A stretch of DNA of 64,000 bases from an uncultured Armatimonadetes bacterium. Its GTDB lineage: Bacteria; Armatimonadota; Hebobacteria; Hebobacterales; Hebobacteraceae. Positions 1 to 64,000 of the stretch are shown in pieces. The stretch spans positions 1,824,001 to 1,888,000 of the forward strand of contig OY970296.1 in NCBI GenBank assembly GCA_963716175.1, written 5' to 3'. Below the pieces are notes generated by a model, which saw only the letters and a list, made by a program, of their open reading frames with translations, did no database searches and was not told the origin of the DNA. The position numbers and the translations under genes are program-made. Within the stretch, counting starts at the first letter, position 1. The number at the start of each line of letters is the position of its first letter.

Positions 1-1
1 G

Positions 2-1726
2 GCCAAAGGCGCCGCCCCGGGGCGGGATGAGCTGGCGGAAGCGATCAAGGCGGCGAAGCAGCATGGGATCGAGCTGCATGTCTGGCGCATCAGCTGGGCG
101 CTCCGGGGCGTCCCGCAGGACATCATCGCCCAACTGGAGGTGGCGGGGCGGTTGCAGCGCAATGCCAAAGGCGAGCTCGCGCGGCAGGACCCGAAGGTGG
201 GCGTGGACTGGCTCTGCCCCTCCAATCCGGAGAATCGGAAGCTCGAAAAGGACGCCATGCTAGAGCTGGTGCGCAACTACGATATCGCGGGCATACAGTT
301 CGACTACATGCGCTTCCCGAGCGGTGACTACTGTTTCTGCGATCACTGCAAGGCTCAGTTCCAGAAGGAGGCGAACGTCACGGTCTCGCACTGGCCCGAG
401 GACGTTCAGGAGGGCGGGCCCTATGTCGAGCAGTGGCGCGCCTGGCGCCGCGGGCTGATCACCAGCCTGGCGGAGGAGATCAGCGAGGAGTGCCACCGGA
501 TCAAGCCCCGCATCTTCGTCTCCCTCGCCGCCTGGCCCGACCTGAAGGCGGCCTACGATGTGGTCGGCCAGGACTGGACCTCCTGGGTGAAGGCCGGGGT
601 GCTGGATTTCGTGTGCCCGATGGACTACACCGCCAGCCGGGATGATCTGGTCAACAATCAACTGACCGGTCAGCTGGCACAGGTTCAGGGGATCATCCCT
701 TTCTACCCCGGGCTGGGCGCGTTCTTGATGCAGTCTGCCTCGCAGCTCATCACTCAGATCGAGGCCACGCGGGAGCTGGGGGCAGATGGCTTCCTCGCCT
801 TTGCCTACTTCAGCGGAGACCTGGACAAGTGGCTGCCCGACCTCCGGGCCACGGTCACCGCCACGGACCCAAACCCGATGCCGCACTGGTCGCCGCCCGC
901 GCGGTTCTCGTTCAAAGGCCCGGCCGCGGCGCCACTCTCGCCGCGTGAGGGCGCCAGCCAGGAGGCCTGGCAAGTGCTAGCTGGCAAGCAGTTGGAGACC
1001 GAGCTAACGCTTGGCATCGCTCTCCCGTCTGGCCGCGAACAGGCCGGTGAGGGCGCAGCCCAGGCCGCGGATGTGCTGCGCCAGGCCACCAACCCGCGCA
1101 GTCCGGTGACCAGCTACGAGCCTGCGCCCGAGCCTCCACTGACCGCGGGTGAGCAGCCGCGCATCTCGGGCCGGGCGGTGATGGAAACGCCTGACGGGCT
1201 CGCCCTCGGGGCCTTGGGCGCTTTCGATGGTGAGATGGGAGTGCCCCGGACCTTCCGCGTCGTCGTGCCCGAAGGCCCCTTCCGAATCGCTGTCTATGGG
1301 GCCGTGGTGACCGGAGATCGAAGGCTGGAGTTCGTGACCAGGAGCGTCCTGCTGACGGGCACAGCCGAGCAGCCCCGCGCCCAGACCCCCAAGCTGGAGG
1401 AGGAACTGGCGCGGCGCTGCGACGAGATCCGCGCCAGCATCAAGCCCGAGCAGCTTGCGGGGCTGAACGGCTCGCTCCAGGTGCATGCCACGGGGCCGGG
1501 CGGCGGGGACTGGTGGGTCCGCTTCCGGGATGGCAAGATCGAGCGCGGCGCAGGTAAGGCGGAGAGTCCGGATGTGACAGTGACTGCATCGGCCGCAGAT
1601 TTTGTGGCGATGTCGCGCCAGCAGGCAAAGCCGCGGGTACTCTGGGAGGCGGGCCGGCTGACGATCGCGGGAGACCCCTCAGTCTTCCAGCGTCTCGGCC
1701 CCCTGCTGGGATATGCCGTGCCCTGA
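2..1726 (+). CDS. 5'-partial glycoside hydrolase-like 10 (DUF187) protein with C-terminal SCP2 lipid-binding domain
   Basis: Frame open from window start (KQHGIELHVW); WLCPSNPE, GIQFDYMRFP, GQDWxxW, DFVCPMDY are GHL10-type motifs; C-terminus GPGGGDW..PDVTVT..GRLTIAGD is SCP2-like. Confidence 0.75.
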   Translation, partial: AKGAAPGRDELAEAIKAAKQHGIELHVWRISWALRGVPQDIIAQLEVAGRLQRNAKGELARQDPKVGVDWLCPSNPENRKLEKDAMLELVRNYDIAGIQFDYMRFPSGDYCFCDHCKAQFQKEANVTVSHWPEDVQEGGPYVEQWRAWRRGLITSLAEEISEECHRIKPRIFVSLAAWPDLKAAYDVVGQDWTSWVKAGVLDFVCPMDYTASRDDLVNNQLTGQLAQVQGIIPFYPGLGAFLMQSASQLITQIEATRELGADGFLAFAYFSGDLDKWLPDLRATVTATDPNPMPHWSPPARFSFKGPAAAPLSPREGASQEAWQVLAGKQLETELTLGIALPSGREQAGEGAAQAADVLRQATNPRSPVTSYEPAPEPPLTAGEQPRISGRAVMETPDGLALGALGAFDGEMGVPRTFRVVVPEGPFRIAVYGAVVTGDRRLEFVTRSVLLTGTAEQPRAQTPKLEEELARRCDEIRASIKPEQLAGLNGSLQVHATGPGGGDWWVRFRDGKIERGAGKAESPDVTVTASAADFVAMSRQQAKPRVLWEAGRLTIAGDPSVFQRLGPLLGYAVP

Positions 1727-1759
1727 GCGTTTCGGCGTGCCTTGGAGTGTAAGGCGACT

Positions 1760-4618
1760 ATGCGAGCTGCTCGCACCGCGGTGGCAATCGCTCTGCTGGT
1801 GGTGGCGCTAGCTGCCCAGGCTGCACTGGCATTGCCGGCGCCGAGGAGTGCGAACCGGCCCTCTGCTCCTGTCCAGAGCGCCTTCGCCGTGGGCCAGTAC
1901 GAGAAGCTCGAGGTGACGGTGCCGCTGCTGCTGGGCCCAACCTTCGGCGATGTGCCCTGGGATCACTGGGCCTTCTACCAGATCGAGGCCTGCGGCGCCG
2001 CTGGCATTGTGGCCGGCTACTACGACGGCAGCTACCGGCCGACTGAGACCGTGAACCGGGCCCAGATGGCGGTGTTCCTGGCGCGCGCTCTGGCCGGCGG
2101 CGATGAGCGCGTCCCCTCGGGCCCAGCCGTTCCATCCTTCCGCGATGTCCCGGCCGAGCACTGGGCCTTCAGATATGTCGAGTACGCCGGGGCGAACGGC
2201 ATCGCCGAAGGATATGAGGGAGGCCTCTACCAGCCTGACTTCGCTCTCGACCGGGGCCAGATGGCCGCCTTCATCGCCCGCGCCATCGCCACTCCCATCG
2301 GCGAGGCCGGCCTGAAGCAATATGTCCCGCCGACCAGCCCCAGCTTCCCTGATGTGCCCACTACTTTCTGGGCCTTCAGGTACATCGAGTACATCAAGGC
2401 CGCCGGAGTCGCCGCTGGCTATCTGGATGGCCGCTACCATCCAGAGACGATCTGCACCCGAGACCAGATGGCGGTCTATGTCGCGCGCGCCTTCAGCCTC
2501 CCGCTCAAGCTCCGCGGCAACTACCAGAATCCTTTCGATCCCCAAGAGATTGACGTGCAGGGCGAGTTCCACGCCCCATCGGGCCGGATCATCCGTGTGC
2601 CCGGCTTCTGCTATCACCCTTACCAGCGTTTCCGCGACCACGACGGCACCGAAGTCCTGATCCCCAACGGCGATGGGTCGTTCAAGGTGCGATTCGCCTG
2701 GGGGGAGATCGGCGATTACACCTTCAGGATCACCGCCCGCGAGCCCTCGGGCAGCCAGACCGTCGCCTCCGGCAGCTTCAGGGTGGTCGCCTCCGAGAAT
2801 CGGGGATACATCAGGCCCAGCCCGACCGCGCCGCTGCATCTCCAATTCGAGTCAGGCGATTCCTACTTCGCCATCGGCGAGAACATGTGCTGGCCCGATG
2901 TTGGTGGAACCTACGACTACGACCGCTGGATGCCGAAGCTGGCCCTCCAGGGCGGCAACTCCATCCGCCTCTGGGTGTTTGACATCTCGGGCAACCCACT
3001 TGCCCTGGAGCGCCTGCCTTCCTGGACCGGGGATGGCAACGGCCTGGGCCGCTATGACCAGGGGGCGGCCTGGCGCGCAGACTACACCCTGGACTTGGCC
3101 GAACGGCTCGGCATTCGCGCCCTGGTCTGCATCGAAGGGGCAAACTCGCTGGACGAGTCGGGAGCCTTGGCGGCCTGGGACCGCAATCCGTACAATTCCG
3201 ATAACGGGGGTCCCTGCGCGAGCCCATACGATTTCTTCGAAGATGACGTGGCGAAGCGCCTTTTCCAGCAGCGCCTGCGCTATCTGGTGGCGAGGTGGGG
3301 TTATGCCACCTCCCTGCTGGGCTGGGAGCTCTCGAATGAGGTGGACATCGTGACCCGCGGCTATAGCTGGGTGCTGCTGGATTGGCACCGCGAGATGGGC
3401 GATTACTTACGGGCTCTTGATCCCTGGTTACATCCGATCACGACTAGCTTCTCCGGGGCGGTGATTGCGGCGGAGTGCCCGATTGTTCCTGAGATATTCA
3501 GCTTGGAGCCGTTGGACCTGATGCAATCCCATTACTACGACTCCCACGACATGGCCTGGAGCATCAACCAGGTCTGCCGGCAGCAGAACGCAGCCTACGG
3601 CAAGCCCCACATCGTGGGGGAGTTTGGCGTGGGCTGGATATGGGAGTCCCCCTTCGTCGAGGAAGTGGCCAATTACCTTCACGATGGGCTGTGGGCCTCC
3701 ATGCTGGCGCCGGCCGCGGGCACGGCCATGGAGTGGTCTTGGACGTACGTAGAGGACAATGATCTCTATCACCACTTCTCGCCGGTAGCGGCCTTCGCGG
3801 CGGATGTGGACTGGGTGCGAGAGAGATATCACCTAGCCTCCATCGCCAGCCTCCGCTATCGGCCGGGCCAGGAGCCGAGCGGCCCCCTCTCCCTCACCAT
3901 CGCCACCCCCGCCTATGGCTGCCGGGACGAATCCCCCTTCAACCAGCCCAACGAGTTCACCGTGGGCAATGATGGGGTGGTGACAAACTTCGACCGGCTG
4001 AGCTGGGGGCAGAATGGAACCGGGCCTAGCGCCCAGCGGCACAACCCGGCGACCTTCCACGTCAACTACCCCGTCCCCGGGAAGTTCGAGGTAATCGTCT
4101 GGGGCGTATCCGGGTGGGGAGGCGCGGCCCTAGCCATCTCCCTGGACGGAGCTCAAGCGCTGGTGGCCGGTTTCCCGGATTGCGTGCCGGACGAGACCGG
4201 GGTCACACACCAGTACGACGGGATCTACGGGATAGACGTCCCGGCCGGCGGCCATACCATCACGGTCGAGAACATCGGAACGGACATATGCCAGGTGGAC
4301 TATCGCGTGACCAACTACGTGACTTCTCCTAACCTCTTGGTGCTAGCCGTGTCGAATGCCAGCTCCGGGCTGGTCTGGGTGCAGAACAGACAGCACACCT
4401 GGTGGAACCACCACCTCGGCCTGACCACAGAGCCGGTCAACGCCAGCGAGATCACGATTGGCGGCTTCACCCCCGGCGATTACCGGATCGAGCAGTGGGA
4501 CACCTATGCCGGCCAGGTCGCGAGCGCCGCTGACTACACTTCAACCGATGGCACCATCGTCATCGCCACGCCGCCGGGGCTGACGACGGACGTGGCCTAC
4601 AAGGTCAGGAAGCGGTAG
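1760..4618 (+). CDS. Secreted SLH-domain protein with DUF5060 and GH5-like TIM-barrel domain
   Basis: Signal peptide; three FxDVP..HWA/FWA..G..G..P....RxQMA SLH repeats; NPFDP motif; RYLVARWG, WELSNEVD, VGEFG. Confidence 0.8.
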   Translation: MRAARTAVAIALLVVALAAQAALALPAPRSANRPSAPVQSAFAVGQYEKLEVTVPLLLGPTFGDVPWDHWAFYQIEACGAAGIVAGYYDGSYRPTETVNRAQMAVFLARALAGGDERVPSGPAVPSFRDVPAEHWAFRYVEYAGANGIAEGYEGGLYQPDFALDRGQMAAFIARAIATPIGEAGLKQYVPPTSPSFPDVPTTFWAFRYIEYIKAAGVAAGYLDGRYHPETICTRDQMAVYVARAFSLPLKLRGNYQNPFDPQEIDVQGEFHAPSGRIIRVPGFCYHPYQRFRDHDGTEVLIPNGDGSFKVRFAWGEIGDYTFRITAREPSGSQTVASGSFRVVASENRGYIRPSPTAPLHLQFESGDSYFAIGENMCWPDVGGTYDYDRWMPKLALQGGNSIRLWVFDISGNPLALERLPSWTGDGNGLGRYDQGAAWRADYTLDLAERLGIRALVCIEGANSLDESGALAAWDRNPYNSDNGGPCASPYDFFEDDVAKRLFQQRLRYLVARWGYATSLLGWELSNEVDIVTRGYSWVLLDWHREMGDYLRALDPWLHPITTSFSGAVIAAECPIVPEIFSLEPLDLMQSHYYDSHDMAWSINQVCRQQNAAYGKPHIVGEFGVGWIWESPFVEEVANYLHDGLWASMLAPAAGTAMEWSWTYVEDNDLYHHFSPVAAFAADVDWVRERYHLASIASLRYRPGQEPSGPLSLTIATPAYGCRDESPFNQPNEFTVGNDGVVTNFDRLSWGQNGTGPSAQRHNPATFHVNYPVPGKFEVIVWGVSGWGGAALAISLDGAQALVAGFPDCVPDETGVTHQYDGIYGIDVPAGGHTITVENIGTDICQVDYRVTNYVTSPNLLVLAVSNASSGLVWVQNRQHTWWNHHLGLTTEPVNASEITIGGFTPGDYRIEQWDTYAGQVASAADYTSTDGTIVIATPPGLTTDVAYKVRKR

Positions 4619-4624
4619 ACTCCT

Positions 4625-4655
4625 GTAGGGCGGGCATGGCCTCGGCATGCCCGCC
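4625..4655 (+). repeat. GTAG-type REP-like palindrome
   Basis: GTAG followed by ggcgggcatg-N7-catgcccgcc stem between convergent genes. Confidence 0.7.
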
Positions 4656-4685
4656 GCTTCACTCCTCAATCGCGCGCCGGCCGCC

Positions 4686-6141
4686 CTACTCCAACTCCTC
4701 CAAGGCCGCTTCTCCCTCGCTGGCTTCCTCCCCGGCCGCGCCGCCATCGTAGCTCGGCCATCCCGGTATCTCCGCGCAATTCCGATCGAGCTGCACTCGC
4801 TGGTAGACGCGGCCGATGTGGCGAAGGTGCTGCTCGTGGTCAAAGCAGGCGCTTAGCTCCTCCTCGCTCAACCTCTCTTTCACGGCCGGCGCCTCCGCGA
4901 TCATCTGTCGGAAATCGCCCCCTGTCTCCCAGGCCTGCATCGCTACGGATTGGACCGTGCGATAGGCGGTGTCCTTCTCTATCCCCTTGTCCACCAGGGC
5001 CAGCATCAGATGGTCGGAGCTGATCAGCCCCTTCAAGCGATCGAGGTTGGCGCGCATGTGATCCGGGTAGACCACCAGCCCGCGCACAACGTCAGCAAAC
5101 CGGCGCAGCATATAGTCAATGAGGATACTGCTGTCGGGCAAGGTGATCCGCTCCACGCTCGAGTTGGTGAGGTCGCGCTCGTGCCACATCGCCATAGTCT
5201 CCAGCGCGGGTGTGACATAAGACCGCACCAGCCGCGCCAGGCCCGTGATGGTCTCGCAGGTGATGGGGTTGCGCTTGTGCGGCATGGCCGAGGAGCCCCG
5301 CTGGCCCTTGCGGAACGACTCCTCCACCTCCAGGATCTCGGTGCGCTGCAGGTTGCGCACTTCGGTGGCGAAGCGCTCAAGCGACCCGGCCATGATGGCA
5401 AGTGTCGTCACATAGTGAGCGTGCCGGTCGCGCTGCACGATCTGGCTGGTTGCCTTGGGCAGCTGGAGGTCCAGGCGCCGGCAGACGTACTCCTCGACCC
5501 GCGGGTCCACGCTGGCGTAGCTGCCCACCGGCCCCGAGGCCATCCCCACACTCACGCTCTCCCGCGCCTGGCGCAGCCGCGCCACATCCCGCTCGAGTTC
5601 GGCCAGCCAGACGCACAGCTTCAGCCCAAAGGTGATGGGCGCGGCCTGCACGCCATGGGTGCGCCCGATCATGGGCGTCCACTGGTGCTCCCGCGCGTTC
5701 CCGGATGGCATCGCAGAGCGCCCGCGCGTCCTGCTCGATCAGCTCGCACGACTCGCGCAGCAGTAGGCAGAGCGCGGTGTCCTCGATATCATAGGAGGTG
5801 ACGCCGAAGTGCAGATAGCGCTTCTCCTCACCCAGATGCTCGGAGACGGCGGTGAGAAAGGCGATGAGGTCGTGCCTGATCACCGGCTGGCCGGGCTTGG
5901 GCACGAAGCCGGGGGCATCGCCCTCCAGCTCCAGCATACGCTCCACCACCGCGCGGAAGTCGAAATCCGGCCCCAGCATGCGGTCGCCATTGGCGCGCAG
6001 CCTGGCCGCCGCCTCCGCCGGGAGGCGGCCGATCTCCGCCCACCCCTCGGCCACCAGCAGCTCCACCTCCAGCCACTTGCGGTACTTGCTCTCCGGCTCC
6101 CACAGGGTGCGCATCTCGGGATAGGAATAGCGCTCGATCAT
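4686..6141 (-). CDS. purB: Adenylosuccinate lyase (apparent frameshift near 5692)
   Basis: MIERYSYPEM, RHDLIAF, HFGVTSYD in one frame; GRTHG and GSSAMPHKRNP signature in another; break lies in a CG repeat. Confidence 0.93.
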
Positions 6142-6166
6142 GGTTGCTCTCCGAAGCGACATGATC

Positions 6167-6246
6167 CGCAGATTACGCAGATTACATAGATTGGCGCTGC
6201 TGTGCAGCGCGAAGCACAACGAAACCGCGGATGAACACGGATTGAA
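6167..6246 (+). repeat. Short tandem repeats (cgcagatta x2 + catagatt; gcggatgaa/cacggattgaa)
   Basis: Seen directly in purE-purB intergenic region. Confidence 0.55.
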
Positions 6247-6310
6247 CCCGTCGTTGGGCAGGGGCTTCAGTCGCCTCAGGCGACTTGCCTCCTGCCACTC
6301 CCGGTCTCAT

Positions 6311-6387
6311 CGGCGGGCATGCGCCCGCCCGCCGGAGGCGTGCGTCCGACCCTTCGGCTTCGCTCAGGGCAGGCATACCCGCCCTAC
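6311..6387 (-). repeat. REP-like element with nested small palindromic insert
   Basis: GTAG (supplies purE stop) plus stem; nested cctgccctgagcgaagccgaaggg at 6350..6373 (minus strand). Confidence 0.6.
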
Positions 6388-6847
6388 AGGGTCATCTCCT
6401 TCCGCATCTGGTCCAGCTTGCCGGCCAACGCGGAATCGCTCACTGCCAGGATCTCCGCCGCCAGCAGCGCAGCGTTGCGCGCGCCGTTCACCGCCACCGT
6501 CGCCACCGGCACGCCGCTGGGCATCTGGGCGGTGGAGAGGAGCGCGTCCAGCCCGCCCAGGGAGCCGCTGGCGACCGGAATGCCGATCACCGGCAAGGTG
6601 GTATGCGCGGCCAGCACCCCGGCGAGATGGGCCGCGCCCCGGCCGCGGCGATGATCACTTTGATGCCTCGGTCGCGGGCCTCGCGCGCCAGCTTCGCGGC
6701 TCGTTCCGGGGTGCGGTGGGCGGAGGCGACGAGCATCTCATGGGGTACAGCCAAGCGCTCCAGCTCCTCGGATGCCGGCTGCACTTTCGGCAGGTCGGAG
6801 TCGCTGCCCATGATGATGAGGACGAGCGGTCGACATGAATCCGCCAC
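6384..6847 (-). CDS. purE: N5-CAIR mutase (apparent 1-nt frameshift at C run 6637..6640)
   Basis: [21 protein letters not shown]; then [24 protein letters not shown]. Confidence 0.93.
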
Positions 6848-6870
6848 GGCAACCCTCTTCTCCGCCGTTT

Positions 6871-6929
6871 GTAGGGCGGCCATGCCGGAGGCATAGCCGC
6901 CGCAGCGGGCGTAGGTACGCCCGCCCTAC
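6871..6929. repeat. Inverted pair of GTAG REP-like elements
   Basis: gtagggcggc...cgcccgccctac. Confidence 0.65.
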
Positions 6930-6932
6930 AGC

Positions 6933-7877
6933 TCACTCGAAGATGGCGCTCACCGATTCGCCGGTGTGGATGCGGCGGATGGCCTCCCCGAAGAGCGGCG
7001 CCACCGAGAGCTGGACGATCCTATCACAGCACTTCTCAGGCGGCAGGGGTACGGTATTCGTGACTACTACCTGGCGAATGGGAGAGGCCTTGATCCGCTC
7101 CACTGCATCGCCAGTGAAGACACCGTGCGTGGCGCCGACGTAGATGTCGCCCACGCCCATGGTCTTGAGGATCTTCACGGTCTCGAGGAGCGAACTGCCG
7201 TGGGCGATCTCGTCGTCGAAGTAGAGCACAGTCCTGCCCGCGACGTCGCCGACAATGGAGCGGACCTCGACGCGGGTATCGCTCACCCGGCGCTTATCCG
7301 CGAACGCGAGGGGGATATCGAGGCGGATGGCGTAGGCGCCGGCGCGGCGAGCGGAGCCTGCGTCGGCGGCGAAGGCCACGCAGTTGCCCAGGGCAAGCTT
7401 CTCGAAGTACTCGCACAGGATGGGCGTGGCGGAAAGGTGGTCGGCCTGGCACTGGAAAAACCCCTGCACCTGCTCCGAGTGCAGGGTCATGGTGAGGATG
7501 CGGTTGGCTCCCGCGGTGACCAGCAGATCGGCGATCAGCCGCCCGGCGATGGAGATGCGCGGCTTGTCCTTCCTGTCGGAGCGGGCGTAAGAGTAATACG
7601 GTATCACCGCGGTGATGCGACGAGCCGAGGCCGAGCGCAGCGCGTCCATCATGATCAGCAGCTCTACCAGGTTCTCGCTCACCGGGGTGGAGAGAGGCTG
7701 GACCACGAACACGTCCCGCTCGCGGACATTCTCCAGAACCTGCACGAAGATATTCTCGTTGGAGAAGCGAGTGATGTCCGCTTTTCCCAACGGGATCGCC
7801 AGGTGGTCGCAGATCGCCTGGGCCAGCGCGGGATTCCCGTTGCCGGTGAATACCTTGACCTCGTCCTGCACTTTCAC
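6933..7877 (-). CDS. prs: Ribose-phosphate pyrophosphokinase
   Basis: ENVRERDVF, ELLIMMDALRSASARRITAVIPYYSYARSDRK, ATHGVF. Confidence 0.95.
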   Translation of the reverse strand: MKVQDEVKVFTGNGNPALAQAICDHLAIPLGKADITRFSNENIFVQVLENVRERDVFVVQPLSTPVSENLVELLIMMDALRSASARRITAVIPYYSYARSDRKDKPRISIAGRLIADLLVTAGANRILTMTLHSEQVQGFFQCQADHLSATPILCEYFEKLALGNCVAFAADAGSARRAGAYAIRLDIPLAFADKRRVSDTRVEVRSIVGDVAGRTVLYFDDEIAHGSSLLETVKILKTMGVGDIYVGATHGVFTGDAVERIKASPIRQVVVTNTVPLPPEKCCDRIVQLSVAPLFGEAIRRIHTGESVSAIFE

Positions 7878-7895
7878 GCCTCCAAGACCGCTGAT

Positions 7896-7919
7896 GGGCA
7901 GGTTGCGAACCTGCCCTAC
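7896..7919 (-). repeat. GTAG REP-like palindrome
   Basis: gggcaggtt-gcg-aacctgccc followed by tac. Confidence 0.65.
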
Positions 7920-7922
7920 CTA

Positions 7923-9209
7923 TCACGCCAGCGCGCGCCGGCCGATGTCAGTCCGCCAGTGCGCGCCCTCGAAGCTGATCGCGCGCACGCCTTGATAGGC
8001 GGATTCAATCGCCTGCGGGATACCCTCTCCCAGTCCGGTCACGCCCAGCACCCGGCCCCCCGCGGTCACCGTGCCATCATCGGTCTGCTTGGTGCCGGCG
8101 TGGAACGCTACCACCCGCGGCCGGTCAGCCAGGGCCTCCAGGCCGTGAATCAGTTTCCCCGTCTCGTACTCCCCCGGATAGCCCCCCGAGGCCATCACCA
8201 CACACACCGCGGCGCCTGCTTCACGCGCTTTGGGGCTGGAGGGGAGTTCGCCCTCTACTGCCGCCTCCAGCACGTCCAACAGATCCGCCTGCATCCGCGG
8301 CAGCACTACTTGCGACTCCGGGTCGCCGAAACGGCAGTTGAACTCCAGCACTTCGAGCCCTTCGTCCGTCAAGATCAGCCCGGCGTAGAGGCAGCCCACG
8401 TAGCGCCGCCCCTCTGCCGCCATCGCCCGAATCGCGGGCTCCAGGATCGTCTCCATCGCTTGCCGCCGCAGCTCTTCACTCAACACAGGCACGGGGGAGT
8501 AGGCGCCCATGCCTCCTGTGTTGGGGCCTTGGTCGCCATCGTTGATGCGCTTGTGATCCTGAGATGCCGGCAGGGGGTAGAGCCGCTCACCGTCCGAAAG
8601 CGCCATCAGCGTTATCTCTGGGCCCTCCAGGTACTCTTCGATCAGCACCCGCTGACCGGAGTCGCCGAACGCACCGCGCACCATGGCCTCGCGGATCGCC
8701 TCCTGGGCCGCCTCCCTACTCTGGGCGATGGTCACGCCCTTGCCCGCTGCCAGACCGTCCGCCTTCACCACGATCGGGGGGTCCTGATCCTCCACGTAGG
8801 AGAGCGCTTCCTCCGGCTCGGTGAACGAGATGAAGCAGCCGCTCGGGATCTCGTATTTGGCCAACAGCTCTTTGCACCAGATCTTGCTGCTCTCCAGCAG
8901 CGCGGCCCCTCTGGTGGGGCCGAACACGCGGAGCCCGCGGCCCTGGAACACATCCGTGATCCCTCCCGCCAGCGGGGCCTCGGGCCCCACCACGGTCAGG
9001 TCTATCTTTTCCTGCTGCGCGAAATCCGCCAGGGCTGGGAAATCGGAGACCGGGATCGGCACACAGGTGGCCTGTTGGGCGATCCCGGCATTGCCGGGCG
9101 CGCAGAAGATCCGCTCCGCGCGAGGGCTCTGCGCCAGCTTCCACACCAGCGCGTGCTCGCGCCCGCCCGAGCCCACCACCAGCAGACGCAGCCGCGAGGT
9201 CATGTCCAC
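7923..9209 (-). CDS. purD: Phosphoribosylamine-glycine ligase
   Basis: GSGGREHAL, KADGLAAGKGV, GPNTGGMGAYSP, EFNCRFGDPE. Confidence 0.97.
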   Translation of the reverse strand: MDMTSRLRLLVVGSGGREHALVWKLAQSPRAERIFCAPGNAGIAQQATCVPIPVSDFPALADFAQQEKIDLTVVGPEAPLAGGITDVFQGRGLRVFGPTRGAALLESSKIWCKELLAKYEIPSGCFISFTEPEEALSYVEDQDPPIVVKADGLAAGKGVTIAQSREAAQEAIREAMVRGAFGDSGQRVLIEEYLEGPEITLMALSDGERLYPLPASQDHKRINDGDQGPNTGGMGAYSPVPVLSEELRRQAMETILEPAIRAMAAEGRRYVGCLYAGLILTDEGLEVLEFNCRFGDPESQVVLPRMQADLLDVLEAAVEGELPSSPKAREAGAAVCVVMASGGYPGEYETGKLIHGLEALADRPRVVAFHAGTKQTDDGTVTAGGRVLGVTGLGEGIPQAIESAYQGVRAISFEGAHWRTDIGRRALA

Positions 9210-9215
9210 ACCACT

Positions 9216-9641
9216 TCAGGGACGGCCATTCTTCGGCCCAGAGACATCATCGCCGGCCTCCGGTTTCCGCTCGGCCTGCTCTTCCCGCTCCAGGTCGCTC
9301 TGCATCATTGCCAGAACGGCTTCCTCGGCTGCCCGGTGCCCCTCCTGTATCTCGCGGATGCGGCGAACTGTTTCCTGGGCGGCTGCCACCACCGCCAGCA
9401 GGAAGGCGACGATACACACCACGAGAAAGGCCTTCGCCGCCACCGCGGCCCCAGCATGGGCCAGGCCCATCTCCTGAGCCACCCGCACCCGGTCCACGGC
9501 CAGCAGATAGCCGGACACCGCCAAGAAGGCCAGCCCGAGCCACCCCAGATAGGCGCGATTGCGAAACGCGGTGACCCACCCGGCCAGCATGGAGAGCCCG
9601 ACCACAATGGTAAGGCTGGCGGCGAGGCGGGGAGTGAGCAC
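9216..9641 (-). CDS. Small membrane protein (about 3 TM) with charged tail
   Basis: GTG start next to dnaB stop; hydrophobic segments; fills operon gap. Confidence 0.6.
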   Translation of the reverse strand: MLTPRLAASLTIVVGLSMLAGWVTAFRNRAYLGWLGLAFLAVSGYLLAVDRVRVAQEMGLAHAGAAVAAKAFLVVCIVAFLLAVVAAAQETVRRIREIQEGHRAAEEAVLAMMQSDLEREEQAERKPEAGDDVSGPKNGRP

Positions 9642-9642
9642 G

Positions 9643-11025
9643 TCACTCGCCCTCAGGGGGAGCGAAGCGCTCCTCGAGACTCTCGAACCGCACGTACTCA
9701 TCCAGCCACGAGAGACGCACCACCCCGGTGGGCCCGTTGCGCTGCTTGGCCACGATGATCTCGGCAATATGGCGGTCACTCTCGAGATAGCCGGCGGCGC
9801 GCAGCTCCTGGTCGCCATAGTAGGCGGGACGGTAGATGAAAGCCACCACGTCCGCCTCCTGCTCGATCGATCCGCTTTCCCGCAGGTCGGAGAGCAGCGG
9901 CCTGCGGGGATGGCCCCGCGCCTCCACCGCCCGGCTGAGCTGGGACAGAGCCACGATCGGCACTCTCAGCTCGCGGCCCAGCGCCTTCAGTGCCCGCGCC
10001 ACCTGGGAGATCTCCTGGTTGCGGTTCTCGAAGCGGCCGTACCCGGACACGAGCTGGAGGTAGTCCACGATGATCAGGCCCAGGCCGTGCTCGGCCCGCA
10101 GCCGCCGCGCCTTGCCCCGCATTTGCAGCACAGTCATGGTGGCGGTATCGTCCAGGTACATGGGGGCCTTGTAGAGCTCGCTGGCGGCGATGGCGATGCG
10201 ATCCATGTCGCCCCGCTCGAGATAGCCCTGCCTGACGCTCTGCTGGTTCACCCGCGCCTCCGAGCAGAGCAGGCGGAGGGCCAACTGCTCCTTCGCCATC
10301 TCCAGGCTGAAAAGGGCGACGGTCTTGTTCTGGGTCCTGGCCACGTAGCTGGCGATGTTCGCCGCCAGGGCCGTCTTCCCCATGGAGGGGCGAGCCGCGA
10401 TCACCACCAGGTCCGAGGGCTGCAGCCCCGAGGTCAGGCTGTCCAAGTCGTCGTACCCGGTGCTCAGGCCCGTGCCCGGCCGGTGACTCTCCTGCATCTC
10501 GTCAATGCGATCATAGGTCTCGCCCAGCAGATCGCGGATGGGGGTGAAGGCCGGGGTGATGGTGCGCTCGCCGACTGAGAACAGCTCCTGCTCACACCGG
10601 TCCACGATGGCTTCCACGTCCTCGTCGCCCGGCGACTGGGCCAGCTCGCGGATTTCCCCAGCAGCCCGGATCAGCCCCCGCAGGGTGGCCTTCTCGCGCA
10701 CGATGCGGGCGTAGTGGGCGACACCCGCGGCGGTGGGGGCGGCCTCCTGCAGGGTCAGCAGATAGGAGGTGCCGCCGACCTGCTCGAGCTGGCCGCGATC
10801 CTGCAACCGCGCCTGGAGCGTCACCAGATCCACTGGCTCGCTGTCGTTGAACAGGTCCACCATGGCGCGGTAGAGCATCTGATGCTGCGGGTTGTAGAAG
10901 TCATCTGGCTCCAGCAGGTCCACCACCCGCGCGATCGCCTCCCGCTCCATCAGCATTGCGCCCAGGGTGGCCTGCTCGGCCTCCAGGCTCTGCGGAGGGA
11001 TACGTTCCAGCAGCGGCGCGCTCAT
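9643..11025 (-). CDS. dnaB: Replicative DNA helicase
   Basis: PPQSLEAEQ, AARPSMGKT, SLEM, DYLQL, LSDLRESGSIEQEAD, KQRNGP. Confidence 0.97.
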   Translation of the reverse strand: MSAPLLERIPPQSLEAEQATLGAMLMEREAIARVVDLLEPDDFYNPQHQMLYRAMVDLFNDSEPVDLVTLQARLQDRGQLEQVGGTSYLLTLQEAAPTAAGVAHYARIVREKATLRGLIRAAGEIRELAQSPGDEDVEAIVDRCEQELFSVGERTITPAFTPIRDLLGETYDRIDEMQESHRPGTGLSTGYDDLDSLTSGLQPSDLVVIAARPSMGKTALAANIASYVARTQNKTVALFSLEMAKEQLALRLLCSEARVNQQSVRQGYLERGDMDRIAIAASELYKAPMYLDDTATMTVLQMRGKARRLRAEHGLGLIIVDYLQLVSGYGRFENRNQEISQVARALKALGRELRVPIVALSQLSRAVEARGHPRRPLLSDLRESGSIEQEADVVAFIYRPAYYGDQELRAAGYLESDRHIAEIIVAKQRNGPTGVVRLSWLDEYVRFESLEERFAPPEGE

Positions 11026-11042
11026 CCCCAGGGTTCTCCTCT

Positions 11043-11507
11043 TCAGGCCTCGCCGGCCTCTTCCTCGGGCTCGACCTCAATCCGGAGCGTGGCCTGGACG
11101 TCCTGGTGCAGGTGAACGCTGGCCTCGTGGGAGCCGAGCATCTTGATGGGGTGGGGGAAAGTGATGCTGCGCCGATCCACTTCCAGGCCATGCTCGGCCG
11201 CCAGCGCCTCCGCCACCATGGCGTTGGTGATGGAGCCATAGAGCCGTCCCGCCTCCCCGGCCTTGGCCTTCAGCCGGAGGGTGATCCCGGCCACTCGCTC
11301 CGCCACCGTGGAGGCGGTGCGCGCCTCCCGCTGCTGCCGCACTTTGATCAGCGCGCGATGCTGCTCCAGGTTCTTGAGGTTGCCGGCAGTGGCGGCGATG
11401 GCCAGCTTGCGCGGGAGGAGGAAGTTCCGGGCGTAGCCGTCCGCGACCGTCGCCACCGCGCCGGCCTCACCGACGCCCTGGACGTTCTGCAGCAGGATAA
11501 CCTTCAT
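11043..11507 (-). CDS. rplI: 50S ribosomal protein L9
   Basis: [26 protein letters not shown]. Confidence 0.96.
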
Positions 11508-11691
11508 CGCCGCCTCCGTGTGAGCCCCTGGTACCAGCCCCGCATTATACAGCCTCGCGGTGACAAGGGAAAGATTGAGCCGTTGAGGTAACTGCTTCCC
11601 CTCTGCTCTGCCGCGCGCCTCCCCCCGCGCAATGGCCTTCGCTCGCGGCGCGCGATCTCCTTTCCGCCCTCTGCCTCATCCCGCGGTCCGC

Positions 11692-12135
11692 TCAGGGATA
11701 GGGAAAAGAAGGAACGCCGCCGATGAACACCACTTTCCAGGCACCCTCTTCCCTCACCAGAGTGAAGCCCGCCTCGGCCGGGTCTTCGACCAGCGGGACC
11801 GTCACTATGACCCTGCCCTCTCCGCTCGTCTTCTCGCTCGCACCTGCCAGATCATAGCTGGGCACACCACTCTTCTCACTCAGGGAAACGAACTCTTCAT
11901 AGGGGTGGGCCTGCTGGGAGGCGCTCGAGAGATGACGGTAGGCCGCGAGGAAATCCTTCTTCTCGAGCGCGCCCAGGTAGGCGGCCACCACCTGGGTCGG
12001 CGAGCTGGACTGCGGCTTCGGCGGAGGGGTCGGCGCGGGCGCCCGGGGCGGCTGAGACATGGGGTATCTGAGGATGGCCACCACCACGACGGCGGCCGCG
12101 ATCAGCAGGATGAGCAGGGCGAGACGCGTCCTCAT
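11692..12135 (-). CDS. Membrane-anchored hypothetical protein, Pro-rich linker and NTF2-like domain
   Basis: N-terminal TM helix; FTLVREEGAWKV; overlaps larC stop. Confidence 0.6.
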   Translation of the reverse strand: MRTRLALLILLIAAAVVVVAILRYPMSQPPRAPAPTPPPKPQSSSPTQVVAAYLGALEKKDFLAAYRHLSSASQQAHPYEEFVSLSEKSGVPSYDLAGASEKTSGEGRVIVTVPLVEDPAEAGFTLVREEGAWKVVFIGGVPSFPYP

Positions 12136-13313
12136 GCGGCTCCCCCCTGCGGCCGGCCCGCGCCAAAGGCTTGCTGGGCCGCCTGGTAGACGGCCTTCAC
12201 CGGCACCCCGGCCTGCTGCGCCAGCCGCCGGCAGTCCTCGTACTCCGGAGCCGCGGTCACGATCTCAGGCCCGATTTTGCCGACCTTCACCCGCACCCGA
12301 CCATACTGGGTCTCGACCTCTCGCCATTCCCGCTCCAGGCACCGCCGCGAGACCTGGTAGCGCCGCACGCCCAGGGTCGTGGTCTCCCGGAAGATGATCT
12401 CGCTCAGGCCATCCGCCAGGGCCGGCTCGGCGAGCACCGATACCAGCGCCGCCGGCCGCGACTTCTTCATCACGATGGGGGTGTAGAAAACATCCAGGGC
12501 GCCGGCCGCGAAGAGCCCATCCATGAGATACTCGAAGAACTCCGGGTTCATGTCATCGAGGTTCGTCTCCAGCACCACCAGGCCCTGCTCCAGGAGCTGT
12601 GCTCTGGTCTCGCCGACGAAAATGCGGAGCAGGTTGGGATGAGGGAGATCGCGGCTGCCCGCGCCACAGCCGACCCTGCGCACGGTCATGGCCGGCATGG
12701 GCCCGAAGGACCGGCAGATGGTGGTGAGAATCGCGGCGCCGGTGGGAGTCACCAGCTCCGCCTCCACCGGGCCGCCGTAGACTGGAACCTCCCTCAGCAG
12801 CTCTGCTGTCGCGGGCGCGGGCACCGGCAGGCGGCCATGTGCGGTCTCCACCCAGCCGCCGCCCAATGGCAGGGGCGAGGCGTGCACCTCAGTGATGCTC
12901 AGGCGATGCAACCCGCAGCAGGCCCCGACCACATCCACGATCGCGTCCACCGCGCCCACTTCGTGGAAGTGGATCTCGTCCAGCCGCCGGTTGTGAACCC
13001 GGGCCTCCGCCTCTGCCAGGCGTGTGAAGGCCCTGCTCGCGGGCTGGGCAACCTGCTGGGGCAGGCTGGCGCGATCAATGATGCTGAGGATGTCCTGCAG
13101 GCCCCGGTTCACCTGCTCGGGGCCAACCGAAACCACCGCCCGCGTGGCCGCAAGGCCCTGCCTGGTGACCTTCTCCGCGGTCACCTCATAGCCGGACAGG
13201 GGTAGACGCGCGAGGTCGGCGCGGAGGTCGTCCAGTGACAGCCCGGCGTCGAGCAGCGCGCCCAACAGCATGTCGCCGGAGATCCCGGAGAAGCAGTCGA
13301 GGTAGGCGATCAC
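12132..13313 (-). CDS. larC: Nickel-pincer cofactor nickel insertase LarC
   Basis: YLDCFSGISGDM, IHFHEVGAVDAIVD, HGRLPVPAPAT, ETNLDD, MKKSRP, ETTTLGVR, PEYEDC. Confidence 0.94.
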   Translation of the reverse strand: MIAYLDCFSGISGDMLLGALLDAGLSLDDLRADLARLPLSGYEVTAEKVTRQGLAATRAVVSVGPEQVNRGLQDILSIIDRASLPQQVAQPASRAFTRLAEAEARVHNRRLDEIHFHEVGAVDAIVDVVGACCGLHRLSITEVHASPLPLGGGWVETAHGRLPVPAPATAELLREVPVYGGPVEAELVTPTGAAILTTICRSFGPMPAMTVRRVGCGAGSRDLPHPNLLRIFVGETRAQLLEQGLVVLETNLDDMNPEFFEYLMDGLFAAGALDVFYTPIVMKKSRPAALVSVLAEPALADGLSEIIFRETTTLGVRRYQVSRRCLEREWREVETQYGRVRVKVGKIGPEIVTAAPEYEDCRRLAQQAGVPVKAVYQAAQQAFGAGRPQGGAA

Positions 13314-14071
13314 CGCCCCCGCTCCCGCTTCATCAACAAAGCCGCGAAATAGCCGGCCCCAAACCCATTGTCAATGTTCACCACCGTCACCCCGGCGGCG
13401 CAGGAGTTGAGCATGGTGAGCAGGGCCGCGAGCCCCTGGAAGCTCGCTCCATACCCGACCGAGGTGGGAACCGCGATCACCGGCGCCGACACCAGGCCGC
13501 CCACCACGCTCGCCAGCGCCCCCTCCATGCCGGCCACCACGATGATGATGCCCGCCCGCGCCAGCGCCTCCTGGTGGCCGAGCAGGCGATGCAGGCCGGC
13601 CACGCCCACATCGTGGATGCGCTCCACCCGGCAGCCCATGGTCTCGGCAGTCACCGCCGCCTCCTCGGCCACCGGAAGGTCGGCGGTGCCCGCGGTGACC
13701 ACCGCCAGCGGCCGCGCCCGCGGCGAAGGCCGGGCCGGCTTGCCGATCACTATGATGCGCGCGGCCTCGTGGTAGACCGCGCCCGGAAAGGCCTCCGCCG
13801 CGGCGGCGTAGGTCTCATTGGAGCAGCGCGTGGCCAGCACCACGTGGTGGCGCTTGGCGATCTGCCGGGCGATCTTGATCACCTGGTCATCGGTCTTCCC
13901 GGCGCAGTAGATCACCTCCGGGAAGCCGGTTCGCAGCTCGCGATGGTGGTCCACCTTGGCGAAGCCCAGGTCCTCGAAGGGCAGGGAGCGCAAGCGCTCC
14001 ACCGCCTCTGCCACCGCCACGCGCCCGGCGCGGACGTCGCGCAGCAACCTGGAGAGCTGCCGCTCGGTCAC
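13310..14071 (-). CDS. larB: Nickel-pincer cofactor biosynthesis protein LarB
   Basis: DHHRELRTGFPEVI, DVGVAGLHRL, AGMEGAL, PTSVGYG, VNIDNGFGAG. Confidence 0.94.
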   Translation of the reverse strand: MTERQLSRLLRDVRAGRVAVAEAVERLRSLPFEDLGFAKVDHHRELRTGFPEVIYCAGKTDDQVIKIARQIAKRHHVVLATRCSNETYAAAAEAFPGAVYHEAARIIVIGKPARPSPRARPLAVVTAGTADLPVAEEAAVTAETMGCRVERIHDVGVAGLHRLLGHQEALARAGIIIVVAGMEGALASVVGGLVSAPVIAVPTSVGYGASFQGLAALLTMLNSCAAGVTVVNIDNGFGAGYFAALLMKRERGR

Positions 14072-14132
14072 AGCCGCGGTCCTGTTGGGTGGGCATACCC
14101 AGGCCCGCCTGTTGTCACGTTCTGCCAGCCCT

Positions 14133-14792
14133 TCACCCCAGCGCCTCCCGATACTCCCTCAACCTTTGGCTGACGGGCCGGTGGTTGAACAGACCCGCAC
14201 CAGTGACAAAGTCGCTGGCGCCCACCTCGGCCAGGGATTTGATATTCTCGGGCGCCACTCCCCCATCCACCATGATCCTGATCTCGCGCTGCGTGTGCGC
14301 CAGCAGCTTGCTCAGAGCCTCGATCTTCCGGATGGAGGCGGGGATGAACTCTTGCCCCGAGAAGCCGGGGTTGACCGACATCACCAGCACGTACTCGATG
14401 TCATCCAGCACCCACTCAATCGCCTCTATCGGGGTGGCCGGGTTGATCGCCACCCCTGGCAGCGCGCCCAGGCCTCTGATATGAGTCAGCGACCTCTGCA
14501 AGTGGCCGCCGATCTCGGGGTGCACGGAGACCCGGTTGGCGCCGGCCTCGATGACGGCCGGGGCCACCACATCGGGCTGAGTGACCATCAAGTGGGCGTC
14601 GAAGGGGAGATCGGTGAGGGGCCGCACGGAGCGGATGAAATCCGCCCCCAGGGTGATATTGGGGACGAAGTTGCCATCCATGACATCGAAGTGCAGCCCG
14701 TCCACGCCCGCCTGCACCACCTTCTCCACCTCGGCGGCGAGACAGGAGAGGTCACTGGCGATCATGGAGGGGAAGAGACGGCACTTTTGCAT
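14133..14792 (-). CDS. rpe: Ribulose-phosphate 3-epimerase
   Basis: HFDVMDGNFVPN, DAHLM, MSVNPGFSGQ, VDGG. Confidence 0.95.
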   Translation of the reverse strand: MQKCRLFPSMIASDLSCLAAEVEKVVQAGVDGLHFDVMDGNFVPNITLGADFIRSVRPLTDLPFDAHLMVTQPDVVAPAVIEAGANRVSVHPEIGGHLQRSLTHIRGLGALPGVAINPATPIEAIEWVLDDIEYVLVMSVNPGFSGQEFIPASIRKIEALSKLLAHTQREIRIMVDGGVAPENIKSLAEVGASDFVTGAGLFNHRPVSQRLREYREALG

Positions 14793-14853
14793 ACTCGCCT
14801 CCGGTCACGGCGAACCTTCGACAGGCCGGAAGCACCGTCCTGCCTCCGCGGCG

Positions 14854-15912
14854 CTACCGGAGCGCCATCTGCGCGGCCAGCACGATCGCTTCCACCATGC
14901 TCGTCGGGTCGGCGAGGCCCTTGCCGGCAATGTCGAAAGCGGTGCCATGGTCAACCGAGGTGCGGATGATGGGCAGGCCGAGGGTGAGGTTCACGCCGCT
15001 GAAGCGTGCTCGACCTTTCTGCCGGGAAGAGGGGGGCGTGGGAACGCCCACCCTACACACCTCCGGCACGAAGCCGACTGTCTTCACCGCGATGTGGCCA
15101 TGGTCGTGCACCATCGCCACCACCGCGTCGAACTCCCCCGCGCGCTGCCGCGCGAACACGGTATCAGGCGGCAGAGGCCCGATGGCGTCAATGCCCTCGG
15201 CCCGCGCGTCGGCGACTGCGGGTGCGATCTCGCGAATCTCCTCATCGCCGAACAGCCCGGACTCGCCCGCATGTGGGTTGAGGCCGGCGACGGCGATGCG
15301 GCGGCGCGGCAACTTCATGCGCCGCAGGCCCTCATCCGTCAGCCGGATCACGGATAGCACCCGCTCTCTCTTCACGCGATCGCAGGCCTGGCGGAGAGAG
15401 AGGTGGGTAGTGACATGGGAGATACGCATGCTGCCAAGAACCAGCAGCATCGCCACCTCGCAGCCGCCGCAGAGCGAGGCCAGCATCTCAGTATGCCCGG
15501 GATAGGGCAGGCCGGCAAGCCGGAGCGCCTCCTTGTTGATCGGCGCGGTGACTATCCCGGCGACCTCGCCGCTCCGCGCCAGCTCGACCGCGCGGGTGAT
15601 GCACTGGGCCGCGGCGCGGCCTGCGGCGGCCGATACTCGGCCAATGGGGATGGTATCGGGGTCGGCGTTGGCGAGGTCGAGCAGACAGACTCGCTCCCGA
15701 TAGCGCCCGGCCTCCGCCGCACTCGTCACCACCCGGGCCGGGAACCGCCGCCCCAACACTGCGGCCGCCTGCCGCAGCACCCGAGCATCACCGAGCACCA
15801 GCGGGCGGCAGGCCCCGCGCACCGCGGGCTTTGCCAGCGCGGCCACCACCACCTCCGGGCCGATGCCCGCCGGGTCGCCCATGGTGATCGCCAGCAGAGG
15901 TCGCTCGCCCAT
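14854..15912 (-). CDS. pdxA: PdxA-family dehydrogenase (probably PdxA2 type)
   Basis: TMGDPAGIGPE, GHTE, LNPHAGE, HDHGHIAVK, RTSVDHGTAFDIAGKG; coupled to a DUF1537-type kinase. Confidence 0.9.
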   Translation of the reverse strand: MGERPLLAITMGDPAGIGPEVVVAALAKPAVRGACRPLVLGDARVLRQAAAVLGRRFPARVVTSAAEAGRYRERVCLLDLANADPDTIPIGRVSAAAGRAAAQCITRAVELARSGEVAGIVTAPINKEALRLAGLPYPGHTEMLASLCGGCEVAMLLVLGSMRISHVTTHLSLRQACDRVKRERVLSVIRLTDEGLRRMKLPRRRIAVAGLNPHAGESGLFGDEEIREIAPAVADARAEGIDAIGPLPPDTVFARQRAGEFDAVVAMVHDHGHIAVKTVGFVPEVCRVGVPTPPSSRQKGRARFSGVNLTLGLPIIRTSVDHGTAFDIAGKGLADPTSMVEAIVLAAQMALR

Positions 15913-17168
15913 CAGGCGGCTCCCTCGGCGCTGGCGCGCCGCCCCAGATAGTCGAGAAGCTGGACGACCGCTTGCTCGTCTCCCGCCGCGCCTGGCTTGA
16001 GGGCCACCGGGCGCCCGGCAAGATCGCCACTGACCGCCAAGCCCGCGGCCATCCCCGGCAGTGGCTCGTCCTCGATCTCAACCGCCTCCGTTCCCAAGGC
16101 CTCCAGCACAGCCTGCGCGGTGGACCCTCCGCCGACCAGCAGACCGCGCGCGCCGGCCTCCCTGATCACGACGAAGGCGAGATGGGCGAGGTGCTCCACC
16201 ACCAGCTCGACCGGCCGCTCCACCTCCGGCAGCGGCCCAGAGGCGTAGACGATCACATTCCGGCCCGCGGCCAGCTCGTTCGCGGCCGCCTCTATTGCTC
16301 GCCGCAGCTCTGGCACCGGCTGGTCCTCGCGCGTGAGGTTCTGGGAACGGAACGGGATGGTGGTGGAGCCTGCTCTGGCCGCGGCCCCGATCTGAAAAGG
16401 CAGCACCTCGCTGGAGCTGGCCAGCACCGCCAGCACCGGGGCCGCGCGCTCACCCGGCAACCTGCGAGAGGCCGGTAGGCCGAAGAGCCGGCGGCCGAGC
16501 GCGGCCGCCAACCCGGCGGAGCCGGCCAGCGCCGGCAGCGGGTCGAGGGAGAGCGCGACCTCTGCGATCAGGTCCAGATCGGCGTCCGTTTCCGCGTCCA
16601 TCACCAGCACACCGCGGCTGGGGAGGCTGGCATGGATGGCAAGTCTTCCCGCTCGTACCACCGACAGCGGGCACAAGAAGGTCTCCAGGTCCTCGCGCTG
16701 GCGGCGCAGCAGGGCCATCACGTCGGACTCGGTTACCGGCGCCTCGGGGTCACGCCCCATCTCGGTCTCGGCCACCGGAGTCTCGCACACCAGGCAGATC
16801 CCACCCACGATGGTCCGCTCCCGCGCCGGGAAAGCGGGTGCGAACAGAACCGGCCGTCCCACCGCATCCGCCAGCGCGGCCAGCTCCGCGCCGACGTTGC
16901 CGCGGAGGTTCGAGTCTACTTTGTTGTAGATCAGATCGGCTCCCGCCCCTGCCAGCGCGCCAATGCTGGTGTGCACGAGCTGGTAGACCTGATCCGGCGG
17001 GCAAGCGCGCGAGTTGGTGGTGACGGCGAACGCGCGTCGGCCCGGCGGCGTCCGCGGTGCAGCGTCCAACGACACCGCCGCCGGCGAGCCCGGCCGGGCC
17101 AGGGCGGCGGCGGTGTCAGCCGCACCGGTCAGGTCGTCTGCGGTGATGCCCACGGTCAGGTCGGCCAT
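15912..17168 (-). CDS. Four-carbon acid sugar kinase family protein (DUF1537)
   Basis: ADDLTGAAD, KVDSNLRGN, PAFP, GSAGLA, GGSTA. Confidence 0.85.
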   Translation of the reverse strand: MADLTVGITADDLTGAADTAAALARPGSPAAVSLDAAPRTPPGRRAFAVTTNSRACPPDQVYQLVHTSIGALAGAGADLIYNKVDSNLRGNVGAELAALADAVGRPVLFAPAFPARERTIVGGICLVCETPVAETEMGRDPEAPVTESDVMALLRRQREDLETFLCPLSVVRAGRLAIHASLPSRGVLVMDAETDADLDLIAEVALSLDPLPALAGSAGLAAALGRRLFGLPASRRLPGERAAPVLAVLASSSEVLPFQIGAAARAGSTTIPFRSQNLTREDQPVPELRRAIEAAANELAAGRNVIVYASGPLPEVERPVELVVEHLAHLAFVVIREAGARGLLVGGGSTAQAVLEALGTEAVEIEDEPLPGMAAGLAVSGDLAGRPVALKPGAAGDEQAVVQLLDYLGRRASAEGAA

Positions 17169-17262
17169 CAGCGACCTGTTCGGCGCGGCGGCAGTCCTGA
17201 CCTGTCCCAGGGCAGGAGCAGCTTGTTCCGGCGACGAATTGTCGCGGCGGGACGGAGGCTCG

Positions 17263-17976
17263 GTGAGCGGAGATCTGGCGATCTTGTACCAGGTGCAGCA
17301 GCTTGACAGCGAGGCCGCCCGGCTGCGGGAGACGCTGGCCGCGCTGGACAGCGGCGAGGACCTGGAGGCCGAGGTGGCGGCAGCGGAGTCGGAGCTGGCC
17401 GCGCTGCTTGGGCGCCACCGCAGCACCGAGAAGGAATCGCTCGACTGTGAACTGGAGCTGAAGACCCTGGAGGAGAAGAAGGCGAAGTTTCAAGGCCAGC
17501 TCTACAGCGGAGCGATCAGGAACCCGAGACAGCTCTCCGACCTACAGGGCGAAGTGGAGATGCTGGCCCGGGAGATCGGGAAGGTCGAGGACCGGAGCCT
17601 GGAGCTCATGGATAGCCTGGAGCGGGAGCGGTCGGAGATCAGGGATAGGGAGACGCAGGTCGGCGAGATGCGGGAGCAGCTGGTCTCGGTGCGCACCAAG
17701 TACGAGGGCGCTGGGGCCCGGCTGCGGGCGGAGATCGGCGAACTGGAGCAGCGCCGCGGCGAGATGGCGGCCCAGGTTCCGCCTCAGCTGCTGAAGCGGT
17801 ACGAGCAGATCCGAGCGCGCCAGGGCAACCTGGGCTTGGTGAAGGTGACCGCGGATACCTGCCCCGGGTGCCGCATCGCCCTGCCGTCTGAGACGCTCAA
17901 GGCGCTCAAGGCCGGGACCCGGCTCAGCACCTGTGAGAACTGCGGGCGGCTTCTCTTCTGGGACGGCTCCGACTGA
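17263..17976 (+). CDS. Coiled-coil protein with C4 zinc ribbon (DUF164 type)
   Basis: Long coiled coil; CPGC...CENCGRLL. Confidence 0.85.
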   Translation: MSGDLAILYQVQQLDSEAARLRETLAALDSGEDLEAEVAAAESELAALLGRHRSTEKESLDCELELKTLEEKKAKFQGQLYSGAIRNPRQLSDLQGEVEMLAREIGKVEDRSLELMDSLERERSEIRDRETQVGEMREQLVSVRTKYEGAGARLRAEIGELEQRRGEMAAQVPPQLLKRYEQIRARQGNLGLVKVTADTCPGCRIALPSETLKALKAGTRLSTCENCGRLLFWDGSD

Positions 17977-18047
17977 ACTGCCAGGCGGGGCGACCGCCCC
18001 TGTTGGGCAGGGGCTGGCGCCAGCCTTGGCGCCGACGGAGGACACCA

Positions 18048-18881
18048 GTGAAGGATGTAGCAGCCAGCGCTGACACGCGTGGGATCACGGTTCAGCTGGT
18101 CGGGGTGAAGGACGTGCATCTGCCAGTTCGCGTCCGCCGCAAGGGTGCGGGATTCGACAGCGTGCTGGCCCGCATTGAGCTGGGGGTGGAGTTGCCGCAT
18201 CACTTCCGCGGCACCCACATGAGCCGCTTCGTGGACATCCTCTTCCGCTGGAGCCAGAAGCCGATCAGCAAGCCCGACCTGAAGGAGATGCTGCGGGAGG
18301 CCTGCGAGCGACTGGAGGCCCGCCGCGCGCAGATCGCGGTGGACTTCAAGTACTTCATCAATAAGCGGGCCCCGGTGAGCCGGAGTGAGAGCGCGCTCGA
18401 TTACGACTGCCGGTTCGAGGGCGTGCTGGAGGGGGAGGACTACCAGTTCACCCTGGGCGTGGAGGTGCCGGTCACCATCTGCTGCCCTTGCAGCAAGGAG
18501 ATTTCTCGCTATGGCGCTCATAGCCAGCGCGCCGTGATCAAGGCCAGGCTGCGCTATCGGCCGGATGTGATGGTGTGGATCGAGGATCTGGTGTCCATGC
18601 TCGAGAGCCAGGGCAGTGCTGAGATCTTCACTCTGCTGAAGCGGGAAGATGAGAAGTTCGTGACTGAGGCCGCCTACAAAGCCAGCAAGTTCGTGGAGGA
18701 CGTGGTGCGGGACGCGGTCGGGCTGCTGCGCGCCGACCCTCGCGTCACCTGGTTTCAGTTGAGCTGTGAGAGCCTGGAATCTATCCACAACCATACGGTG
18801 TATGCCTTCCAAGAGGAGAAGGTGCGGAGCGCCAGCGCGGCCCAGGCCGCACAGGGGGCGGAGGCGAGCGAGGGAGCATGA
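18048..18881 (+). CDS. folE2: GTP cyclohydrolase I type FolE2
   Basis: GTHMSRF, CPCSKEIS, GAHSQR, LKREDEK, FVED, ESIHNH. Confidence 0.94.
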   Translation: MKDVAASADTRGITVQLVGVKDVHLPVRVRRKGAGFDSVLARIELGVELPHHFRGTHMSRFVDILFRWSQKPISKPDLKEMLREACERLEARRAQIAVDFKYFINKRAPVSRSESALDYDCRFEGVLEGEDYQFTLGVEVPVTICCPCSKEISRYGAHSQRAVIKARLRYRPDVMVWIEDLVSMLESQGSAEIFTLLKREDEKFVTEAAYKASKFVEDVVRDAVGLLRADPRVTWFQLSCESLESIHNHTVYAFQEEKVRSASAAQAAQGAEASEGA

Positions 18882-19819
18882 GCGCGGTGCCTTCCCACAA
18901 GGTCACCGTCATCGGCGGCGCCGGGCGCGTGGGCGCCACCACCTGCTATGCGCTGCAACTGGGCCGCACCTGCCACGAGATCGTGCTCGTGGACGCGGCC
19001 GCCGAGGCCGCCCACGGCGAGGCCCTCGACCTGACCCACGGCCGCGCCGCGGCCGGCGGGCCCAGCATTCGCGCCGGTGATTACGGAGCAGTCAGCGGCT
19101 CTGATGTGGTGGTGGTGACGGCCGGGCTGCGGCGTCGGCCCGAGGAGTCGCGGCTCCACCTGATCGAGCGCAACGCCGCCCTCTTCCGGGAGATCATCGG
19201 GAACCTGAGAAGCTGCGACCTGGCGCTCGACACCGTATTGCTGGTGGTGACCAATCCCGTAGACGTCTTGACCTATCTGGCGGCCACGGAGCTGGGGTGG
19301 CCACCCCGGCGCGCCATCGGCCTGGGCACAGTGCTCGACACCCTGCGGTTCCGCTCTCTGCTGGCAGAGCGATTGGGGCTGGAGCCGACCAAGGTAGAGG
19401 GTTACATCCTGGGCGAGCACGGCGACTCCATGGTGCCGATCTTCTCCTCCCTCCGCTATGACGGCGCGCCCATCTCATCTGCGCGCGGCTATTCCCGGGA
19501 GGCGGTCCAGGAGGCCTTCACCGCCACTCACGGCGCGGGGGCGCAGGCGCTGCGGCTCAAGGGCGGCGCCGGCTATGCCGTGGGACTCGCAGTGCGGGAG
19601 GTGGTGACGGCGATACTGGAGGACCGGGGCGAAGTGGTGCCCGTCTCGACCCTTCACGTCGCCGGGGAGTTCGCAGGGGTGGCGTTCAGCCTCCCGACCC
19701 GGGTGGGCCGGCAGGGAGTGCAGGAAGTGCTGTCCCTCCCCATGTCGGAGGAGGAGCACAAGGGATTGCTCCACAGCGCCGAAGTGCTCCGCGAGACCAT
19801 CGCCAGCCTGCACCCGTAG
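18878..19819 (+). CDS. Lactate/malate dehydrogenase family, Arg at specificity position (MDH-like)
   Basis: GGAGRVG, TAGLRRRP..SRL, TNPVD, LDTLRF, GEHGDS. Confidence 0.85.
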   Translation: MSAVPSHKVTVIGGAGRVGATTCYALQLGRTCHEIVLVDAAAEAAHGEALDLTHGRAAAGGPSIRAGDYGAVSGSDVVVVTAGLRRRPEESRLHLIERNAALFREIIGNLRSCDLALDTVLLVVTNPVDVLTYLAATELGWPPRRAIGLGTVLDTLRFRSLLAERLGLEPTKVEGYILGEHGDSMVPIFSSLRYDGAPISSARGYSREAVQEAFTATHGAGAQALRLKGGAGYAVGLAVREVVTAILEDRGEVVPVSTLHVAGEFAGVAFSLPTRVGRQGVQEVLSLPMSEEEHKGLLHSAEVLRETIASLHP

Positions 19820-19860
19820 CGCGGGCATTCCCGCCAGAGGCGGGTGAACCCATGCCCGCC
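19816..19860 (+). repeat. REP-like element with nested palindrome
   Basis: GTAG (supplies stop) + gcgggcat...atgcccgc enclosing cccgcc-aga-ggcggg. Confidence 0.6.
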
Positions 19861-19877
19861 ATCTGAGGAGGCCGCCC

Positions 19878-20534
19878 ATGAAGATCAAGTTCCTCGGCCA
19901 TGCCGCCTTTCTCATCACCACCATGGACGGCACCAAGATCGTGACCGATCCCTATGAGCCCGGCGGGTTCGGCGGGGGAATCGGCTACGGGCCCCTGAAG
20001 GAGCCGGCCGACATTGTGGTGGTGAGCCACGACCATGCCGATCATAACTACGTGAAGATGGTGCCTGGCAACCCATTGGTGGTCAAGGAAGCTGGCGAGG
20101 TGACCCACCGCGGAGTCGTGTTCCGCTCCCTGGCCACCTACCATGATGCCAGCCGCGGTGTAGAGCGGGGTCGGAACATAGTGCGGGCGTTCACGGCCGA
20201 TGGGATCACGATCTGCCATCTGGGGGACCTGGGAGTGGTGCTGACGTCGCAGGATGCCACCGCCCTGGGCCCCGTTGATGTGCTCATGATTCCGGTGGGC
20301 GGCCTCTTCACCATTGATCACCAGGGCGCGACCACCGTGATCGGCAATCTCCGCCCCCGCATCGCCATCCCTATGCACTACAAGACGCCCAAGGTGGGCT
20401 TCAGCCTGGCCCCAGTGGACGACTTCCTGACGGGCAAGCCCCGCGTGCGCCGGGTGAAGGGATCCGAGATCGAGGTCACCAAGGACAACCTCCCCGAGCC
20501 CACCGAGATCGTGGTGCTGCAAGCGGCCCTCTAG
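19878..20534 (+). CDS. MBL-fold metallo-hydrolase
   Basis: GHAAF, SHDHADH, HLGDLG, PMHY. Confidence 0.88.
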   Translation: MKIKFLGHAAFLITTMDGTKIVTDPYEPGGFGGGIGYGPLKEPADIVVVSHDHADHNYVKMVPGNPLVVKEAGEVTHRGVVFRSLATYHDASRGVERGRNIVRAFTADGITICHLGDLGVVLTSQDATALGPVDVLMIPVGGLFTIDHQGATTVIGNLRPRIAIPMHYKTPKVGFSLAPVDDFLTGKPRVRRVKGSEIEVTKDNLPEPTEIVVLQAAL

Positions 20535-20659
20535 GGCGACGACGGCCCTGTGGCGCTCCGGGGCAATCGGCAGGGGAGCTGCTCCACCCCAGGTCAGAGC
20601 AGGGAACCCGGGCTGGCCCGCAGAACCACAAGGTCAACCGGTGCCAGGGAGGGGCCGAG

Positions 20660-21415
20660 ATGCAGGTCGGGCCTGGGATTTACCGCGCGGAATCGGCCGG
20701 GGAGGTCATTTACGCGCTCGACTGCGCCGGTGCCCTTGGGCAGGCCAAGGGTGCGGCCTTCGGGCTGGTAGATGTGGGCAGCGCTGGCGCGCTCGCTGGC
20801 AAGCTGGACCAGTTCCAGGCGGACGGAGTGGGGCTGGACAAGATCGCCGCCATCTTCATCACCCACCACCATTCCGACCACTGCCAGGCCCTGGCGCGCA
20901 TCCGACAGGACTTATCTCCCCGCGTCGTGGCCCACCGCCTGGCAGTGGAGCGCCTGAGCCATTGCACCGCCTCCGAGCCCATCGCGCGGGAATTGGTGGA
21001 CTACACCGTGGACGAGGGCGACGGGGTGGAACTGGGTGAGATCAAGTTGGAGGTCCACCACCTGCCCGGGCATACGGCCGACTCCATCGCCTGGCAGCTT
21101 GGCCAGCACCTCTTCACCGGCGATGTCTTCTTCCCCGATGGCGGGATCGGGTGGATGGACGTCCACTGGGGCTCCTGCGTGAGCGATTACCGCGCTTCGC
21201 TGCTGCGACTGCCCAGGCTCAAGGTGAAGACTATCTATCCCGGTCATCGGGACCCGGGCCCAATCACCCGCCAGGGTGTAGACGAGGCGCTGCGAAGACT
21301 CAACCTCCTGGCGGAGGCCGACGGCAGCCCGCTCGCTCACCTGGGCCGGCCCGCGCCGCGCCGCCGCTCTGATGAGCCAGCCAAACTGATCCGGCTCTCG
21401 GTCCCTGGTGTCTAG
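20660..21415 (+). CDS. MBL-fold metallo-hydrolase (glyoxalase II-like)
   Basis: THHHSDH, PGHT, FTGD, YPGH. Confidence 0.85.
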   Translation: MQVGPGIYRAESAGEVIYALDCAGALGQAKGAAFGLVDVGSAGALAGKLDQFQADGVGLDKIAAIFITHHHSDHCQALARIRQDLSPRVVAHRLAVERLSHCTASEPIARELVDYTVDEGDGVELGEIKLEVHHLPGHTADSIAWQLGQHLFTGDVFFPDGGIGWMDVHWGSCVSDYRASLLRLPRLKVKTIYPGHRDPGPITRQGVDEALRRLNLLAEADGSPLAHLGRPAPRRRSDEPAKLIRLSVPGV

Positions 21416-23036
21416 CCGCCGCGAAATCCGGATCTGCAAGCACCTCTCTCCTGATGCCCTCGACCTGGCCGGATTCGCCCTCGCGGTGCTGCTGTTTGGC
21501 GCGCTAGCTCTCCGTCAACTGCACCTGCCCGGCCTCTATCAGGATGAGGCCTACGATGCCGCGGCCGCGGTCCGCCTGCTGCAAGGCAGGAGCTGGGACT
21601 ACACCCTCCTGCCCGGCCGCCTCAACCTGCCCCTGATGGTTATGGATCACGTGGGCCCCACCTCAACCTATCTCTTGCTTCCATTTCTGGAGGCCTTCGG
21701 CATTGGAGCGATGGCGGTACGGGTCTATGAGTTAGCGGTGGGGCTGGCCGCGCTGGCGCTGGCCTTCTGCTGGATGCGGCGAGTGCTTCCGGCGGGGACG
21801 GCCTGGGCCGCCGCCCTGTTGCTGGCGGCCAGCCCGAGCTTCTGGCTCGCCTGTCGGAACGGAATCCACGTCTCCTTCGTCATGGTGCCGATCGCACTGG
21901 GCGCGCTCATCTGCTGCGACCGCTGGTGGCGGAACCAGGCCCGGGTGGCTTGGCTCTATGCGGGCGCATTTCTCCTCGGGCTCGGGCTAGCGTCCAAGAT
22001 CCTTTTTCTCTGGTTCATCATCGCACTGGCTGTGGGCGTCGCGCTCGCCAGAAGGCAGGCCTTCTCCCGTCTCCGCCGTCGCCAGGTGGCCGTGGGCGCG
22101 TTCTGGTTCGCGATCGGGGCTGCGCCTCTGCTGATCTTCAATCTGCTGTCTCGCGGCCTCACCCTGCGTACGATGCTGGAGGGCCTCAGGACTACGCCCT
22201 ATGGCGTCCACAATGCCGCCTTCCTCGCTAACCTGCACACCCAGCTCCACTCGTTCGCTTCTCTCCTCGGCGGGAGCTGGCTTACCTGGACCGGAGCTGC
22301 GCCCTACGACCCGGCAGCGGTGTGGCTGTTCACAGCCTCAGCCATCTTGCTACTCCTCTGCTGGCGCTCCACCAGTCGCCGCCTGCTCTTCTGCCTGCTT
22401 GCGGTGCTGGTGATATTGGTTGAGAGTTGTTTCACGATCAGCACGCTGGGGCCAAAGCACCTCGTTATCATGCTCCCTTTGCCCCAGGTCATCACCGTCG
22501 GGGCGATCGCTGCCGCCTGGCGTCGCCGGGCGCACCGGCTATTCCGCGCTGCCTTCATGGCGCTGATCGCGCTGGCTGCCCTTGGGTTCGGATGGGATCT
22601 GCACAGCGATTGCCGTTACCACCGCGCGCTCGCCGCCACTGGCGGCGTGGGGCAGTTCTCCTATGCGCACAATCAGCTCGCCGACTTTCTGGTCGCACAT
22701 CGGGTCTGGCGCCCGTTGGCCGGCGACTGGGGCTTCGCCTCCAACCTGGAGGTGCTCTCCGCTGGCAGAGTGAGGGTGCGCCAGATCTTCGAGCTGACCG
22801 AGCCCCCACCTTACGCCTTCACGAGAATGGAGGCGCGTCGGACCCTGGGGCAGGCCGGGAGCGTCTATCTCTTTCATGCCGAAGGCATTGCGGCCGCGCC
22901 CGGCCGCCGCCAGGCAGTGGATCAGGTGGCCGCACAAATGCGCCTCCGACTCGTCGCACTCGCCACCTTCGCTGACGGCCTGGGCCGGCCGGTGATCCTG
23001 GTGGAGCGGCCCGAACCTGCGAGAGAGAAGCGGTGA
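21408..23036 (+). CDS. GT-C fold (ArnT/PMT-like) membrane glycosyltransferase
   Basis: PGLYQDEAY loop after first TM; many TM helices. Confidence 0.75.
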   Translation: MSSRREIRICKHLSPDALDLAGFALAVLLFGALALRQLHLPGLYQDEAYDAAAAVRLLQGRSWDYTLLPGRLNLPLMVMDHVGPTSTYLLLPFLEAFGIGAMAVRVYELAVGLAALALAFCWMRRVLPAGTAWAAALLLAASPSFWLACRNGIHVSFVMVPIALGALICCDRWWRNQARVAWLYAGAFLLGLGLASKILFLWFIIALAVGVALARRQAFSRLRRRQVAVGAFWFAIGAAPLLIFNLLSRGLTLRTMLEGLRTTPYGVHNAAFLANLHTQLHSFASLLGGSWLTWTGAAPYDPAAVWLFTASAILLLLCWRSTSRRLLFCLLAVLVILVESCFTISTLGPKHLVIMLPLPQVITVGAIAAAWRRRAHRLFRAAFMALIALAALGFGWDLHSDCRYHRALAATGGVGQFSYAHNQLADFLVAHRVWRPLAGDWGFASNLEVLSAGRVRVRQIFELTEPPPYAFTRMEARRTLGQAGSVYLFHAEGIAAAPGRRQAVDQVAAQMRLRLVALATFADGLGRPVILVERPEPAREKR

Positions 23037-23074
23037 TCTCTGCGGCTGGGAGCAGAGCGCGGCCGCGGCGAGCG

Positions 23075-23103
23075 TTGACGCCGCCTGCGGTTTTCAGTAA
23101 CAT
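23075..23103 (+). promoter_or_regulatory. Sigma70-type promoter of ACAD-ETF operon
   Basis: TTGACG-N17-TAACAT. Confidence 0.55.
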
Positions 23104-23204
23104 CAAACCGGGCGGGCGTGTCCACGCTCGCCGCCTTCATTGGTAGGGCAGGCCTGGGGCCTGCCATCGCGACATGCCCCTGGGGCCAGGAGGTGGGTGA
23201 CGGG

Positions 23205-24353
23205 ATGGACTTCACCTTCAACGAGGATCAGGCGGCGATCTTGCAGGCGGTCAGAGAGTTTGCCGACGGTGAGCTCGCGCCCAAAGCCAAGGAGACCGAT
23301 GAGGCCGGGGTGTGGCCGGCCGAGAATGTGCGCAAGCTAGCCGAGCTGGACCTGATGGGCATTCCGGTGCCGGAGCAGTACGGCGGCCTGGGGATGGACT
23401 TCCTCACCTGGGCCGCGGTGGGGGAAGAGCTCTCCCGCGCCTGCACCACCACCGGCGCGGTCTACGGGGCCCATGTGCTGTGCGTCTACCCCATCATGAC
23501 CTTTGGCAGCGAGGGGCAGAAGGCGAAGTACCTGACCCCTCTCGCTCGGGGCGAGAAGATCGGCGCCTTCGGGCTGACTGAGCCTGGGGCCGGGTCGGAT
23601 GCGGCGGCGGTGAGCACCCGGGCCGAGCGGGACGGCGACAACTACGTGCTGAATGGCACCAAGATCTTCATCTCCAATGGCGGCGAAGCGGAGACCTATG
23701 TCATCATTGCCAATGTGGATCCTAAGCGCGGCGCCCGCGGGATGACTGCTTTCATTGTGGAAAAGGGCACGCCCGGCTTCACCTTCGGCAAAGATGAGAA
23801 GAAGATGGCCTATCCCTCCCTGCCCAACCGGGAGCTGGTCTTCACCGACTGCCGGGTGCCCAACGAGAACCTGCTGGGGCGGGAGAAGGGCGGCTTCCTG
23901 GTGGCGATGCGCACCCTGGGGGTGGGCCGTATCGGCATGGCGATCGGGGCGGTGGGGGTGGCCCGCGCCGCGCTGGAGGCGGCGATACCTTACGCCAAGC
24001 AGCGGCAGCAGTTCGGCAAGCCCATCTCCAGCTTCCAGGCCATCCAGTTCATGCTCGCGGACATGGCCACTGAGATAGATGCCGCCCGCTTGCTAACCTG
24101 GCGAGCGGCCTGGCTCAAGGACCAGGGCCAGCCTTTTGAGAAGGAAGCGGCCATGGCCAAGCTCTATGCCGCCGAGACCGCCATGCGCGTCACCACCAAG
24201 GCGGTGCAGATCTTCGGCGGCTATGGCTACACGAAGGAGTTCCCGGTGGAGCGCTACATGCGGGAGGCGAAGCTCTTCGAGATCGTCGAGGGCACCTCGG
24301 AGATTCAACGCCTGGTGATCGCCAACCAGGTGCTGCGGGGGTCGGGCGGGTGA
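23205..24353 (+). CDS. Acyl-CoA dehydrogenase (Bcd/CarC-like)
   Basis: FGLTEPGAGSD, GTKIFISNG, RQQFGKPI, QIFGGYGY, EGTSEIQ. Confidence 0.92.
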   Translation: MDFTFNEDQAAILQAVREFADGELAPKAKETDEAGVWPAENVRKLAELDLMGIPVPEQYGGLGMDFLTWAAVGEELSRACTTTGAVYGAHVLCVYPIMTFGSEGQKAKYLTPLARGEKIGAFGLTEPGAGSDAAAVSTRAERDGDNYVLNGTKIFISNGGEAETYVIIANVDPKRGARGMTAFIVEKGTPGFTFGKDEKKMAYPSLPNRELVFTDCRVPNENLLGREKGGFLVAMRTLGVGRIGMAIGAVGVARAALEAAIPYAKQRQQFGKPISSFQAIQFMLADMATEIDAARLLTWRAAWLKDQGQPFEKEAAMAKLYAAETAMRVTTKAVQIFGGYGYTKEFPVERYMREAKLFEIVEGTSEIQRLVIANQVLRGSGG

Positions 24354-24438
24354 ACTACGAGAGGAACCTCCTCGCTGTTAGGGAGCCGCGAGGGAAAAAG
24401 GTCCGCGGCCCAATGGATGGGCCGGGTGCAGAATCACA

Positions 24439-26502
24439 ATGCCCATAACACCTGAGCAGAGGCAGCTGGCAGAGACGCGACAGTGGGCAGCAGCGCAGGA
24501 CAACGCGCCCCAGATCCGAGTGGTTGGTGGCCCTGGCACCGGCAAGTCGCATACTATCGAAAAGCGGGTAGCCAATCTCCTACAGAACGGTGCGACGGCG
24601 GGCAACGTCTATGTCATCTCCTTCACGCGAGCCGCGTGCGCCGAATTACGCCATCGCATACGGGCATACTGCAGCCAGTTGCCCGTCGCTGCCGCGGCGC
24701 TTCAAGTGAGAGTCTCGACCATGCATTCGCTGGCGCTGCGAATCCTGCGGCAAGGCAATCTGCTCACTGCGTATCCGAGCACCCCTGTCATCCTGGACGA
24801 CTGGGAGCAGCGCAGCGTCTACGACAGGGAACTCGCAGCTTCCATCGGCTGTACCCCCGGGCGTGCTACAGAGATACGGATCGCACACGATGCCCAATGG
24901 CAGACTCTGGATGCGACGCATCTGAATCAGGCCCAGATCACGCCTGCTGAGGTGCAGACGTTCAACGCATTCCACGCCGCTCGGACAAATCTGTATAGCT
25001 GTGTCCTTCCAGGCGAAGTCATCTACAAGTGTGTCGAGGCGCTTCAGCAAGGCGCGTTGCAGCCCCAACAGATGCCACACACTGACCACCTCATCGTTGA
25101 TGAATACCAGGACCTCAACGCATGCGACCAGGAATTCGTAAGGCTCCTGTGTGGATTCGGCGCTACCCTGTTCATCGCTGGAGATGACGACCAGAGCATT
25201 TACTCCTTCCGGCATGCTCATCCCGATGGTATAGTGCAGTTCTCTTGTGCATATCCAGCATGCGCCACCCACGTGTTGACTGACTGCTTCCGCTGTACCC
25301 CCGCCATTCTCAGTCCGGCATGCCAACTGATTGCCTTCAACCCAGTCCGCATCCCGAAGAACCTTACTCCGCTCTACGGTACAGCCGCGCCGCCGGTGCA
25401 GGGATGCCTGCAGGTCTGGTTGTTCCAGACCGCGCAAGAGGAAGCTCGTGCGATCGCGCAGTCGTGTCAGGCATTGATTGATGCAGGCATGGCTGGCCGC
25501 GAGGATGAGATTCTTGTGTTGATCTCGAACCGTCGAGTCCAACTGAAGGTGCTGCGCGACGAACTCGAGGCCGCAGGGGTACCCTACGACCCTCCTCGCG
25601 GTGGCAGCCTGGTTGACGAGTATGAACCGCTCAGGGCGGTGTATTCGCTTCTCAGGATCGCCAAGGACTGCGCAACCGGAGAACAGGACTACCCCGCCCA
25701 TCGAGATCTGCTAGGCGTTCTTTCCGGGGTCGGGCATGGCACGGCGAAGACAGTCGCAGACGCCTGCATCGACAACAACCAGAACTTCCGGGCTCTCTTT
25801 TACCTTCCAGTGTGTCCGAGCTGGCTTTCCGGCCGCGCCCGCTCTGCGATGGAGCGCGTGCCGGCCGTTGCTCAGACGGTCGACACGTGGAGTATGGACG
25901 ATACCTTGGCCAGTCGCGGTGATGCCGTAACAGAGATCCTGTCGTCGCAGGTGTTCACCTCTGGGAAGAGCGCTGCCGACAACATCGCGATGTGGACCAC
26001 CCTCACCGGCGCGCTCCCTCCCCAGATGACGCTTGACGAACTACTCCAGGTACTCGCGGCCGACACCGAATCCGACCGACAGGCGATACTCGACCTCGTT
26101 CAGCAGCGCATAGGAGTGGAAGAACCACAAGCCCCGGCCATGCCGAAGCGAGTCCGCATCTTGACAATGCATGGCGCGAAGGGACTGAGTGGCAAAGTGG
26201 TGTTCATACCATCGGCCGAGCAGGGAGTCATGCCGAGCTTCAAGGCGCTTCATGCGACAGGACTGCTTATTGAGCAGAGAAGGCTCTTCTACGTATCGGT
26301 CACTCGGGCGATGGCCTGCTGCATTGTCTCGCACGCCGCACAGCACAAAGGGCCGGCGGCCATGGCGCTTACGCAAAGCCCTGTCGCCCAGTTGCCGCGC
26401 TCCCAGTTCCTTAGCGAGATGGGCCTGGTGAGCGCTGCCCGGACCACTGGCCTTAGCGATGTAGAAGCCGGGGCGATCGTGGCTGACGTGAATAACCTAT
26501 GA
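24439..26502 (+). CDS. Stand-alone UvrD/Rep (SF1A) ATP-dependent helicase
   Basis: GGPGTGKS, SFTRAA, STMHS, DEYQD, GDDDQSIY, TMHGAKGL, RRLFYVSVTRA; codon usage differs from neighbours. Confidence 0.88.
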   Translation: MPITPEQRQLAETRQWAAAQDNAPQIRVVGGPGTGKSHTIEKRVANLLQNGATAGNVYVISFTRAACAELRHRIRAYCSQLPVAAAALQVRVSTMHSLALRILRQGNLLTAYPSTPVILDDWEQRSVYDRELAASIGCTPGRATEIRIAHDAQWQTLDATHLNQAQITPAEVQTFNAFHAARTNLYSCVLPGEVIYKCVEALQQGALQPQQMPHTDHLIVDEYQDLNACDQEFVRLLCGFGATLFIAGDDDQSIYSFRHAHPDGIVQFSCAYPACATHVLTDCFRCTPAILSPACQLIAFNPVRIPKNLTPLYGTAAPPVQGCLQVWLFQTAQEEARAIAQSCQALIDAGMAGREDEILVLISNRRVQLKVLRDELEAAGVPYDPPRGGSLVDEYEPLRAVYSLLRIAKDCATGEQDYPAHRDLLGVLSGVGHGTAKTVADACIDNNQNFRALFYLPVCPSWLSGRARSAMERVPAVAQTVDTWSMDDTLASRGDAVTEILSSQVFTSGKSAADNIAMWTTLTGALPPQMTLDELLQVLAADTESDRQAILDLVQQRIGVEEPQAPAMPKRVRILTMHGAKGLSGKVVFIPSAEQGVMPSFKALHATGLLIEQRRLFYVSVTRAMACCIVSHAAQHKGPAAMALTQSPVAQLPRSQFLSEMGLVSAARTTGLSDVEAGAIVADVNNL

Positions 26503-26589
26503 TGGACGCGAGAGGGCCAGAGATATGATGTACTGTGTGCCCACAAGCAGCCGATGTGGACCGGACTTCGCGAACGAGATGCGGTACCG

Positions 26590-27402
26590 GTGAACTTCGT
26601 CGTCTGCATCAAGCAGGTCCCCGAGACCACCGAGGTCCGGGTGGACCCCAAGACTAATGCCCTCATCCGCGAGGGCGTGAAGAGCATCGTCAACCCCTTC
26701 GACGAGAACGCCATCGAGGCGGCGCTGCAGTTGAAGGAGGCTCATGGGGGCAAGGTCACCGTGATCACCATGGGTCCACCCCAGGCCGAGGAGGCGCTGC
26801 GGCAGGCGCTGGCGATGGGCGCGGACGAGGCGATATTGCTGACTGATCCCGCCTCCCGCGGGAGCGACACTCTCGCTACCTCCTACACCCTCGCCCAGAT
26901 GGTGCGCAAGACAGGCGACTTCGATCTCATCCTCTGCGGAAAGCAAGCGATTGATGGAGATACGGGCCAGGTGGGCCCGGGCCTGGCGGAAAGGCTGGGT
27001 ATCCCCCAGATCACCTTCGCCATCGGCTTGGAGATTGGGGATGGCAAGCCCGCCACACGGCCGGCGGGCAAGCTCCGCGCGCGGCGGGTGCTGGACGATT
27101 TCTTCGAGATCGTGGAGGTGAAGCTGCCGGCGCTGGTCACGGTGGTGAAGCAGATCAACGAGCCGCGCTATCCCGGCATGAGAAATGTGCTCAAGGCGAA
27201 GCGTGCCCAGATCACCAGGTGGTCGCTCGCCGACCTGGATGCCGACCCGACTCAGGCCGGCTTCGATGGCTCGCCCACCACCGTGATCAAGGTGTGGCCG
27301 CCGGAGAAGCGGGGCGGCGGCCAGAAGCTGGAAGGTTCCGTGGACGAGATGGTGGAGACGCTGGCCGAGGCCATCAAGAGACTGAACCTAGCTGTCGGCT
27401 AG
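26590..27402 (+). CDS. etfB: Electron transfer flavoprotein beta subunit
   Basis: CIKQVP, NPFD, TMGPP, GSDTLAT, GKQAIDGDTGQVG. Confidence 0.93.
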   Translation: MNFVVCIKQVPETTEVRVDPKTNALIREGVKSIVNPFDENAIEAALQLKEAHGGKVTVITMGPPQAEEALRQALAMGADEAILLTDPASRGSDTLATSYTLAQMVRKTGDFDLILCGKQAIDGDTGQVGPGLAERLGIPQITFAIGLEIGDGKPATRPAGKLRARRVLDDFFEIVEVKLPALVTVVKQINEPRYPGMRNVLKAKRAQITRWSLADLDADPTQAGFDGSPTTVIKVWPPEKRGGGQKLEGSVDEMVETLAEAIKRLNLAVG

Positions 27403-27426
27403 ACCCACCCCCGGAGATCAACCTCT

Positions 27427-28617
27427 ATGGCGGTACGGCTCCTGATCGAGAACTGCACTGGCTGTCGCCTCTGCCTGCGCGCTTGCCCCTATGGCGCCAT
27501 TGACATGGTGGAGGAGAAGGCCAGCTTCAACGACCACTGCACCCAGTGCGGGGCCTGCGCTTCCTCCTGCAAGTTCGGGGCCATCTTGCTCGAGGTCGCG
27601 TTCACCCGAGACGTTGACACCAGCCAGTACCGCGGGGTGTGGGTGGTGGCGGAGCACCTCCACGGGGAGTTCCGCCGCGGTAGCTACGAGCTGCTCGGCA
27701 AAGGCCGCGAGCTGGCCGACAAGCGCGGCGCGGGGCTGTCCGCGGTGCTGCTGGGTGATCAGGTGGAAGGTCTGGCAGCGGATCTGATCGCACGCGGCGC
27801 GGACCGCGTCTACCTCGCCCAGGACCCAGTGCTGGCGCACTACCGCACCGGCCCCTACACCGACGTGCTTGCCGGGATGATCAACCAGCACAAACCGGAG
27901 ATCGTGCTGGTCTCGGCGACACCGCAAGGCCGCGACCTGGCTCCCCGGGTGGCGGCGAGAGTGTCGGCTGGCCTCACCGCGGACTGCACTGGCCTGGGGA
28001 TTGACGAGGAGGAGGGTCTGCTCGTCCAGACCCGCCCGGCCTTCGGCGGCAACTTGATGGCAACCATCGTCTGCCGCCAGGCGCGGCCGCAGATGGCCAC
28101 CGTCCGGCCCGGGGTGATGAAGGCGCTCCCGCCGGACCCGGCCCGCAATGGCGAGGTGGTGACGGTGCCGGTCCACCTGGATGAGCGGGGCGTGCTCGCC
28201 AAGATCGTCGAGGTGGTGCAGCAAGAAGGCGACGGGCAGGTCAACCTGCAGGATGCGCAGATCATCGTCTCCGGCGGCCGGGGTCTGGGCAAGCCGGAGA
28301 ACTTCGCGCTCATCCGGGAGCTGGCGGAGGTGCTCGGCGGGGCGGTGGGGGCCTCGCGCGCCGCGGTGGACGCGGGCTGGATTCCCGCTTACCACCAGGT
28401 GGGGCAGACCGGCCGCACGGTGCAGCCAAAACTGTACATCGCCTGCGGCATCTCCGGCGCGGTGCAGCACCTGGCCGGCATGGGCAGCTCCGATGTCATC
28501 ATCGCCATCAACAAAGACCCCTCGGCCCCCATCTTCAACATCGCCACCTACGGCGTGGTCGGCGACCTGTTCGAGGTGGTGCCGAAGCTGACCAAGAAGC
28601 TGCGCGAGGTGGTGTAG
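27427..28617 (+). CDS. etfA: Electron transfer flavoprotein alpha subunit with N-terminal 2x[4Fe-4S] ferredoxin domain
   Basis: [12 protein letters not shown] and [12 protein letters not shown]; [28 protein letters not shown]. Confidence 0.93.
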
Positions 28618-28694
28618 GCCTGCCCTGAGCCTGTCGAAGGGGCAGGCATGTCGGACGCCCGGCTGAGAGGGCAGGAGACATGGTCCTGCCCTAC
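28614..28694. repeat. Inverted REP-like pair with nested palindromic insert
   Basis: gtagg[cctgccctgagcctgtcgaagg]ggcagg...cctgccctac. Confidence 0.6.
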
Positions 28695-28746
28695 GAAGTG
28701 ACGGCGGGTGTCGCTAGTCCCGCAGGCTGAAGGGTAGGGGGCCTGG

Positions 28747-28998
28747 ATGAACCGGAGGCGGTTGCTGAAGCGCCTACTCAGCGGCGCAGTGGCGAACGTA
28801 CCGTTCGCGGATCTCGCGGACTTTGTGAGGGGATTCGGGTTCCACCTGGAGCGCGTGAGCGGGAGCCACCACATCTTCGTTCATCCTGACCTGGCAGAGT
28901 TGGTCAACATCCAGAACGTCCGCGGCGAAGCGAAACCCTATCAGATCAAGCAGCTTCTACGCCTCGTGGAGAGGTATAATCTGAAGCTGGAGGAGTGA
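28747..28998 (+). CDS. hicA: HicA-family toxin
   Basis: 83 aa basic protein, GSHHIF, AKPYQIKQ. Confidence 0.85.
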   Translation: MNRRRLLKRLLSGAVANVPFADLADFVRGFGFHLERVSGSHHIFVHPDLAELVNIQNVRGEAKPYQIKQLLRLVERYNLKLEE

Positions 28999-29000
28999 CG

Positions 29001-29222
29001 ATGGCCGATTACCACATCAACATCTTCTACAGCGAAGAGGACGGCGGCTATATCGCGGACATCCCGGATCTCGAATCTTGCTCTGCCTTCGGCGATACTC
29101 CGGAGCAGGCGCTGGGCGAGGTCGAGCGCGCGAAGGAAGCCTGGCTGGATGCTGCCCGCGCCGCGGGCAAACCCATCCCTCCGCCACGCTACCGGCCGGT
29201 CATTTACCAGGTCGCGGGGTGA
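29001..29222 (+). CDS. hicB: HicB-family antitoxin (short form)
   Basis: EEDGGYIADIPDLESCSAFGDTPEQAL, GKPIPPP. Confidence 0.88.
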   Translation: MADYHINIFYSEEDGGYIADIPDLESCSAFGDTPEQALGEVERAKEAWLDAARAAGKPIPPPRYRPVIYQVAG

Positions 29223-29314
29223 GCAAGAGGGGGAGGAGCCACGTCTATCCGCCTCAGGCGGGCTCCTGCCGTACGAACAACCAAAGTATTGGCCTAAACG
29301 GGAGGGAGGAACAC

Positions 29315-30328
29315 ATGAGAAGATCAGCACTCGTAGTCTCGGCATTAGGTCTTACTGCCTTCTCAGTGTTGACCAGGGCATCTGCAGAGCGGCAGGAACA
29401 GCAACAACCACCGAAGGCCTCTATATGCGCCAGCATATCTATCAAAGGGAAAACGATGGAGCTCAGCGGGACCACCAACCTTCCTGACGGGACACCTCTC
29501 AGATACGACGTGTTCGATCCCAACAAGCCGCTGCCGGACCCAGCAGACACGGTTGCCCGGAGTGATCGTAGCGGGGAGGTATTAGTCAAAGAGGGCAACT
29601 GGTCAGCGCCGCCTATCGATCTCAGTAATCTCAGCCCGGGAAGGCTGGGTGTAACCGTAACTCTAGCGCGTCCCAACCTGCCGCGAGGTTGGGACGCGGA
29701 TGAGACTTGGGGACAGGCCATCGCAGCGGGATACGGTCAGGGTGTCGATTACCGCGGAGATCCGGCCGCAGAGGCCAAGCAGGCGGCGCGATTAGCCGAG
29801 GAGGGAAAAGCAAAGGCAGCCGCCGCGAGGGCAACGCTCGAGAAGGAGAGGCGGGCCAAGGCCGCTGCGGCAAGCCAGCAGGCCAAGAAGGCTGAACGAA
29901 TGAGGCTGAACGCCGTAAAGGTGATCAGTAGTTGGGTCGAGTACAACGCGATCGGAAACCCCGAGGCCTGCGTTGTTATCCTCAACGGCACAAAGCGCAC
30001 TCTGGACGCCTACGAGGCGGACATATTCTGCTACGATAACTTCAATCGGCCCGTAAGGCACTACTCGTCTGGGAGCAACCGTTTCAGGGGCCTGAGTCAG
30101 GACCGGATCGAACCCGGTGAGTACAATGCGCAGCGGGCCGATCCAGAAGTCTGGGACAAGCGTCTTTGGCTCTATGTTGACACGTGGACGCTGTTCGGCC
30201 ATGAGAACACGACCAAGATTCGGGTCAAGGTTGTCAGGGCACATTTTACCGACAACACGGTGTGGACGCCCAGACAAGAGACCAGCCAGCGCGCAACCAA
30301 GAGAAGGTCGAAGTCACGGCGACGGTAG
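29315..30328 (+). CDS. Secreted hypothetical protein (two domains joined by an Ala/Lys-rich helix)
   Basis: Strong SD, signal peptide, atypical codon usage. Confidence 0.65.
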   Translation: MRRSALVVSALGLTAFSVLTRASAERQEQQQPPKASICASISIKGKTMELSGTTNLPDGTPLRYDVFDPNKPLPDPADTVARSDRSGEVLVKEGNWSAPPIDLSNLSPGRLGVTVTLARPNLPRGWDADETWGQAIAAGYGQGVDYRGDPAAEAKQAARLAEEGKAKAAAARATLEKERRAKAAAASQQAKKAERMRLNAVKVISSWVEYNAIGNPEACVVILNGTKRTLDAYEADIFCYDNFNRPVRHYSSGSNRFRGLSQDRIEPGEYNAQRADPEVWDKRLWLYVDTWTLFGHENTTKIRVKVVRAHFTDNTVWTPRQETSQRATKRRSKSRRR

Positions 30329-30366
30329 CTCAGACCTCTTGTTGGCGGAGGGAGGTGAAGAGCGGC

Positions 30367-30570
30367 ATGCCAGAAGACAAGCGCATCGCAAGCAGGAAAG
30401 TCGTGGTGTATTTCTACCAGGGGCCTCAGGGCGGAGGGAGCTTCCACTTCACCAACGAGAGGGGCAGGATCAGTGGCCCGCCAGAGGTACCAAAGGCGAA
30501 GCCGTTCGCCAATATCGAAGAAGCGGTCGAGATGTTCCGCGGCATAGCAGAGGACCTAATGAGGACCTAG
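30367..30570 (+). CDS. Small hypothetical protein (67 aa)
   Basis: GGGAGGTGA SD before ATG; protein-like composition. Confidence 0.5.
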   Translation: MPEDKRIASRKVVVYFYQGPQGGGSFHFTNERGRISGPPEVPKAKPFANIEEAVEMFRGIAEDLMRT

Positions 30571-30982
30571 CTGGGATAGCGCAAAAGCATGTACCGACCA
30601 ACTTGGAGGCCGGGCCGACCTCAAAGTCCACTGACAAGTAGCGGGCAGGAGAACTAGACAACGGCCTCATCGCCCATAGCAGAGTGGGGCGCGGCGAAAT
30701 GGCGTGGGTTGACGCGCTTCCAGAAGGTTGCGTAGGCGTAGGGCAGGACCGTCATCCCCAGGGTCGGCCCGTTTCGCGCTCGGCGGCCGGGGTTGGACTG
30801 CATGTTGCATGTTGGGGAGCTTACCTCCCGCCATTCCTGAGCGAGCGCCGCCGACTTGCCCGCCTCTGGAGTGTCGGGCGGAGGGATATGGCAGGAGCAC
30901 TGCTCCTGCCCAGCGAACAGCGAGCGAGTCGCTCACCGTTGCCCGATCCCCCGGAGTCGACCGGCCGAAGGGGCGGCCGACC

Positions 30983-31789
30983 ATGCTTCTCGCACACGAA
31001 TTCGACAACGCCTCGCTGAACCGAGCGCTGGAGCCATTCCTGGGCATGGCCCACGACCTGCTCGGCGACCAATTGGTCTCGGTTCTCCTGCATGGATCCG
31101 TGGTGTTCGACGACCTGGCCCCTGGCTACGGCGACCTGGACTTCGTGGCCATCGTTGCGGGTGAACTCTCGGAGGAACGGTGTCGTCGGCTTGTTGACCT
31201 GCGCCGACCCCTGCGCGGCGGCGACTGGGGCCCGTTCGGCAAGATGCTGGAAGGCGCTTTCCTGCCCCGCGACCTTCTCGACCCGAAGAAGACGGGAAGC
31301 GCGTTCTGGTGGGGCACCAGCGGAGAGCGGGCCTGGCAGGGCAACCGACTTGGGTGGTTCTGCCTGCACGGCCTGCGTACCGCGGGAATCGTCATCTTCG
31401 GGGAGGACGTGCGGGCTGAGATTCCTCCTGCCAGCCGGGAGAGCTTGCTTGCAGATGCCTGGGCAGACTGCCAGAACATCAAGCAGCACGGCCGAGGTGG
31501 AACGCTGCACTCTGTGGATTGGCTCCTGCAGGCCGCGCGGGTGCTCTTCTGGCTGAAGGAAGGCGAGCTGATCTCCAAGAGCCGGGCCGCTGACTGGGGG
31601 CTTGACCATGTCACAGGCCGCTGGCGGAACCTGCTGCGGCAGGCGAAGGAGATACGGCTCCACCCGCAGCGCGCGGAGTCGCCTGAGGTCAAGCGCTGGC
31701 TTGACGGGCTGACCGAGCCTATCCAAGAGGCGAGTCAGGAACTCGAGCAGGAGTTGCTGGCACTCGGGTTCCGCCCGCCGGCGGCCTGA
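30983..31789 (+). CDS. Nucleotidyltransferase with DUF4111-like domain (aminoglycoside adenylyltransferase-like fold)
   Basis: LLHGS..GDLDF motif; C-terminal LISKSRAADW. Confidence 0.7.
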   Translation: MLLAHEFDNASLNRALEPFLGMAHDLLGDQLVSVLLHGSVVFDDLAPGYGDLDFVAIVAGELSEERCRRLVDLRRPLRGGDWGPFGKMLEGAFLPRDLLDPKKTGSAFWWGTSGERAWQGNRLGWFCLHGLRTAGIVIFGEDVRAEIPPASRESLLADAWADCQNIKQHGRGGTLHSVDWLLQAARVLFWLKEGELISKSRAADWGLDHVTGRWRNLLRQAKEIRLHPQRAESPEVKRWLDGLTEPIQEASQELEQELLALGFRPPAA

Positions 31790-31826
31790 CAGGGGGACTT
31801 CGCGAAGCTGTCGAAGGCTTGGCTCC

Positions 31827-33725
31827 ATGTTGTCATTGCTGATCTGGGCGGCCATCCTCTGCGCCTGTTTCGCCTTCGGCGCGGGGGCGCTGGCGCGGCT
31901 GCGCGCCCGACCCGAGAGCTGGGCCGAGGAGGCGCCTTTCGCCGTCGCGCTCGGGATGGGGCTGTTGGCCTATCTCATACTGGCCGCCGGGCTGCTGGGG
32001 CAACTCAAGGTGTGGGTCGGCATCGCCCTCATCTGCCTGCTGGCCCTGTTGGGTTGGCGCCATCTGGTCCGGCTGGGCCGGGCGCTGCGCCAAGCCCTGT
32101 CGTCACCCAAGCGCCTGCACTGGGCCCTCCTTCCACTCTTGCTGTTCCTGCTTGCCACCGGGGCCTTTACCCTGGTCGGCGCTTTGGCCCCGGCCACCGA
32201 CATTGACTACGACGGCCTCGTCTATCATCTCGCCATCCCTGAGATCTATCTCCGCGACGGCCGCATCCACTTCATCCCCTGGCTCTCCCACTCCAACTTC
32301 CCCTTCACCCTCGAGATGCTCTATCTCCTGGGCCTGCTGCTGCGCGACCAATCGCTGGCCAAGCTCTTCCATCTGGGGTGCGGGTGGCTCATCATCTGGG
32401 CGGCGTTCGCCTTCGGCCGGCGCTCCTGGGGGCCGCGCGCCGGCTGGCTGGCGGCCAGCATCCTGGCCGGCATTCCGCTTCTCTCCTGGGAGATGATGTC
32501 GGCCTATAACGAGCTGGCATTCGCCCTCTATGCCTTCCTGGCGATCTTCGCCCTCAGCCGCTGGTTCGAGGCCCGGCACTCCGGCGAGGGCGATGGCTGG
32601 CTGTGGGTTGCGGCCATCATGTGTGGCCTCTGCCTGGGCACCAAGATGCTGGCCGGCGCGGTCCTGATCTTCGCCCTGATCGCGCTGGCCTGGCACTGGC
32701 TGCGCAGCAGTCCACGGGAACGAATGCTGCTGCGGATCATCGCATTCGCCGCCATTGCCCTCGCGGTCGCCTCCCCCTGGTATCTCAAGTCTTATTTCTA
32801 CACCGGCAATCCAGTCTATCCGTTCTTCTATGGCCTCTTCGACGGCCGGTTCTGGACCGCGGAGCGCGCCCGGCTTTACACCGCGGCGCAGAAGGAATTC
32901 GGGATTGGCGCGGGACCGCTGGCCTTCCTCGCCCTGCCCTGGAACCTGACCATGAACTCCTACCGGTTCTTCGACCTGCCCACCCAGCTCCGCCCGGTGA
33001 ACATCCTGGTCTGGGTCTTCGGCCCGCTGGTGCTGGCCCTGACCCCAACTCTGCTGGCGACAGGCCCGGCCGGCGGGCGGGCGCGGCTGATGCTCTGGTT
33101 CGCGCTGGTCTATACTGGGATCTGGTTCCTCATGACCCAGAACGGCCGCTATCTCATCCCCATCCTCCCCGGCCTTTCCGCCTGCGCCGGGCTGGCCGCG
33201 GCGCGCCTGCTGGAGCGGCGCGGGCTGCTGGTGGCTGCGACCACTCTGGCACTCCTGCTTGGGTTCGCCTCCAGTCTCTATGCCAGCTTCAGCCTCGCCT
33301 CTCCCGCCTGGCGGGTGGCGCTCGGCCTGCAGTCTCAATCGGAATACCTGGAACGCAACTCGCAGCTCTATCCCTGGCTGCAGGCCATCAACCGGGCCAC
33401 ACCGCCTGACGCGAAGATCATGGTGTTCGGCGACGAGCCCCGCCTCTTCTATCTGGACCGTGGCTATCTGCTCGGGAACCACGCGCAGATATTCTCGGCC
33501 CGCGATCTGGCCAGCCCGGATTCCCTGCTCGCCGCCATGCGGCGGATGGGAGTCACCCATCTCATCATCCAGGTCTCGGCGCTTCAGGAGATGGCTCAGA
33601 GGAAAGGGGTGCTGGAAACCGATCTCGCCGGACTGGAGGCGGAACAGAAGATACGGCCAATCGGATTGTATGGTACACTCAGCCTATGGCAGATCGCCGA
33701 CGCAAGCCGTCGAAGCGAGCGCTAG
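31827..33725 (+). CDS. GT-C fold membrane glycosyltransferase
   Basis: DGLVYHL..P, SPWYLK..TGNPVYPF, RYLIP; many TM helices. Confidence 0.78.
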   Translation: MLSLLIWAAILCACFAFGAGALARLRARPESWAEEAPFAVALGMGLLAYLILAAGLLGQLKVWVGIALICLLALLGWRHLVRLGRALRQALSSPKRLHWALLPLLLFLLATGAFTLVGALAPATDIDYDGLVYHLAIPEIYLRDGRIHFIPWLSHSNFPFTLEMLYLLGLLLRDQSLAKLFHLGCGWLIIWAAFAFGRRSWGPRAGWLAASILAGIPLLSWEMMSAYNELAFALYAFLAIFALSRWFEARHSGEGDGWLWVAAIMCGLCLGTKMLAGAVLIFALIALAWHWLRSSPRERMLLRIIAFAAIALAVASPWYLKSYFYTGNPVYPFFYGLFDGRFWTAERARLYTAAQKEFGIGAGPLAFLALPWNLTMNSYRFFDLPTQLRPVNILVWVFGPLVLALTPTLLATGPAGGRARLMLWFALVYTGIWFLMTQNGRYLIPILPGLSACAGLAAARLLERRGLLVAATTLALLLGFASSLYASFSLASPAWRVALGLQSQSEYLERNSQLYPWLQAINRATPPDAKIMVFGDEPRLFYLDRGYLLGNHAQIFSARDLASPDSLLAAMRRMGVTHLIIQVSALQEMAQRKGVLETDLAGLEAEQKIRPIGLYGTLSLWQIADASRRSER

Positions 33726-35050
33726 CCGGAGCGGCGGCGCCGGCTCCCGTCGCGCCGGAACGGCGGATGCTGCGCCTGCTGGTGGTCGGCTACCTGTTTC
33801 TTGCCGCCCTCTACGCCACCGCGATTCCGCCGGGGAAAGGGCCGGATGAGACCGCCCATCTGCGCTACATTTCGTACCTCGCGCAGCACCACCGCCTGCC
33901 TGTGTTCCAGAGAGAGAACCCCGGGTCCGATTACGAGTTCCATCAGCCCCCGCTCTATTACCTGATCTGTCTGCCCACCTATCTCCTCACCTCCTCCTCG
34001 CCAGAGGCCGCGGCGCAGGCGGTTCGCTTCGTCACCATCCTGCTGGGCCTTCCCCTGCTCTACCTTACCTTCGCGCTGGGGCGCACTCTCGCCCCCGAAC
34101 GGCCCGCGGCCGCGGTGGCCGCGGCCGCGGTGGTGGCTTTCCTGCCCATGCACCTTGCGCTTGTCTCCAGCGCTGACAACGATGTCCTCACAGAGGTCTT
34201 CTTCGCCGCTGCCCTGGTACTCATGGTCCGACACCTGCGCGCCGGCTCGGCTTACCGCCAGCAGCAGGCCCCGCCGCCGCCTCTCTCCACTATGGCTCTT
34301 GCCGGGATCATGACGGGCCTGGGACTGCTGACCAAGTCGCTCGCCGTCCTTCTCCTCCCCATGATCTGGGCGACTGCTGTCCTCGCCGCGCGAGGTCCGC
34401 AGGGCTATGAGTGGCGCCGGCTGGCCCGCGATCTCGCGGTGAGCACCGGCCTGGCCCTGGCGCTGGCGGGTTGGTGGCTGTGGCGCAATCAGGTGCTTTA
34501 CGGTGACCCGCTCGCCCAGAAGGTCTTCCTCAGCGCGTTTCGCGATCGCCCCTCACCCCAGGAGTTCATGCAGCGCACCGGCCTGCAAACCCCGAGCTAC
34601 GTGGTGCTGGTGATCACGTGGACGCTGGCCAGCGGCCTGGGCATGTTCGGGCCGGTCTACGGCAACCGCTTCGTCTTCTTCCCTTACTGGGTGTACTTGG
34701 TCTTTGGGGCGAAAGCCCTGTCGGAGGCCGGCGGCTTCGTCCGGCACCTGAGGCGCACACCCCAGGCTGACTGGCAGCGCCAGTCCTGGTGGCTTTCGGC
34801 CTTGCTGGTGGGGCTTCTGCTCGTCAGCTTCATCCGGTTCAACTTCTCCTTCTTCCAGGCGCAGGCGCGCTATCTCTTCCCCGGCCTGCCGGCGGCCGCG
34901 CTTGCCCTCTGCCTGGGTCTGGGGGAGCTGGCACCCGCCCGGCGGGAAGAGGCGCTGGTGGTGGGGCTCTTCCTCCTCTTGCTGCTGGCCGTCGCCGGCC
35001 TCTTCATCTGGACCATCCCGCAGTTCCAGCTAGCGCCACCAGTCCCATGA
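33686..35050 (+). CDS. GT-C fold membrane glycosyltransferase (DUF2142/PMT-like)
   Basis: PDETAH, HQPPLYY, RNQVLYGD, QARYLFP. Confidence 0.78.
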   Translation: MADRRRKPSKRALAGAAAPAPVAPERRMLRLLVVGYLFLAALYATAIPPGKGPDETAHLRYISYLAQHHRLPVFQRENPGSDYEFHQPPLYYLICLPTYLLTSSSPEAAAQAVRFVTILLGLPLLYLTFALGRTLAPERPAAAVAAAAVVAFLPMHLALVSSADNDVLTEVFFAAALVLMVRHLRAGSAYRQQQAPPPPLSTMALAGIMTGLGLLTKSLAVLLLPMIWATAVLAARGPQGYEWRRLARDLAVSTGLALALAGWWLWRNQVLYGDPLAQKVFLSAFRDRPSPQEFMQRTGLQTPSYVVLVITWTLASGLGMFGPVYGNRFVFFPYWVYLVFGAKALSEAGGFVRHLRRTPQADWQRQSWWLSALLVGLLLVSFIRFNFSFFQAQARYLFPGLPAAALALCLGLGELAPARREEALVVGLFLLLLLAVAGLFIWTIPQFQLAPPVP

Positions 35051-35540
35051 AACCCCTCGGAACCAGCCATTGTCTGCTCGCGCTTTTCCTGCTTGCCGCC
35101 GGCTGCGGACGACGGCCCGCGCCACCGGCCGGGCAGAAGCCATCTCCACCAGCAGCCCCTTCCTTGGAGTTAGGAGGATCGGTGATCCGCATCGCCGATC
35201 CCGAGGGCCGCTGGAAGTTCGAAGCTCGCTCTGCCCAGGTGAAGGCAGCCACCCTTGATGGGCCCTATCTCCTCACTCCCGCGGATGGCCGCTATCAAGA
35301 GACCGGCAAGGAGCCGGTGCTGATGCGTGCGGCGCGCGCGGATGTTGACAGGCAGGGCCAGCGCGTCAGCTTACGCGGCTCGGTGCGGATCGCCTCTGAC
35401 GCCTGGCTGCTGGAGGCCGAGCGGGTGGACTATGACCTGAAGAATGGGAAGGTTGTCTCTCCCGGCCTCACGAAGCTAACCTTTGGCCAGGAGGCGGCTG
35501 AGGCCTTCGCGCGTCAGGGCCAAGGAGGGGAGCGCGATGA
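35047..35540 (+). CDS. lptC: LptC-like lipoprotein (stop at 35540 restored by one extra G in run 35527..35530)
   Basis: Lipobox-like LAAGC, beta-jellyroll-like strand pattern, position upstream of lptA-like and lptB. Confidence 0.55.
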
Positions 35541-36118
35541 TGAAGACAGCAGTCCCGCGAGGCCTGATGGTAGCTGGTGCCTTGCTGGGAGCGGCAGCCG
35601 CCCTTCTCGCCGCCCAGGTCAAGCCGGCCAGCCCAGGCGCGGCCCGATTCGGCCGCTACACCATCGAGGCCAAACACCTGGAAGGTACCATGACCGGCCC
35701 CTGGGAGTTCTCGAACGACGTGACTGTCACGGGCCCGGAGGTGACTGTCACCTGTGACCGCCTCCAGATCTGGCCGCCGAGCAAGGCCGGGGTTGACTTC
35801 GAGCGAGCGGAGGCCAGCGGGCACGTGGTGGTGCGGGCCCGCTATCTCGCCAGCGACCGGACCGAGTGGACGGTGGTCGGCACCGCGGCCTTCGGGAGCT
35901 ACGACCGCAAAGCAGGCCAGGGTGTGCTGCGCGGGAGTGTGAGATTCGACGGCACTAACCTCACCACCGGCGCCGTGCTGTCAGTGGCCGCGGATAAGCT
36001 GATCTACGAGATCAAGACCCGGCAGTTTCGCTTCGAGAAGGGCGAGGAGCCGGTGCGGGTGCAGTGGGAGGAGCCGCAGCCAGCGGCAGGTGCGGCCGAG
36101 CAGGAAGGCGGAAAGTGA
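35537..36118 (+). CDS. LptA/OstA-like periplasmic protein
   Basis: Signal peptide; VTCDRL, AEASGHV, ADKLIY; directly upstream of lptB. Confidence 0.65.
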   Translation: MMKTAVPRGLMVAGALLGAAAALLAAQVKPASPGAARFGRYTIEAKHLEGTMTGPWEFSNDVTVTGPEVTVTCDRLQIWPPSKAGVDFERAEASGHVVVRARYLASDRTEWTVVGTAAFGSYDRKAGQGVLRGSVRFDGTNLTTGAVLSVAADKLIYEIKTRQFRFEKGEEPVRVQWEEPQPAAGAAEQEGGK

Positions 36119-36837
36119 GCCTGGTCGGACGAGGTCTGGTCAAGCGCTACGCCCGCCGCTCCGTCGTGGACCGGGTGAACCTGGAGGTGCAGCCAGGGGA
36201 GACCATTGGTCTGCTTGGCCCCAATGGCGCCGGGAAGACCACCACTTTCTACCTGCTGGTGGGCCTGGTTCTGCCCGAAGAGGGGGCGGTGACCCTCGAC
36301 AAGGCCGATGTCAGCCGGCTTTCGATGCATCACCGGGCGCGCCTCGGCATCGGCTACCTGGCCCAGGAGAACTCGTCGTTCCGCCATCTCACGGTCGCGG
36401 AGAACATCGCGGCGATCCTGGAGTGGATGCCGCTTTCCGCCGCCGAGCGCCGGAGTCGCCTGGAGAAGCTGCTCCAAGATTTCCATTTGCAGACGGTGCG
36501 GGACGTGCCTGCCGGGGTGGTCTCGGGAGGCGAGCGCCGCCGCACCGAGATCGCCCGGGCGCTGGTTCGCGAGCCCCGCTACCTGCTGCTGGACGAGCCC
36601 TTCACCGGTGTTGATCCCATCGCCGTGGCCGAACTCCAGGACATCGTCGCCGAGCTCCGCTCCCGCGATATGGGTATGGTAATCACGGACCACAATGTGC
36701 GGGAGACGCTGCGCATCACCGATCGCAGCTACATCATGTACGAAGGCAAGATCCTCACCTCGGGCACCTCGCAGGAGCTGCTGGACGATCCCATCGCCCG
36801 CCGCTTTTACCTCGGCGACCGCTTTCAGTTGACATGA
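36115..36837 (+). CDS. lptB: LPS export ABC transporter ATP-binding protein
   Basis: GLLGPNGAGKTTTF, GIGYLAQE, SGGERRR, LDEPFTGVDP, ITDHNVRETL, YLGDRF. Confidence 0.93.
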   Translation: MSLVGRGLVKRYARRSVVDRVNLEVQPGETIGLLGPNGAGKTTTFYLLVGLVLPEEGAVTLDKADVSRLSMHHRARLGIGYLAQENSSFRHLTVAENIAAILEWMPLSAAERRSRLEKLLQDFHLQTVRDVPAGVVSGGERRRTEIARALVREPRYLLLDEPFTGVDPIAVAELQDIVAELRSRDMGMVITDHNVRETLRITDRSYIMYEGKILTSGTSQELLDDPIARRFYLGDRFQLT

Positions 36838-37913
36838 GGATCCTGGATCGCTATCTGATCCGCGAGATGTCTGGCCCCTTCCTCTTTGGGGTGCTCGCCT
36901 TCGTGCTCCTCTTCGTCTCCGCCAACATCCTGTTCAAGCTCACTCAGCTCATCAGCGACCTCGGCCTAAGCCTCTGGACCGCGAGCGAACTCTTCCTCCT
37001 GTGGCTGCCAGGGTTCGTGGTCTACACTTTCCCGCTGGCCACTCTGGTGGCTGTCCTGATCACCTTTGGCCGGCTGGGTGGAGACAGCGAGCTGGTGGCG
37101 ATCTATGCAGGGGGCATCGGCTTCCGGCGCCTGGTAGTGCCAATGCTGGCCGCTGGCCTCATCGTCTCTCTCGCCACCGCGGCGCTGAATGAGCTGGTGG
37201 CGCCGGCCTGCAGCGGCCGGGCCGACCATATCGTTCGCGCCGCCACGGCACGCGCCGGAAAAGGAAGCCAGGACAACGTCTTTCTGAAGGAGATGTCAGG
37301 TCAGGAGGTGACACAACTGGTCTACGCCGACCGGCTGGATGTGTCCAGTGGCGAGCTCCTCCATCCCACCATCGTCTGGTTCGAGAAGGGCCGGCCCGCG
37401 ATGGTGACGGTGGCGGACCGGGGCCGTTGGCAGGGAGGCGCCTGGTGGCTCTATCACGGGAGTCACAAGTCTCTCCAGCCCGACCAGTTGGCCAGCACCA
37501 GCTTCGAGCGCACCGTGGTGGACTTCCATACCAGTCCCAAGGAAATGGTCCAGCAGGTGCGCAGCCCGGAGGAGATGACCTACCGCGAGCTACGGGACTA
37601 CATTCGGTATGCGCTCAGCCATCGCCTGCCCACCACGGTGCTGGAACTCACACTCTACCAGAAGCTCGCCATTCCCTTCGCCTCCCTGGTCTTCGCGCTG
37701 ATCGCGCCCCCGTTGGGCATGCGCTCCCATCGCGGCAGCTCGGCCATCGGCCTGGGCATCGCCATCCTGATAGGGTTCGGCTATTACGTGATCTGGAACT
37801 ACCTCTCTATCGTCGCCCAGCAGGGCGCGCTCGCACCCTTCTGGGCGGCCTGGCTTCCCGATCTTGTGGCTGGCGCCATCGGCCTGGGCCTGGTACTCAG
37901 GGTGCGCGAGTAG
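36834..37913 (+). CDS. LptF/LptG family permease
   Basis: MRILDRYLIRE, DSELVAI, KLAIPFASL, AAWLP. Confidence 0.9.
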   Translation: MRILDRYLIREMSGPFLFGVLAFVLLFVSANILFKLTQLISDLGLSLWTASELFLLWLPGFVVYTFPLATLVAVLITFGRLGGDSELVAIYAGGIGFRRLVVPMLAAGLIVSLATAALNELVAPACSGRADHIVRAATARAGKGSQDNVFLKEMSGQEVTQLVYADRLDVSSGELLHPTIVWFEKGRPAMVTVADRGRWQGGAWWLYHGSHKSLQPDQLASTSFERTVVDFHTSPKEMVQQVRSPEEMTYRELRDYIRYALSHRLPTTVLELTLYQKLAIPFASLVFALIAPPLGMRSHRGSSAIGLGIAILIGFGYYVIWNYLSIVAQQGALAPFWAAWLPDLVAGAIGLGLVLRVRE

Positions 37914-37925
37914 GGCGGCGCGGAC

Positions 37926-39614
37926 ATGTGGGGTTATCTCGCGGCTGTCAGGGTAGCTGCTCTCCCGGGGCTGCTGATCGGCGCCGCCCTGGGAGCATAC
38001 CCCTGGCATCGGAACTGGCCCGGCCTTTCCCTCCTGGGTGTCTGGGGAGGTGCGGCCTGGGGGTGGCTGCTGGGGGTCGCGCTAGCGATTCCTCTGGGCT
38101 GGGCCCTATCGCGGCGTTCCTGTGCCTCAGCAAGGCGGGCCCGGGCAGGCTGGCGGCGAGTGCTGGGGGTGGGCCTGGCCGCGCTCGCCCTCGCGCCGGT
38201 CGCTCTGTGGCTGACGCTGCTCCTGCCAGGCGGTTTGCTGCGCAAGGCGATGGCCTCCGGTCGGGCTAGAGGCGACGTCCGCCCCGACCTCATCCTGATC
38301 ACGATAGAGGCCTTGCGGCCGGATCGCCTTGGCGCCTATGGCAGCGCCAAAGGCCTCACCCCGAACCTTGACGCCTTCGCGCGCGATGCCACCCGCTACG
38401 ACGCGGCCTATGTCAGGGGCCCATGGACGCTGCCATCGCTGGCCTCCCTGTTCACTTCCCTCGCGCCCTCACAGTCTTTGGTCGGGCCACCGGCGGAGCC
38501 GCTCACCTCCAAGCCTGCCGTGTCCTTCGTGCTGGCGAAGCACGTGCCCATGCTCTCGGAGGAACTGGCGCGGGCAGGCTATGCTACCGCCGCCGAGCTC
38601 ACCAATCACTTCCTTTCCGCCCAGCGCGGGTGGAGCCGGGGTTTCGACTGCTACCGCAATGAGAGCAGCGAGGACAACCCGGTCTCCGATCTCACCCTGG
38701 GCCAGCATGTGACCGAGCGCGCCTCCGAGTGGCTGCGCCTCAACCGGCGCCAGCCCTTCTTCCTTTGGATGCACTACTTCGATCCGCATGTTCCCTATGA
38801 CTCCCCGGACACTCCCCCTGAGTTCCGCGCCCGGTATCCCCGGAGCTGGATCGCCCACCGGCGCACTTGGCTCCAGGCGATGCGATATGCGGATGAGGCC
38901 ACCCGCAGCCAATACATGCAGTTCTACCGCGGAATGTACGAAGAGGAGGTCCGCTATGTTGACCACTGGGTGGGAGAGCTGCTGCGCCGCATCAAAGAGG
39001 CCGGCCTCTACCGGCGCGCTCTCATCGTGATCACTGCCGATCATGGGGAGGAACTGTTCGATCGCGGTGACGACACCGCGGTCGAGCACGGGCACAGCAT
39101 GCACGACCCGGTGCTTTGGGTTCCGCTGCTGGTGAAATGGCCGCAGGGGGTGGCGGCCGACAAACGCATCACGCAGACTGTGGCTACAGCCGATATCCAC
39201 GGCACACTGCTGCAGTTTGCGGGTGTCCGGACAACGGGCAGAGAAGGGCACCCGCCGCTGCCGCGGCACGACGGTGAGCGAGGCGACGAAGTGTTCTCGG
39301 AGTGGATCTACTACGGGGCCCAGCAGGCCGCGCTGACCACGGATGACTACAAGGTGATCTACCACCCTGACCAGAGCGGCGCCGAAGGGACGTTCGAGGT
39401 GTACGATCGCCGCAGCGACCGCCAAGAGCTCCACGACCTGGCATCCACCCCCGTCGCCGCCGATCTTCGCGCTCGCCTCCGGCGCCTCACTCAGGCCGCC
39501 CTGGAGACCCGCCGCCTGGCTGCGGAGAGAGGGGGAGCGCCCTCCCTCGCACTCTCGGAGAAGGCCAAGCGCGACCTGCGGTCATTGGGCTACATCGGAG
39601 ACTCTTCCCCCTAA
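37926..39614 (+). CDS. Membrane-anchored sulfatase-like (alkaline phosphatase superfamily) protein
   Basis: N-terminal TMs; PWTLPSLASLFT, HYFDPHVPY, ADHGEE, EHGH, LRSLGYI. Confidence 0.85.
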   Translation: MWGYLAAVRVAALPGLLIGAALGAYPWHRNWPGLSLLGVWGGAAWGWLLGVALAIPLGWALSRRSCASARRARAGWRRVLGVGLAALALAPVALWLTLLLPGGLLRKAMASGRARGDVRPDLILITIEALRPDRLGAYGSAKGLTPNLDAFARDATRYDAAYVRGPWTLPSLASLFTSLAPSQSLVGPPAEPLTSKPAVSFVLAKHVPMLSEELARAGYATAAELTNHFLSAQRGWSRGFDCYRNESSEDNPVSDLTLGQHVTERASEWLRLNRRQPFFLWMHYFDPHVPYDSPDTPPEFRARYPRSWIAHRRTWLQAMRYADEATRSQYMQFYRGMYEEEVRYVDHWVGELLRRIKEAGLYRRALIVITADHGEELFDRGDDTAVEHGHSMHDPVLWVPLLVKWPQGVAADKRITQTVATADIHGTLLQFAGVRTTGREGHPPLPRHDGERGDEVFSEWIYYGAQQAALTTDDYKVIYHPDQSGAEGTFEVYDRRSDRQELHDLASTPVAADLRARLRRLTQAALETRRLAAERGGAPSLALSEKAKRDLRSLGYIGDSSP

Positions 39615-39615
39615 T

Positions 39616-39805
39616 GGCGTTCGCACAAAGAGGTAACCTGCGAACGCCGCTCTGGGCCCGTCTGAGCAGTTGCCTGAGCTTCGCCCCGTTGCTTCTTCGG
39701 GCGAAGCTCAGTAGGCATCCTCAGGCCGCCAGGACGCGCTTGCACCCGCCCACCCCCGCGACGACCCGAAGGAAGTGCGGGGCCCACCACCGGCGGGCCC
39801 CGCAC
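39616..39805. terminator. Three strong hairpins between convergent genes
   Basis: Stems 39616-25/39639-48, 39674-86/39699-711, 39775-85/39795-805. Confidence 0.55.
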
Positions 39806-39838
39806 CAGACAGCATGCTGATCTGCTGAAGTCGTCCCG

Positions 39839-40900
39839 CTACCTGCAGGCCGGCCACCAGCAGGCCGAGGTGCCCTGGAAGTAGGGATTGGGGTTCATAT
39901 TGCAGTTCGACCCGCTGATCAAGGCCTCTGAGGCCACCCAGGCGGCGTGGCCGTCCATGAAGCCCAGGTTGACGCCTCCCATGTGCCGGGCGAACTGCTT
40001 GCGATACTGCGGATCCTCGAAGAACTTCACCGGGTCCGCGCTGCAGTTCACAGACCAAGGGCAGTTGCTCCAGCTCGGTATGCAGCAGGCGCCGCTCCCG
40101 GCCTCGCCTTCCCCACTCGTGACCTGGCAGGCCTGACAGGACGTTGTCCGGCAGAGGTCGTACGCGACACCTATGGCGAAGTCCCAGAAGTGGAAGTAGA
40201 TGCCGTAGTCGGCGACGGCCACCCACTGGGTTGGGTTGTCAATCTGTGAAGGCTTGTGCAGGTAAAGCTCAAGATTGTAGCCGATGCTGGTGATGTAGGC
40301 GCCTTGGGTCTTCTCCCCGCCGGTGACGCCGGCCGTCTTCTGCTGCACCAGGGAGTCGGTAACGGAGCCACCCCAGCCGGTGGGGAACGACTCCTGGCAG
40401 GGGCCAAGGCCGCCGTCCGCCGTCCATACGCTCTCATACTGCTGCCAATGCTCCCACCAGTGACCATTGGGCCCCATCGGGATGATCACCTCGGCGGACT
40501 TGTCGAACCTGGCGCTGGGACACCGCCAGACGTCGCGGTTCCTGATATACTCGTCGAGCATGACCGCCGCCCGAAGATACGGGTTGGCATAGGTCCCGTT
40601 CTTGCAGTGCGCCAGCCCGTCCCACCACTCTTGGTAGTCTCCGCCGGGCCCAGAGTCGAAGTAGGCGCAGGCCGCGGGGCTAACCTCGCGGGGGAAGATG
40701 GTCGAAGAGCCGCCATAGTCGTTCATGTACATCTGCAGTGCCATGGCGATGTTCTTCACATTGGACAGGCACTGGATCTTGCGCGCCGATTCGCGTGCGC
40801 GCGCAAACACCGGGAACAGCATCGCTGCCAGGATCGCAATAATCGCGATCACCACCAACAACTCGATCAGGGTGAAACCACGCCGTCTCCGCATGACCAT
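39839..40900 (-). CDS. Prepilin-type N-terminal cleavage/methylation protein (DUF1559, H-X9-DG), Cys-rich
   Basis: [47 protein letters not shown]. Confidence 0.9.
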
Positions 40901-41250
40901 TCGTGCTGTACCTCCGCGTGATCTTACTGCCCTCTCGCCGCGTGCATATCTCCCGGACGCGAACCCTGTCATCACCTCCTTTGCCTCACGCGCGGCGGGC
41001 CAGCAACTGCTGTGCCGGGAGCCGTCATTAGCCAGCGGAATACGTTAGCACAGATGTCTGGAAATGTCCTTGTACAATCATCCTGAACTCCTGTACGAAC
41101 CTCCAGAAGGCCTGAGCCGGAAGGGATGGGCAGGGCGGCTGCCATGGCTGGCTCGCCTTTGGTCCGAACGAAGGATGCTGCCCGGCCGCGCCGAACCACA
41201 GTCAGGTCCCGTGTACTCAGCGGAACAGACCACGCCAGCGGGGGGATGAG

Positions 41251-42743
41251 ATGACATTGGGCCGGCGATGCGGGGAGCGAGGCCGCCTGTGGGTGAGGCT
41301 GCTGCTGGTCGCGGCAATCGTCGCCATCCTGTCCGCAGGCATCTGGGTCTGGCGGTCGCCCCGGACGCAAGTCCCCACGTTCCGCTCGCCGTCTGCAGCC
41401 GAGCGCTCTCAGTCGGAGGCCGCGCGACGGCTTCGCGCCGGCGCCGCGGGAGCCAATCTCATCATCATCGTCACAGACGCGGCCGCCGCAGGTCACTTCA
41501 CCTCCTTCGGGTACAAGCGGAACGCCACTCCGAACATGAGCCGGTTCCACGAGGAGGGCGTGCTGCTCACAGAGGCCTATTCGGCCGGCGCCAGCACCAA
41601 GCCCTCGATCGCATCCCTGTTCACCTCGCAATCCCCGGACACTCACGGCACGCTCTCGGTGCTTTCCCGGCTGACCGGCGACGGCGCGACCCTGGCGGAA
41701 TGTCTGAAAGGCGCGGGCTACCGCACCGCCGGCTTCTCGGCCAGCCCCTCGGTCTCGGCCGCCTTCGGCTTCAGCCGCGGCTTCGACTTCTTCCACGAGC
41801 TGTTCCGGGAGGTCGGGCTGGAGCCCGTCGGGCCGGGCCCGAGAAACACGGGGGGACTCCGGTGGACGGCGCCCTGGTGCTGAGATCGGCGCTCCGCTGG
41901 ATCAGGGGCCATGAGAACGAGCGCTTCTTCACCTACCTGCACTTCCGGGAGCCGCACTCCCCCTATGGGGCTCCCCCCTCGTTCCACGCCGACTTCGCGG
42001 ACTCGGAGAGCACGGAGCGCGGTGTCTCGGCCCTGCTGTACGACACGGGCCTCGCGTATGTGGATAGCCTCGTCGGCAGGCTGCTGCAGGAGCTGGACGC
42101 GCGCGGCCTGCTCGACAAGTCGGTGGTGGTGCTGCTGGCAGATCACGGCGAGGCCTTCGGCGAACACGGCCGCTTCGGGCACAACTCGACCGCCTACCGC
42201 GAGATGATGCGCGTTCCTCTCGCCTTCCACCTGCCCTCGGGTTGCGGTGTGGCGCCGCGCCGCAGATCGGAGGTCTTCTCCACCACCGACCTGATGCCCA
42301 CGCTGCTGGATCTGTTCCAGATCCCACCGCCCGCGACGATGCAGGGGCGCAGCCGGCTGGCGCTGTTGGCGGGCGAGGAGGAGGAAACCGCCGGCTTTGC
42401 GGTGAGCCGCGCCCTGGGCGAAGACCGGACCGGGGGTAAGCAGAAGCCCGAGGAGGTATCGTACGCGCTGAGGGTGCCGCGTTATACCTTGCTGCTGGCC
42501 GATCTCGGGCGGCGCGTGGAGCTGTACGACCGCGAGGCGGACCCGGGGGAGCTGAAGAACATCGCGGGCGAGAGGCCGGAGGTGGTGAAGAAGCTGCAGG
42601 CGCAGTTCGCAGCCTGGGCGGACTCGCAGCGCGGCCGCCCCGTGGTCCTGCCCGGCGGCCGGGTGTTCGCGGTGGTGGGCAAGGAACGCGATATGGACGA
42701 CACCACCCGCCGCCAGCTCAAGTCACTGGGGTATCTGAAGTAG
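41251..42743 (+). CDS. Membrane-anchored sulfatase-like protein (apparent frameshift at G run 41850..41855)
   Basis: TM; STKPSIASLFT; then HFREPHSPY, ADHGEAFGEHG, LKSLGYL in second frame. Confidence 0.82.
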
Positions 42744-42847
42744 GGTTGAGGCCCCTGTGCCTGAGGACCAGAGCGTCGGCAGATGGTGGCCCATCTGGGT
42801 CCACTGCCTTAGCTTCTCTCCCTCGATATGTGATGAGCCGCGGTGCC

Positions 42848-42876
42848 TTGACAGACGGCCTCCCACCTGCTATCTT
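42848..42876 (+). promoter_or_regulatory. Sigma70-type promoter with extended -10
   Basis: TTGACA-N17-TATCTT, with TGC immediately before the -10. Confidence 0.7.
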
Positions 42877-42965
42877 CAACAAGCAGGGGGAGTCAGGCGG
42901 TGGTGCGAGGGTGGCTGCTGCACTGGCTGGGCTTGTGTTTATGGCACCGGCCTCCTCACAGTCTG

Positions 42966-42997
42966 AGGCGCGCATGTTCGGCGCGCCTTTTTCTTTT
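42966..42997 (+). terminator. Intrinsic terminator within leader of the prepilin-type gene
   Basis: aggcgcgc-N7-gcgcgcct followed by ttttctttt. Confidence 0.75.
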
Positions 42998-43142
42998 GGC
43001 CGGAAGCAGGGAAGGGCGGGTGAGCCGAGCTGACCGCGCTGCTTTCTGTAACGGCCGACGGACGGGGTAAGAGAGGAGGTGAGGCAGTGTTCTTTGTTGT
43101 CCCGCCTATCCGCGGCAGACTGTAGAGGAGGAGTGACACACG

Positions 43143-44183
43143 ATGATACTGCGGAGACGTGGTTTCACCCTGATCGAGTTGTTGGTAGTGATCGCGATCA
43201 TCGCGATCCTGGCCGCAATGCTGTTTCCCGTATTCGCGCGGGCACGTGAATCGGCGCGCAAGATTCAGTGCCTGTCCAATGTGAAGAACATCGCCATGGC
43301 CATGCAGATGTACTTCTCGGACTATGACCGGTTCCCACCGGCCGAGACCAACGGCAATGTCAATGCCTGGTTCAGCGACTGCGGCGGGGACACCAGGCCC
43401 GGGTGCTGCTCCACCCAGGCCAACCCCTACCTGCGCTGGCCGGTGGTTCTGGACGAGTACGTCAAGAACCGCGACGTGTGGAGGTGCCCCAGCGCGAAGC
43501 GACCCTCGTACCCGGGATCGGTCATGCCCTACCCCAACTGGTTCCAGCAGTTCTCGGACCCGGCCAAGCACTACGGCGCCTGCTGCGACCTCTGGCCGCC
43601 CGGCTGGGGTGGAACCGCCACCGACACCGACCAGAATGTGTGTGGTGCCGGCCAAAAGCCGAGCGCGGACACCGGTGCCGTCGAGTTCGGCATCGCTATG
43701 TTTGAGCACCTTCAGGGCAAGTCGCTGTCTCTGGTCAACGACCCCGCGAGGCACGTCGTTGTCAACGACGCCCCCAACGCGCCATGGTGGGGCATGGTCG
43801 AGCAAATGGCCTTTCCCGACATCTGCCGCGCCCGCTGGGGCGGCGCTGTGGACTACGGCTGCGGCGCCGACTGGGTCAACTGCTCCGATACCCAGAGCTG
43901 CGGCATTTCGCTTGACGCGATGAACAAGTTCTGGACCGACGCCAGCTACCGCAGCCAGAACGCCCGCCATTTGGGCGGCAGCAACATCGGCTTCCTGGAT
44001 GGCCACGCCGCCTGGATGGCCGCTGACGCCATCGTCGCCGCGGCCGGGAACCACCGCAATCCCAACCCGTATGCTGTCCTTATTCTCGGCTCCGGCGCAG
44101 CTGCCCCTCCGTCTGGCGCGACCGCTCAGGTGTCTTACTTGGAGGGCATCAACTGCCAGTGTCTGCCGGAGAGCATGTGGTAA
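43143..44183 (+). CDS. Prepilin-type N-terminal cleavage/methylation protein (DUF1559, H-X9-DG), Cys-rich
   Basis: [47 protein letters not shown]. Confidence 0.9.
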
Positions 44184-44388
44184 CCTGGCACTGAGGGGGG
44201 TCGCATTAGCCGGCTTGGCAGCATGCTGAGCGCCGCGGGACGACCCGCGGCGCCCAGCGCGTGTGACGGGCGAGCCCTCGCGGTCCCAGGGCATGCCAGG
44301 CCGACATACCGCACCGGGCAGCGCGAGCCGCTCTTTCGCTGGGCCCGCCCGACCCGAACCTCCCTGGAACTGCTCATGCTCCTCTCCC

Positions 44389-45213
44389 TCACCGCACCTT
44401 CTGAAACACCATCACGAACTCGTGGGCTTTGTTGACTCTGAACACGGAGGGATAGCCGAGAGGGCGGAAGTTGTTGTACTCGTGCCGCCGGTCCCAGATG
44501 ATGATGTCATCGAGCAGGTAACCGATTCCCTGGAGACTGCTGGCGAGGTCCGAGTGGAAGGGGAAGAAGCGGTTCCTCTGGCGCAGGTCCATCACCACCG
44601 CGGCGCAATAGGCGCCGGGACGCAGCACGGAACGCACCTGCGCGAACACCTCTGTCAGCGCGGCCAGGAATCCGTCGTAATCTGCCACCTGTCCCAGGTC
44701 TCCCGGCCGGTCGCCATAGTGTCTGACCTGCTTGCGATCCGCCGAGCGGCGGCGAGTGAGCACATTCCAGTAGGGGGGCGAGGTCACCACCAGGTCCACT
44801 GACTCCGGCGCCACGTGGTCGGCCAGGTCTGCGGCGTCGGCGCAGATCAACTGGCAGCCGCAGGGGAGCGGCCCGGAGGGCATGGGCAGGCGCGCGCTAC
44901 AGTCGCGCTCTCTGAGGCGGCGGCTGGCGATCTGGACGTAGTCCGGGTTGATGTCGAGGCCGAGGCCCGCCCGGCCCAGCTCATGCGCGGCCAGCACCGT
45001 GGACCCCAGCCCGCAGAAGGGGTCGAGCACCACCCGGCCCTCGGGCGGGAGGAAGCACTCGATCACCCGGCGCGCCAGCTCCACCGGGAACAGCGCCGGA
45101 TGCTTCAGCGCCAGCTCCTCTTTCGATTTCCGGATATCGCTCCAGATGCTGATGGAATAGCGAGTCCAGGTGCGGCCGTCCAGGCTGTTGCCACGCCGCG
45201 GATTACCTCTCAT
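44389..45213 (-). CDS. Orphan amino-DNA methyltransferase (SPPY, N4C-type motif)
   Basis: HPALFP, VLDPFCGLGST (motif I), VTSPPYW (motif IV), IIW, HEFVMVF. Confidence 0.85.
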   Translation of the reverse strand: MRGNPRRGNSLDGRTWTRYSISIWSDIRKSKEELALKHPALFPVELARRVIECFLPPEGRVVLDPFCGLGSTVLAAHELGRAGLGLDINPDYVQIASRRLRERDCSARLPMPSGPLPCGCQLICADAADLADHVAPESVDLVVTSPPYWNVLTRRRSADRKQVRHYGDRPGDLGQVADYDGFLAALTEVFAQVRSVLRPGAYCAAVVMDLRQRNRFFPFHSDLASSLQGIGYLLDDIIIWDRRHEYNNFRPLGYPSVFRVNKAHEFVMVFQKVR

Positions 45214-45383
45214 CGCCTCGCCCCTTCAGGGCCGCCTGGTAGAGCACGCCCCGCGGCACTCCCCGCCTTCTGGCGACATGGGCCGGCGGCCCGGCGCAGC
45301 ACGCGCAGGCCGCGGAGGGTGGTGTTCTCCAGGTTGCCGATGGGCGTGCCCACCAGATAGAGGGTGCCAGGAGGTAGATCCAT
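45210..45383 (-). pseudogene. rsmI: N-terminal remnant of RsmI (16S rRNA methyltransferase)
   Basis: GTLYLVGTPIGNLENTTLRGLRVL, then similarity is lost; 57 aa. Confidence 0.7.
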
Positions 45384-45391
45384 TTCCCTGT

Positions 45392-45930
45392 TCAGAACCG
45401 GAAGCGGGCAAGAGCCGCGATGATAGCCACCAGCAGTGGAACGAGAAAGCCGGGGGAAGACAGCACGGCGATCACCTGCTGAAAGCCCGGGTGCCCAGGC
45501 CTTGCAGCGACAATGAGGGCCCCCGCGACCGCCATGCCCACCAGGGACATCACGGCTGCGATCACCTGGATGGAGATGTCGCGGTGCTGGGCCGATCCCG
45601 CCAGGGCGGCCGACCCCACCGCCAGGCCGAGGAGGACGGCTGCCAACAGGCCTACCCAGTGCACCCACCCGAGCAGCAGACCGGCGCCGAGGCCAACCGC
45701 CAGGGAGGCCCCCGCACCCCGCACGATCTGCGGGGTTGTGGCCAACCCTTTGGCCCGGCGGGGCAGGCGGGCGCAATCGGCGCAGAGGACGCCGGTGGCG
45801 CCCTGCACCATGCAGTCCGGGCAGAGGGGCCGCCCGCAGCGACCGCAGGACACCGCGGTCTCGCGATTCGGATGGCGGTAACAGCGCGCCGTAGCTGATC
45901 CTCCCTGGCAGCTGAACTGACCACCGCCAT
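45392..45930 (-). CDS. B-box-type zinc finger membrane protein (start uncertain)
   Basis: CYRHP..CGRCGRPLCPDC..CADC followed by TM helices. Confidence 0.7.
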
Positions 45931-45965
45931 TCTGCGAGCCCGGCCTGTTGACCTCCCCTGACGTG

Positions 45966-46007
45966 GCTCGAGGGTGTGCCGCTCCCGTTGACGGCACACC
46001 CTCGAGC
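45966..46007 (-). terminator. 16-bp perfect hairpin downstream of stalk-domain gene
   Basis: gctcgagggtgtgccg / cggcacaccctcgagc. Confidence 0.5.
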
Positions 46008-46039
46008 TGTTGGAGTGATATAGAAGAAGGCGAGGCTAA

Positions 46040-47146
46040 CTACCCTGGAGGGCGCTCAGCTAGGGCGCGGTCGCTCACCTTGAGGCTTGCCACACCGGTA
46101 GCGCGATCCCAGTGCAGTGCGGCACCAGTGACATCCGCGAAGAAACGGAGGGGCACGATCATCCTCGCCTGCTGGATGATCGCCTTCGCACCCATGTCCA
46201 CGGGTTGTCCATTCACCCTGGCGATGCTGGAGCCAGTGGTGACCTCGACCACGTTCGCTCCCTTCACGCTGCGCGCGATCCGGGTGCGACTGTGCCACGA
46301 CACCTGCGCTCCCACCTCCTCGAACAGGGATCGGAAGCTAACCTGCATGCGACCATCCTGCACATAGGGCGCCACCGAGAAGCTCACCGGCCGCCCATTC
46401 ATGACTACGGTATGCCCCCGAATCCGACTCGCCACTGGGTGCACGGCGGGGGGCCGATCACTGGCCGTGCCCGAGGTGAAGCTGGCATGACCGACTGCCT
46501 CCAGCGCCACCGGGCGCGCGGCCGACAGCAGTGGGCTGGCCGCGGTCCGGCTCGGTTCGGGCAGCGGCCCGCGCGCTGGCTGCATGGGCGAGGCCGCGGA
46601 AGCGCCTGCTGCCTCCGCCGCCGCTCCTACCGTCACCGGGCGGGCGCCCGTTTGCTGCTTTGCGGCCACCCGCGCTGCAGGTGCGGGGGCAGGTGACGCG
46701 GCCACCGCCTTTTTCGCTGGCGGCATCGGCTTGGAGGCGACCCGCCGGGCGGGCTCCTTGCGCGCCTGCAGTGACGGGCCCGAGCCATTCCTTACGTAGA
46801 TGGTGATCACCTTGGAGGCGGCGATCAAGCCATAGTTGTCGTAGGCCTCGGCGAAGATGCGGTGCGGGCCATCGGGCAAGACGGTGGTGTCGAGCTCGAA
46901 GGTATAGGGCGCTGAGTTGGTGGAGGAAGGCCGGTCTGCGTCTACCCCAAAGATGACATAGCTGACCCTCCCGCCATTCCGCACCGAGGCCGTAATGCTC
47001 AACACTCCGCGTACCTTCGCCCCGGCGGCGGGCGAGGCGATCTTGATCGCGGCCCCCGGAGCACCAAACAGGCCGGTGATGGAAAGCACCATCGCCAGGA
47101 TCAGCAGCCCGGCGACCAGCGACTGAGATGTGCTCGCGCGGCGCAT
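46040..47146 (-). CDS. Secreted Ig-like (Big) + Pro/Ala linker + copper amine oxidase N-terminal (stalk) domain protein
   Basis: APYTFELDTT..DGPH; APYVQDGRMQVSFR..GAQVSW; MIVPLRF..GAALHWD. Confidence 0.78.
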   Translation of the reverse strand: MRRASTSQSLVAGLLILAMVLSITGLFGAPGAAIKIASPAAGAKVRGVLSITASVRNGGRVSYVIFGVDADRPSSTNSAPYTFELDTTVLPDGPHRIFAEAYDNYGLIAASKVITIYVRNGSGPSLQARKEPARRVASKPMPPAKKAVAASPAPAPAARVAAKQQTGARPVTVGAAAEAAGASAASPMQPARGPLPEPSRTAASPLLSAARPVALEAVGHASFTSGTASDRPPAVHPVASRIRGHTVVMNGRPVSFSVAPYVQDGRMQVSFRSLFEEVGAQVSWHSRTRIARSVKGANVVEVTTGSSIARVNGQPVDMGAKAIIQQARMIVPLRFFADVTGAALHWDRATGVASLKVSDRALAERPPG

Positions 47147-47324
47147 TGTTGTCCCTCCCCACTCAATGAAACACAAATGGTCTTGGTGCGGGCCCCCTGT
47201 CCAGGGCCGCATCCCGATTCCCCGATCTTCTTCCTACACTATCTATCTATACCATGCCTGAGCCTGACCCTCCAAGAGCGGCTGCCAGGGTGCCCTTGCC
47301 GCTGTCAGCGCCCTCTGGCGCTCC

Positions 47325-47354
47325 TTGACCGCGTTTGGGTCTGCCCCCTATAAT
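47325..47354 (+). promoter_or_regulatory. Sigma70-type promoter of smpB
   Basis: TTGACC-N18-TATAAT. Confidence 0.65.
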
Positions 47355-47376
47355 CGGGCCGCAGGAGGCCGAGCCG

Positions 47377-47840
47377 GTGTCTGATCGGGAAACCGTCGCG
47401 CTCAACCGCCGCGCCAGGCACGATTACGAGATCACCGAGACCTACGATGCCGGCCTCGTGCTCACAGGCACCGAGATCAAGTCCGTCCGCGCCCACCGGG
47501 TGGACCTGCGGGATGCCTACGCCGCGGTGGAGCGGGGGAACTCTGGCTGCACAACATGCACATCAGTGCCTATGAGCCCGGGAGCCGGGACAACCCGGCA
47601 ACGCGGCGCAGCCGGAAGCTGCTGCTGCATCGGCGGGAGATCAGCCGCCTGATCGGCAGGACGGTGGAGAAGGGCCTCACTATCATACCGCTCAAGCTCT
47701 ACCTGCAGCGCGGGTACGCCAAGGTGGAACTGGGCCTGGCCCGGGGCCGCCGCCAGTGGGACAAGCGCCAGGCGATTGCGGCGCGGGAGGCGCGCCGGGA
47801 GGAAGAGCGCGCGCTGGCGCAGAGAAGGAGGGAGGGGTGA
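47377..47840 (+). CDS. smpB: SsrA-binding protein (apparent 1-nt frameshift at G run 47534..47538)
   Basis: [22 protein letters not shown]; [22 protein letters not shown]. Confidence 0.93.
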
Positions 47841-48151
47841 GCGTACATATAGAGGTGAATCTGGACCGGGTCGCCGAGTACTGCCGCAAGTGGAAGGTCA
47901 CCGAGCTGGCCTTGTTTGGCTCGGTGCTGCGGGAGGACTTCCGGCCTGATAGCGACGTGGATGTGCTGGTGACATTCGCGCAGGATGCGAAGTGGAGTCT
48001 GTTCGATCTGGTGGAGATGCAGGACGAGCTGGGCCAGTTGCTGGGGCGCGATGTGGACCTCGTGGAGAGAGAGGCAATAGAGAAGAGCGAGAACTACATC
48101 CGCAGGAAGCATATCCTCAGCAATACGGAGATCATATATGTGGCGAGATGA
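47837..48151 (+). CDS. MNT minimal nucleotidyltransferase antitoxin
   Basis: LFGSVLREDFRPDSDVDVLV, LGRDVDLV. Confidence 0.88.
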   Translation: MSVHIEVNLDRVAEYCRKWKVTELALFGSVLREDFRPDSDVDVLVTFAQDAKWSLFDLVEMQDELGQLLGRDVDLVEREAIEKSENYIRRKHILSNTEIIYVAR

Positions 48152-48494
48152 GGCGTATCTGTTGGATATGCTCCTCTCAGCGCGACAGATCCTGGACTTC
48201 ACGCGGGGCGTCCCCTGGGAGGCGTTCGCTGCCGACCGGGAGAAGCAGTACGCGGTCACTCACCTGATCCAGATTATCGGTGAGGCCGCGCGAAAAGTCT
48301 CTCCGGAGTTCAGATCAGCACACCCGGAGATCCCCTGGCGCGAAGTGGTAGGAATGCGACATCGGATCGTTCACGAGTACTTCCGCATCATAACGTCGGA
48401 GGTATGGAGGGTGGTGGAGAAGGACCTGCCGGCCCTGATTCCCTTGCTGGAGTCGCTAGTGCCGCCTGAGGAGCCAGCAGAACGCTCGGGGTAG
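48138..48494 (+). CDS. HEPN (DUF86/HepT-like) RNase toxin
   Basis: IIGEAA, IPW, RHRIVHEY (RX4H). Confidence 0.88.
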   Translation: MWRDEAYLLDMLLSARQILDFTRGVPWEAFAADREKQYAVTHLIQIIGEAARKVSPEFRSAHPEIPWREVVGMRHRIVHEYFRIITSEVWRVVEKDLPALIPLLESLVPPEEPAERSG

Positions 48495-48604
48495 CCCTGC
48501 CCGCAGGCTTCTCCACTCAGCGGCCGGGCGAACCGCTGATCCGCTCCTGTGCAGGATTGCCCCTGTGGTCGTGGAAGCCACTCTGATGGAGGCCCGCCTT
48601 TCCC

Positions 48605-49420
48605 GTGCGTCTGGGATTCTGCAACGAAGGTTTCGGCGAGCGCCCGTGGCCGGCGCAGTGCGCGGCGGTAGCCGCGGCCGGCTATGATGGCATCGAGATC
48701 GCTCCCTACACCTTGGCCGAGACGGTAGAAAGCATATCGCCCCGGGCGCGCGCGGAGTTGCGGCAGCCGGCCCAGGAGGCGGGGCTGGAGGTGGTGGGGC
48801 TGCACTGGCTGCTAGTCAAGCCTGAGGGGCTGCATATCAGCCACCCCGATGCTGCCGTGCGCGGCCGCACCAGAGACTACCTCTGCCATCTCGCCGATTT
48901 CTGTGGGGACCTGGGCGGCAAGATCATGGTCTTCGGCTCGCCTGGCCAGCGGGGCACCAGCGCGGGCGCGACTCCGGACGAGGCCTGGCACTGGGCCGTC
49001 GAGACCTTCACCGGTGTGCTGCCGACACTCGCGGCGCGCGGCGTGACGCTCTGCATCGAACCGCTGACCTTCCAGGAGACGGATTTCATCTTGAGCGCGG
49101 AACAGGGTCGGCGTATGGTGGAGGAGATCAACCATCCCAGCTTTCGCCTTATCCTCGACGTGAAAGCCATGTGCAGCGAATCGGTGGCCATACCCGAGCT
49201 TATCCGCGAGCACGCCAGCGTGCTCGCCCATGTCCACGCCAATGATGCCAATCGGCAGGCGCCGGGCTTCGGGGAGACGGACTTCGGCCCGATCTTGGCG
49301 GCGCTTCAGGAAGTGGACTACCAGGGTTATGTGTCGGCCGAGCCGTTCGAGTTCAAGACCGATATCGACACCATCGCGCGCCGGGCGCTGAGCTACCTGC
49401 ACAGTTGTCTGGCGGCATGA
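48605..49420 (+). CDS. Sugar phosphate isomerase/epimerase (xylose isomerase-like TIM barrel)
   Basis: GYDGIEIAP, IEPL..E, HVHAND, YQGYVSAE. Confidence 0.82.
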   Translation: MRLGFCNEGFGERPWPAQCAAVAAAGYDGIEIAPYTLAETVESISPRARAELRQPAQEAGLEVVGLHWLLVKPEGLHISHPDAAVRGRTRDYLCHLADFCGDLGGKIMVFGSPGQRGTSAGATPDEAWHWAVETFTGVLPTLAARGVTLCIEPLTFQETDFILSAEQGRRMVEEINHPSFRLILDVKAMCSESVAIPELIREHASVLAHVHANDANRQAPGFGETDFGPILAALQEVDYQGYVSAEPFEFKTDIDTIARRALSYLHSCLAA

Positions 49421-49445
49421 CGAGAATCTGAGCCCAACCCGGGAG

Positions 49446-50636
49446 ATGCAGATGCCAAAGATCCAGTTCGCAGTTCACGCGGGGCCGCACGCGCGCCGAA
49501 ACTGCCCGATTCGGGCGCGCCTGCCCTATGCTGGCAAGGAGCCGCCGGTCTCGGTCTTGCTCACCGCCGAAGGCGGGTCCAGGCTGCCGGCCCAAGTCGC
49601 TTTGCCTGCATTCTCACGGGGATGGTCAGAGCCAGGCCACTTCGGCCTTGCTTTCGTCCTGCCCGAGTTGGAGGCAGGCGGGAGCCTGAGGTTTGTGGCC
49701 GAGCCCAGCGGCGACCCGGCCGGCGCAGGCGATGCTGTGGCCGTCGCCGATGACAAGTCCGGTCGCGTTGACATCTCCGTCGGCGGCGAACTCCTCACCA
49801 CCTACCGCTACCTCGGCAATCCCGCGCGCCCATGCTTCTTCCCGCTGACCGGTCCAGGGGGAAAGCGCGTGACCCGGAGCTGGCCCATTGCTGATGCCGT
49901 TGCCGGCGAAACCACCGATCACCGGCACCACCGCTCATTCTGGGTTGCGCATGGAGATGTCAACGGAACGGACAACTGGAGTGAGGGGGAGGGGCACGCG
50001 TTCCAGCTACACCGGGAGGCGATCGTTGCCGAGGGTGGTCTGGTGTATGGTCAGTTGGCGGCCTCGACGGACTGGACCGACCGGAACCAGACGAAGATCC
50101 TGGAGGAGAAGCGGGCGCTGACGGCCTGGGCCATCGGGGACGACGCCCGGCTGTTCGACTTCGACGTTCTCTTCACCGCCACGGAGTGCGATGTCCGCTT
50201 CGGGGACACGAAAGAGGGCGGCATCCTGGCGATGCGGGTGGCCTCGGCGATGGATGGCGACCACGGCGGCCGCATCGAGAACTCCTACGGCGGGGTGGGA
50301 GAGGCGGAATGCTGGGGGCGACAGGCGCAGTGGTGTGACTATGTCGGCGAGATTGAGGGGGAGCGCCTGGGCATCGCCATCTTCGATCATCCCCGCAGCT
50401 TCCGGCACCCGACCTATTGGCACGTGCGGGACTATGGCATGTACACCGCCAACCCCTTCGGCTGGCATGACTTCCGGGACGACCCGGCCGCGGATGGGAG
50501 CCATCTCCTACCGCGGGGTGCCTCGCTGTCGTTCCACTACAGGATCTACCTGCACCGTGGCAGCGCGGCGGAGGCGGGCGTGCCCGACCGCTATCATGAT
50601 TATGCCAATCCACCGCGGGTGGAAGTGCTGGCCTGA
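49446..50636 (+). CDS. PmoA-like (DUF6807) family protein
   Basis: DHRHHRSFW, DTKEGG, FDHP, WHVRDYG..ANPF. Confidence 0.75.
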   Translation: MQMPKIQFAVHAGPHARRNCPIRARLPYAGKEPPVSVLLTAEGGSRLPAQVALPAFSRGWSEPGHFGLAFVLPELEAGGSLRFVAEPSGDPAGAGDAVAVADDKSGRVDISVGGELLTTYRYLGNPARPCFFPLTGPGGKRVTRSWPIADAVAGETTDHRHHRSFWVAHGDVNGTDNWSEGEGHAFQLHREAIVAEGGLVYGQLAASTDWTDRNQTKILEEKRALTAWAIGDDARLFDFDVLFTATECDVRFGDTKEGGILAMRVASAMDGDHGGRIENSYGGVGEAECWGRQAQWCDYVGEIEGERLGIAIFDHPRSFRHPTYWHVRDYGMYTANPFGWHDFRDDPAADGSHLLPRGASLSFHYRIYLHRGSAAEAGVPDRYHDYANPPRVEVLA

Positions 50637-50645
50637 CAGTCTCCC

Positions 50646-50942
50646 ATGACCAGAGCGCAGGCCTCCCCTGGTGTGAAGGTGCGCCTCCCGAGCGCTTTCC
50701 AGGAAGCGACCCGGGGACAGCGCCAGGCGCGCGTCTCAGGGCACACCGTGGGCGAGGCGCTCGCCGCGCTGGTGGCGCGCTACCCGGCGCTGCGGCCTCG
50801 CCTGCGCAGCGAGAGTGGCGCGCTCCGCCCGTTCGTGCTGGTGTTCTTGAACTCCGAGGATATCCGCTCCCAGCAGGGCGAGGAGACCGCGCTGCGCGAC
50901 GGGGATGAACTGAGCATCGTGCCCGCCATCGAAGGAGGCTGA
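50646..50942 (+). CDS. MoaD/ThiS ubiquitin-like sulfur carrier
   Basis: TVGEAL, VFLNSEDIR, C-terminal PAIEGG. Confidence 0.85.
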   Translation: MTRAQASPGVKVRLPSAFQEATRGQRQARVSGHTVGEALAALVARYPALRPRLRSESGALRPFVLVFLNSEDIRSQQGEETALRDGDELSIVPAIEGG

Positions 50943-51007
50943 TCGGGCAGGAATGTCTCTCTGAGCCGACGAACAGCGCCGGGAACCCGATACGAACGGA
51001 GAAGGAG

Positions 51008-51865
51008 ATGGCCTGGAAGTACTCAGTATTCACGGTGATGTGCCCCGAGCTGGACCTGGAGCAGACCGCCTCCCTGGCGGCCTCGCTGGGGTTTGATGGC
51101 CTGGAGTGGCGCGTGACCAAGAAGGCGCCGGAGCCGATCAAGGAGATCAGCTACTGGCGGGGCAACCGCTCCACGGTGGACGTGGACAACATCGAGGCCG
51201 ATCTCAAACGGGCCAGGCAGATTGCCGATCGCCACGGCGTGGCCATGCCGGTGCTCGGCACTTATATGAGCTGCAGCCAGCCCGACGTGGTGGAGAGGGT
51301 GATGCAGGCCGCCGCCGCGGTGGGCTCGACCAAGATGCGAGTGGGGCCGCCGGGCTACGATGGCAAGCGGCCCTACCAGGAGCTCTACGACCAGGCTCTG
51401 AGAGACTACGAGAAAGTGGCCGCGCTGGCGCGCAAGTACCAGCTGCAGGCCTGTCTGGAGATGCACATGGGCAATATCACGCCCTCCGCGGGGCTCGCCC
51501 ATCGCCTGGTCTCGCACTTCGACCCGGCCGAGATCGGAGTGATCTTCGACCCGGGCAATATGGTGGTGGAGGGGTTCGAGAACTACCAGTTGGGGTTGGA
51601 GCTCCTGGGCCCCTACCTCAGCCATGTGCATGCCAAGAACGCGCTCTGGGAGAAGACCGGCGAAGAGGGCGGTGCCGCCAAGTGGGAGTACAAGATGGTC
51701 GCCATGAAGCAGGGCCAGGCGAACTGGACCGCAGTGGTCGCCGCCCTGAAGAAGGTGGCCTACGCTGGCTGGCTCTCGTTCGAGGACTTCTCCGAAGCGG
51801 ACACCAAGACCAAGCTCAGTGACGGTCTTGTCTATCTGAGAGCACTAGAGGCCGCCGCGCGCTGA
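51008..51865 (+). CDS. Sugar phosphate isomerase/epimerase (TIM barrel)
   Basis: GFDGLEW, LEMH, DPGN, HVHAKN, LSFED. Confidence 0.82.
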   Translation: MAWKYSVFTVMCPELDLEQTASLAASLGFDGLEWRVTKKAPEPIKEISYWRGNRSTVDVDNIEADLKRARQIADRHGVAMPVLGTYMSCSQPDVVERVMQAAAAVGSTKMRVGPPGYDGKRPYQELYDQALRDYEKVAALARKYQLQACLEMHMGNITPSAGLAHRLVSHFDPAEIGVIFDPGNMVVEGFENYQLGLELLGPYLSHVHAKNALWEKTGEEGGAAKWEYKMVAMKQGQANWTAVVAALKKVAYAGWLSFEDFSEADTKTKLSDGLVYLRALEAAAR

Positions 51866-51937
51866 CCCTCCATGGGGTAGAATTGTGGCGCGGGCGCAGC
51901 CGCACCCGCCATGTCGGCTGTTCTCAGGAGGCGTTCC

Positions 51938-53164
51938 TTGGCTCACACCTACTTCGATCACGCTGCCACCACTCCCACTCGCCCGGAAGTGCTGGAGGCG
52001 ATGCTGCCGTACTACCGGGAGCGCTGGGGGAATCCCTCCAGTATCCACGCCTGGGGCCGCGAGGCGGCGGAGGGCATGGACCGCGCCCGCGGTCAGCTCG
52101 CGGTCCTGCTGGGCGCGCTCCCGGAGGAGATTGTGTTCACCGGCAGCGGCACGGAGGCCGACAACCAGGCCTTGGTCGGCATCAGCATCGCCCGGGAAAA
52201 GAAGGGTAACCACATCATCACCTCCGTGATCGAGCACCACGCGGTGCTGCACTCCGCCCAGTTCCTGGAGAAGCGGGGCCTGCAGGTGACCTATCTGCCG
52301 GTAGACTCGCACGGCCTGGTTGATCCCGACGATGTGCGCCGCGCAATCACGGACAAGACCATCCTGGTTTCGATCATGCACGCAAACAACGAGATCGGGA
52401 CCATCCAGCCCATCGCCGAGATCGGTGCCATTTGCCGGGAGCGAGATGTGCTCTTCCACACCGACGCCGTGCAGACTGTCGGGCACGTGCCCATCAGCGT
52501 CCGCGCCATGAACATTGACCTGCTCTCCCTCTCCGCCCACAAGTTCTACGGACCCAAGGGGGTGGGCGCGCTGTTCGTGCGCAAGGGAGTGCGCATCACT
52601 CCCCTGCTCCACGGCGGCGGACACGAGCGCGGCCGCCGCTCCAGCACCGAGAATGTCCCCGGCATCGTGGGCCTGGGCGAGGCCGCTCGACTGGCCGGCC
52701 AGGACATGGATTGGGAGATGAAGCACAATGCCGAGCTGCGCGACCGGCTGATCCATGGGGTGCTGGAGGCCGTGCCTGACTCTTTCCTGACCGGCCACCC
52801 CACCCAGCGATTGCCCAACAACGCCAGCTTCTGCGTGCGCTATGTCGAGGGCGAATCCATGCTGCTCAATCTCGACTTCGAGGGCATCGCCGCCTCCTCC
52901 GGTTCGGCCTGCACCTCGGGATCATTGGAGGCCTCTCACGTGCTGCTGGCCATCGGCCTGCCTCACGACGTGGCGCACGGTTCGCTGCGCCTGAGCGTGG
53001 GCCGGGGCAACACCGCAGCCGAGGTGGACCAATTCCTCGCGGTCTTTCCTGGCATCGTGGAGAAGCTGCGGGCGATGTCTCCTCTTTCCGCCAGCCGGCC
53101 CGCCAATCTCTGGGAAGGCACCGAGCACGAGCACGGCGCGGAGGATATCGGCCACGTGGACTGA
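51938..53164 (+). CDS. nifS: Cysteine desulfurase (NifS/IscS type)
   Basis: YFDHAATT, EHHAV, NNEIG, HTDAVQ, SAHKFYGPKG, SSGSACTSG. Confidence 0.92.
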   Translation: MAHTYFDHAATTPTRPEVLEAMLPYYRERWGNPSSIHAWGREAAEGMDRARGQLAVLLGALPEEIVFTGSGTEADNQALVGISIAREKKGNHIITSVIEHHAVLHSAQFLEKRGLQVTYLPVDSHGLVDPDDVRRAITDKTILVSIMHANNEIGTIQPIAEIGAICRERDVLFHTDAVQTVGHVPISVRAMNIDLLSLSAHKFYGPKGVGALFVRKGVRITPLLHGGGHERGRRSSTENVPGIVGLGEAARLAGQDMDWEMKHNAELRDRLIHGVLEAVPDSFLTGHPTQRLPNNASFCVRYVEGESMLLNLDFEGIAASSGSACTSGSLEASHVLLAIGLPHDVAHGSLRLSVGRGNTAAEVDQFLAVFPGIVEKLRAMSPLSASRPANLWEGTEHEHGAEDIGHVD

Positions 53165-53283
53165 GCAGATTCGCGCATCACAGTAGGGCAAGTTCCCCTA
53201 GGCCGCTTGCAGCGGCCGGGGTGGCGGCCCAGAGGGCCTAGCCACGCGACCTGCCCAACGTCCTTTGGCAGCACGAGCGACCA

Positions 53284-54660
53284 ATGAGCCACATCCTATC
53301 CCTTCCGCCCCAGGACGTCTTCATTGATCTCGCAGCCACGCGGGGGCCGCTGGAATGGTGGCGCCAGGCTCTGGGCCACGGCGGCATCAACGCGCTTCCC
53401 CTTCCTCCTCGGGTAGTAGCAGGTGTCGCCAAGCTTCAGCCGCGCCTGATCCGCGTCTTCATCCAAGAGCACTTCGATATCTATCCCGAGCGCGGCCGCC
53501 TCAACTGGCGCCAGCTCGATCCTTTCATGGAGGCGCTGGCGCGGACCGGAGCCAAGGTGGTGGCCGCCATCACCATCAAGCCGAAGGTCCTGTTCCCGAA
53601 AGTGGACCCCGCGAGCTGGCGGCCCAATGATGTCGCCCAGTGGCAGCGGGTGATCTATGAGCTGACCAAGCGCTACTCGGTTGACAGGCCTATCGTCACT
53701 CACTGGGAGGTGGGCAACGAGACCGATATCGGCGAGAGCGGAGGCTGTCCCTACCTGATCCCAGATCCGAAGGACTACGCCGAATACTACCGCATGACCA
53801 TCGAGGCCGTGCTAGCTGCTTTCCCCTCGGGCAAGGTAGGTGGCCCCGCCTCCTGCTGGATTGACAAGCAGCCTCTGCCGGGCCTGATCGAGGCCTGCCG
53901 TGATACCGGGACGCGGTTGGATTTCATCTCCTGGCATCTGTACCATGACGATCCGCAGCGCCACGCCCTGGGGGTGGAGAAGGCGAAGCAGTACCTCAGG
54001 GGTCTGCGCGGACCCCGGCCGGAGATGCTGGTGACCGAGTGGAACAAGTCGTTCGAGCCAGTCTCCTGCGAGGAGCTGGCCTTCGTCCCGCGCCGTGCGG
54101 CGAATGTCGCGGCGTCCCTACTGGCGATGCTCGAGGCCGGGCTGGACTGGTCCTTCTACTATCACATCTGGGATCAGGTCTTCTACCCCGAGCCCTTCCG
54201 GCCCTTCTTCTCGGAGGCCGGCATTCACATGATGGAGACGCACTGGAACCAGGAGCCTCATCGCTTCGGGCTCTTTGGTGTGGGTGAGGAAGTCAGGCCC
54301 CAGTACTTCGTCTATCAGATGCTCAGCCGCCTGGGGGAGGAGAGGATCGCCGGTTATTGCGAGGACCCGAATCTCCAGGTGCTGGCCGCGCAGACCGAGG
54401 GCAGGGTCTCCGCCCTGCTGGTCAACTTCGGTCTCGACGAGTCACGGGACATCCTGGTGACGGCCCGCTTCGCCCGGCTCACTCATGGCCGCAAGATGCT
54501 GACCATCTACCGCCTCGACTCAGCGCGCCGCTGGTGCGCCGAGGACCTGAAGCAGATCCCCCTGGAGCGCCGCGAGGTCTACGCCTCCGACGAGTTTCAC
54601 TGCCAGGTGTACTGCCCACGCGACAGCGTCGCCCTGGTCACTCTGGAGGACATCCCGTGA
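53284..54660 (+). CDS. GH39-like glycoside hydrolase
   Basis: WEVGNE (acid/base), KVGGP, DFISWHLY, VTEWN (nucleophile). Confidence 0.78.
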   Translation: MSHILSLPPQDVFIDLAATRGPLEWWRQALGHGGINALPLPPRVVAGVAKLQPRLIRVFIQEHFDIYPERGRLNWRQLDPFMEALARTGAKVVAAITIKPKVLFPKVDPASWRPNDVAQWQRVIYELTKRYSVDRPIVTHWEVGNETDIGESGGCPYLIPDPKDYAEYYRMTIEAVLAAFPSGKVGGPASCWIDKQPLPGLIEACRDTGTRLDFISWHLYHDDPQRHALGVEKAKQYLRGLRGPRPEMLVTEWNKSFEPVSCEELAFVPRRAANVAASLLAMLEAGLDWSFYYHIWDQVFYPEPFRPFFSEAGIHMMETHWNQEPHRFGLFGVGEEVRPQYFVYQMLSRLGEERIAGYCEDPNLQVLAAQTEGRVSALLVNFGLDESRDILVTARFARLTHGRKMLTIYRLDSARRWCAEDLKQIPLERREVYASDEFHCQVYCPRDSVALVTLEDIP

Positions 54661-54673
54661 GGCCTCACCGCGA

Positions 54674-54702
54674 TTGACCGGGGCGGCCCCTGGGCGTAGA
54701 AT
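54674..54702 (+). promoter_or_regulatory. tmRNA promoter
   Basis: TTGACC-N17-TAGAAT. Confidence 0.75.
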
Positions 54703-54716
54703 AGAAGTATCACCGT

Positions 54717-55064
54717 GGGGGCGAAAGGGCTCGACGGTGGACTGGGAGCTGCAGGACGCGAGCCGAGTTGCGTGAGCTCGATAAAACGCGCACCTCAATA
54801 ACTGCCAACCAACCATTGGCACTCGCCGCCTAAGGGCGGTGGCGTCCTCCCGACCGGGCTAGCACGGTCGGCTTGGGCGTAAACACTCGCTAGCTTTCCC
54901 GGAACCCTGAGGTTCGTAGGGGTGAGGGAAGAACGCAAACGAACTAGCTTGGCGGAAAGCCTGCCTGTGGGCGTCCGCCCGGCGAAGCCAAAACGCAGGC
55001 TACGCTCGTAGCGGTCTGCAGGGACTGTCCATCGGACGTGGGTTCAATTCCCACCGCCTCCACC
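54717..55064 (+). ncRNA. ssrA: tmRNA; tag peptide ANQPLALAA (54804..54833)
   Basis: 5' GGGGGCG..CTCGAC; 3' GTGGGTTCAATTCCCAC-CGCCTCCACC with G3.U pair; ATAACTGCC resume context; LAA-stop. Confidence 0.95.
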
Positions 55065-55297
55065 TCTTGGGAATTGAACCCCGGTCTGGCGACCCATCGT
55101 TCCCAGGTCAGCTCCTCGATGGCCATGAGCCGTGTTGTCGGCCCAGCGACAGAACTGGTGTTACGCGACTAGGGACAGAACCAGGGTCATGTGCCAGGCA
55201 TGCTTCGTCGCGGCAAAAGGGCGTCAGGAGAGGAGAGCACCTTCGGAGAGACGAAGGAGCTGCCTCCTAGACCAGCTACCTCGGAAGAGCAACTCCG

Positions 55298-55783
55298 ATG
55301 AACCTGAAGCCCATCTTGGGGCTGATCATCTGGATCGCGGTATCGTTCTGTGCCGGGCTGATAGGGTCCCGGTTCACCGGCCCCGCGGTGGCCAGCTGGT
55401 ACGCCGATACCAACAAGCCTGCCTGGACCCCTCCCGCTGTTGTGTTCGGCCCGGTCTGGTCGGCGCTCTACCTGATGATGGGCGTGGCTGCCTGGTTGGT
55501 CTGGCGGAAGGCCGGGTTCTCCGGGGCGCCCGGCGCCATCGTGCTCTTCGGGCTTCAGCTCATCGCCAACGCGGCCTGGTCCTGGATCTTCTTCGGGCTT
55601 CATCGCTTCGATCTCGCCTTCTTCGAGATCGTTATCCTCTGGGTGCTGATCCTGGCGACACTGATCGCCTTCTGGCGGCATGACACCACGGCCGGCTTGC
55701 TCATGCTCCCCTACCTTGTCTGGGTGAGCTATGCCAGCGCTCTGAACCTTGCGATCTGGCGTCTGAATCCGCCTGGGCCTTGA
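55298..55783 (+). CDS. tspO: TspO/MBR tryptophan-rich sensory protein
   Basis: WY..KPAWTPP..VFGPVW..LY, NAAWSWIFF, PYLVWV. Confidence 0.92.
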   Translation: MNLKPILGLIIWIAVSFCAGLIGSRFTGPAVASWYADTNKPAWTPPAVVFGPVWSALYLMMGVAAWLVWRKAGFSGAPGAIVLFGLQLIANAAWSWIFFGLHRFDLAFFEIVILWVLILATLIAFWRHDTTAGLLMLPYLVWVSYASALNLAIWRLNPPGP

Positions 55784-55893
55784 GGCACGACACGCGTGGT
55801 CGGCTCGGAACCGCGCCGGCTTTGATGCCTCTGTTGCACGGTCCGCGACCTCGCGGTGCGCTGGGACGCCTGACGCAGCGGGCCGTATGAGCA

Positions 55894-58315
55894 CTAGTGT
55901 GAAGCATCCCTAACAAGCAGGATCCCGTCCATCGGCGCCAGCGTGACCTCCGTTGCTGGGCTCCCATCATTGTAGCGGCTGGCCGAGGAGATGTGGAGCG
56001 CGTCCGCCACGCACGGCCGCCCATCTTCCGTCCGGACCCGTACCCGCGGATGGTCCGCTGGCTGCAGGGCGAGCTTGTCCGCGATGGTGTGCCATTCATC
56101 CCCGCCAGTGGTTTGGTCAAGGCATGTGCGGTGTAGCACCTTGCCGCCCGCCACGACCTCGAATACCACGCGGTGGCTCCAGTCGCCCGCGCTTGGAGCA
56201 GCAGGCCACCAGGCCTGAATCGTGTAGCGATCGCGGGCCGGCAGGCGCAGGTCCCAGCTCGCCTCTGCGCCGCGCGCCAGCAGTCTGCAGTCCTTTCCCC
56301 AGTTGTGGTAGTACGGCCCAGCGGCCTTCCACATCCCTGAGTCAAGTGTCACGACCTGGCTCTCGCTGCTGGCTGTGAACCCGGCATCGGTGTTATCGAC
56401 GATGTACTGGTAGCGCGGTGCCTGCGCCCCCTGTAGCCGCCGATACCCCGGGCCCAGTCTGACGGTCTGTGGCTCACGGCTGCCGTTGAGGAGCACCGTG
56501 CCATGGCTGAAGTCGCGGCGGTAGACCGGCGGCGGGGCCTCCGTCAGGCTCACGTCGTCCAGCCAGACGCGGCCGGCAGTCGCCCCGATCAGGAACTGGA
56601 TGCGCGCATCGCGGGCGGCGACGGGGGCCTCAAATGTGACGCGGTACTGCTGCCAGTCGGCCGTGATCTGGATGGTGCGGCCGAGGCCGTAGCTGTCCCA
56701 AGGCGGCGCGCCCTTGCTCGCACTCAGCGTGATCAGGCGCGGCGCATCTGCCTTCGCCCAGAAGGTCAGGGCGTAGCTAGTGTGCGCCCTCAGCGCGCGG
56801 TTGGCCTGGCAGAAGTCGATCTGCCAGTCTGCATGTCTCCCCGCATCCGCGATCGTGATCCTGGCTGAGGCGCCGCCGTTGTGCGCCTGCGCCGGGTCTC
56901 GCTGCACGGTGGCCACACAGCCGGCGCTTGCGTCCGCCCAGAGCGACCAGTCCCCGCCCAGAGGCTGCTCGAAGCCGCCGTTGGTGATCAGGTCGTGCGA
57001 TTGACCCCGTAGCTCGCCAACACAACGCGCTTCGCCCAGTGGCTCGCCCAGGTCACAGTCAAGCTCGTCGTACCACCACGTATTGCCGTGCCCCGTGTCG
57101 CCGGCCTCGTGCGCAAAGTAGCCGTCGCCCATCAGTGTGAAGGCCAGGCCAAAGCGCATGTACGGGTAGTAGGTGCGACCGAATTCGAGCGTGGATGCCG
57201 GAATCGTCTCGTAGGCGTCAAAGCCGTACCCGTAGCCGATCTGCCCCGGAATCGCGGACTCCACCGACGTGATCGTCGGCTGCAGGCTTTGCTCGCACCA
57301 GTCATGGTATTGGCTCCAGAAGTCGCTGAAGCTCATGCGCCCCTCGATCACGTCCACCGGGGAAAAGCCGATGCTCAGGCCATGGAACAGTCCCGCCACC
57401 CCGGGCTCGTCCGGCGATCCGAGCGAATGGGCCGAGGTGAAGGCATACGGCATCAGCTCGTGCCAGGTACGCATCTCCAGCAGCACCCCGGCCCGCCAGG
57501 CGGCGTCGAGCTTCGCCGGGTCATCAGCCTTGCCATCGCCGTCAGCGTCAATCTCCACCGGGTTGCCATAGATGTCCGTGCGCTGCCAGGATTGCGACAG
57601 CATCACATTGTCGAAGAAGCAGCCATCGAACATGAGATCGCTCTCGAGCATGGCCTTGCGCGCGTACTCCGCCTGATAGCGCGCCACCTCCGGCCGAGTG
57701 AGGTTCAGCCGGTAGGACCCAGGCCAGACCTCGATCTTCTTCCCGTTGACATCGCGCAGGAAGAAGTCGTCCGGCACGTCGTTGTTCTCCACCGCGTTGA
57801 TGCTGCACAGTATCAGGATGCCGGGATTCAGCCGACGCAAGGTGGCTATCTGCTTGGCGTCAAACGATGCCCCCAGCCACACATCGACCTTCGCGGCCTC
57901 CTCCAGCATGTGGCTCCCTTCGAGCCACGACCAACTCCCCCACAGGTTGAAGACCCGGGGGAAGTGGCGGCGGAGCGAGGGCACGCAACGGTAGATCAGG
58001 TGCTTGGGCTCCAGACTGCTACCGCTCGTGCTCAGATAGATATGGTTGAGCGTCGCGGGGTCGGGGTTGATGGGGATCTCCAGCCTATGCGCCGGGCCAC
58101 CACCAGGTGGCAGCGGCATCATCCGCGCATAAGGGAGTTGCTCGCCGATCGAGTATCGGCAGTCGGCTCCGCTCGACGGCGTCACGGTCAGGGAGCGCGC
58201 GCGTCCCCGCGGGCAGCAGCATGCTCTCTGGCGTCACTGTCATCGCTGGCGGCGCGCCGGCCGCCGCGGTGGCGAGCACCAGGAGCAGAAGACAGATGGC
58301 TACCGCAGTATGCAT
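55894..58315 (-). CDS. Secreted putative glycoside hydrolase with CBM4/9-like and golvesin-like domains (apparent frameshift 58195..58203)
   Basis: Signal peptide; FDGCFFDN, MRFGL, WWYDE; NGGFE..FWAKA; RRDF..G..LN; VADAL. Confidence 0.7.
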
Positions 58316-58365
58316 CTCGATCGCCTCCAGGCCGTCCGGCTTCGCGTGCCGCTCCGTATGCTCCC

Positions 58366-60000
58366 CTACTTCGCGGGCACGAGTACCGGGTTGCCCAGGT
58401 AGAGGGTGATGTCCTCCGTCGGCGCGTTGAACCACAGCCGCCAGTGGCGGACCTGGCCCACGTTGGTGACGATGCTCGCTTCGTCGAGGGGAAGGCGCAG
58501 GAGGACCGGCGTACCCGGCGGCACCGGAATGTAGAGTCGCTCCCACGCGTAGCCGTCCTCGCCAGCCAGATCGGCCGCCAGGGGCACCGTATGGTCCATC
58601 GGGTTATAGAGCGGCTGCTCCAGGTAGCGGTACTTCGACCAGTCTGTGGTCGCCAGCAGCTTGCCATCGATCATCACCCACGGCCACTCATCGCTGTTCT
58701 TGTCGGCCCGATCGAACCGGGAGACGTGCATCTCGATCGCATAGCGCTGTCCATCGATCTCGTGCGGTTGCCGCACGATGCGACCGGCGGGATGTTCCTT
58801 GCTCAGCGCCTCTAGGAGTGCCGCGTTCGCGTAATCGAACACTACCAGGCCCCGGGAGGGCCTTGCCTTGGCCCCCAGGAGGACGCGGTTCCACTCGGTC
58901 CTCCGGAAGGTGGGCCGACCGGGTTTGAGGGCGCCCTCGCGCATCTTCCGGTAGACCTCGCCCAGTGCCGCGCACGCCGCGGGAGAAGCGTCGAAGCCTT
59001 GGGGCACTCCGCTCTCGCCCTCCCAGTGGTAGATGAAGGGCATCAAGCCGGCCGCCCCCTGCTCCAGGTAAGCAAGGCACTCCTCCCGCACCTGCTCGGG
59101 CGTGGTCATGACATCCCACGTGCCCGTCTGCTCCCGGAACATCTGCGGCATGCCGATCAACCCAATGCCGGGCTGCTGCGCGTTCGCCAGCTGCATGATG
59201 TAGGTCAACTGCCGGCGGGTGTTCTGATCCAGCGTCCCGTGATGGTAGGGGTAGAGATACACGCCCAGGGCGTCGCAGATGCCGGGCGAGAAGTTCTCCA
59301 TGGCCGATGCTCCCCCGACGCCCATCACGATCACGTGGTGGTACGGGCTGCCGTCTGCCTTCCGGTCATTGGCCCGGATCACACGCGCCATCTCCTTCAG
59401 AGAGTCGCCCTCGAACGGACGGGCGTCGTCTACGAGCCAGAAGCCCCACAGGTTCGGCGAGTCCTTCACGGCCAGAATGTCCTGCTTCAGGCCTTCGGAG
59501 TTGCACAGGAGCAACCCCGCGCTATGCGGCGCCGGCTTGGTGCCGTCCGCACCCCGCGTGCATCCGGTGAAGGCGTCGGCGGTCCGACCCGTGTAGGTGA
59601 TATGCTCCCCCTCGATCACCAGCGTGCCGGAGGGCGGGAACGACGCCCCCTCTCCCCTGGTGTCGGCGGCCACCGCGATCGTGTTTTCCTGCGGCGCGAG
59701 CTCCTTGGCCAGGCGCAAGCCCACAAAGCGGCTGGAGAGATTGTACATCACCTTCATCTGGTGGTCCGCGATCGCCTTGCCCATAGGGCTGGCCGGATCC
59801 AGCTGTTGCCGGCCGCGATCAGCGCTGTAAGTGTAGATGAGCGTCGCCCCGAGCTTGGCGAGCTCCGTGATTTGCTCGGGCGTCTCAACCCCGAAGGCCC
59901 CCAGCGGCGGACGCCCGTACACGCTCAGGTCCACGGCCCTGGCCTGTGCTCCGTATCCACAGAGCCACACAAGGCTCAAGCAGACGATGGCTTTCGGCAT
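58366..60000 (-). CDS. Secreted hypothetical GH-like TIM-barrel protein
   Basis: Signal peptide after SD; KDSPNLWGFWLVDD, YLYP, GAAGL. Confidence 0.6.
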   Translation of the reverse strand: MPKAIVCLSLVWLCGYGAQARAVDLSVYGRPPLGAFGVETPEQITELAKLGATLIYTYSADRGRQQLDPASPMGKAIADHQMKVMYNLSSRFVGLRLAKELAPQENTIAVAADTRGEGASFPPSGTLVIEGEHITYTGRTADAFTGCTRGADGTKPAPHSAGLLLCNSEGLKQDILAVKDSPNLWGFWLVDDARPFEGDSLKEMARVIRANDRKADGSPYHHVIVMGVGGASAMENFSPGICDALGVYLYPYHHGTLDQNTRRQLTYIMQLANAQQPGIGLIGMPQMFREQTGTWDVMTTPEQVREECLAYLEQGAAGLMPFIYHWEGESGVPQGFDASPAACAALGEVYRKMREGALKPGRPTFRRTEWNRVLLGAKARPSRGLVVFDYANAALLEALSKEHPAGRIVRQPHEIDGQRYAIEMHVSRFDRADKNSDEWPWVMIDGKLLATTDWSKYRYLEQPLYNPMDHTVPLAADLAGEDGYAWERLYIPVPPGTPVLLRLPLDEASIVTNVGQVRHWRLWFNAPTEDITLYLGNPVLVPAK

Positions 60001-60169
60001 GGTTCCGGCCTTCCTTGGCTCGCGGCCGCGGGCCTTCCAGTGCCAAGCAGCACTGGAGGTTCCCGTCCCGCGCCCGATATCCCTCTGCGCCCGCGGTCGC
60101 TCGGCAGCTTCCTCCTGCGGCGAGCCGAAAGCGCTCGCCACGAGCATCGCGGCCTAGTCTGTTAGTCGG

Positions 60170-60579
60170 CGCTATAGAAGCGGCGTCAAGTCCTCGTCAG
60201 TGGCCTTCCTTCCTCACGTCACAGGCGTTCTCCGCGAGCCACAAGGGCGGAGTGCCCCTTTGCGTGACGGAGCCCGCCGTGGCTCGCCCAGGATTTGTGC
60301 GCGGCTGGTTTCTCGCGAGTTCGCTATCGGCGCTCTAGGGCGCACACTGTCGTCGCGGATGGGGAGCCTCCCAGTTCGCTATAGAAGCGGCGTCAAGTCC
60401 TCATCAGTGCCTTCTTTCCTCACGTCACATGCGTTCTCCGCGAGCCGCAAGGGCGGAACCCCCGCTGTGGTGGAGCCCGCCGTGGCTCGCCCAGGATCTG
60501 TGCGCGGCTGGTTTCTCGCGAGTTCGCTATCGGCGCTCCGGGGCGCATGCTATCGTCGCGGATGGGGAGCCTCCCAGTT
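60170..60579. repeat. Two tandem diverged units (60170..60376, 207 bp; 60377..60579, 203 bp)
   Basis: Manual alignment: long identical blocks, scattered substitutions and one variable loop. Confidence 0.95.
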
Positions 60580-60656
60580 CATCGAGAGCCGTCTGCGCGG
60601 CTAGCCGATTGAGGGGGAGTGCTCCCGCCAAGGGTGCGAGCTCCAGCCGCTCGCGA
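60170..60656 (-). ncRNA. Putative bridge RNA/seekRNA region downstream of transposase
   Basis: Long non-coding right end with stems and internal loops; contains ATAGCGAACT identical to the reconstructed donor junction. Confidence 0.6.
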
Positions 60657-61699
60657 TCAAACCGTGACCTGCACGTGCTCCTCCGGTGCCAGTTCCCGCC
60701 ACGGCTGCCCGGTGCGCAAGAGATGGTAGATCAGATGCGTGGCCTTTCGCGCCACGGCCATCTTGGCGCCATTGCGATGCCCCCGCAGCTGGATCCGCCA
60801 GTAGCGCTGATGCAGGCGACTGCCCTTGCCCTGGCAGGCCATCCGGTTCGCCAGCAGGCCCAGTGCGTACCGCAGCCAGGGATTGCCCCGGTGTCCCAAG
60901 GGCCCATAGCGGCAGTGCTCTCCGCTCTGGAAGACGCGTGGTGCCAGGCCGGCATAGGAGATCAATGCCGCCGAACTGGGGAAGCGTCGAATGTCGCCGA
61001 TCTCGGCTCGCACCGCCAACGCGGTGAAGGGCCCTACCGAGGGCATCGTGCGCAACTGCGCGCAAACCGCGTCACGCTCGGCCTCTTCCTTGATCGCCAC
61101 CTCCAGCTCCGCCTCGATCTCCTGCGCCTTCTCCAGCATCTCTCGCCACAGCTCCAGCACCCGCGCCGAATGTCCCGGCAACTGCGCGGCGTCCAAGTGG
61201 TCCTTCCCCCGCTTCGAGAGCAGGCTCTTGGACTCGACCTCCCCCCAGCACCGCAACAACGATCCGATCTCGTTCACCAGCTTCGTCACCCACCGGGTCG
61301 CTCGCACCTTGCCCCGCACCAATACCCGCAGATCCTGGGTATGCTCGTCCGGTACATAGATCCCCTTGATCTCTTCCCGATACAGCTTCTGCGCCATGCG
61401 CAGGGCATCTCATCTCGCCGATCCGTCTTCGCACTACGATCCCGCTTGCGATCCCACAACTGCGCCGGGTCCGCGATCACCAGGCGGGCGAAGTAGGGCT
61501 TCAGCACGCGATACATGGACCAGGCATTGGTTCCCGTCTCCATCACCCCGTGCAAAGGGCCGGGCAGCTCCCCGAGCACGACGGCCATCACCTCCGGCTC
61601 ATTGCTGATGCGCGCACGCTCCACGATCTCGCCGGTCTCGGGATCGAAGCCCCGGAGCGTGGTCCACTGGCTGTGCACATCCAATCCCACATAGAGCAT
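60657..61699 (-). pseudogene. IS110-family transposase frameshifted by 5-bp duplication at 61406..61415
   Basis: YVGLDVH, METG, KTDRRD; then LRTMPSVGP, EIGDIRRF, YAGLAP..QSG, AVARK. Confidence 0.9.
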
Positions 61700-61930
61700 C
61701 TCTGGCTTGTCCTCCTCTGAGGCTATCGGTCAGGCCTCTGATTCGGCACCGCGAGGGCAAGCCGCTTCTATGATAGTTCGTGCAATGATGACCCGCTTAG
61801 GGAGGTGATCGCCGTCGACCACTGACCCACCCTCGAACAGTCGAAACCTGGTCTCCTGGTCGTGCAGGGACACCATCCTAGCGTTCTGACCATTGCTCGG
61901 GGTGGGTCAACCCACGGCGCCGATGGCAGG

Positions 61931-63586
61931 TCAGTTCGCGGTGCCGGCCCACAAAACTGTTCCCTCACGTATCGGCAGCAGGACGTGGGAGGCGTGGGCC
62001 GGGTCCATGTAGATGGTATTGTGGGCGACCCGGGGCGAGACGAAGCGGGGGTAGCCTATCCCGGAGTTCGCGTTGGCGGCATAGCCGGGGTAGCTGCTCG
62101 AGGTCACGTGAAGCCGTATCCGATGCCCGGTGTTGAAGACGATACTGGTTGACCAGAGGTCAAGGTCCAGGAGGTAAGGGCGGCCCGGCTCTACTGACGC
62201 CTCCTTCGACAGCGACTCACGCAACCGGAGCCTGGTGCCTCCCTCACAGATGTTGATGGAGCGTCCGTCCGGGTAGACATCGCACAGCCTGGCGATGAAG
62301 TCGGTGTCCGGCGCGTCGGTGGAGGCCCAGAGTTTCACTCGCACCCGTCCTGTCACCTCCACAGGGCGGTCCAGGGGGTCAGTGGTGAACACGAGCACAT
62401 CCGCGCGAGATTCGATGGGACGCTGGTCCCGCGGTCCGGCCGGCAGGTCATACTGGTAGCCACCAGTAGTCGGCACGGGACGGTGCGGGTCGTACGGGTA
62501 GGCGAGGGCTGTACCTTTCCTATCGCGTTTGGGTTCCAGCGTTCGATCACAATGCAGGTAGAGCCGAGTGGCCGACCTCGGGAAGGGAGGCCAGCTCTCT
62601 GCAGTGCGCCAGCGATTGCCGGGGGCTTTCGGGTCGGTCGCGTCACCCATGACATAGTAGTTCACAGGCGCAAGATCGGCGTCGGAGGTCAAGCCCTTCA
62701 GGCGGGCGCCGAACCAGGCCCAAGCATCCGCGGCACTGGCGGGTGGCTCGTCGGCGTGCGGGAAGGGCCACTTGCTAGCGAAGTCGGGGTATGACACATG
62801 GTCAGTCCCAGGCCCCATCACCAACCTCTGGGCTCGGCGTGCATGCGGCCCCCCATGTTCCTGCATGCCTAAGAAGCCATCAATCGTGCCCTGGGAGAAG
62901 ACATCATACCACCCTCCTGAGTGCAGCGCTGGCACATCCATTTGGCCATAGCGCAGCGCGGCACTGCGTTGCTGCCAGTAACTGTCGTACGTGGGATGGG
63001 ACATCCAGATCTCCAGCGCGCCCGGGTCGAAGATTTCCTCCTGCAGCCATCCCTCGACAAGCGCCTTGCGAAACAGACCGTTCGTGTAGGCGAATGTGTA
63101 GAGGTCGGGGGTCGCGACACCGATGTTTAGCGCGGCCAACCTCCGGGTTCCGGTCCCTGCTGCGAGGAACTGAGCGATCCCCATGGCGGAACCAGCATGC
63201 ATGCCGATCTTGCCATTGCACCAGGGCTGCGCAGCTATCCACTCGAGCGTGTCGTAGCCGTCCTGGTGGCCCCACCAGCCGTCACCTTCGAAGGGGAGGT
63301 TCTCTCCTTCTGAGGCGAAGCGGCCGCGGGTATTCTGGACGACAAACGCATAAACGTCGGCCGCGCGGTGGCGGGCCAAGTTGCTGTAGATGTCTTTGTC
63401 GTAAGGAGTGCGCATGAGGATCACCGGAGCTGGATTGCCTTCAGCAGGCAGGTAGACGTCAGTGGCGAGCCGCACCCCGTCGCGCATGGGCACCAGGAAG
63501 GTCTGCTTGCTCTGCTCCGTGGCAACCGAGCCTAACGCCGGGGTCAGCAGGAGCACCACTATTGCGCAGGTGAGTCTGACTCTCAC
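61931..63586 (-). CDS. Secreted CocE/NonD family hydrolase
   Basis: VPMRDGVRLATDVYLP, RTPY, RGRFASEG, DGYDTLEWI, GGWYD, GHRIRL..SSSYP. Confidence 0.88.
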   Translation of the reverse strand: MRVRLTCAIVVLLLTPALGSVATEQSKQTFLVPMRDGVRLATDVYLPAEGNPAPVILMRTPYDKDIYSNLARHRAADVYAFVVQNTRGRFASEGENLPFEGDGWWGHQDGYDTLEWIAAQPWCNGKIGMHAGSAMGIAQFLAAGTGTRRLAALNIGVATPDLYTFAYTNGLFRKALVEGWLQEEIFDPGALEIWMSHPTYDSYWQQRSAALRYGQMDVPALHSGGWYDVFSQGTIDGFLGMQEHGGPHARRAQRLVMGPGTDHVSYPDFASKWPFPHADEPPASAADAWAWFGARLKGLTSDADLAPVNYYVMGDATDPKAPGNRWRTAESWPPFPRSATRLYLHCDRTLEPKRDRKGTALAYPYDPHRPVPTTGGYQYDLPAGPRDQRPIESRADVLVFTTDPLDRPVEVTGRVRVKLWASTDAPDTDFIARLCDVYPDGRSINICEGGTRLRLRESLSKEASVEPGRPYLLDLDLWSTSIVFNTGHRIRLHVTSSSYPGYAANANSGIGYPRFVSPRVAHNTIYMDPAHASHVLLPIREGTVLWAGTAN

Positions 63587-63930
63587 GCTCACTCCTCCGG
63601 AAATCGTTCGCATCGTCGTTCGTGGAGTATCCCACCGGGCAGCGACACAGTCAATGTGGCGGCCCGTGGACATGGGGGCCACTGGTGCCTGCTGTTGGGC
63701 AGCGAACCGGCATGACCCACCAGAGGCGGAATCGGCGTCGAATCGTGAGCCAGTGGAAGCGAAGGCCGGAGGACGAAGACAGCGCCTCCGGAGACCAAGG
63801 TGACCGAATCAGGAGTGGGTCAGCTTCGGGCGCCGATGGCGGGTCAGGTCCGGATGCAGACTGCGATCACCAGACAGCAGAGCGTCACGAGTGGTCCTCG
63901 CGCGGCACGGTCGCATCTGCTATAGTGGCA

Positions 63931-64000
63931 TCAGGTGTTGTGCCTCAGCCAGCTCAGGAGGCGCTCTGCTTCCTCCACTGACCCCGCGCCGGTGGAGTAG
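63931..64000 (-). CDS. Possible 3' end of an upstream CDS (..YSTGAGSVEEAERLLSWLRHNT)
   Basis: Open frame from window end to TGA; protein-like C-terminal helix. Confidence 0.35.
   Translation of the reverse strand, partial: YSTGAGSVEEAERLLSWLRHNT

Follow-up and report, generated by a model that had tools for sequence, protein, structure and literature searches.

The stretch of DNA analysed here (the window, 64,000 nt, G000:C1:1824001-1888000) belongs to a single-contig genome of 4.56 Mb with 66% G+C, and contains an IS1111-type element of the IS110 family whose right end is present twice in tandem. This raises the question of whether the second right-end unit is a second guide or a structure of another origin. 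The preliminary description had read the two units as a guide array offering one recombinase alternative RNAs or two alternative excision ends, possibly an intermediate between single bridge RNAs and arrayed systems. Comparison of the units with another copy of the element in the same genome, with metagenome relatives and with the predicted guide RNA suggests that the extra right-end module is probably a by-product of the element's own (half-site) recombination chemistry, and not a second guide.

The element proper extends from 61779 to 60377 on the minus strand (61779→60377), with the outer unit as an extra, since a second copy in the genome (copy 2, C1:1969318-1970720, 1403 bp) shows 100% identity to this segment and stops at the inner end. 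Identity begins at 61779, and copy 2, which has a single unit, terminates exactly at the inner right end (query positions 22-1424) and lies between flanks unrelated to those of the window element. The subterminal inverted repeats are ATAGAAGCGGC (61771→61761), which begins 8 nt inward of the left end, and GCCGCTTCTAT (60391→60381), which is repeated at 60184→60174. Three left ends were seen, all of them identical. The non-coding stretch between the transposase stop and the inner end has 280 nt, versus 80 nt 5′ of the ATG. Joining of the two ends would form a predicted circle-junction promoter consisting of TTGACG, 17 nt and TATCAT; a promoter and terminator scan of the linear sequence from 60000 to 61950 gave zero promoters and zero terminators.

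The transposase gene, from the ATG at 61699 to the stop at 60659→60657, reads as two open reading frames (61699→61286 and 61397→60657). Its N-terminal piece matches PF01548 with 20.4 bits, below the cut-off, and its C-terminal piece matches PF02371 with 77.3 bits. The GAGAT duplication that shifts the frame is present in both genome copies, that of the window and copy 2. Two metagenome relatives with 88% DNA identity, L013 and L016, are intact: they do not have the 5 nt and encode a 345-aa protein with both Pfam domains, and in the L013 open reading frame PF01548 and PF02371 are both above the cut-off. Among the metagenome runs, a contig variant of run X5 is without the 5-nt GAGAT and a contig of run X1 has it. 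The genome contains 11 PF02371 matches, which correspond to IS110-family loci.

An IS1111 transposase is taken here as a protein of about 330-350 aa with an N-terminal DEDD/RuvC-like PF01548 domain and a C-terminal PF02371 domain. The element shows both domains (through the intact relative), subterminal inverted repeats, a long 3′ non-coding region and site-specific insertion, and the earlier assignment to the IS1111 type, with a long non-coding region 3′ of the transposase, is borne out by the domains, the ends and the 280 versus 80 nt. It resembles ISEc11, ISPa11 and ISKpn4 of the IS1111 group (PMC11187229) in six features: a DEDD plus PF02371 transposase (345 aa in the intact relative), subterminal inverted repeats of 11 nt, a long non-coding region on the 3′ side of the transposase gene, a repeated palindrome-like target that is entered at a single position, the predicted junction promoter (TTGACG, 17 nt, TATCAT), and a predicted RNA in which the top-strand-complementary segment lies 5′ of the bottom-strand-complementary one. 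In IS1111 elements the seekRNA is located in the 3′ non-coding region, and its top-strand match is 5′ of its bottom-strand match (PMC11187229). Unlike those elements, the one described here has a second, truncated right-end module and a frameshifted transposase, and its RNA is predicted from the sequence. Features and coordinates are collected in Table 1.

Table 1. Features of the IS1111-type element, its tandem right-end units and its flanks (positions in the window).
Feature	Position	Strand	Basis or remark
Left half of REP-like target, sub-repeats GGGTGGGTCAGT… and GCGGGTCATCATTGCAC; abuts the left end of the element	61780..61832	-	Flanks of four left junctions; genome repeat family
Left end GAACTATC plus 11-nt subterminal inverted repeat ATAGAAGCGGC at 61771→61761	61761..61779	-	Start of identity with copy 2; same left end in L013 and L016
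IS110-family DEDD transposase gene, frame broken by 5-nt tandem duplication GAGAT (61416→61407)	60657..61699	-	Pfam and relatives
Unique 77 nt 3′ of the transposase stop, before the units	60580..60656	-	Holds most of the predicted target-binding loop
Inner unit, 203 nt: AACU, 3′ arm of target-loop helix, predicted donor-binding loop (60560→60517), 3′ hairpin, right end	60377..60579	-	Same sequence in copy 2 (100% identity)
Inner right end: TTGACG (-35-like), subterminal inverted repeat GCCGCTTCTAT, terminal AGCG	60377..60396	-	Copy 2 ends here
Novel junction …TATAGCG|AACTGGG…	60372..60381	-	Bridged by X1 contig record 2
Outer unit, 207 nt: predicted donor-binding loop, 3′ hairpin, full right end	60170..60376	-	89.9% identity to inner unit
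Right half of REP-like target, CCGACTAACAGAC; abuts the outer right end	60157..60169	-	Compare CCGATTGAC at other right ends

The layout given in the preliminary description, 77 unique nt followed by tandem units of 203 and 207 bp, agrees with these coordinates and with Tandem Repeats Finder, which reports one array (60170-60580, period 203, 2.0 copies, 90% matches). Both units terminate in TTGACG-CCGCTTCTAT-AGCG, so that each is a complete right end with its own inverted repeat, as had been described; the outer one has kept its TTGACG, its 11-nt inverted repeat and its terminal AGCG without change. The inner and outer units show 21 differing alignment columns, indels counted: three in the 5′ strand of the donor loop (CGATAGCAT vs CGACAGTGT), two in the apical loop of the donor loop, seven in the apical loop and four in the 3′ arm of the 3′ hairpin, and five in linkers. 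No difference touches the terminal inverted repeat, the tetramer AACU, the 3′ strand of the donor loop or any of the stems, 60 columns in all, which agrees with the earlier observation that stems are retained and differences lie in loops. The preliminary description had named substitutions random with respect to structure as part of an outcome that would tell against it; the differences are non-random, the chance that none of 21 lands in 60 of 207 columns being about 5e-4 to 8e-4. In the 3′ hairpin, an A·C of the inner unit corresponds to an A-U pair in the outer unit. The outer unit is nearest to the inner unit (89.9%) and shows 82.8% identity to L016, whereas the inner unit shows 89.3% to L016. 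For the altered donor-loop 5′ strand of the outer unit, no matching left end is present in the data (three left ends, all identical). The sparing of stems and guides fits divergence within an active lineage before arrival, and equally selection in place. Two of these observations run against the by-product reading: the sparing of the 60 structural columns fits selection on the outer unit too, and the compensated A-U pair of the 3′ hairpin is found only in the outer unit.

A two-loop bridge/seek RNA, with a target-binding and a donor-binding loop, is predicted from the 3′ non-coding region. The RNA alignment contains the 3′ non-coding regions of the window element, L013, L016, L015 and L005, and shows invariant blocks between short variable blocks. 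In the RNAalifold model, the target-loop closing helix pairs GGGAG-(CA)-CUCCC with GGGAG-G-CUCCC, and the loop shows a 5′ strand, CCUCAAUCGGCU, an inner stem-loop, AGCCG-CGCAGA-CGGCU, and a 3′ strand, CUCGAUGAACU. Four parts of this loop lie in the unique 77 nt: the 5′ helix arm GGGAG-CA-CUCCC, the right-target guide CCUCAAUCGGCU (60614→60603), the inner stem-loop and the left-target guide CUCGAUG (60586→60580). The second (donor) module contains, in order, CGCGA, CGAUAGCAU, GCGC-CCCGGA-GCGC, CGAUAGCGAAC and UCGCG. A search with the alignment (nhmmer) gave a distant homologue of exactly these two modules, IS-B (C1:2890631-2890520, E=1.6e-4), which lies in the same genome on the 3′ side of a different IS1111-type transposase gene. 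Once IS-B is included, the closing helix has 11 pairs, all of them paired in 5/5 sequences and two compensatory, and the inner stem gains one compensatory pair. The observed covariation is reached by four of 500 shuffles, and all of it comes from one distant sequence, IS-B. Support is weak for the stem that closes the donor loop: its pairing is 79% and 3/5 sequences break one pair, a point against the by-product reading. RNAalifold on the four close relatives shows no compensatory pairs because the stems are invariant, and single-sequence folding, no better than shuffles (z = -0.38 and -0.42), is uninformative since the DNA has 66% G+C. The Rfam search gave only a chance match (sR17, E=0.95, below the gathering score), and no curated family covers the RNA.

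The predicted guides were compared with the flanks of each element. The target-loop 5′ strand shows complementarity to the core and the right flank, and the complementary stretch includes the final base of the element. The right-target guide matches the right junction at 9/11 positions in each of L013 and L016, and over nine contiguous nt shifted by 2 nt in copy 2. In L016, both the target-loop 5′ strand and the right flank differ from those of the window element, and IS-B shows a match of seven contiguous nt. The target-loop 3′ strand has the sequence of the left flank and the core, and after it comes AACU, the first four bases of the left end. The left-target guide 7-mer matches the left flank at 5/7 positions in copy 2 and at 6/7 in each of L013 and L016, and cross-element pairs match at 3/7. 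In the predicted RNA, UCAAUCGGC, which is complementary to GCCGATTGA, would precede, on the 5′ side, CGAUG, the sequence of the left flank. The right end joined to the beginning of the left end gives the donor-loop 3′ strand AUAGCGAACU: in the inner unit, CGAUAGCGAAC corresponds to the right end ATAGCG plus the left-end start AAC, and in IS-B this strand tracks its own right end (ATAGG; AUAGG in RNA). In L005, AACT is changed to AATT in both loop 3′ strands together. The predicted guides and loops are laid out as the target loop plus donor loop of bridge RNAs, and the tetramer after the left-target guide appears to behave like the handshake guides described for IS621 (PMC13626964).

The insertion site of the window element is intergenic, with a peptidase-S15 gene and an open reading frame of 593 aa as its neighbours. 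Right ends of the clade (copy 2, L013, L014 and the X5 contig) adjoin CCGATTGAC-like sequence, and left ends come after GGGTCA-N9-G. The genome contains a repeat family, GGTGGGTCA-N9-G|CCGAYTGAC, often as doublets, with empty sites at C1:25643 and C1:2860784. A loose regular expression for the target repeat gave 106 matches in the genome versus 69 in the reversed genome, and the family is based on clearly alike members and not on this count. Copy 2, L013 and the window element sit at GGGTCA-N9-G|CCGAYTGAC, and L016 sits at a different target matched by its own guides. In the window the order is left flank GCGGGTCATCATTGCACG, element, outer unit and CCGACTAACAGAC, so that element and outer unit together, a composite bounded by the left end and the outer right end, fill the canonical position of one REP-like repeat. 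The left flank of the window element was also considered as a remnant of the target-loop region of an older copy, and this was rejected: it does not contain the conserved GGGAGCACUCCCC and CUAGCCGCGCAGACGGCU, and it aligns to the REP-like target (GGGTCA-N9-G).

A tandem guide array would contain at least two complete guide units, would recur among homologues and would yield processed RNAs of unit size; here the second unit is incomplete and the tandem is found once. The outer unit does not contain the right-target guide, the inner stem-loop, the left-target guide or the 5′ arm of the target-loop helix, and of the target loop it retains just the 3′ arm of the closing helix. Since it has neither guides nor 5′ helix arm, it cannot specify a target or encode a full guide. 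The proposal of a two-unit array with alternative RNAs is therefore not supported, because most of the target loop is in the unique 77 nt and the outer unit is without a full one; the transposase, moreover, is frameshifted in both genome copies. The array had also been proposed as an intermediate towards arrayed systems, a proposal against which stand the single locus and the one-unit state of the other 11 right ends (copy 2, L005, L009, L011-L017 and the X5 contig), none of which (0/11) is followed by a second unit. These 11 right ends correspond to nine distinct loci, with L011 merged with L005 and L017 with L009, and L012 has only the final 25 nt in common. The suggested search for copies with one, two or more units thus gave two units at the window locus only. 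In the same set, the truncated right-end relics L005 and L009 start at GAACT in 0/2 cases, an observation that runs against the by-product reading.

Among the 11 IS110-family loci of the genome, Tandem Repeats Finder shows a right-end tandem at the window locus only. In the whole genome, nhmmer gave just the three known copies and IS-B, and with the profile of the unit the three known copies only; no complete solo unit was found, which also runs against the by-product reading. None of the sequencing runs listed as carrying the sequence is an RNA run. When the non-coding region was compared by BLAST with 401 genomes of the phylum (E≤1e-5), only G000 and G005 gave matches, and a search of 61 relatives at E≤0.001 adds marginal matches of 23-59 nt in G014 and G020. 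A pattern scan of genome contigs gave only two contigs of G005, the nearest relative with the same element, labelled as an Armatimonadota MAG, and a search with the C-terminal open reading frame for related loci in genome contigs gave 104 pattern matches, none of them confirmed. Two alternative excision ends are possible given the two right ends; copy 2, with its single unit, shows the existence only of the form ending at the inner end. The background given in the preliminary description, a 3′ guide RNA in IS1111 elements and a relation between IS110 and TIGR-Tas, is upheld by PMC11187229 and PMC12045711. IS110 transposases are linked to TIGR-Tas by a related RNA-binding domain, and the bridge RNA has been likened to two fused tigRNAs (PMC12045711). 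Unlike TIGR arrays, which contain many complete, processed guide units (PMC12045711), the second unit here is not a complete guide. The TIGR link is real at the level of protein and RNA architecture, the window locus is not an array of guides, and it gives no evidence for a natural multi-guide array.

The origin of the outer unit is best approached from the boundary between the units. At the novel junction, the right end runs to its exact last base and passes directly into AACT, the four bases with which the left end begins, and the unit-end base and the base preceding the unit are both G. GAACT is found at only two sites in the 280-nt non-coding region, and the junction uses one of them. TATAGCG|AACT duplicates 11 nt of the predicted circle junction. 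In the predicted RNA, the repeat boundary cuts the target-loop 3′ strand between the left-target guide and the tetramer (CUCGAUG|AACU). The DNA for this strand (CGATG|AACT) duplicates the left junction of an inserted element and would act as a pseudo-junction, and the recombinase probably used this pseudo-junction in its own guide DNA together with the genuine right end. Three routes can be proposed, each of which would yield …TATAGCG|AACTGGG…: a new copy would nest into an older resident at the pseudo-site, the older body then being lost; a partial circle containing only the unit would re-integrate at the right junction; or, after an old in-situ duplication, gene conversion from copy 2 would have replaced the body, an event that would also account for the frameshift present in both copies. 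The right-target guide matches the flank of the outer end at 7/11 positions and the neighbour of the inner end at 4/11. The left flank of the window element matches the present left-target guide at only 3/7, so that one more event has to be assumed (an older resident copy, gene conversion or half-match insertion), which weighs against the by-product reading. The recombinase, and not the replication machinery, appears to have made the junction.

If the by-product reading holds, the locus would be a clean natural example of an RNA-guided recombinase acting on a pseudo-site in its own guide gene. It would also give a testable rule for the start of partial circles and tandem units in IS1111-type elements, and for bridge-recombinase engineers it would mean that guide-encoding DNA may be an off-target or rearrangement hotspot.

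Precedents for such modules are known in the IS110 family. In ISPpu9 of Pseudomonas putida, the transposase module and the downstream RNA module circularise each alone or both together; these circles account for its modular copies, and its module boundaries have the crossover dinucleotide in common (PMC12288879). Like ISPpu9 and its ssr9 module (PMC12288879), the window locus has a REP target with an inserted IS110-family element and, after the element, a non-coding module with its own ends, and module and element end have crossover nucleotides in common. Unlike it, where ssr9 is dispensable for transposition and has solo genome copies, here the module belongs to the guide-RNA region, no complete solo copy is found in the genome (nhmmer), and the left boundary is only a 4-5-nt match inside guide-coding DNA. 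A 2026 preprint describes tandem non-coding repeat units beside IS110 transposases (n=468) whose boundaries keep one donor arm, and also partial circles that reuse an element terminus (10.64898/2026.08.14.744561); recombination with a half match has been demonstrated for IS621 (10.64898/2026.08.31.748434). As in this local tandem expansion (10.64898/2026.08.14.744561, 10.64898/2026.08.31.748434), non-coding units pile up beside the transposase, and the junction TATAGCG|AACT has kept the right end in full, together with 4 nt from the other arm. The units differ from those of the survey (10.64898/2026.08.14.744561), whose threshold was at least 95% identity between units, in showing 89.9%. The main text of that preprint makes no mention of IS1111, and its passages on tandem units give no boundary at the position of a guide gene between left-target guide and handshake guide (10.64898/2026.08.14.744561); a limited literature search gave no paper placing a tandem boundary at a guide-coding site. 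The present case fits the ISPpu9 and IS110 precedents and adds a specific boundary placement in an IS1111-type element.

The by-product reading has to be weighed against a functional outer unit, which could be an alternative right end, a donor-loop-only RNA acting in trans (similar to a split bridge RNA) or a small non-autonomous module (similar to ssr9). The outer right end is intact (TTGACG, 11-nt inverted repeat, AGCG), none of the 21 differences falls in stems, donor-loop 3′ strand or inverted repeat, one pair of the 3′ hairpin is compensated, TATAGCG|AACT copies 11 nt of the predicted circle junction, and ISPpu9 modules can circularise alone (PMC12288879). However, the unit has no target-binding loop and no left inverted repeat, just 4 nt of the left end; the genome contains no complete solo unit, and the 11 other right ends no second tandem; the transposase is frameshifted in both copies; and the altered donor-loop 5′ strand matches none of the three (identical) left ends. 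In addition, the -10 position at the junction of inner and outer unit is TGGGAG, so the junction promoter would not be recreated. A function of the outer unit is on this balance unlikely. A broader form, in which the donor-loop/right-end module would be a separately mobilisable cassette moving through its built-in copy of the left junction, and the conserved outer unit would be used as an alternative end or as a donor loop in trans, is slightly more doubtful still. If it were true, IS lineages could swap such cassettes and stack them; single bridge RNAs could in this natural way gain further donor modules or alternative ends, perhaps as an initial step in the direction of arrays.

Less probable again is a recombinase-independent origin, in which replication slippage or unequal crossing-over would have duplicated the unit in tandem, with drift afterwards. 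Duplications with 0-1 nt of microhomology occur, and here a G is present both at the last base of the unit and before the unit. Against this, the breakpoints are the exact terminus and one of the two GAACT sites in 280 nt, a double coincidence that is unlikely; the two units are 10% apart, whereas copy 2 matches the element body at 100%; and the differences are non-random with respect to structure.

The preliminary description had asked whether the tandem could be an assembly artefact merging two strain variants of one right end, and the tandem was kept after comparison with Logan contigs. In run X1, record 1 (59957-60325) runs from the chromosomal flank into the outer unit with 0 differences, and record 2 (60306-60528, 223 nt) bridges the unit junction 60376/60377 with one difference and contains 71 outer-specific and 152 inner-specific bases across it. 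Run X1 is possibly the source sample of the genome, so that these contigs would represent a different assembler and not independent DNA. In runs X2, X5 and X6, parts of the stretch have no contig cover, and these gaps carry no weight as evidence. Although repeats readily mis-assemble and the single-contig genome is seemingly metagenomic, with related sequences in wetland and sediment metagenome runs, an artefact is hardly credible given both X1 records and record 8 of run X2, which comes from another study and contains the flank-to-outer-end junction with 0 differences.

The family of REP-like repeats is the insertion target of the IS1111-type element in the window. Its members show the pattern GGTGGGTCA-N9-G|CCGAYTGAC and frequently occur as doublets, with gaactgatytcgctaatccag upstream of the doublet. 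Target-like flanks are present at relics of the clade of this element, found in the related genome G005 (L005 and L009) and in metagenomes (L011 and L017). These relics are of two types: one contains the 3′ end of the transposase gene and the whole non-coding region, and the other consists of a 115-bp piece from the 3′ part of the right end, standing alone.

The second genome copy of the element shows the right junction TATAGCG-CG-CCGATTGAC (L002, G000:C1:1970720), which has an additional CG by comparison with the junction of the intact metagenome relative L013, TATAGCG-CCGATTGAC; because of this extra CG, the match to the right-target guide is shifted by 2 nt in the second copy. In the relative L015, the right flank (L015:140-160) is ACCATTAC, which matches the right-target guide of the L005-type element at 9/11 positions versus 6/11 for the guide of L015 itself. 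L015 is thereby the second example in which a right end is located at a target poorly matched by the element's own guide.

The transposase reading frame is broken in both genome copies by a 5-nt tandem duplication, GAGAT, which is absent from the intact metagenome relatives L013 and L016 and from the variant on the X5 sequencing-run contig. That the broken gene is identical in both copies suggests either that one was converted by the other or that a transposase no longer present mobilised the element in trans. The genome also contains a distant IS1111-type relative, IS-B (L020), with an apparently intact transposase gene and the inverted repeat ATAAGACGG/CCGTCTTAT. Its predicted two-loop RNA is homologous to that of the window element, and its guides fit its own flanks.

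Coordinates and strands of the features described
Feature	Location	Strand	Remark
IS-B	G000:C1:2890445-2891745	minus	
GAGAT duplication	window 61407-61416	minus	also in second copy (G000:C1)
REP-like repeat	G000:C1:25619-25680		
REP-like repeat	G000:C1:2860760-2860820		
REP-like repeat	G000:C1:4535683	minus	
REP-like repeat	G000:C1:51521	minus	
REP-like repeat	window ~63818	plus	further member
REP-like repeat	window ~61905	plus	further member
593-aa ORF	window 58366-60147	minus	directly downstream of outer right end

For the 593-aa ORF, the Pfam search gave no family at E≤0.001. The TTGACG of the outer right end faces outward, about 40 nt upstream of the listed ATG of this ORF. Elsewhere, a tandem repeat with a period of 57 nt (2.0 copies, 82% matches; G000:C1:2848765-2848878) is located just downstream of a separate IS110-family transposase domain match (C1:2849021-2849272, minus strand), and may be a further case in which a short stretch of 3′ non-coding sequence has been duplicated.

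Follow-up and report, generated by a model that had tools for sequence, protein, structure and literature searches.

The last ~205 bp of an IS1111-type insertion sequence from an uncultured Armatimonadetes bacterium were found to occur twice in tandem on the minus strand (60579-60377, then 60376-60170), and the internal end point of the duplication lies at the place where the gene of the guide RNA mimics the left junction of the element. It is likely that the junction between the two units is a product of the recombinase, in which the right end (LD and core G) would have been joined to the internal G|AACT site. Recombinase joining is the best explanation because both breakpoints are crossover (strand-exchange) positions, one being the right end with the core G and the other the G of the mimic. 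That such an internal end point is the guide gene's own left-junction mimic is new as far as the literature was searched, although the kind of event is already known. The array itself is a relic and not an expanding system.

The DNA comes from assembly GCA_963716175.1, contig OY970296.1, positions 1,824,001-1,888,000 of the forward strand; this stretch of 64,000 nt is here called the window, and the genome is one contig of 4.56 Mb in a metagenome-type assembly. Judged by its sequence, the element is an IS1111-type (IS110-family) insertion sequence guided by a seekRNA/bridge RNA, it sits in a genuine target site and its transposase is now dead. It is neighboured by a gene for a 593-aa protein without a Pfam match (58366-60147) and by an S15-family X-Pro dipeptidyl-peptidase gene (61931-63682). 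The element, its two units and its flanks are placed as follows, L002 being the second copy of the element in this genome.

61778-60170, minus strand: whole insertion sequence with both units, 1609 bp when the terminal core G (60170) is counted
61778-60377, minus strand: single-unit form of the insertion sequence
61699-60657, minus strand: DEDD transposase gene, frameshifted, in ORFs 61699-61286 and 61397-60657
60579-60377, minus strand: unit 1 (inner), 203 nt, with the handshake, stem 3' strands, donor-binding loop, 3' tail hairpin and the inner right end to G 60377
60376-60170, minus strand: unit 2 (outer), 207 nt, the same module as unit 1 with its own outer right end
60391-60366, minus strand: unit junction, g ccgcttctat agcgaactgg gaggc, with the right end, G (60377) and AACT (60376-60373)
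61795-61779, minus strand: left target flank, gggtca-N9-G, in the same register as in L002 and L011
60169-60156, minus strand: right target flank, ccgactaacagact, resembling the flanks of L002 and L011

On the minus strand the left end reads G(61779)|aactatcatagaagcggc from 61778, which is a 7-nt extension (aactatc) followed by the 11-nt subterminal repeat atagaagcggc. The right end, gccgcttctat with the 3-nt extension agc and then G, is present twice, ending at 60377 and at 60170, and the outer one (60181-60170) is followed by ccgactaac. Subterminal inverted repeats of 11 nt with extensions of 7 nt on the left and 3 nt on the right agree with the definition of IS1111 elements (repeats of 11-13 bp, a left extension of 7 (or 6) bp and a right one of 3 bp; PMC11187229). 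The RNA region is also of IS1111 type, as a long non-coding region lies 3' of the transposase gene and the match to the top strand of the target is found 5' of the match to the bottom strand. The element thus resembles ISEc11, ISKpn4 and ISPa11 (Siddiquee et al. 2024, PMC11187229) in the DEDD transposase of ~345 aa, the 3' non-coding region, the 11-nt repeats and the 7/3-nt extensions, and it resembles the IS1111 seekRNAs (PMC11187229) in having the segment complementary to the top strand 5' of the one complementary to the bottom strand and in a hairpin or REP-type-like target. Unlike in ISEc11, ISKpn4 and ISPa11, the last ~205 bp are here doubled and the transposase is frameshifted, and the sections of that paper covered here mention no tandem duplication. 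When the ends are abutted as in the predicted circle, a putative promoter would be formed by TTGACG, 14 nt before the right end, and TATCAT, nucleotides 4-9 of the left end, with a spacer of 17 nt; at the unit junction the place of the -10 box reads TGGGAG, and therefore no junction promoter is formed there. In the linear element a simple scan for sigma-70-like promoters and for terminators gave 0 of either, and a scan of 59500-62500 against Rfam 15 at E <= 1 gave no match, with the provision that Rfam may hold no model of IS1111-type seekRNAs.

The transposase ORFs match Transposase_20 (PF02371, 1.2e-21) and DEDD_Tnp_IS110 (PF01548, 4.9e-4), the latter with a score below the curated cut-off and with the N-terminal ORF truncated by the frameshift. 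Both domains are carried by relatives that have an intact 345-aa transposase, up to 93% identity. The frameshift is caused by a tandem duplication of 5 bp (AGATG twice, 61415-61406, minus strand) that is also found in the second genomic copy (L002:1866-1875), and neither copy has an intact transposase, whereas relatives in the sequencing runs X4 and X6 (95-99% identity, two other studies) are without the extra 5 nt. The shared lesion either predates the copying, in which case an enzyme acting in trans would have been needed, or was spread by gene conversion.

Relatives of the element were gathered from Armatimonadota metagenomes and MAGs, and the region 3' of the transposase gene was aligned. 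A two-loop RNA is conserved in the 22 sequences, with 24 pairs in 4 helices, 94.3% of the cells paired and 13 pairs changed on both sides. None of 500 shuffles reached 94.3%, and slid partners gave 31-46%. RNAalifold alone recovers 19 of the 24 pairs, the helix at the base of the donor loop pairs less well (84.5%), and the G-U pairs are consistent with an RNA from the transposase-sense strand. The parts of this RNA are encoded as follows.

60625-60566, minus strand: target-binding loop, from RNAalifold and pair counts in the 22 relatives and from covariation of guides and flanks
60625-60615, minus strand: target loop, 5' strands of the outer and inner stems
60613-60604, minus strand: target loop 5' arm, the right-target guide, reverse complement of the right flank
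60602-60587, minus strand: target loop hairpin
60586-60580, minus strand: target loop 3' arm ctcgatG, the left-target guide with the core G, in the same sense as the left flank
60579-60576, minus strand: handshake AACT
60575-60566, minus strand: target loop, 3' strands of the stems
60560-60517, minus strand: donor-binding loop of unit 1, with the 5' arm cgatagcat
60357-60314, minus strand: donor-binding loop of unit 2, with the 5' arm cgacagtgt
60586-60576, minus strand: internal 'pseudo-left end', the DNA encoding left-target guide, core G and handshake

The guides vary together with the flanks of the elements. The 3' arm agrees with the left flank at a mean of 5/7 nt in 14 elements versus 2.07 for mismatched pairs, and the reverse complement of the 5' arm agrees with the right flank at 6.4/10 in the 14 elements versus 4.03 for mismatched pairs, where 6.4 is an underestimate as five of the 14 elements were compared without register optimisation; neither value was reached in 10,000 permutations. 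The handshake equals nucleotides 1-4 of the element's own left end in all 18 rows compared (AACT in 10, AATT in 6 and AAAT in 2). In the donor loop, the 3' arm atagcgaact consists of the last 6 nt of the right end and nucleotides 1-4 of the left end, and the 5' arm has GATA against TATC of the left end, or GGTA against TACC, a correspondence seen by eye in the alignments. Pairing of the RNA with the left junction requires that the gene contain the sequence of this junction, and every element of the clade therefore has within it a look-alike of its left junction (the LT-core-RD 'left half'). In the window, the bases that precede the inner unit are ctcgatG (60586-60580, minus strand), and nine nucleotides of the internal site, cgatGaact, are the true left junction of the second copy. 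An internal pseudo-left-end, gat-G-aact, had been pointed out in the earlier note, made from the letters alone, and it proves to be the stretch from which left-target guide, core G and handshake of the RNA are copied.

The duplicated segment ends on the right exactly at the end of the insertion sequence and on the left exactly at the boundary of left-target guide and handshake, between 60580 and 60579, a pattern that is more than chance. After the junction G at 60377 the minus strand continues with aact ggg (60376-60370). The identity over 12 nt of the unit junction with the reconstructed circle junction of right and left end, described in the earlier note, was confirmed; 8 of the 12 are right end by construction, and only aact is an extra coincidence. 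GAACT occurs four times in the single-unit element. In L001 it was counted 12 times versus 4.8 expected, a number that none of 200 shuffles attained; within the insertion sequence most copies are guide or end sequences, and an extra GAACTGG was seen at 60691-60695, at the 3' end of the transposase gene.

The two units are clearly diverged. TRF gives a period of 203 with 2.0 copies and 90% matches over 60170-60580, and in a MAFFT alignment 186 of 203 positions are identical (91.6%). Fourteen of the 21 differing columns are derived on the branch of unit 2 and 3 on that of unit 1, with 4 unresolved, and the differences lie mostly within predicted loops. The T at 60241 of unit 2 converts an A.C mismatch of a long hairpin to a pair, which lends anecdotal support to unit 2 as a once-functional lineage. 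Neither of the two target guides is contained in the unit, nor are the loop hairpin and the 5' strands of the stems; the unit starts between the G and the handshake and is thus not a complete guide cassette, and the outer unit is unable to make a complete guide RNA. The idea that the guide cassette is mobilised by its own enzyme is not supported, given that the unit is incomplete, solo units are absent from the genome, the relatives are single-unit and both copies of the transposase gene carry the frameshift.

The second genomic copy is 100% identical to the window over 1403 nt (61779-60377), frameshift included, and has unit 1 only. Since the body and unit 1 are identical in the two copies and unit 2 is 8-10% diverged, unit 2 is much older than the split of the copies or belongs to another lineage. 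A blastn search (word size 7) with both units against the 4.56-Mb genome returned just the three known units and no solo unit. The relatives in runs X4 and X6 stop at the inner right end (60377), beside a canonical target. One more distant relative, L021, a metagenome contig of 1470 nt with a transposase of 62% identity, begins with 88 nt that repeat its own positions 1215-1302 (beginning just past the stop codon and ending with the left-target guide's G), after which the left end follows; its right end adjoins a proper target. This junction of guide and left end is of the reciprocal type and lies at the position equivalent to the breakpoint in the window, and it would be the reciprocal product expected from insertion of a circle into the mimic site. 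As one short metagenome contig, L021 could be chimeric. Each of the two junction types occurs in only 1 of ~20 elements.

Multi-unit homologues were searched in several ways. With a regular expression on right ends, a unit followed in 0 of 19 foreign right ends (18 loci), two further right ends running off their contigs; TRF on 177 loci gave no other array in any 3' non-coding region; and nhmmer was also used with four home-made profiles. Of the recombinase route proposed in the earlier note, the joining of the right end to the internal site has gained support from the crossover breakpoints and from L021, but ongoing expansion has not, with two units that are 8-10% diverged. The outward PCR proposed in the same place would be uninformative here because a tandem array and a unit circle yield one and the same product. 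In the wider surveys, a search of the order (16 genomes) gave nothing beyond relatives of ~40% identity. A single-protein query against genome contigs gave 104 pattern matches with 0 confirmed, whereas an alignment query succeeded. A DNA search with the non-coding region in 401 genomes of the phylum gave matches in 6, and one genome of the same family (G011) alone was informative with two 5'-truncated relics of this type of insertion sequence. One of these (L170:560-911) holds the last ~55 nt of the transposase gene and the entire non-coding region, the other (L176:1114-1228) the last 115 nt only, and both break elsewhere than at the breakpoint of the window.

The region is contained in 20 sequencing runs, none of RNA, and four of them were inspected as contigs, which drop rare forms. 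A 223-nt Logan contig of run X1 over 60306-60528 bridges the junction with one differing letter, but X1 is possibly the source sample and the contig then gives no independent support. Run X2 has no contig across 59942-60405. The contigs of the four runs contained no circle junction, deletion product or unit-number variant, which speaks neither for nor against such forms as rare ones are dropped.

In the window, GGGTCA-N9-G of the left flank and CCGAYTRAC of the right flank belong to a single target motif. The right flank agrees with the reverse complement of the 5' arm at 7/10. In the 7 nt beside the core, the left flank agrees with the present left-target guide at 2/7, which is chance level, while other elements average 5. 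A left flank that matches at 2/7 and yet keeps the register would be explained if the site had first been entered by an older element that carried different guides. The internal site, taken as a target, agrees with the right-target guide at 4/10, also chance level. Two other readings were tried and rejected. An upstream GGGTGGGTCAGT motif is separated from the left end by 31 nt that bear a weak resemblance to an old target-loop relic, and the nearer GGGTCA-N9-G explains the flank; unit 2 as a pre-existing MITE that served as a target is at odds with the lack of solo copies and with the two flanks forming one target motif.

In the mechanism that we propose, the element would split at the G|AACT of the target-loop 3' arm into two modules, of which module A runs from the left end across the transposase gene and into the target loop as far as the left-target guide, and module B comprises the handshake AACT, the donor-binding loop, the 3' tail and the right end; the order in the window is then A-B-B. 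We infer that the complex of enzyme and RNA, active on half-matched sites, swapped strands between the right end (LD-core) and the look-alike to give right end-G-AACT. By the likeliest route, to which we assign a little under half of the total probability, an older resident copy would have received a circle of a younger lineage at its look-alike site, so that the order became A-A-B-B. The two A modules would then have been reduced to one by homologous recombination (A-B-B), leaving the diverged module B of the resident as the outer unit, and collapse of the two B modules instead would give A-A-B, as in L021. This nested insertion is favoured by the 2/7 match of the left flank, together with the greater age of the outer unit and the fact that the close relatives in X4 and X6 have one unit each. 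The crossover in the A modules would have to lie far left, as otherwise the body would not be entirely (100%) of the young type. A crossover so far left is plausible, since even L011 shares the initial 53 nt of the left end without a difference. Alternatively, the recombinase could have put a module-B circle back into the element or exchanged sister copies unequally.

The site may be set against what is known of related systems. In IS621, the LT-RD ('left half') and LD-RT ('right half') junctions are the excision substrates (Hiraizumi et al. 2026, PMC13626964). Its bridge RNA is similar to the RNA described here in having target- and donor-binding loops and handshake guides (PMC13626964), but here the RNA is encoded after the gene and has its arms in the opposite order, with a handshake of 4 nt and an invariant core of one G. 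In addition, the site used here is not a real left half as in IS621 but the gene segment that encodes the guide for the left half. In Pseudomonas putida, the choice of end boxes decides whether the circles formed by ISPpu9 hold the transposase module, the ssr9 RNA module or the two together, and ssr9 occurs as solo copies and in tandem in some strains (Pares-Guillen et al. 2025, PMC12288879). As in ISPpu9/MITEPpu9 (PMC12288879), an RNA module bounded by sequences like the ends of the insertion sequence lies 3' of an IS110-family transposase. Whereas ssr9 is a hitch-hiker in its own right, which has copies of both end boxes and is found solo, the module described here belongs to the guide RNA of the element itself; at its left boundary it has just the G and AACT in common with the left end and no subterminal repeat, and the unit has no solo copy.

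Close to our case is also a preprint of 2026 (bioRxiv 10.64898/2026.08.14.744561) that reports 468 cases of tandem non-coding units beside IS110 transposases, with boundaries that keep LD-only matches, as well as 5,813 partial circles with recurrent internal end points and half-site initiation. As in the arrays defined there, the locus has at least 2 adjacent units of at least 50 bp on the same strand beside a transposase, with the LD match kept (here the whole right end), and the identity of the units, 90% by TRF and 91.6% by alignment, is below the at least 95% of the preprint's rule. The sequences at unmatched boundaries are called 'yet to be defined' in the preprint, and its main text makes no mention of the target-binding loop, handshake guides or IS1111, whereas here the boundary is identified. 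Transient tandem repeats of cargo have further been reported in 3 of 96 colonies (10.1101/2025.10.25.684509). A literature search on self-targeting of guide genes found no description of the site; the supplements of 10.64898/2026.08.14.744561 were outside the search and could bear on the point.

Crossover breakpoints would also be left behind by a functional, expandable array in which the 205-bp unit is a self-contained guide cassette, excised as a minicircle and re-inserted by its own enzyme, and there are parallels in the module-only minicircles and tandem ssr9 of ISPpu9 (PMC12288879) and in the re-integrating partial circles reported in bioRxiv 10.64898/2026.08.14.744561. We nevertheless consider this unlikely, as the unit does not include the target loop's 5' half, no more than two units are present and they are 90-92% identical, the second copy is single-unit and none of the 19 foreign right ends has a unit, blastn finds no solo unit in the genome, the junction promoter is not rebuilt (TGGGAG at -10) and the transposase is frameshifted in both copies. 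Exact agreement of the right boundary with the end of the insertion sequence and of the left boundary with the guide/handshake limit would have to be coincidental if the duplication arose independently of the recombinase, by ordinary slippage or unequal crossing-over at a microhomology of 1 nt (the G). Tandem duplications are common, GAACT is found 4 times in the single-unit element and the breakpoints share a single G only, all of which would suit such an origin. The reciprocal junction of L021 at the equivalent site argues against it, however, and the units are far more diverged than the two copies of the insertion sequence, so that two lineages fit better than a local slip; we regard it as improbable.

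A variant without a nested intermediate is that the younger insertion sequence inserted, by chance or at a half-site G|AACT, at the left edge of a solo module-B relic. The outer unit is indeed older, 5'-truncated relics (L170, L176) exist in a related genome, and half-match initiation has been reported (bioRxiv 10.64898/2026.08.14.744561). Because the flanks share one target motif, however, the relic would have had to start exactly at the target core; moreover, this genome has no solo unit and the site would fit neither target guide (2/7 and 4/10), and the variant thus seems doubtful to us. An assembly artefact is very improbable: repeats are error-prone and the assembly is a single contig of metagenome type, but the 21 differing columns do not agree with a collapsed or expanded identical repeat, and the junction is bridged in the short contig assembly of run X1, possibly of the same sample. 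Joining of the right end to the internal site by the recombinase remains the reading that we prefer.

Recombinases of this family that are guided by RNA are under development as genome-writing tools, and the natural partial circles and tandem modules have internal end points that are unexplained. This locus offers a testable rule for one such end point, namely that the guide gene is a decoy of the site it is guided to. Tentatively, the rule may be extended to IS1111/IS110 elements generally: the DNA of guide and handshake could be an unavoidable mimic of the left junction and an intrinsic hot spot of self-recombination, dividing the element into two exchangeable modules (transposase with target guides, and donor loop with right end). 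This would explain recurrent internal end points and let lineages swap donor modules, and A-B-B and A-A-B would both be collapsed nested self-insertions. If general, the rule predicts self-recombination sites in engineered constructs that carry the RNA gene in cis, accounts for a class of rearranged IS110/IS1111 loci and gives a route for reassortment of target- and donor-recognition modules between lineages, and with it for modular evolution of bridge RNAs. Should it not hold generally, this locus would be just another dead insertion sequence with a rearrangement.

Several repeats of other kinds were seen in the surveyed loci. Directly 3' of the right end of an IS110-family element (27% identity), the flanking DNA of L147 holds a 209-bp tandem repeat (L147:3748-4151, 1.9 copies, 99% matches), and ~16 nt at its unit junction resemble the left flank of the element, as if halves of the target bound the repeated unit. 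A 78-bp tandem repeat (L031:1-224, 2.9 copies, 97% matches) lies in the left flank of a relative of the insertion sequence. Pairs of full insertion sequences, 346 bp and ~70 bp apart, are found in repeated target sequence (L091:2015-5028 and L037:1344-2944), which is consistent with the reported lack of target immunity in the family. In record 17 of run X6 (window 60375-60405), the right end is joined to an unrelated, non-canonical flank and may represent an off-target insertion in another population.
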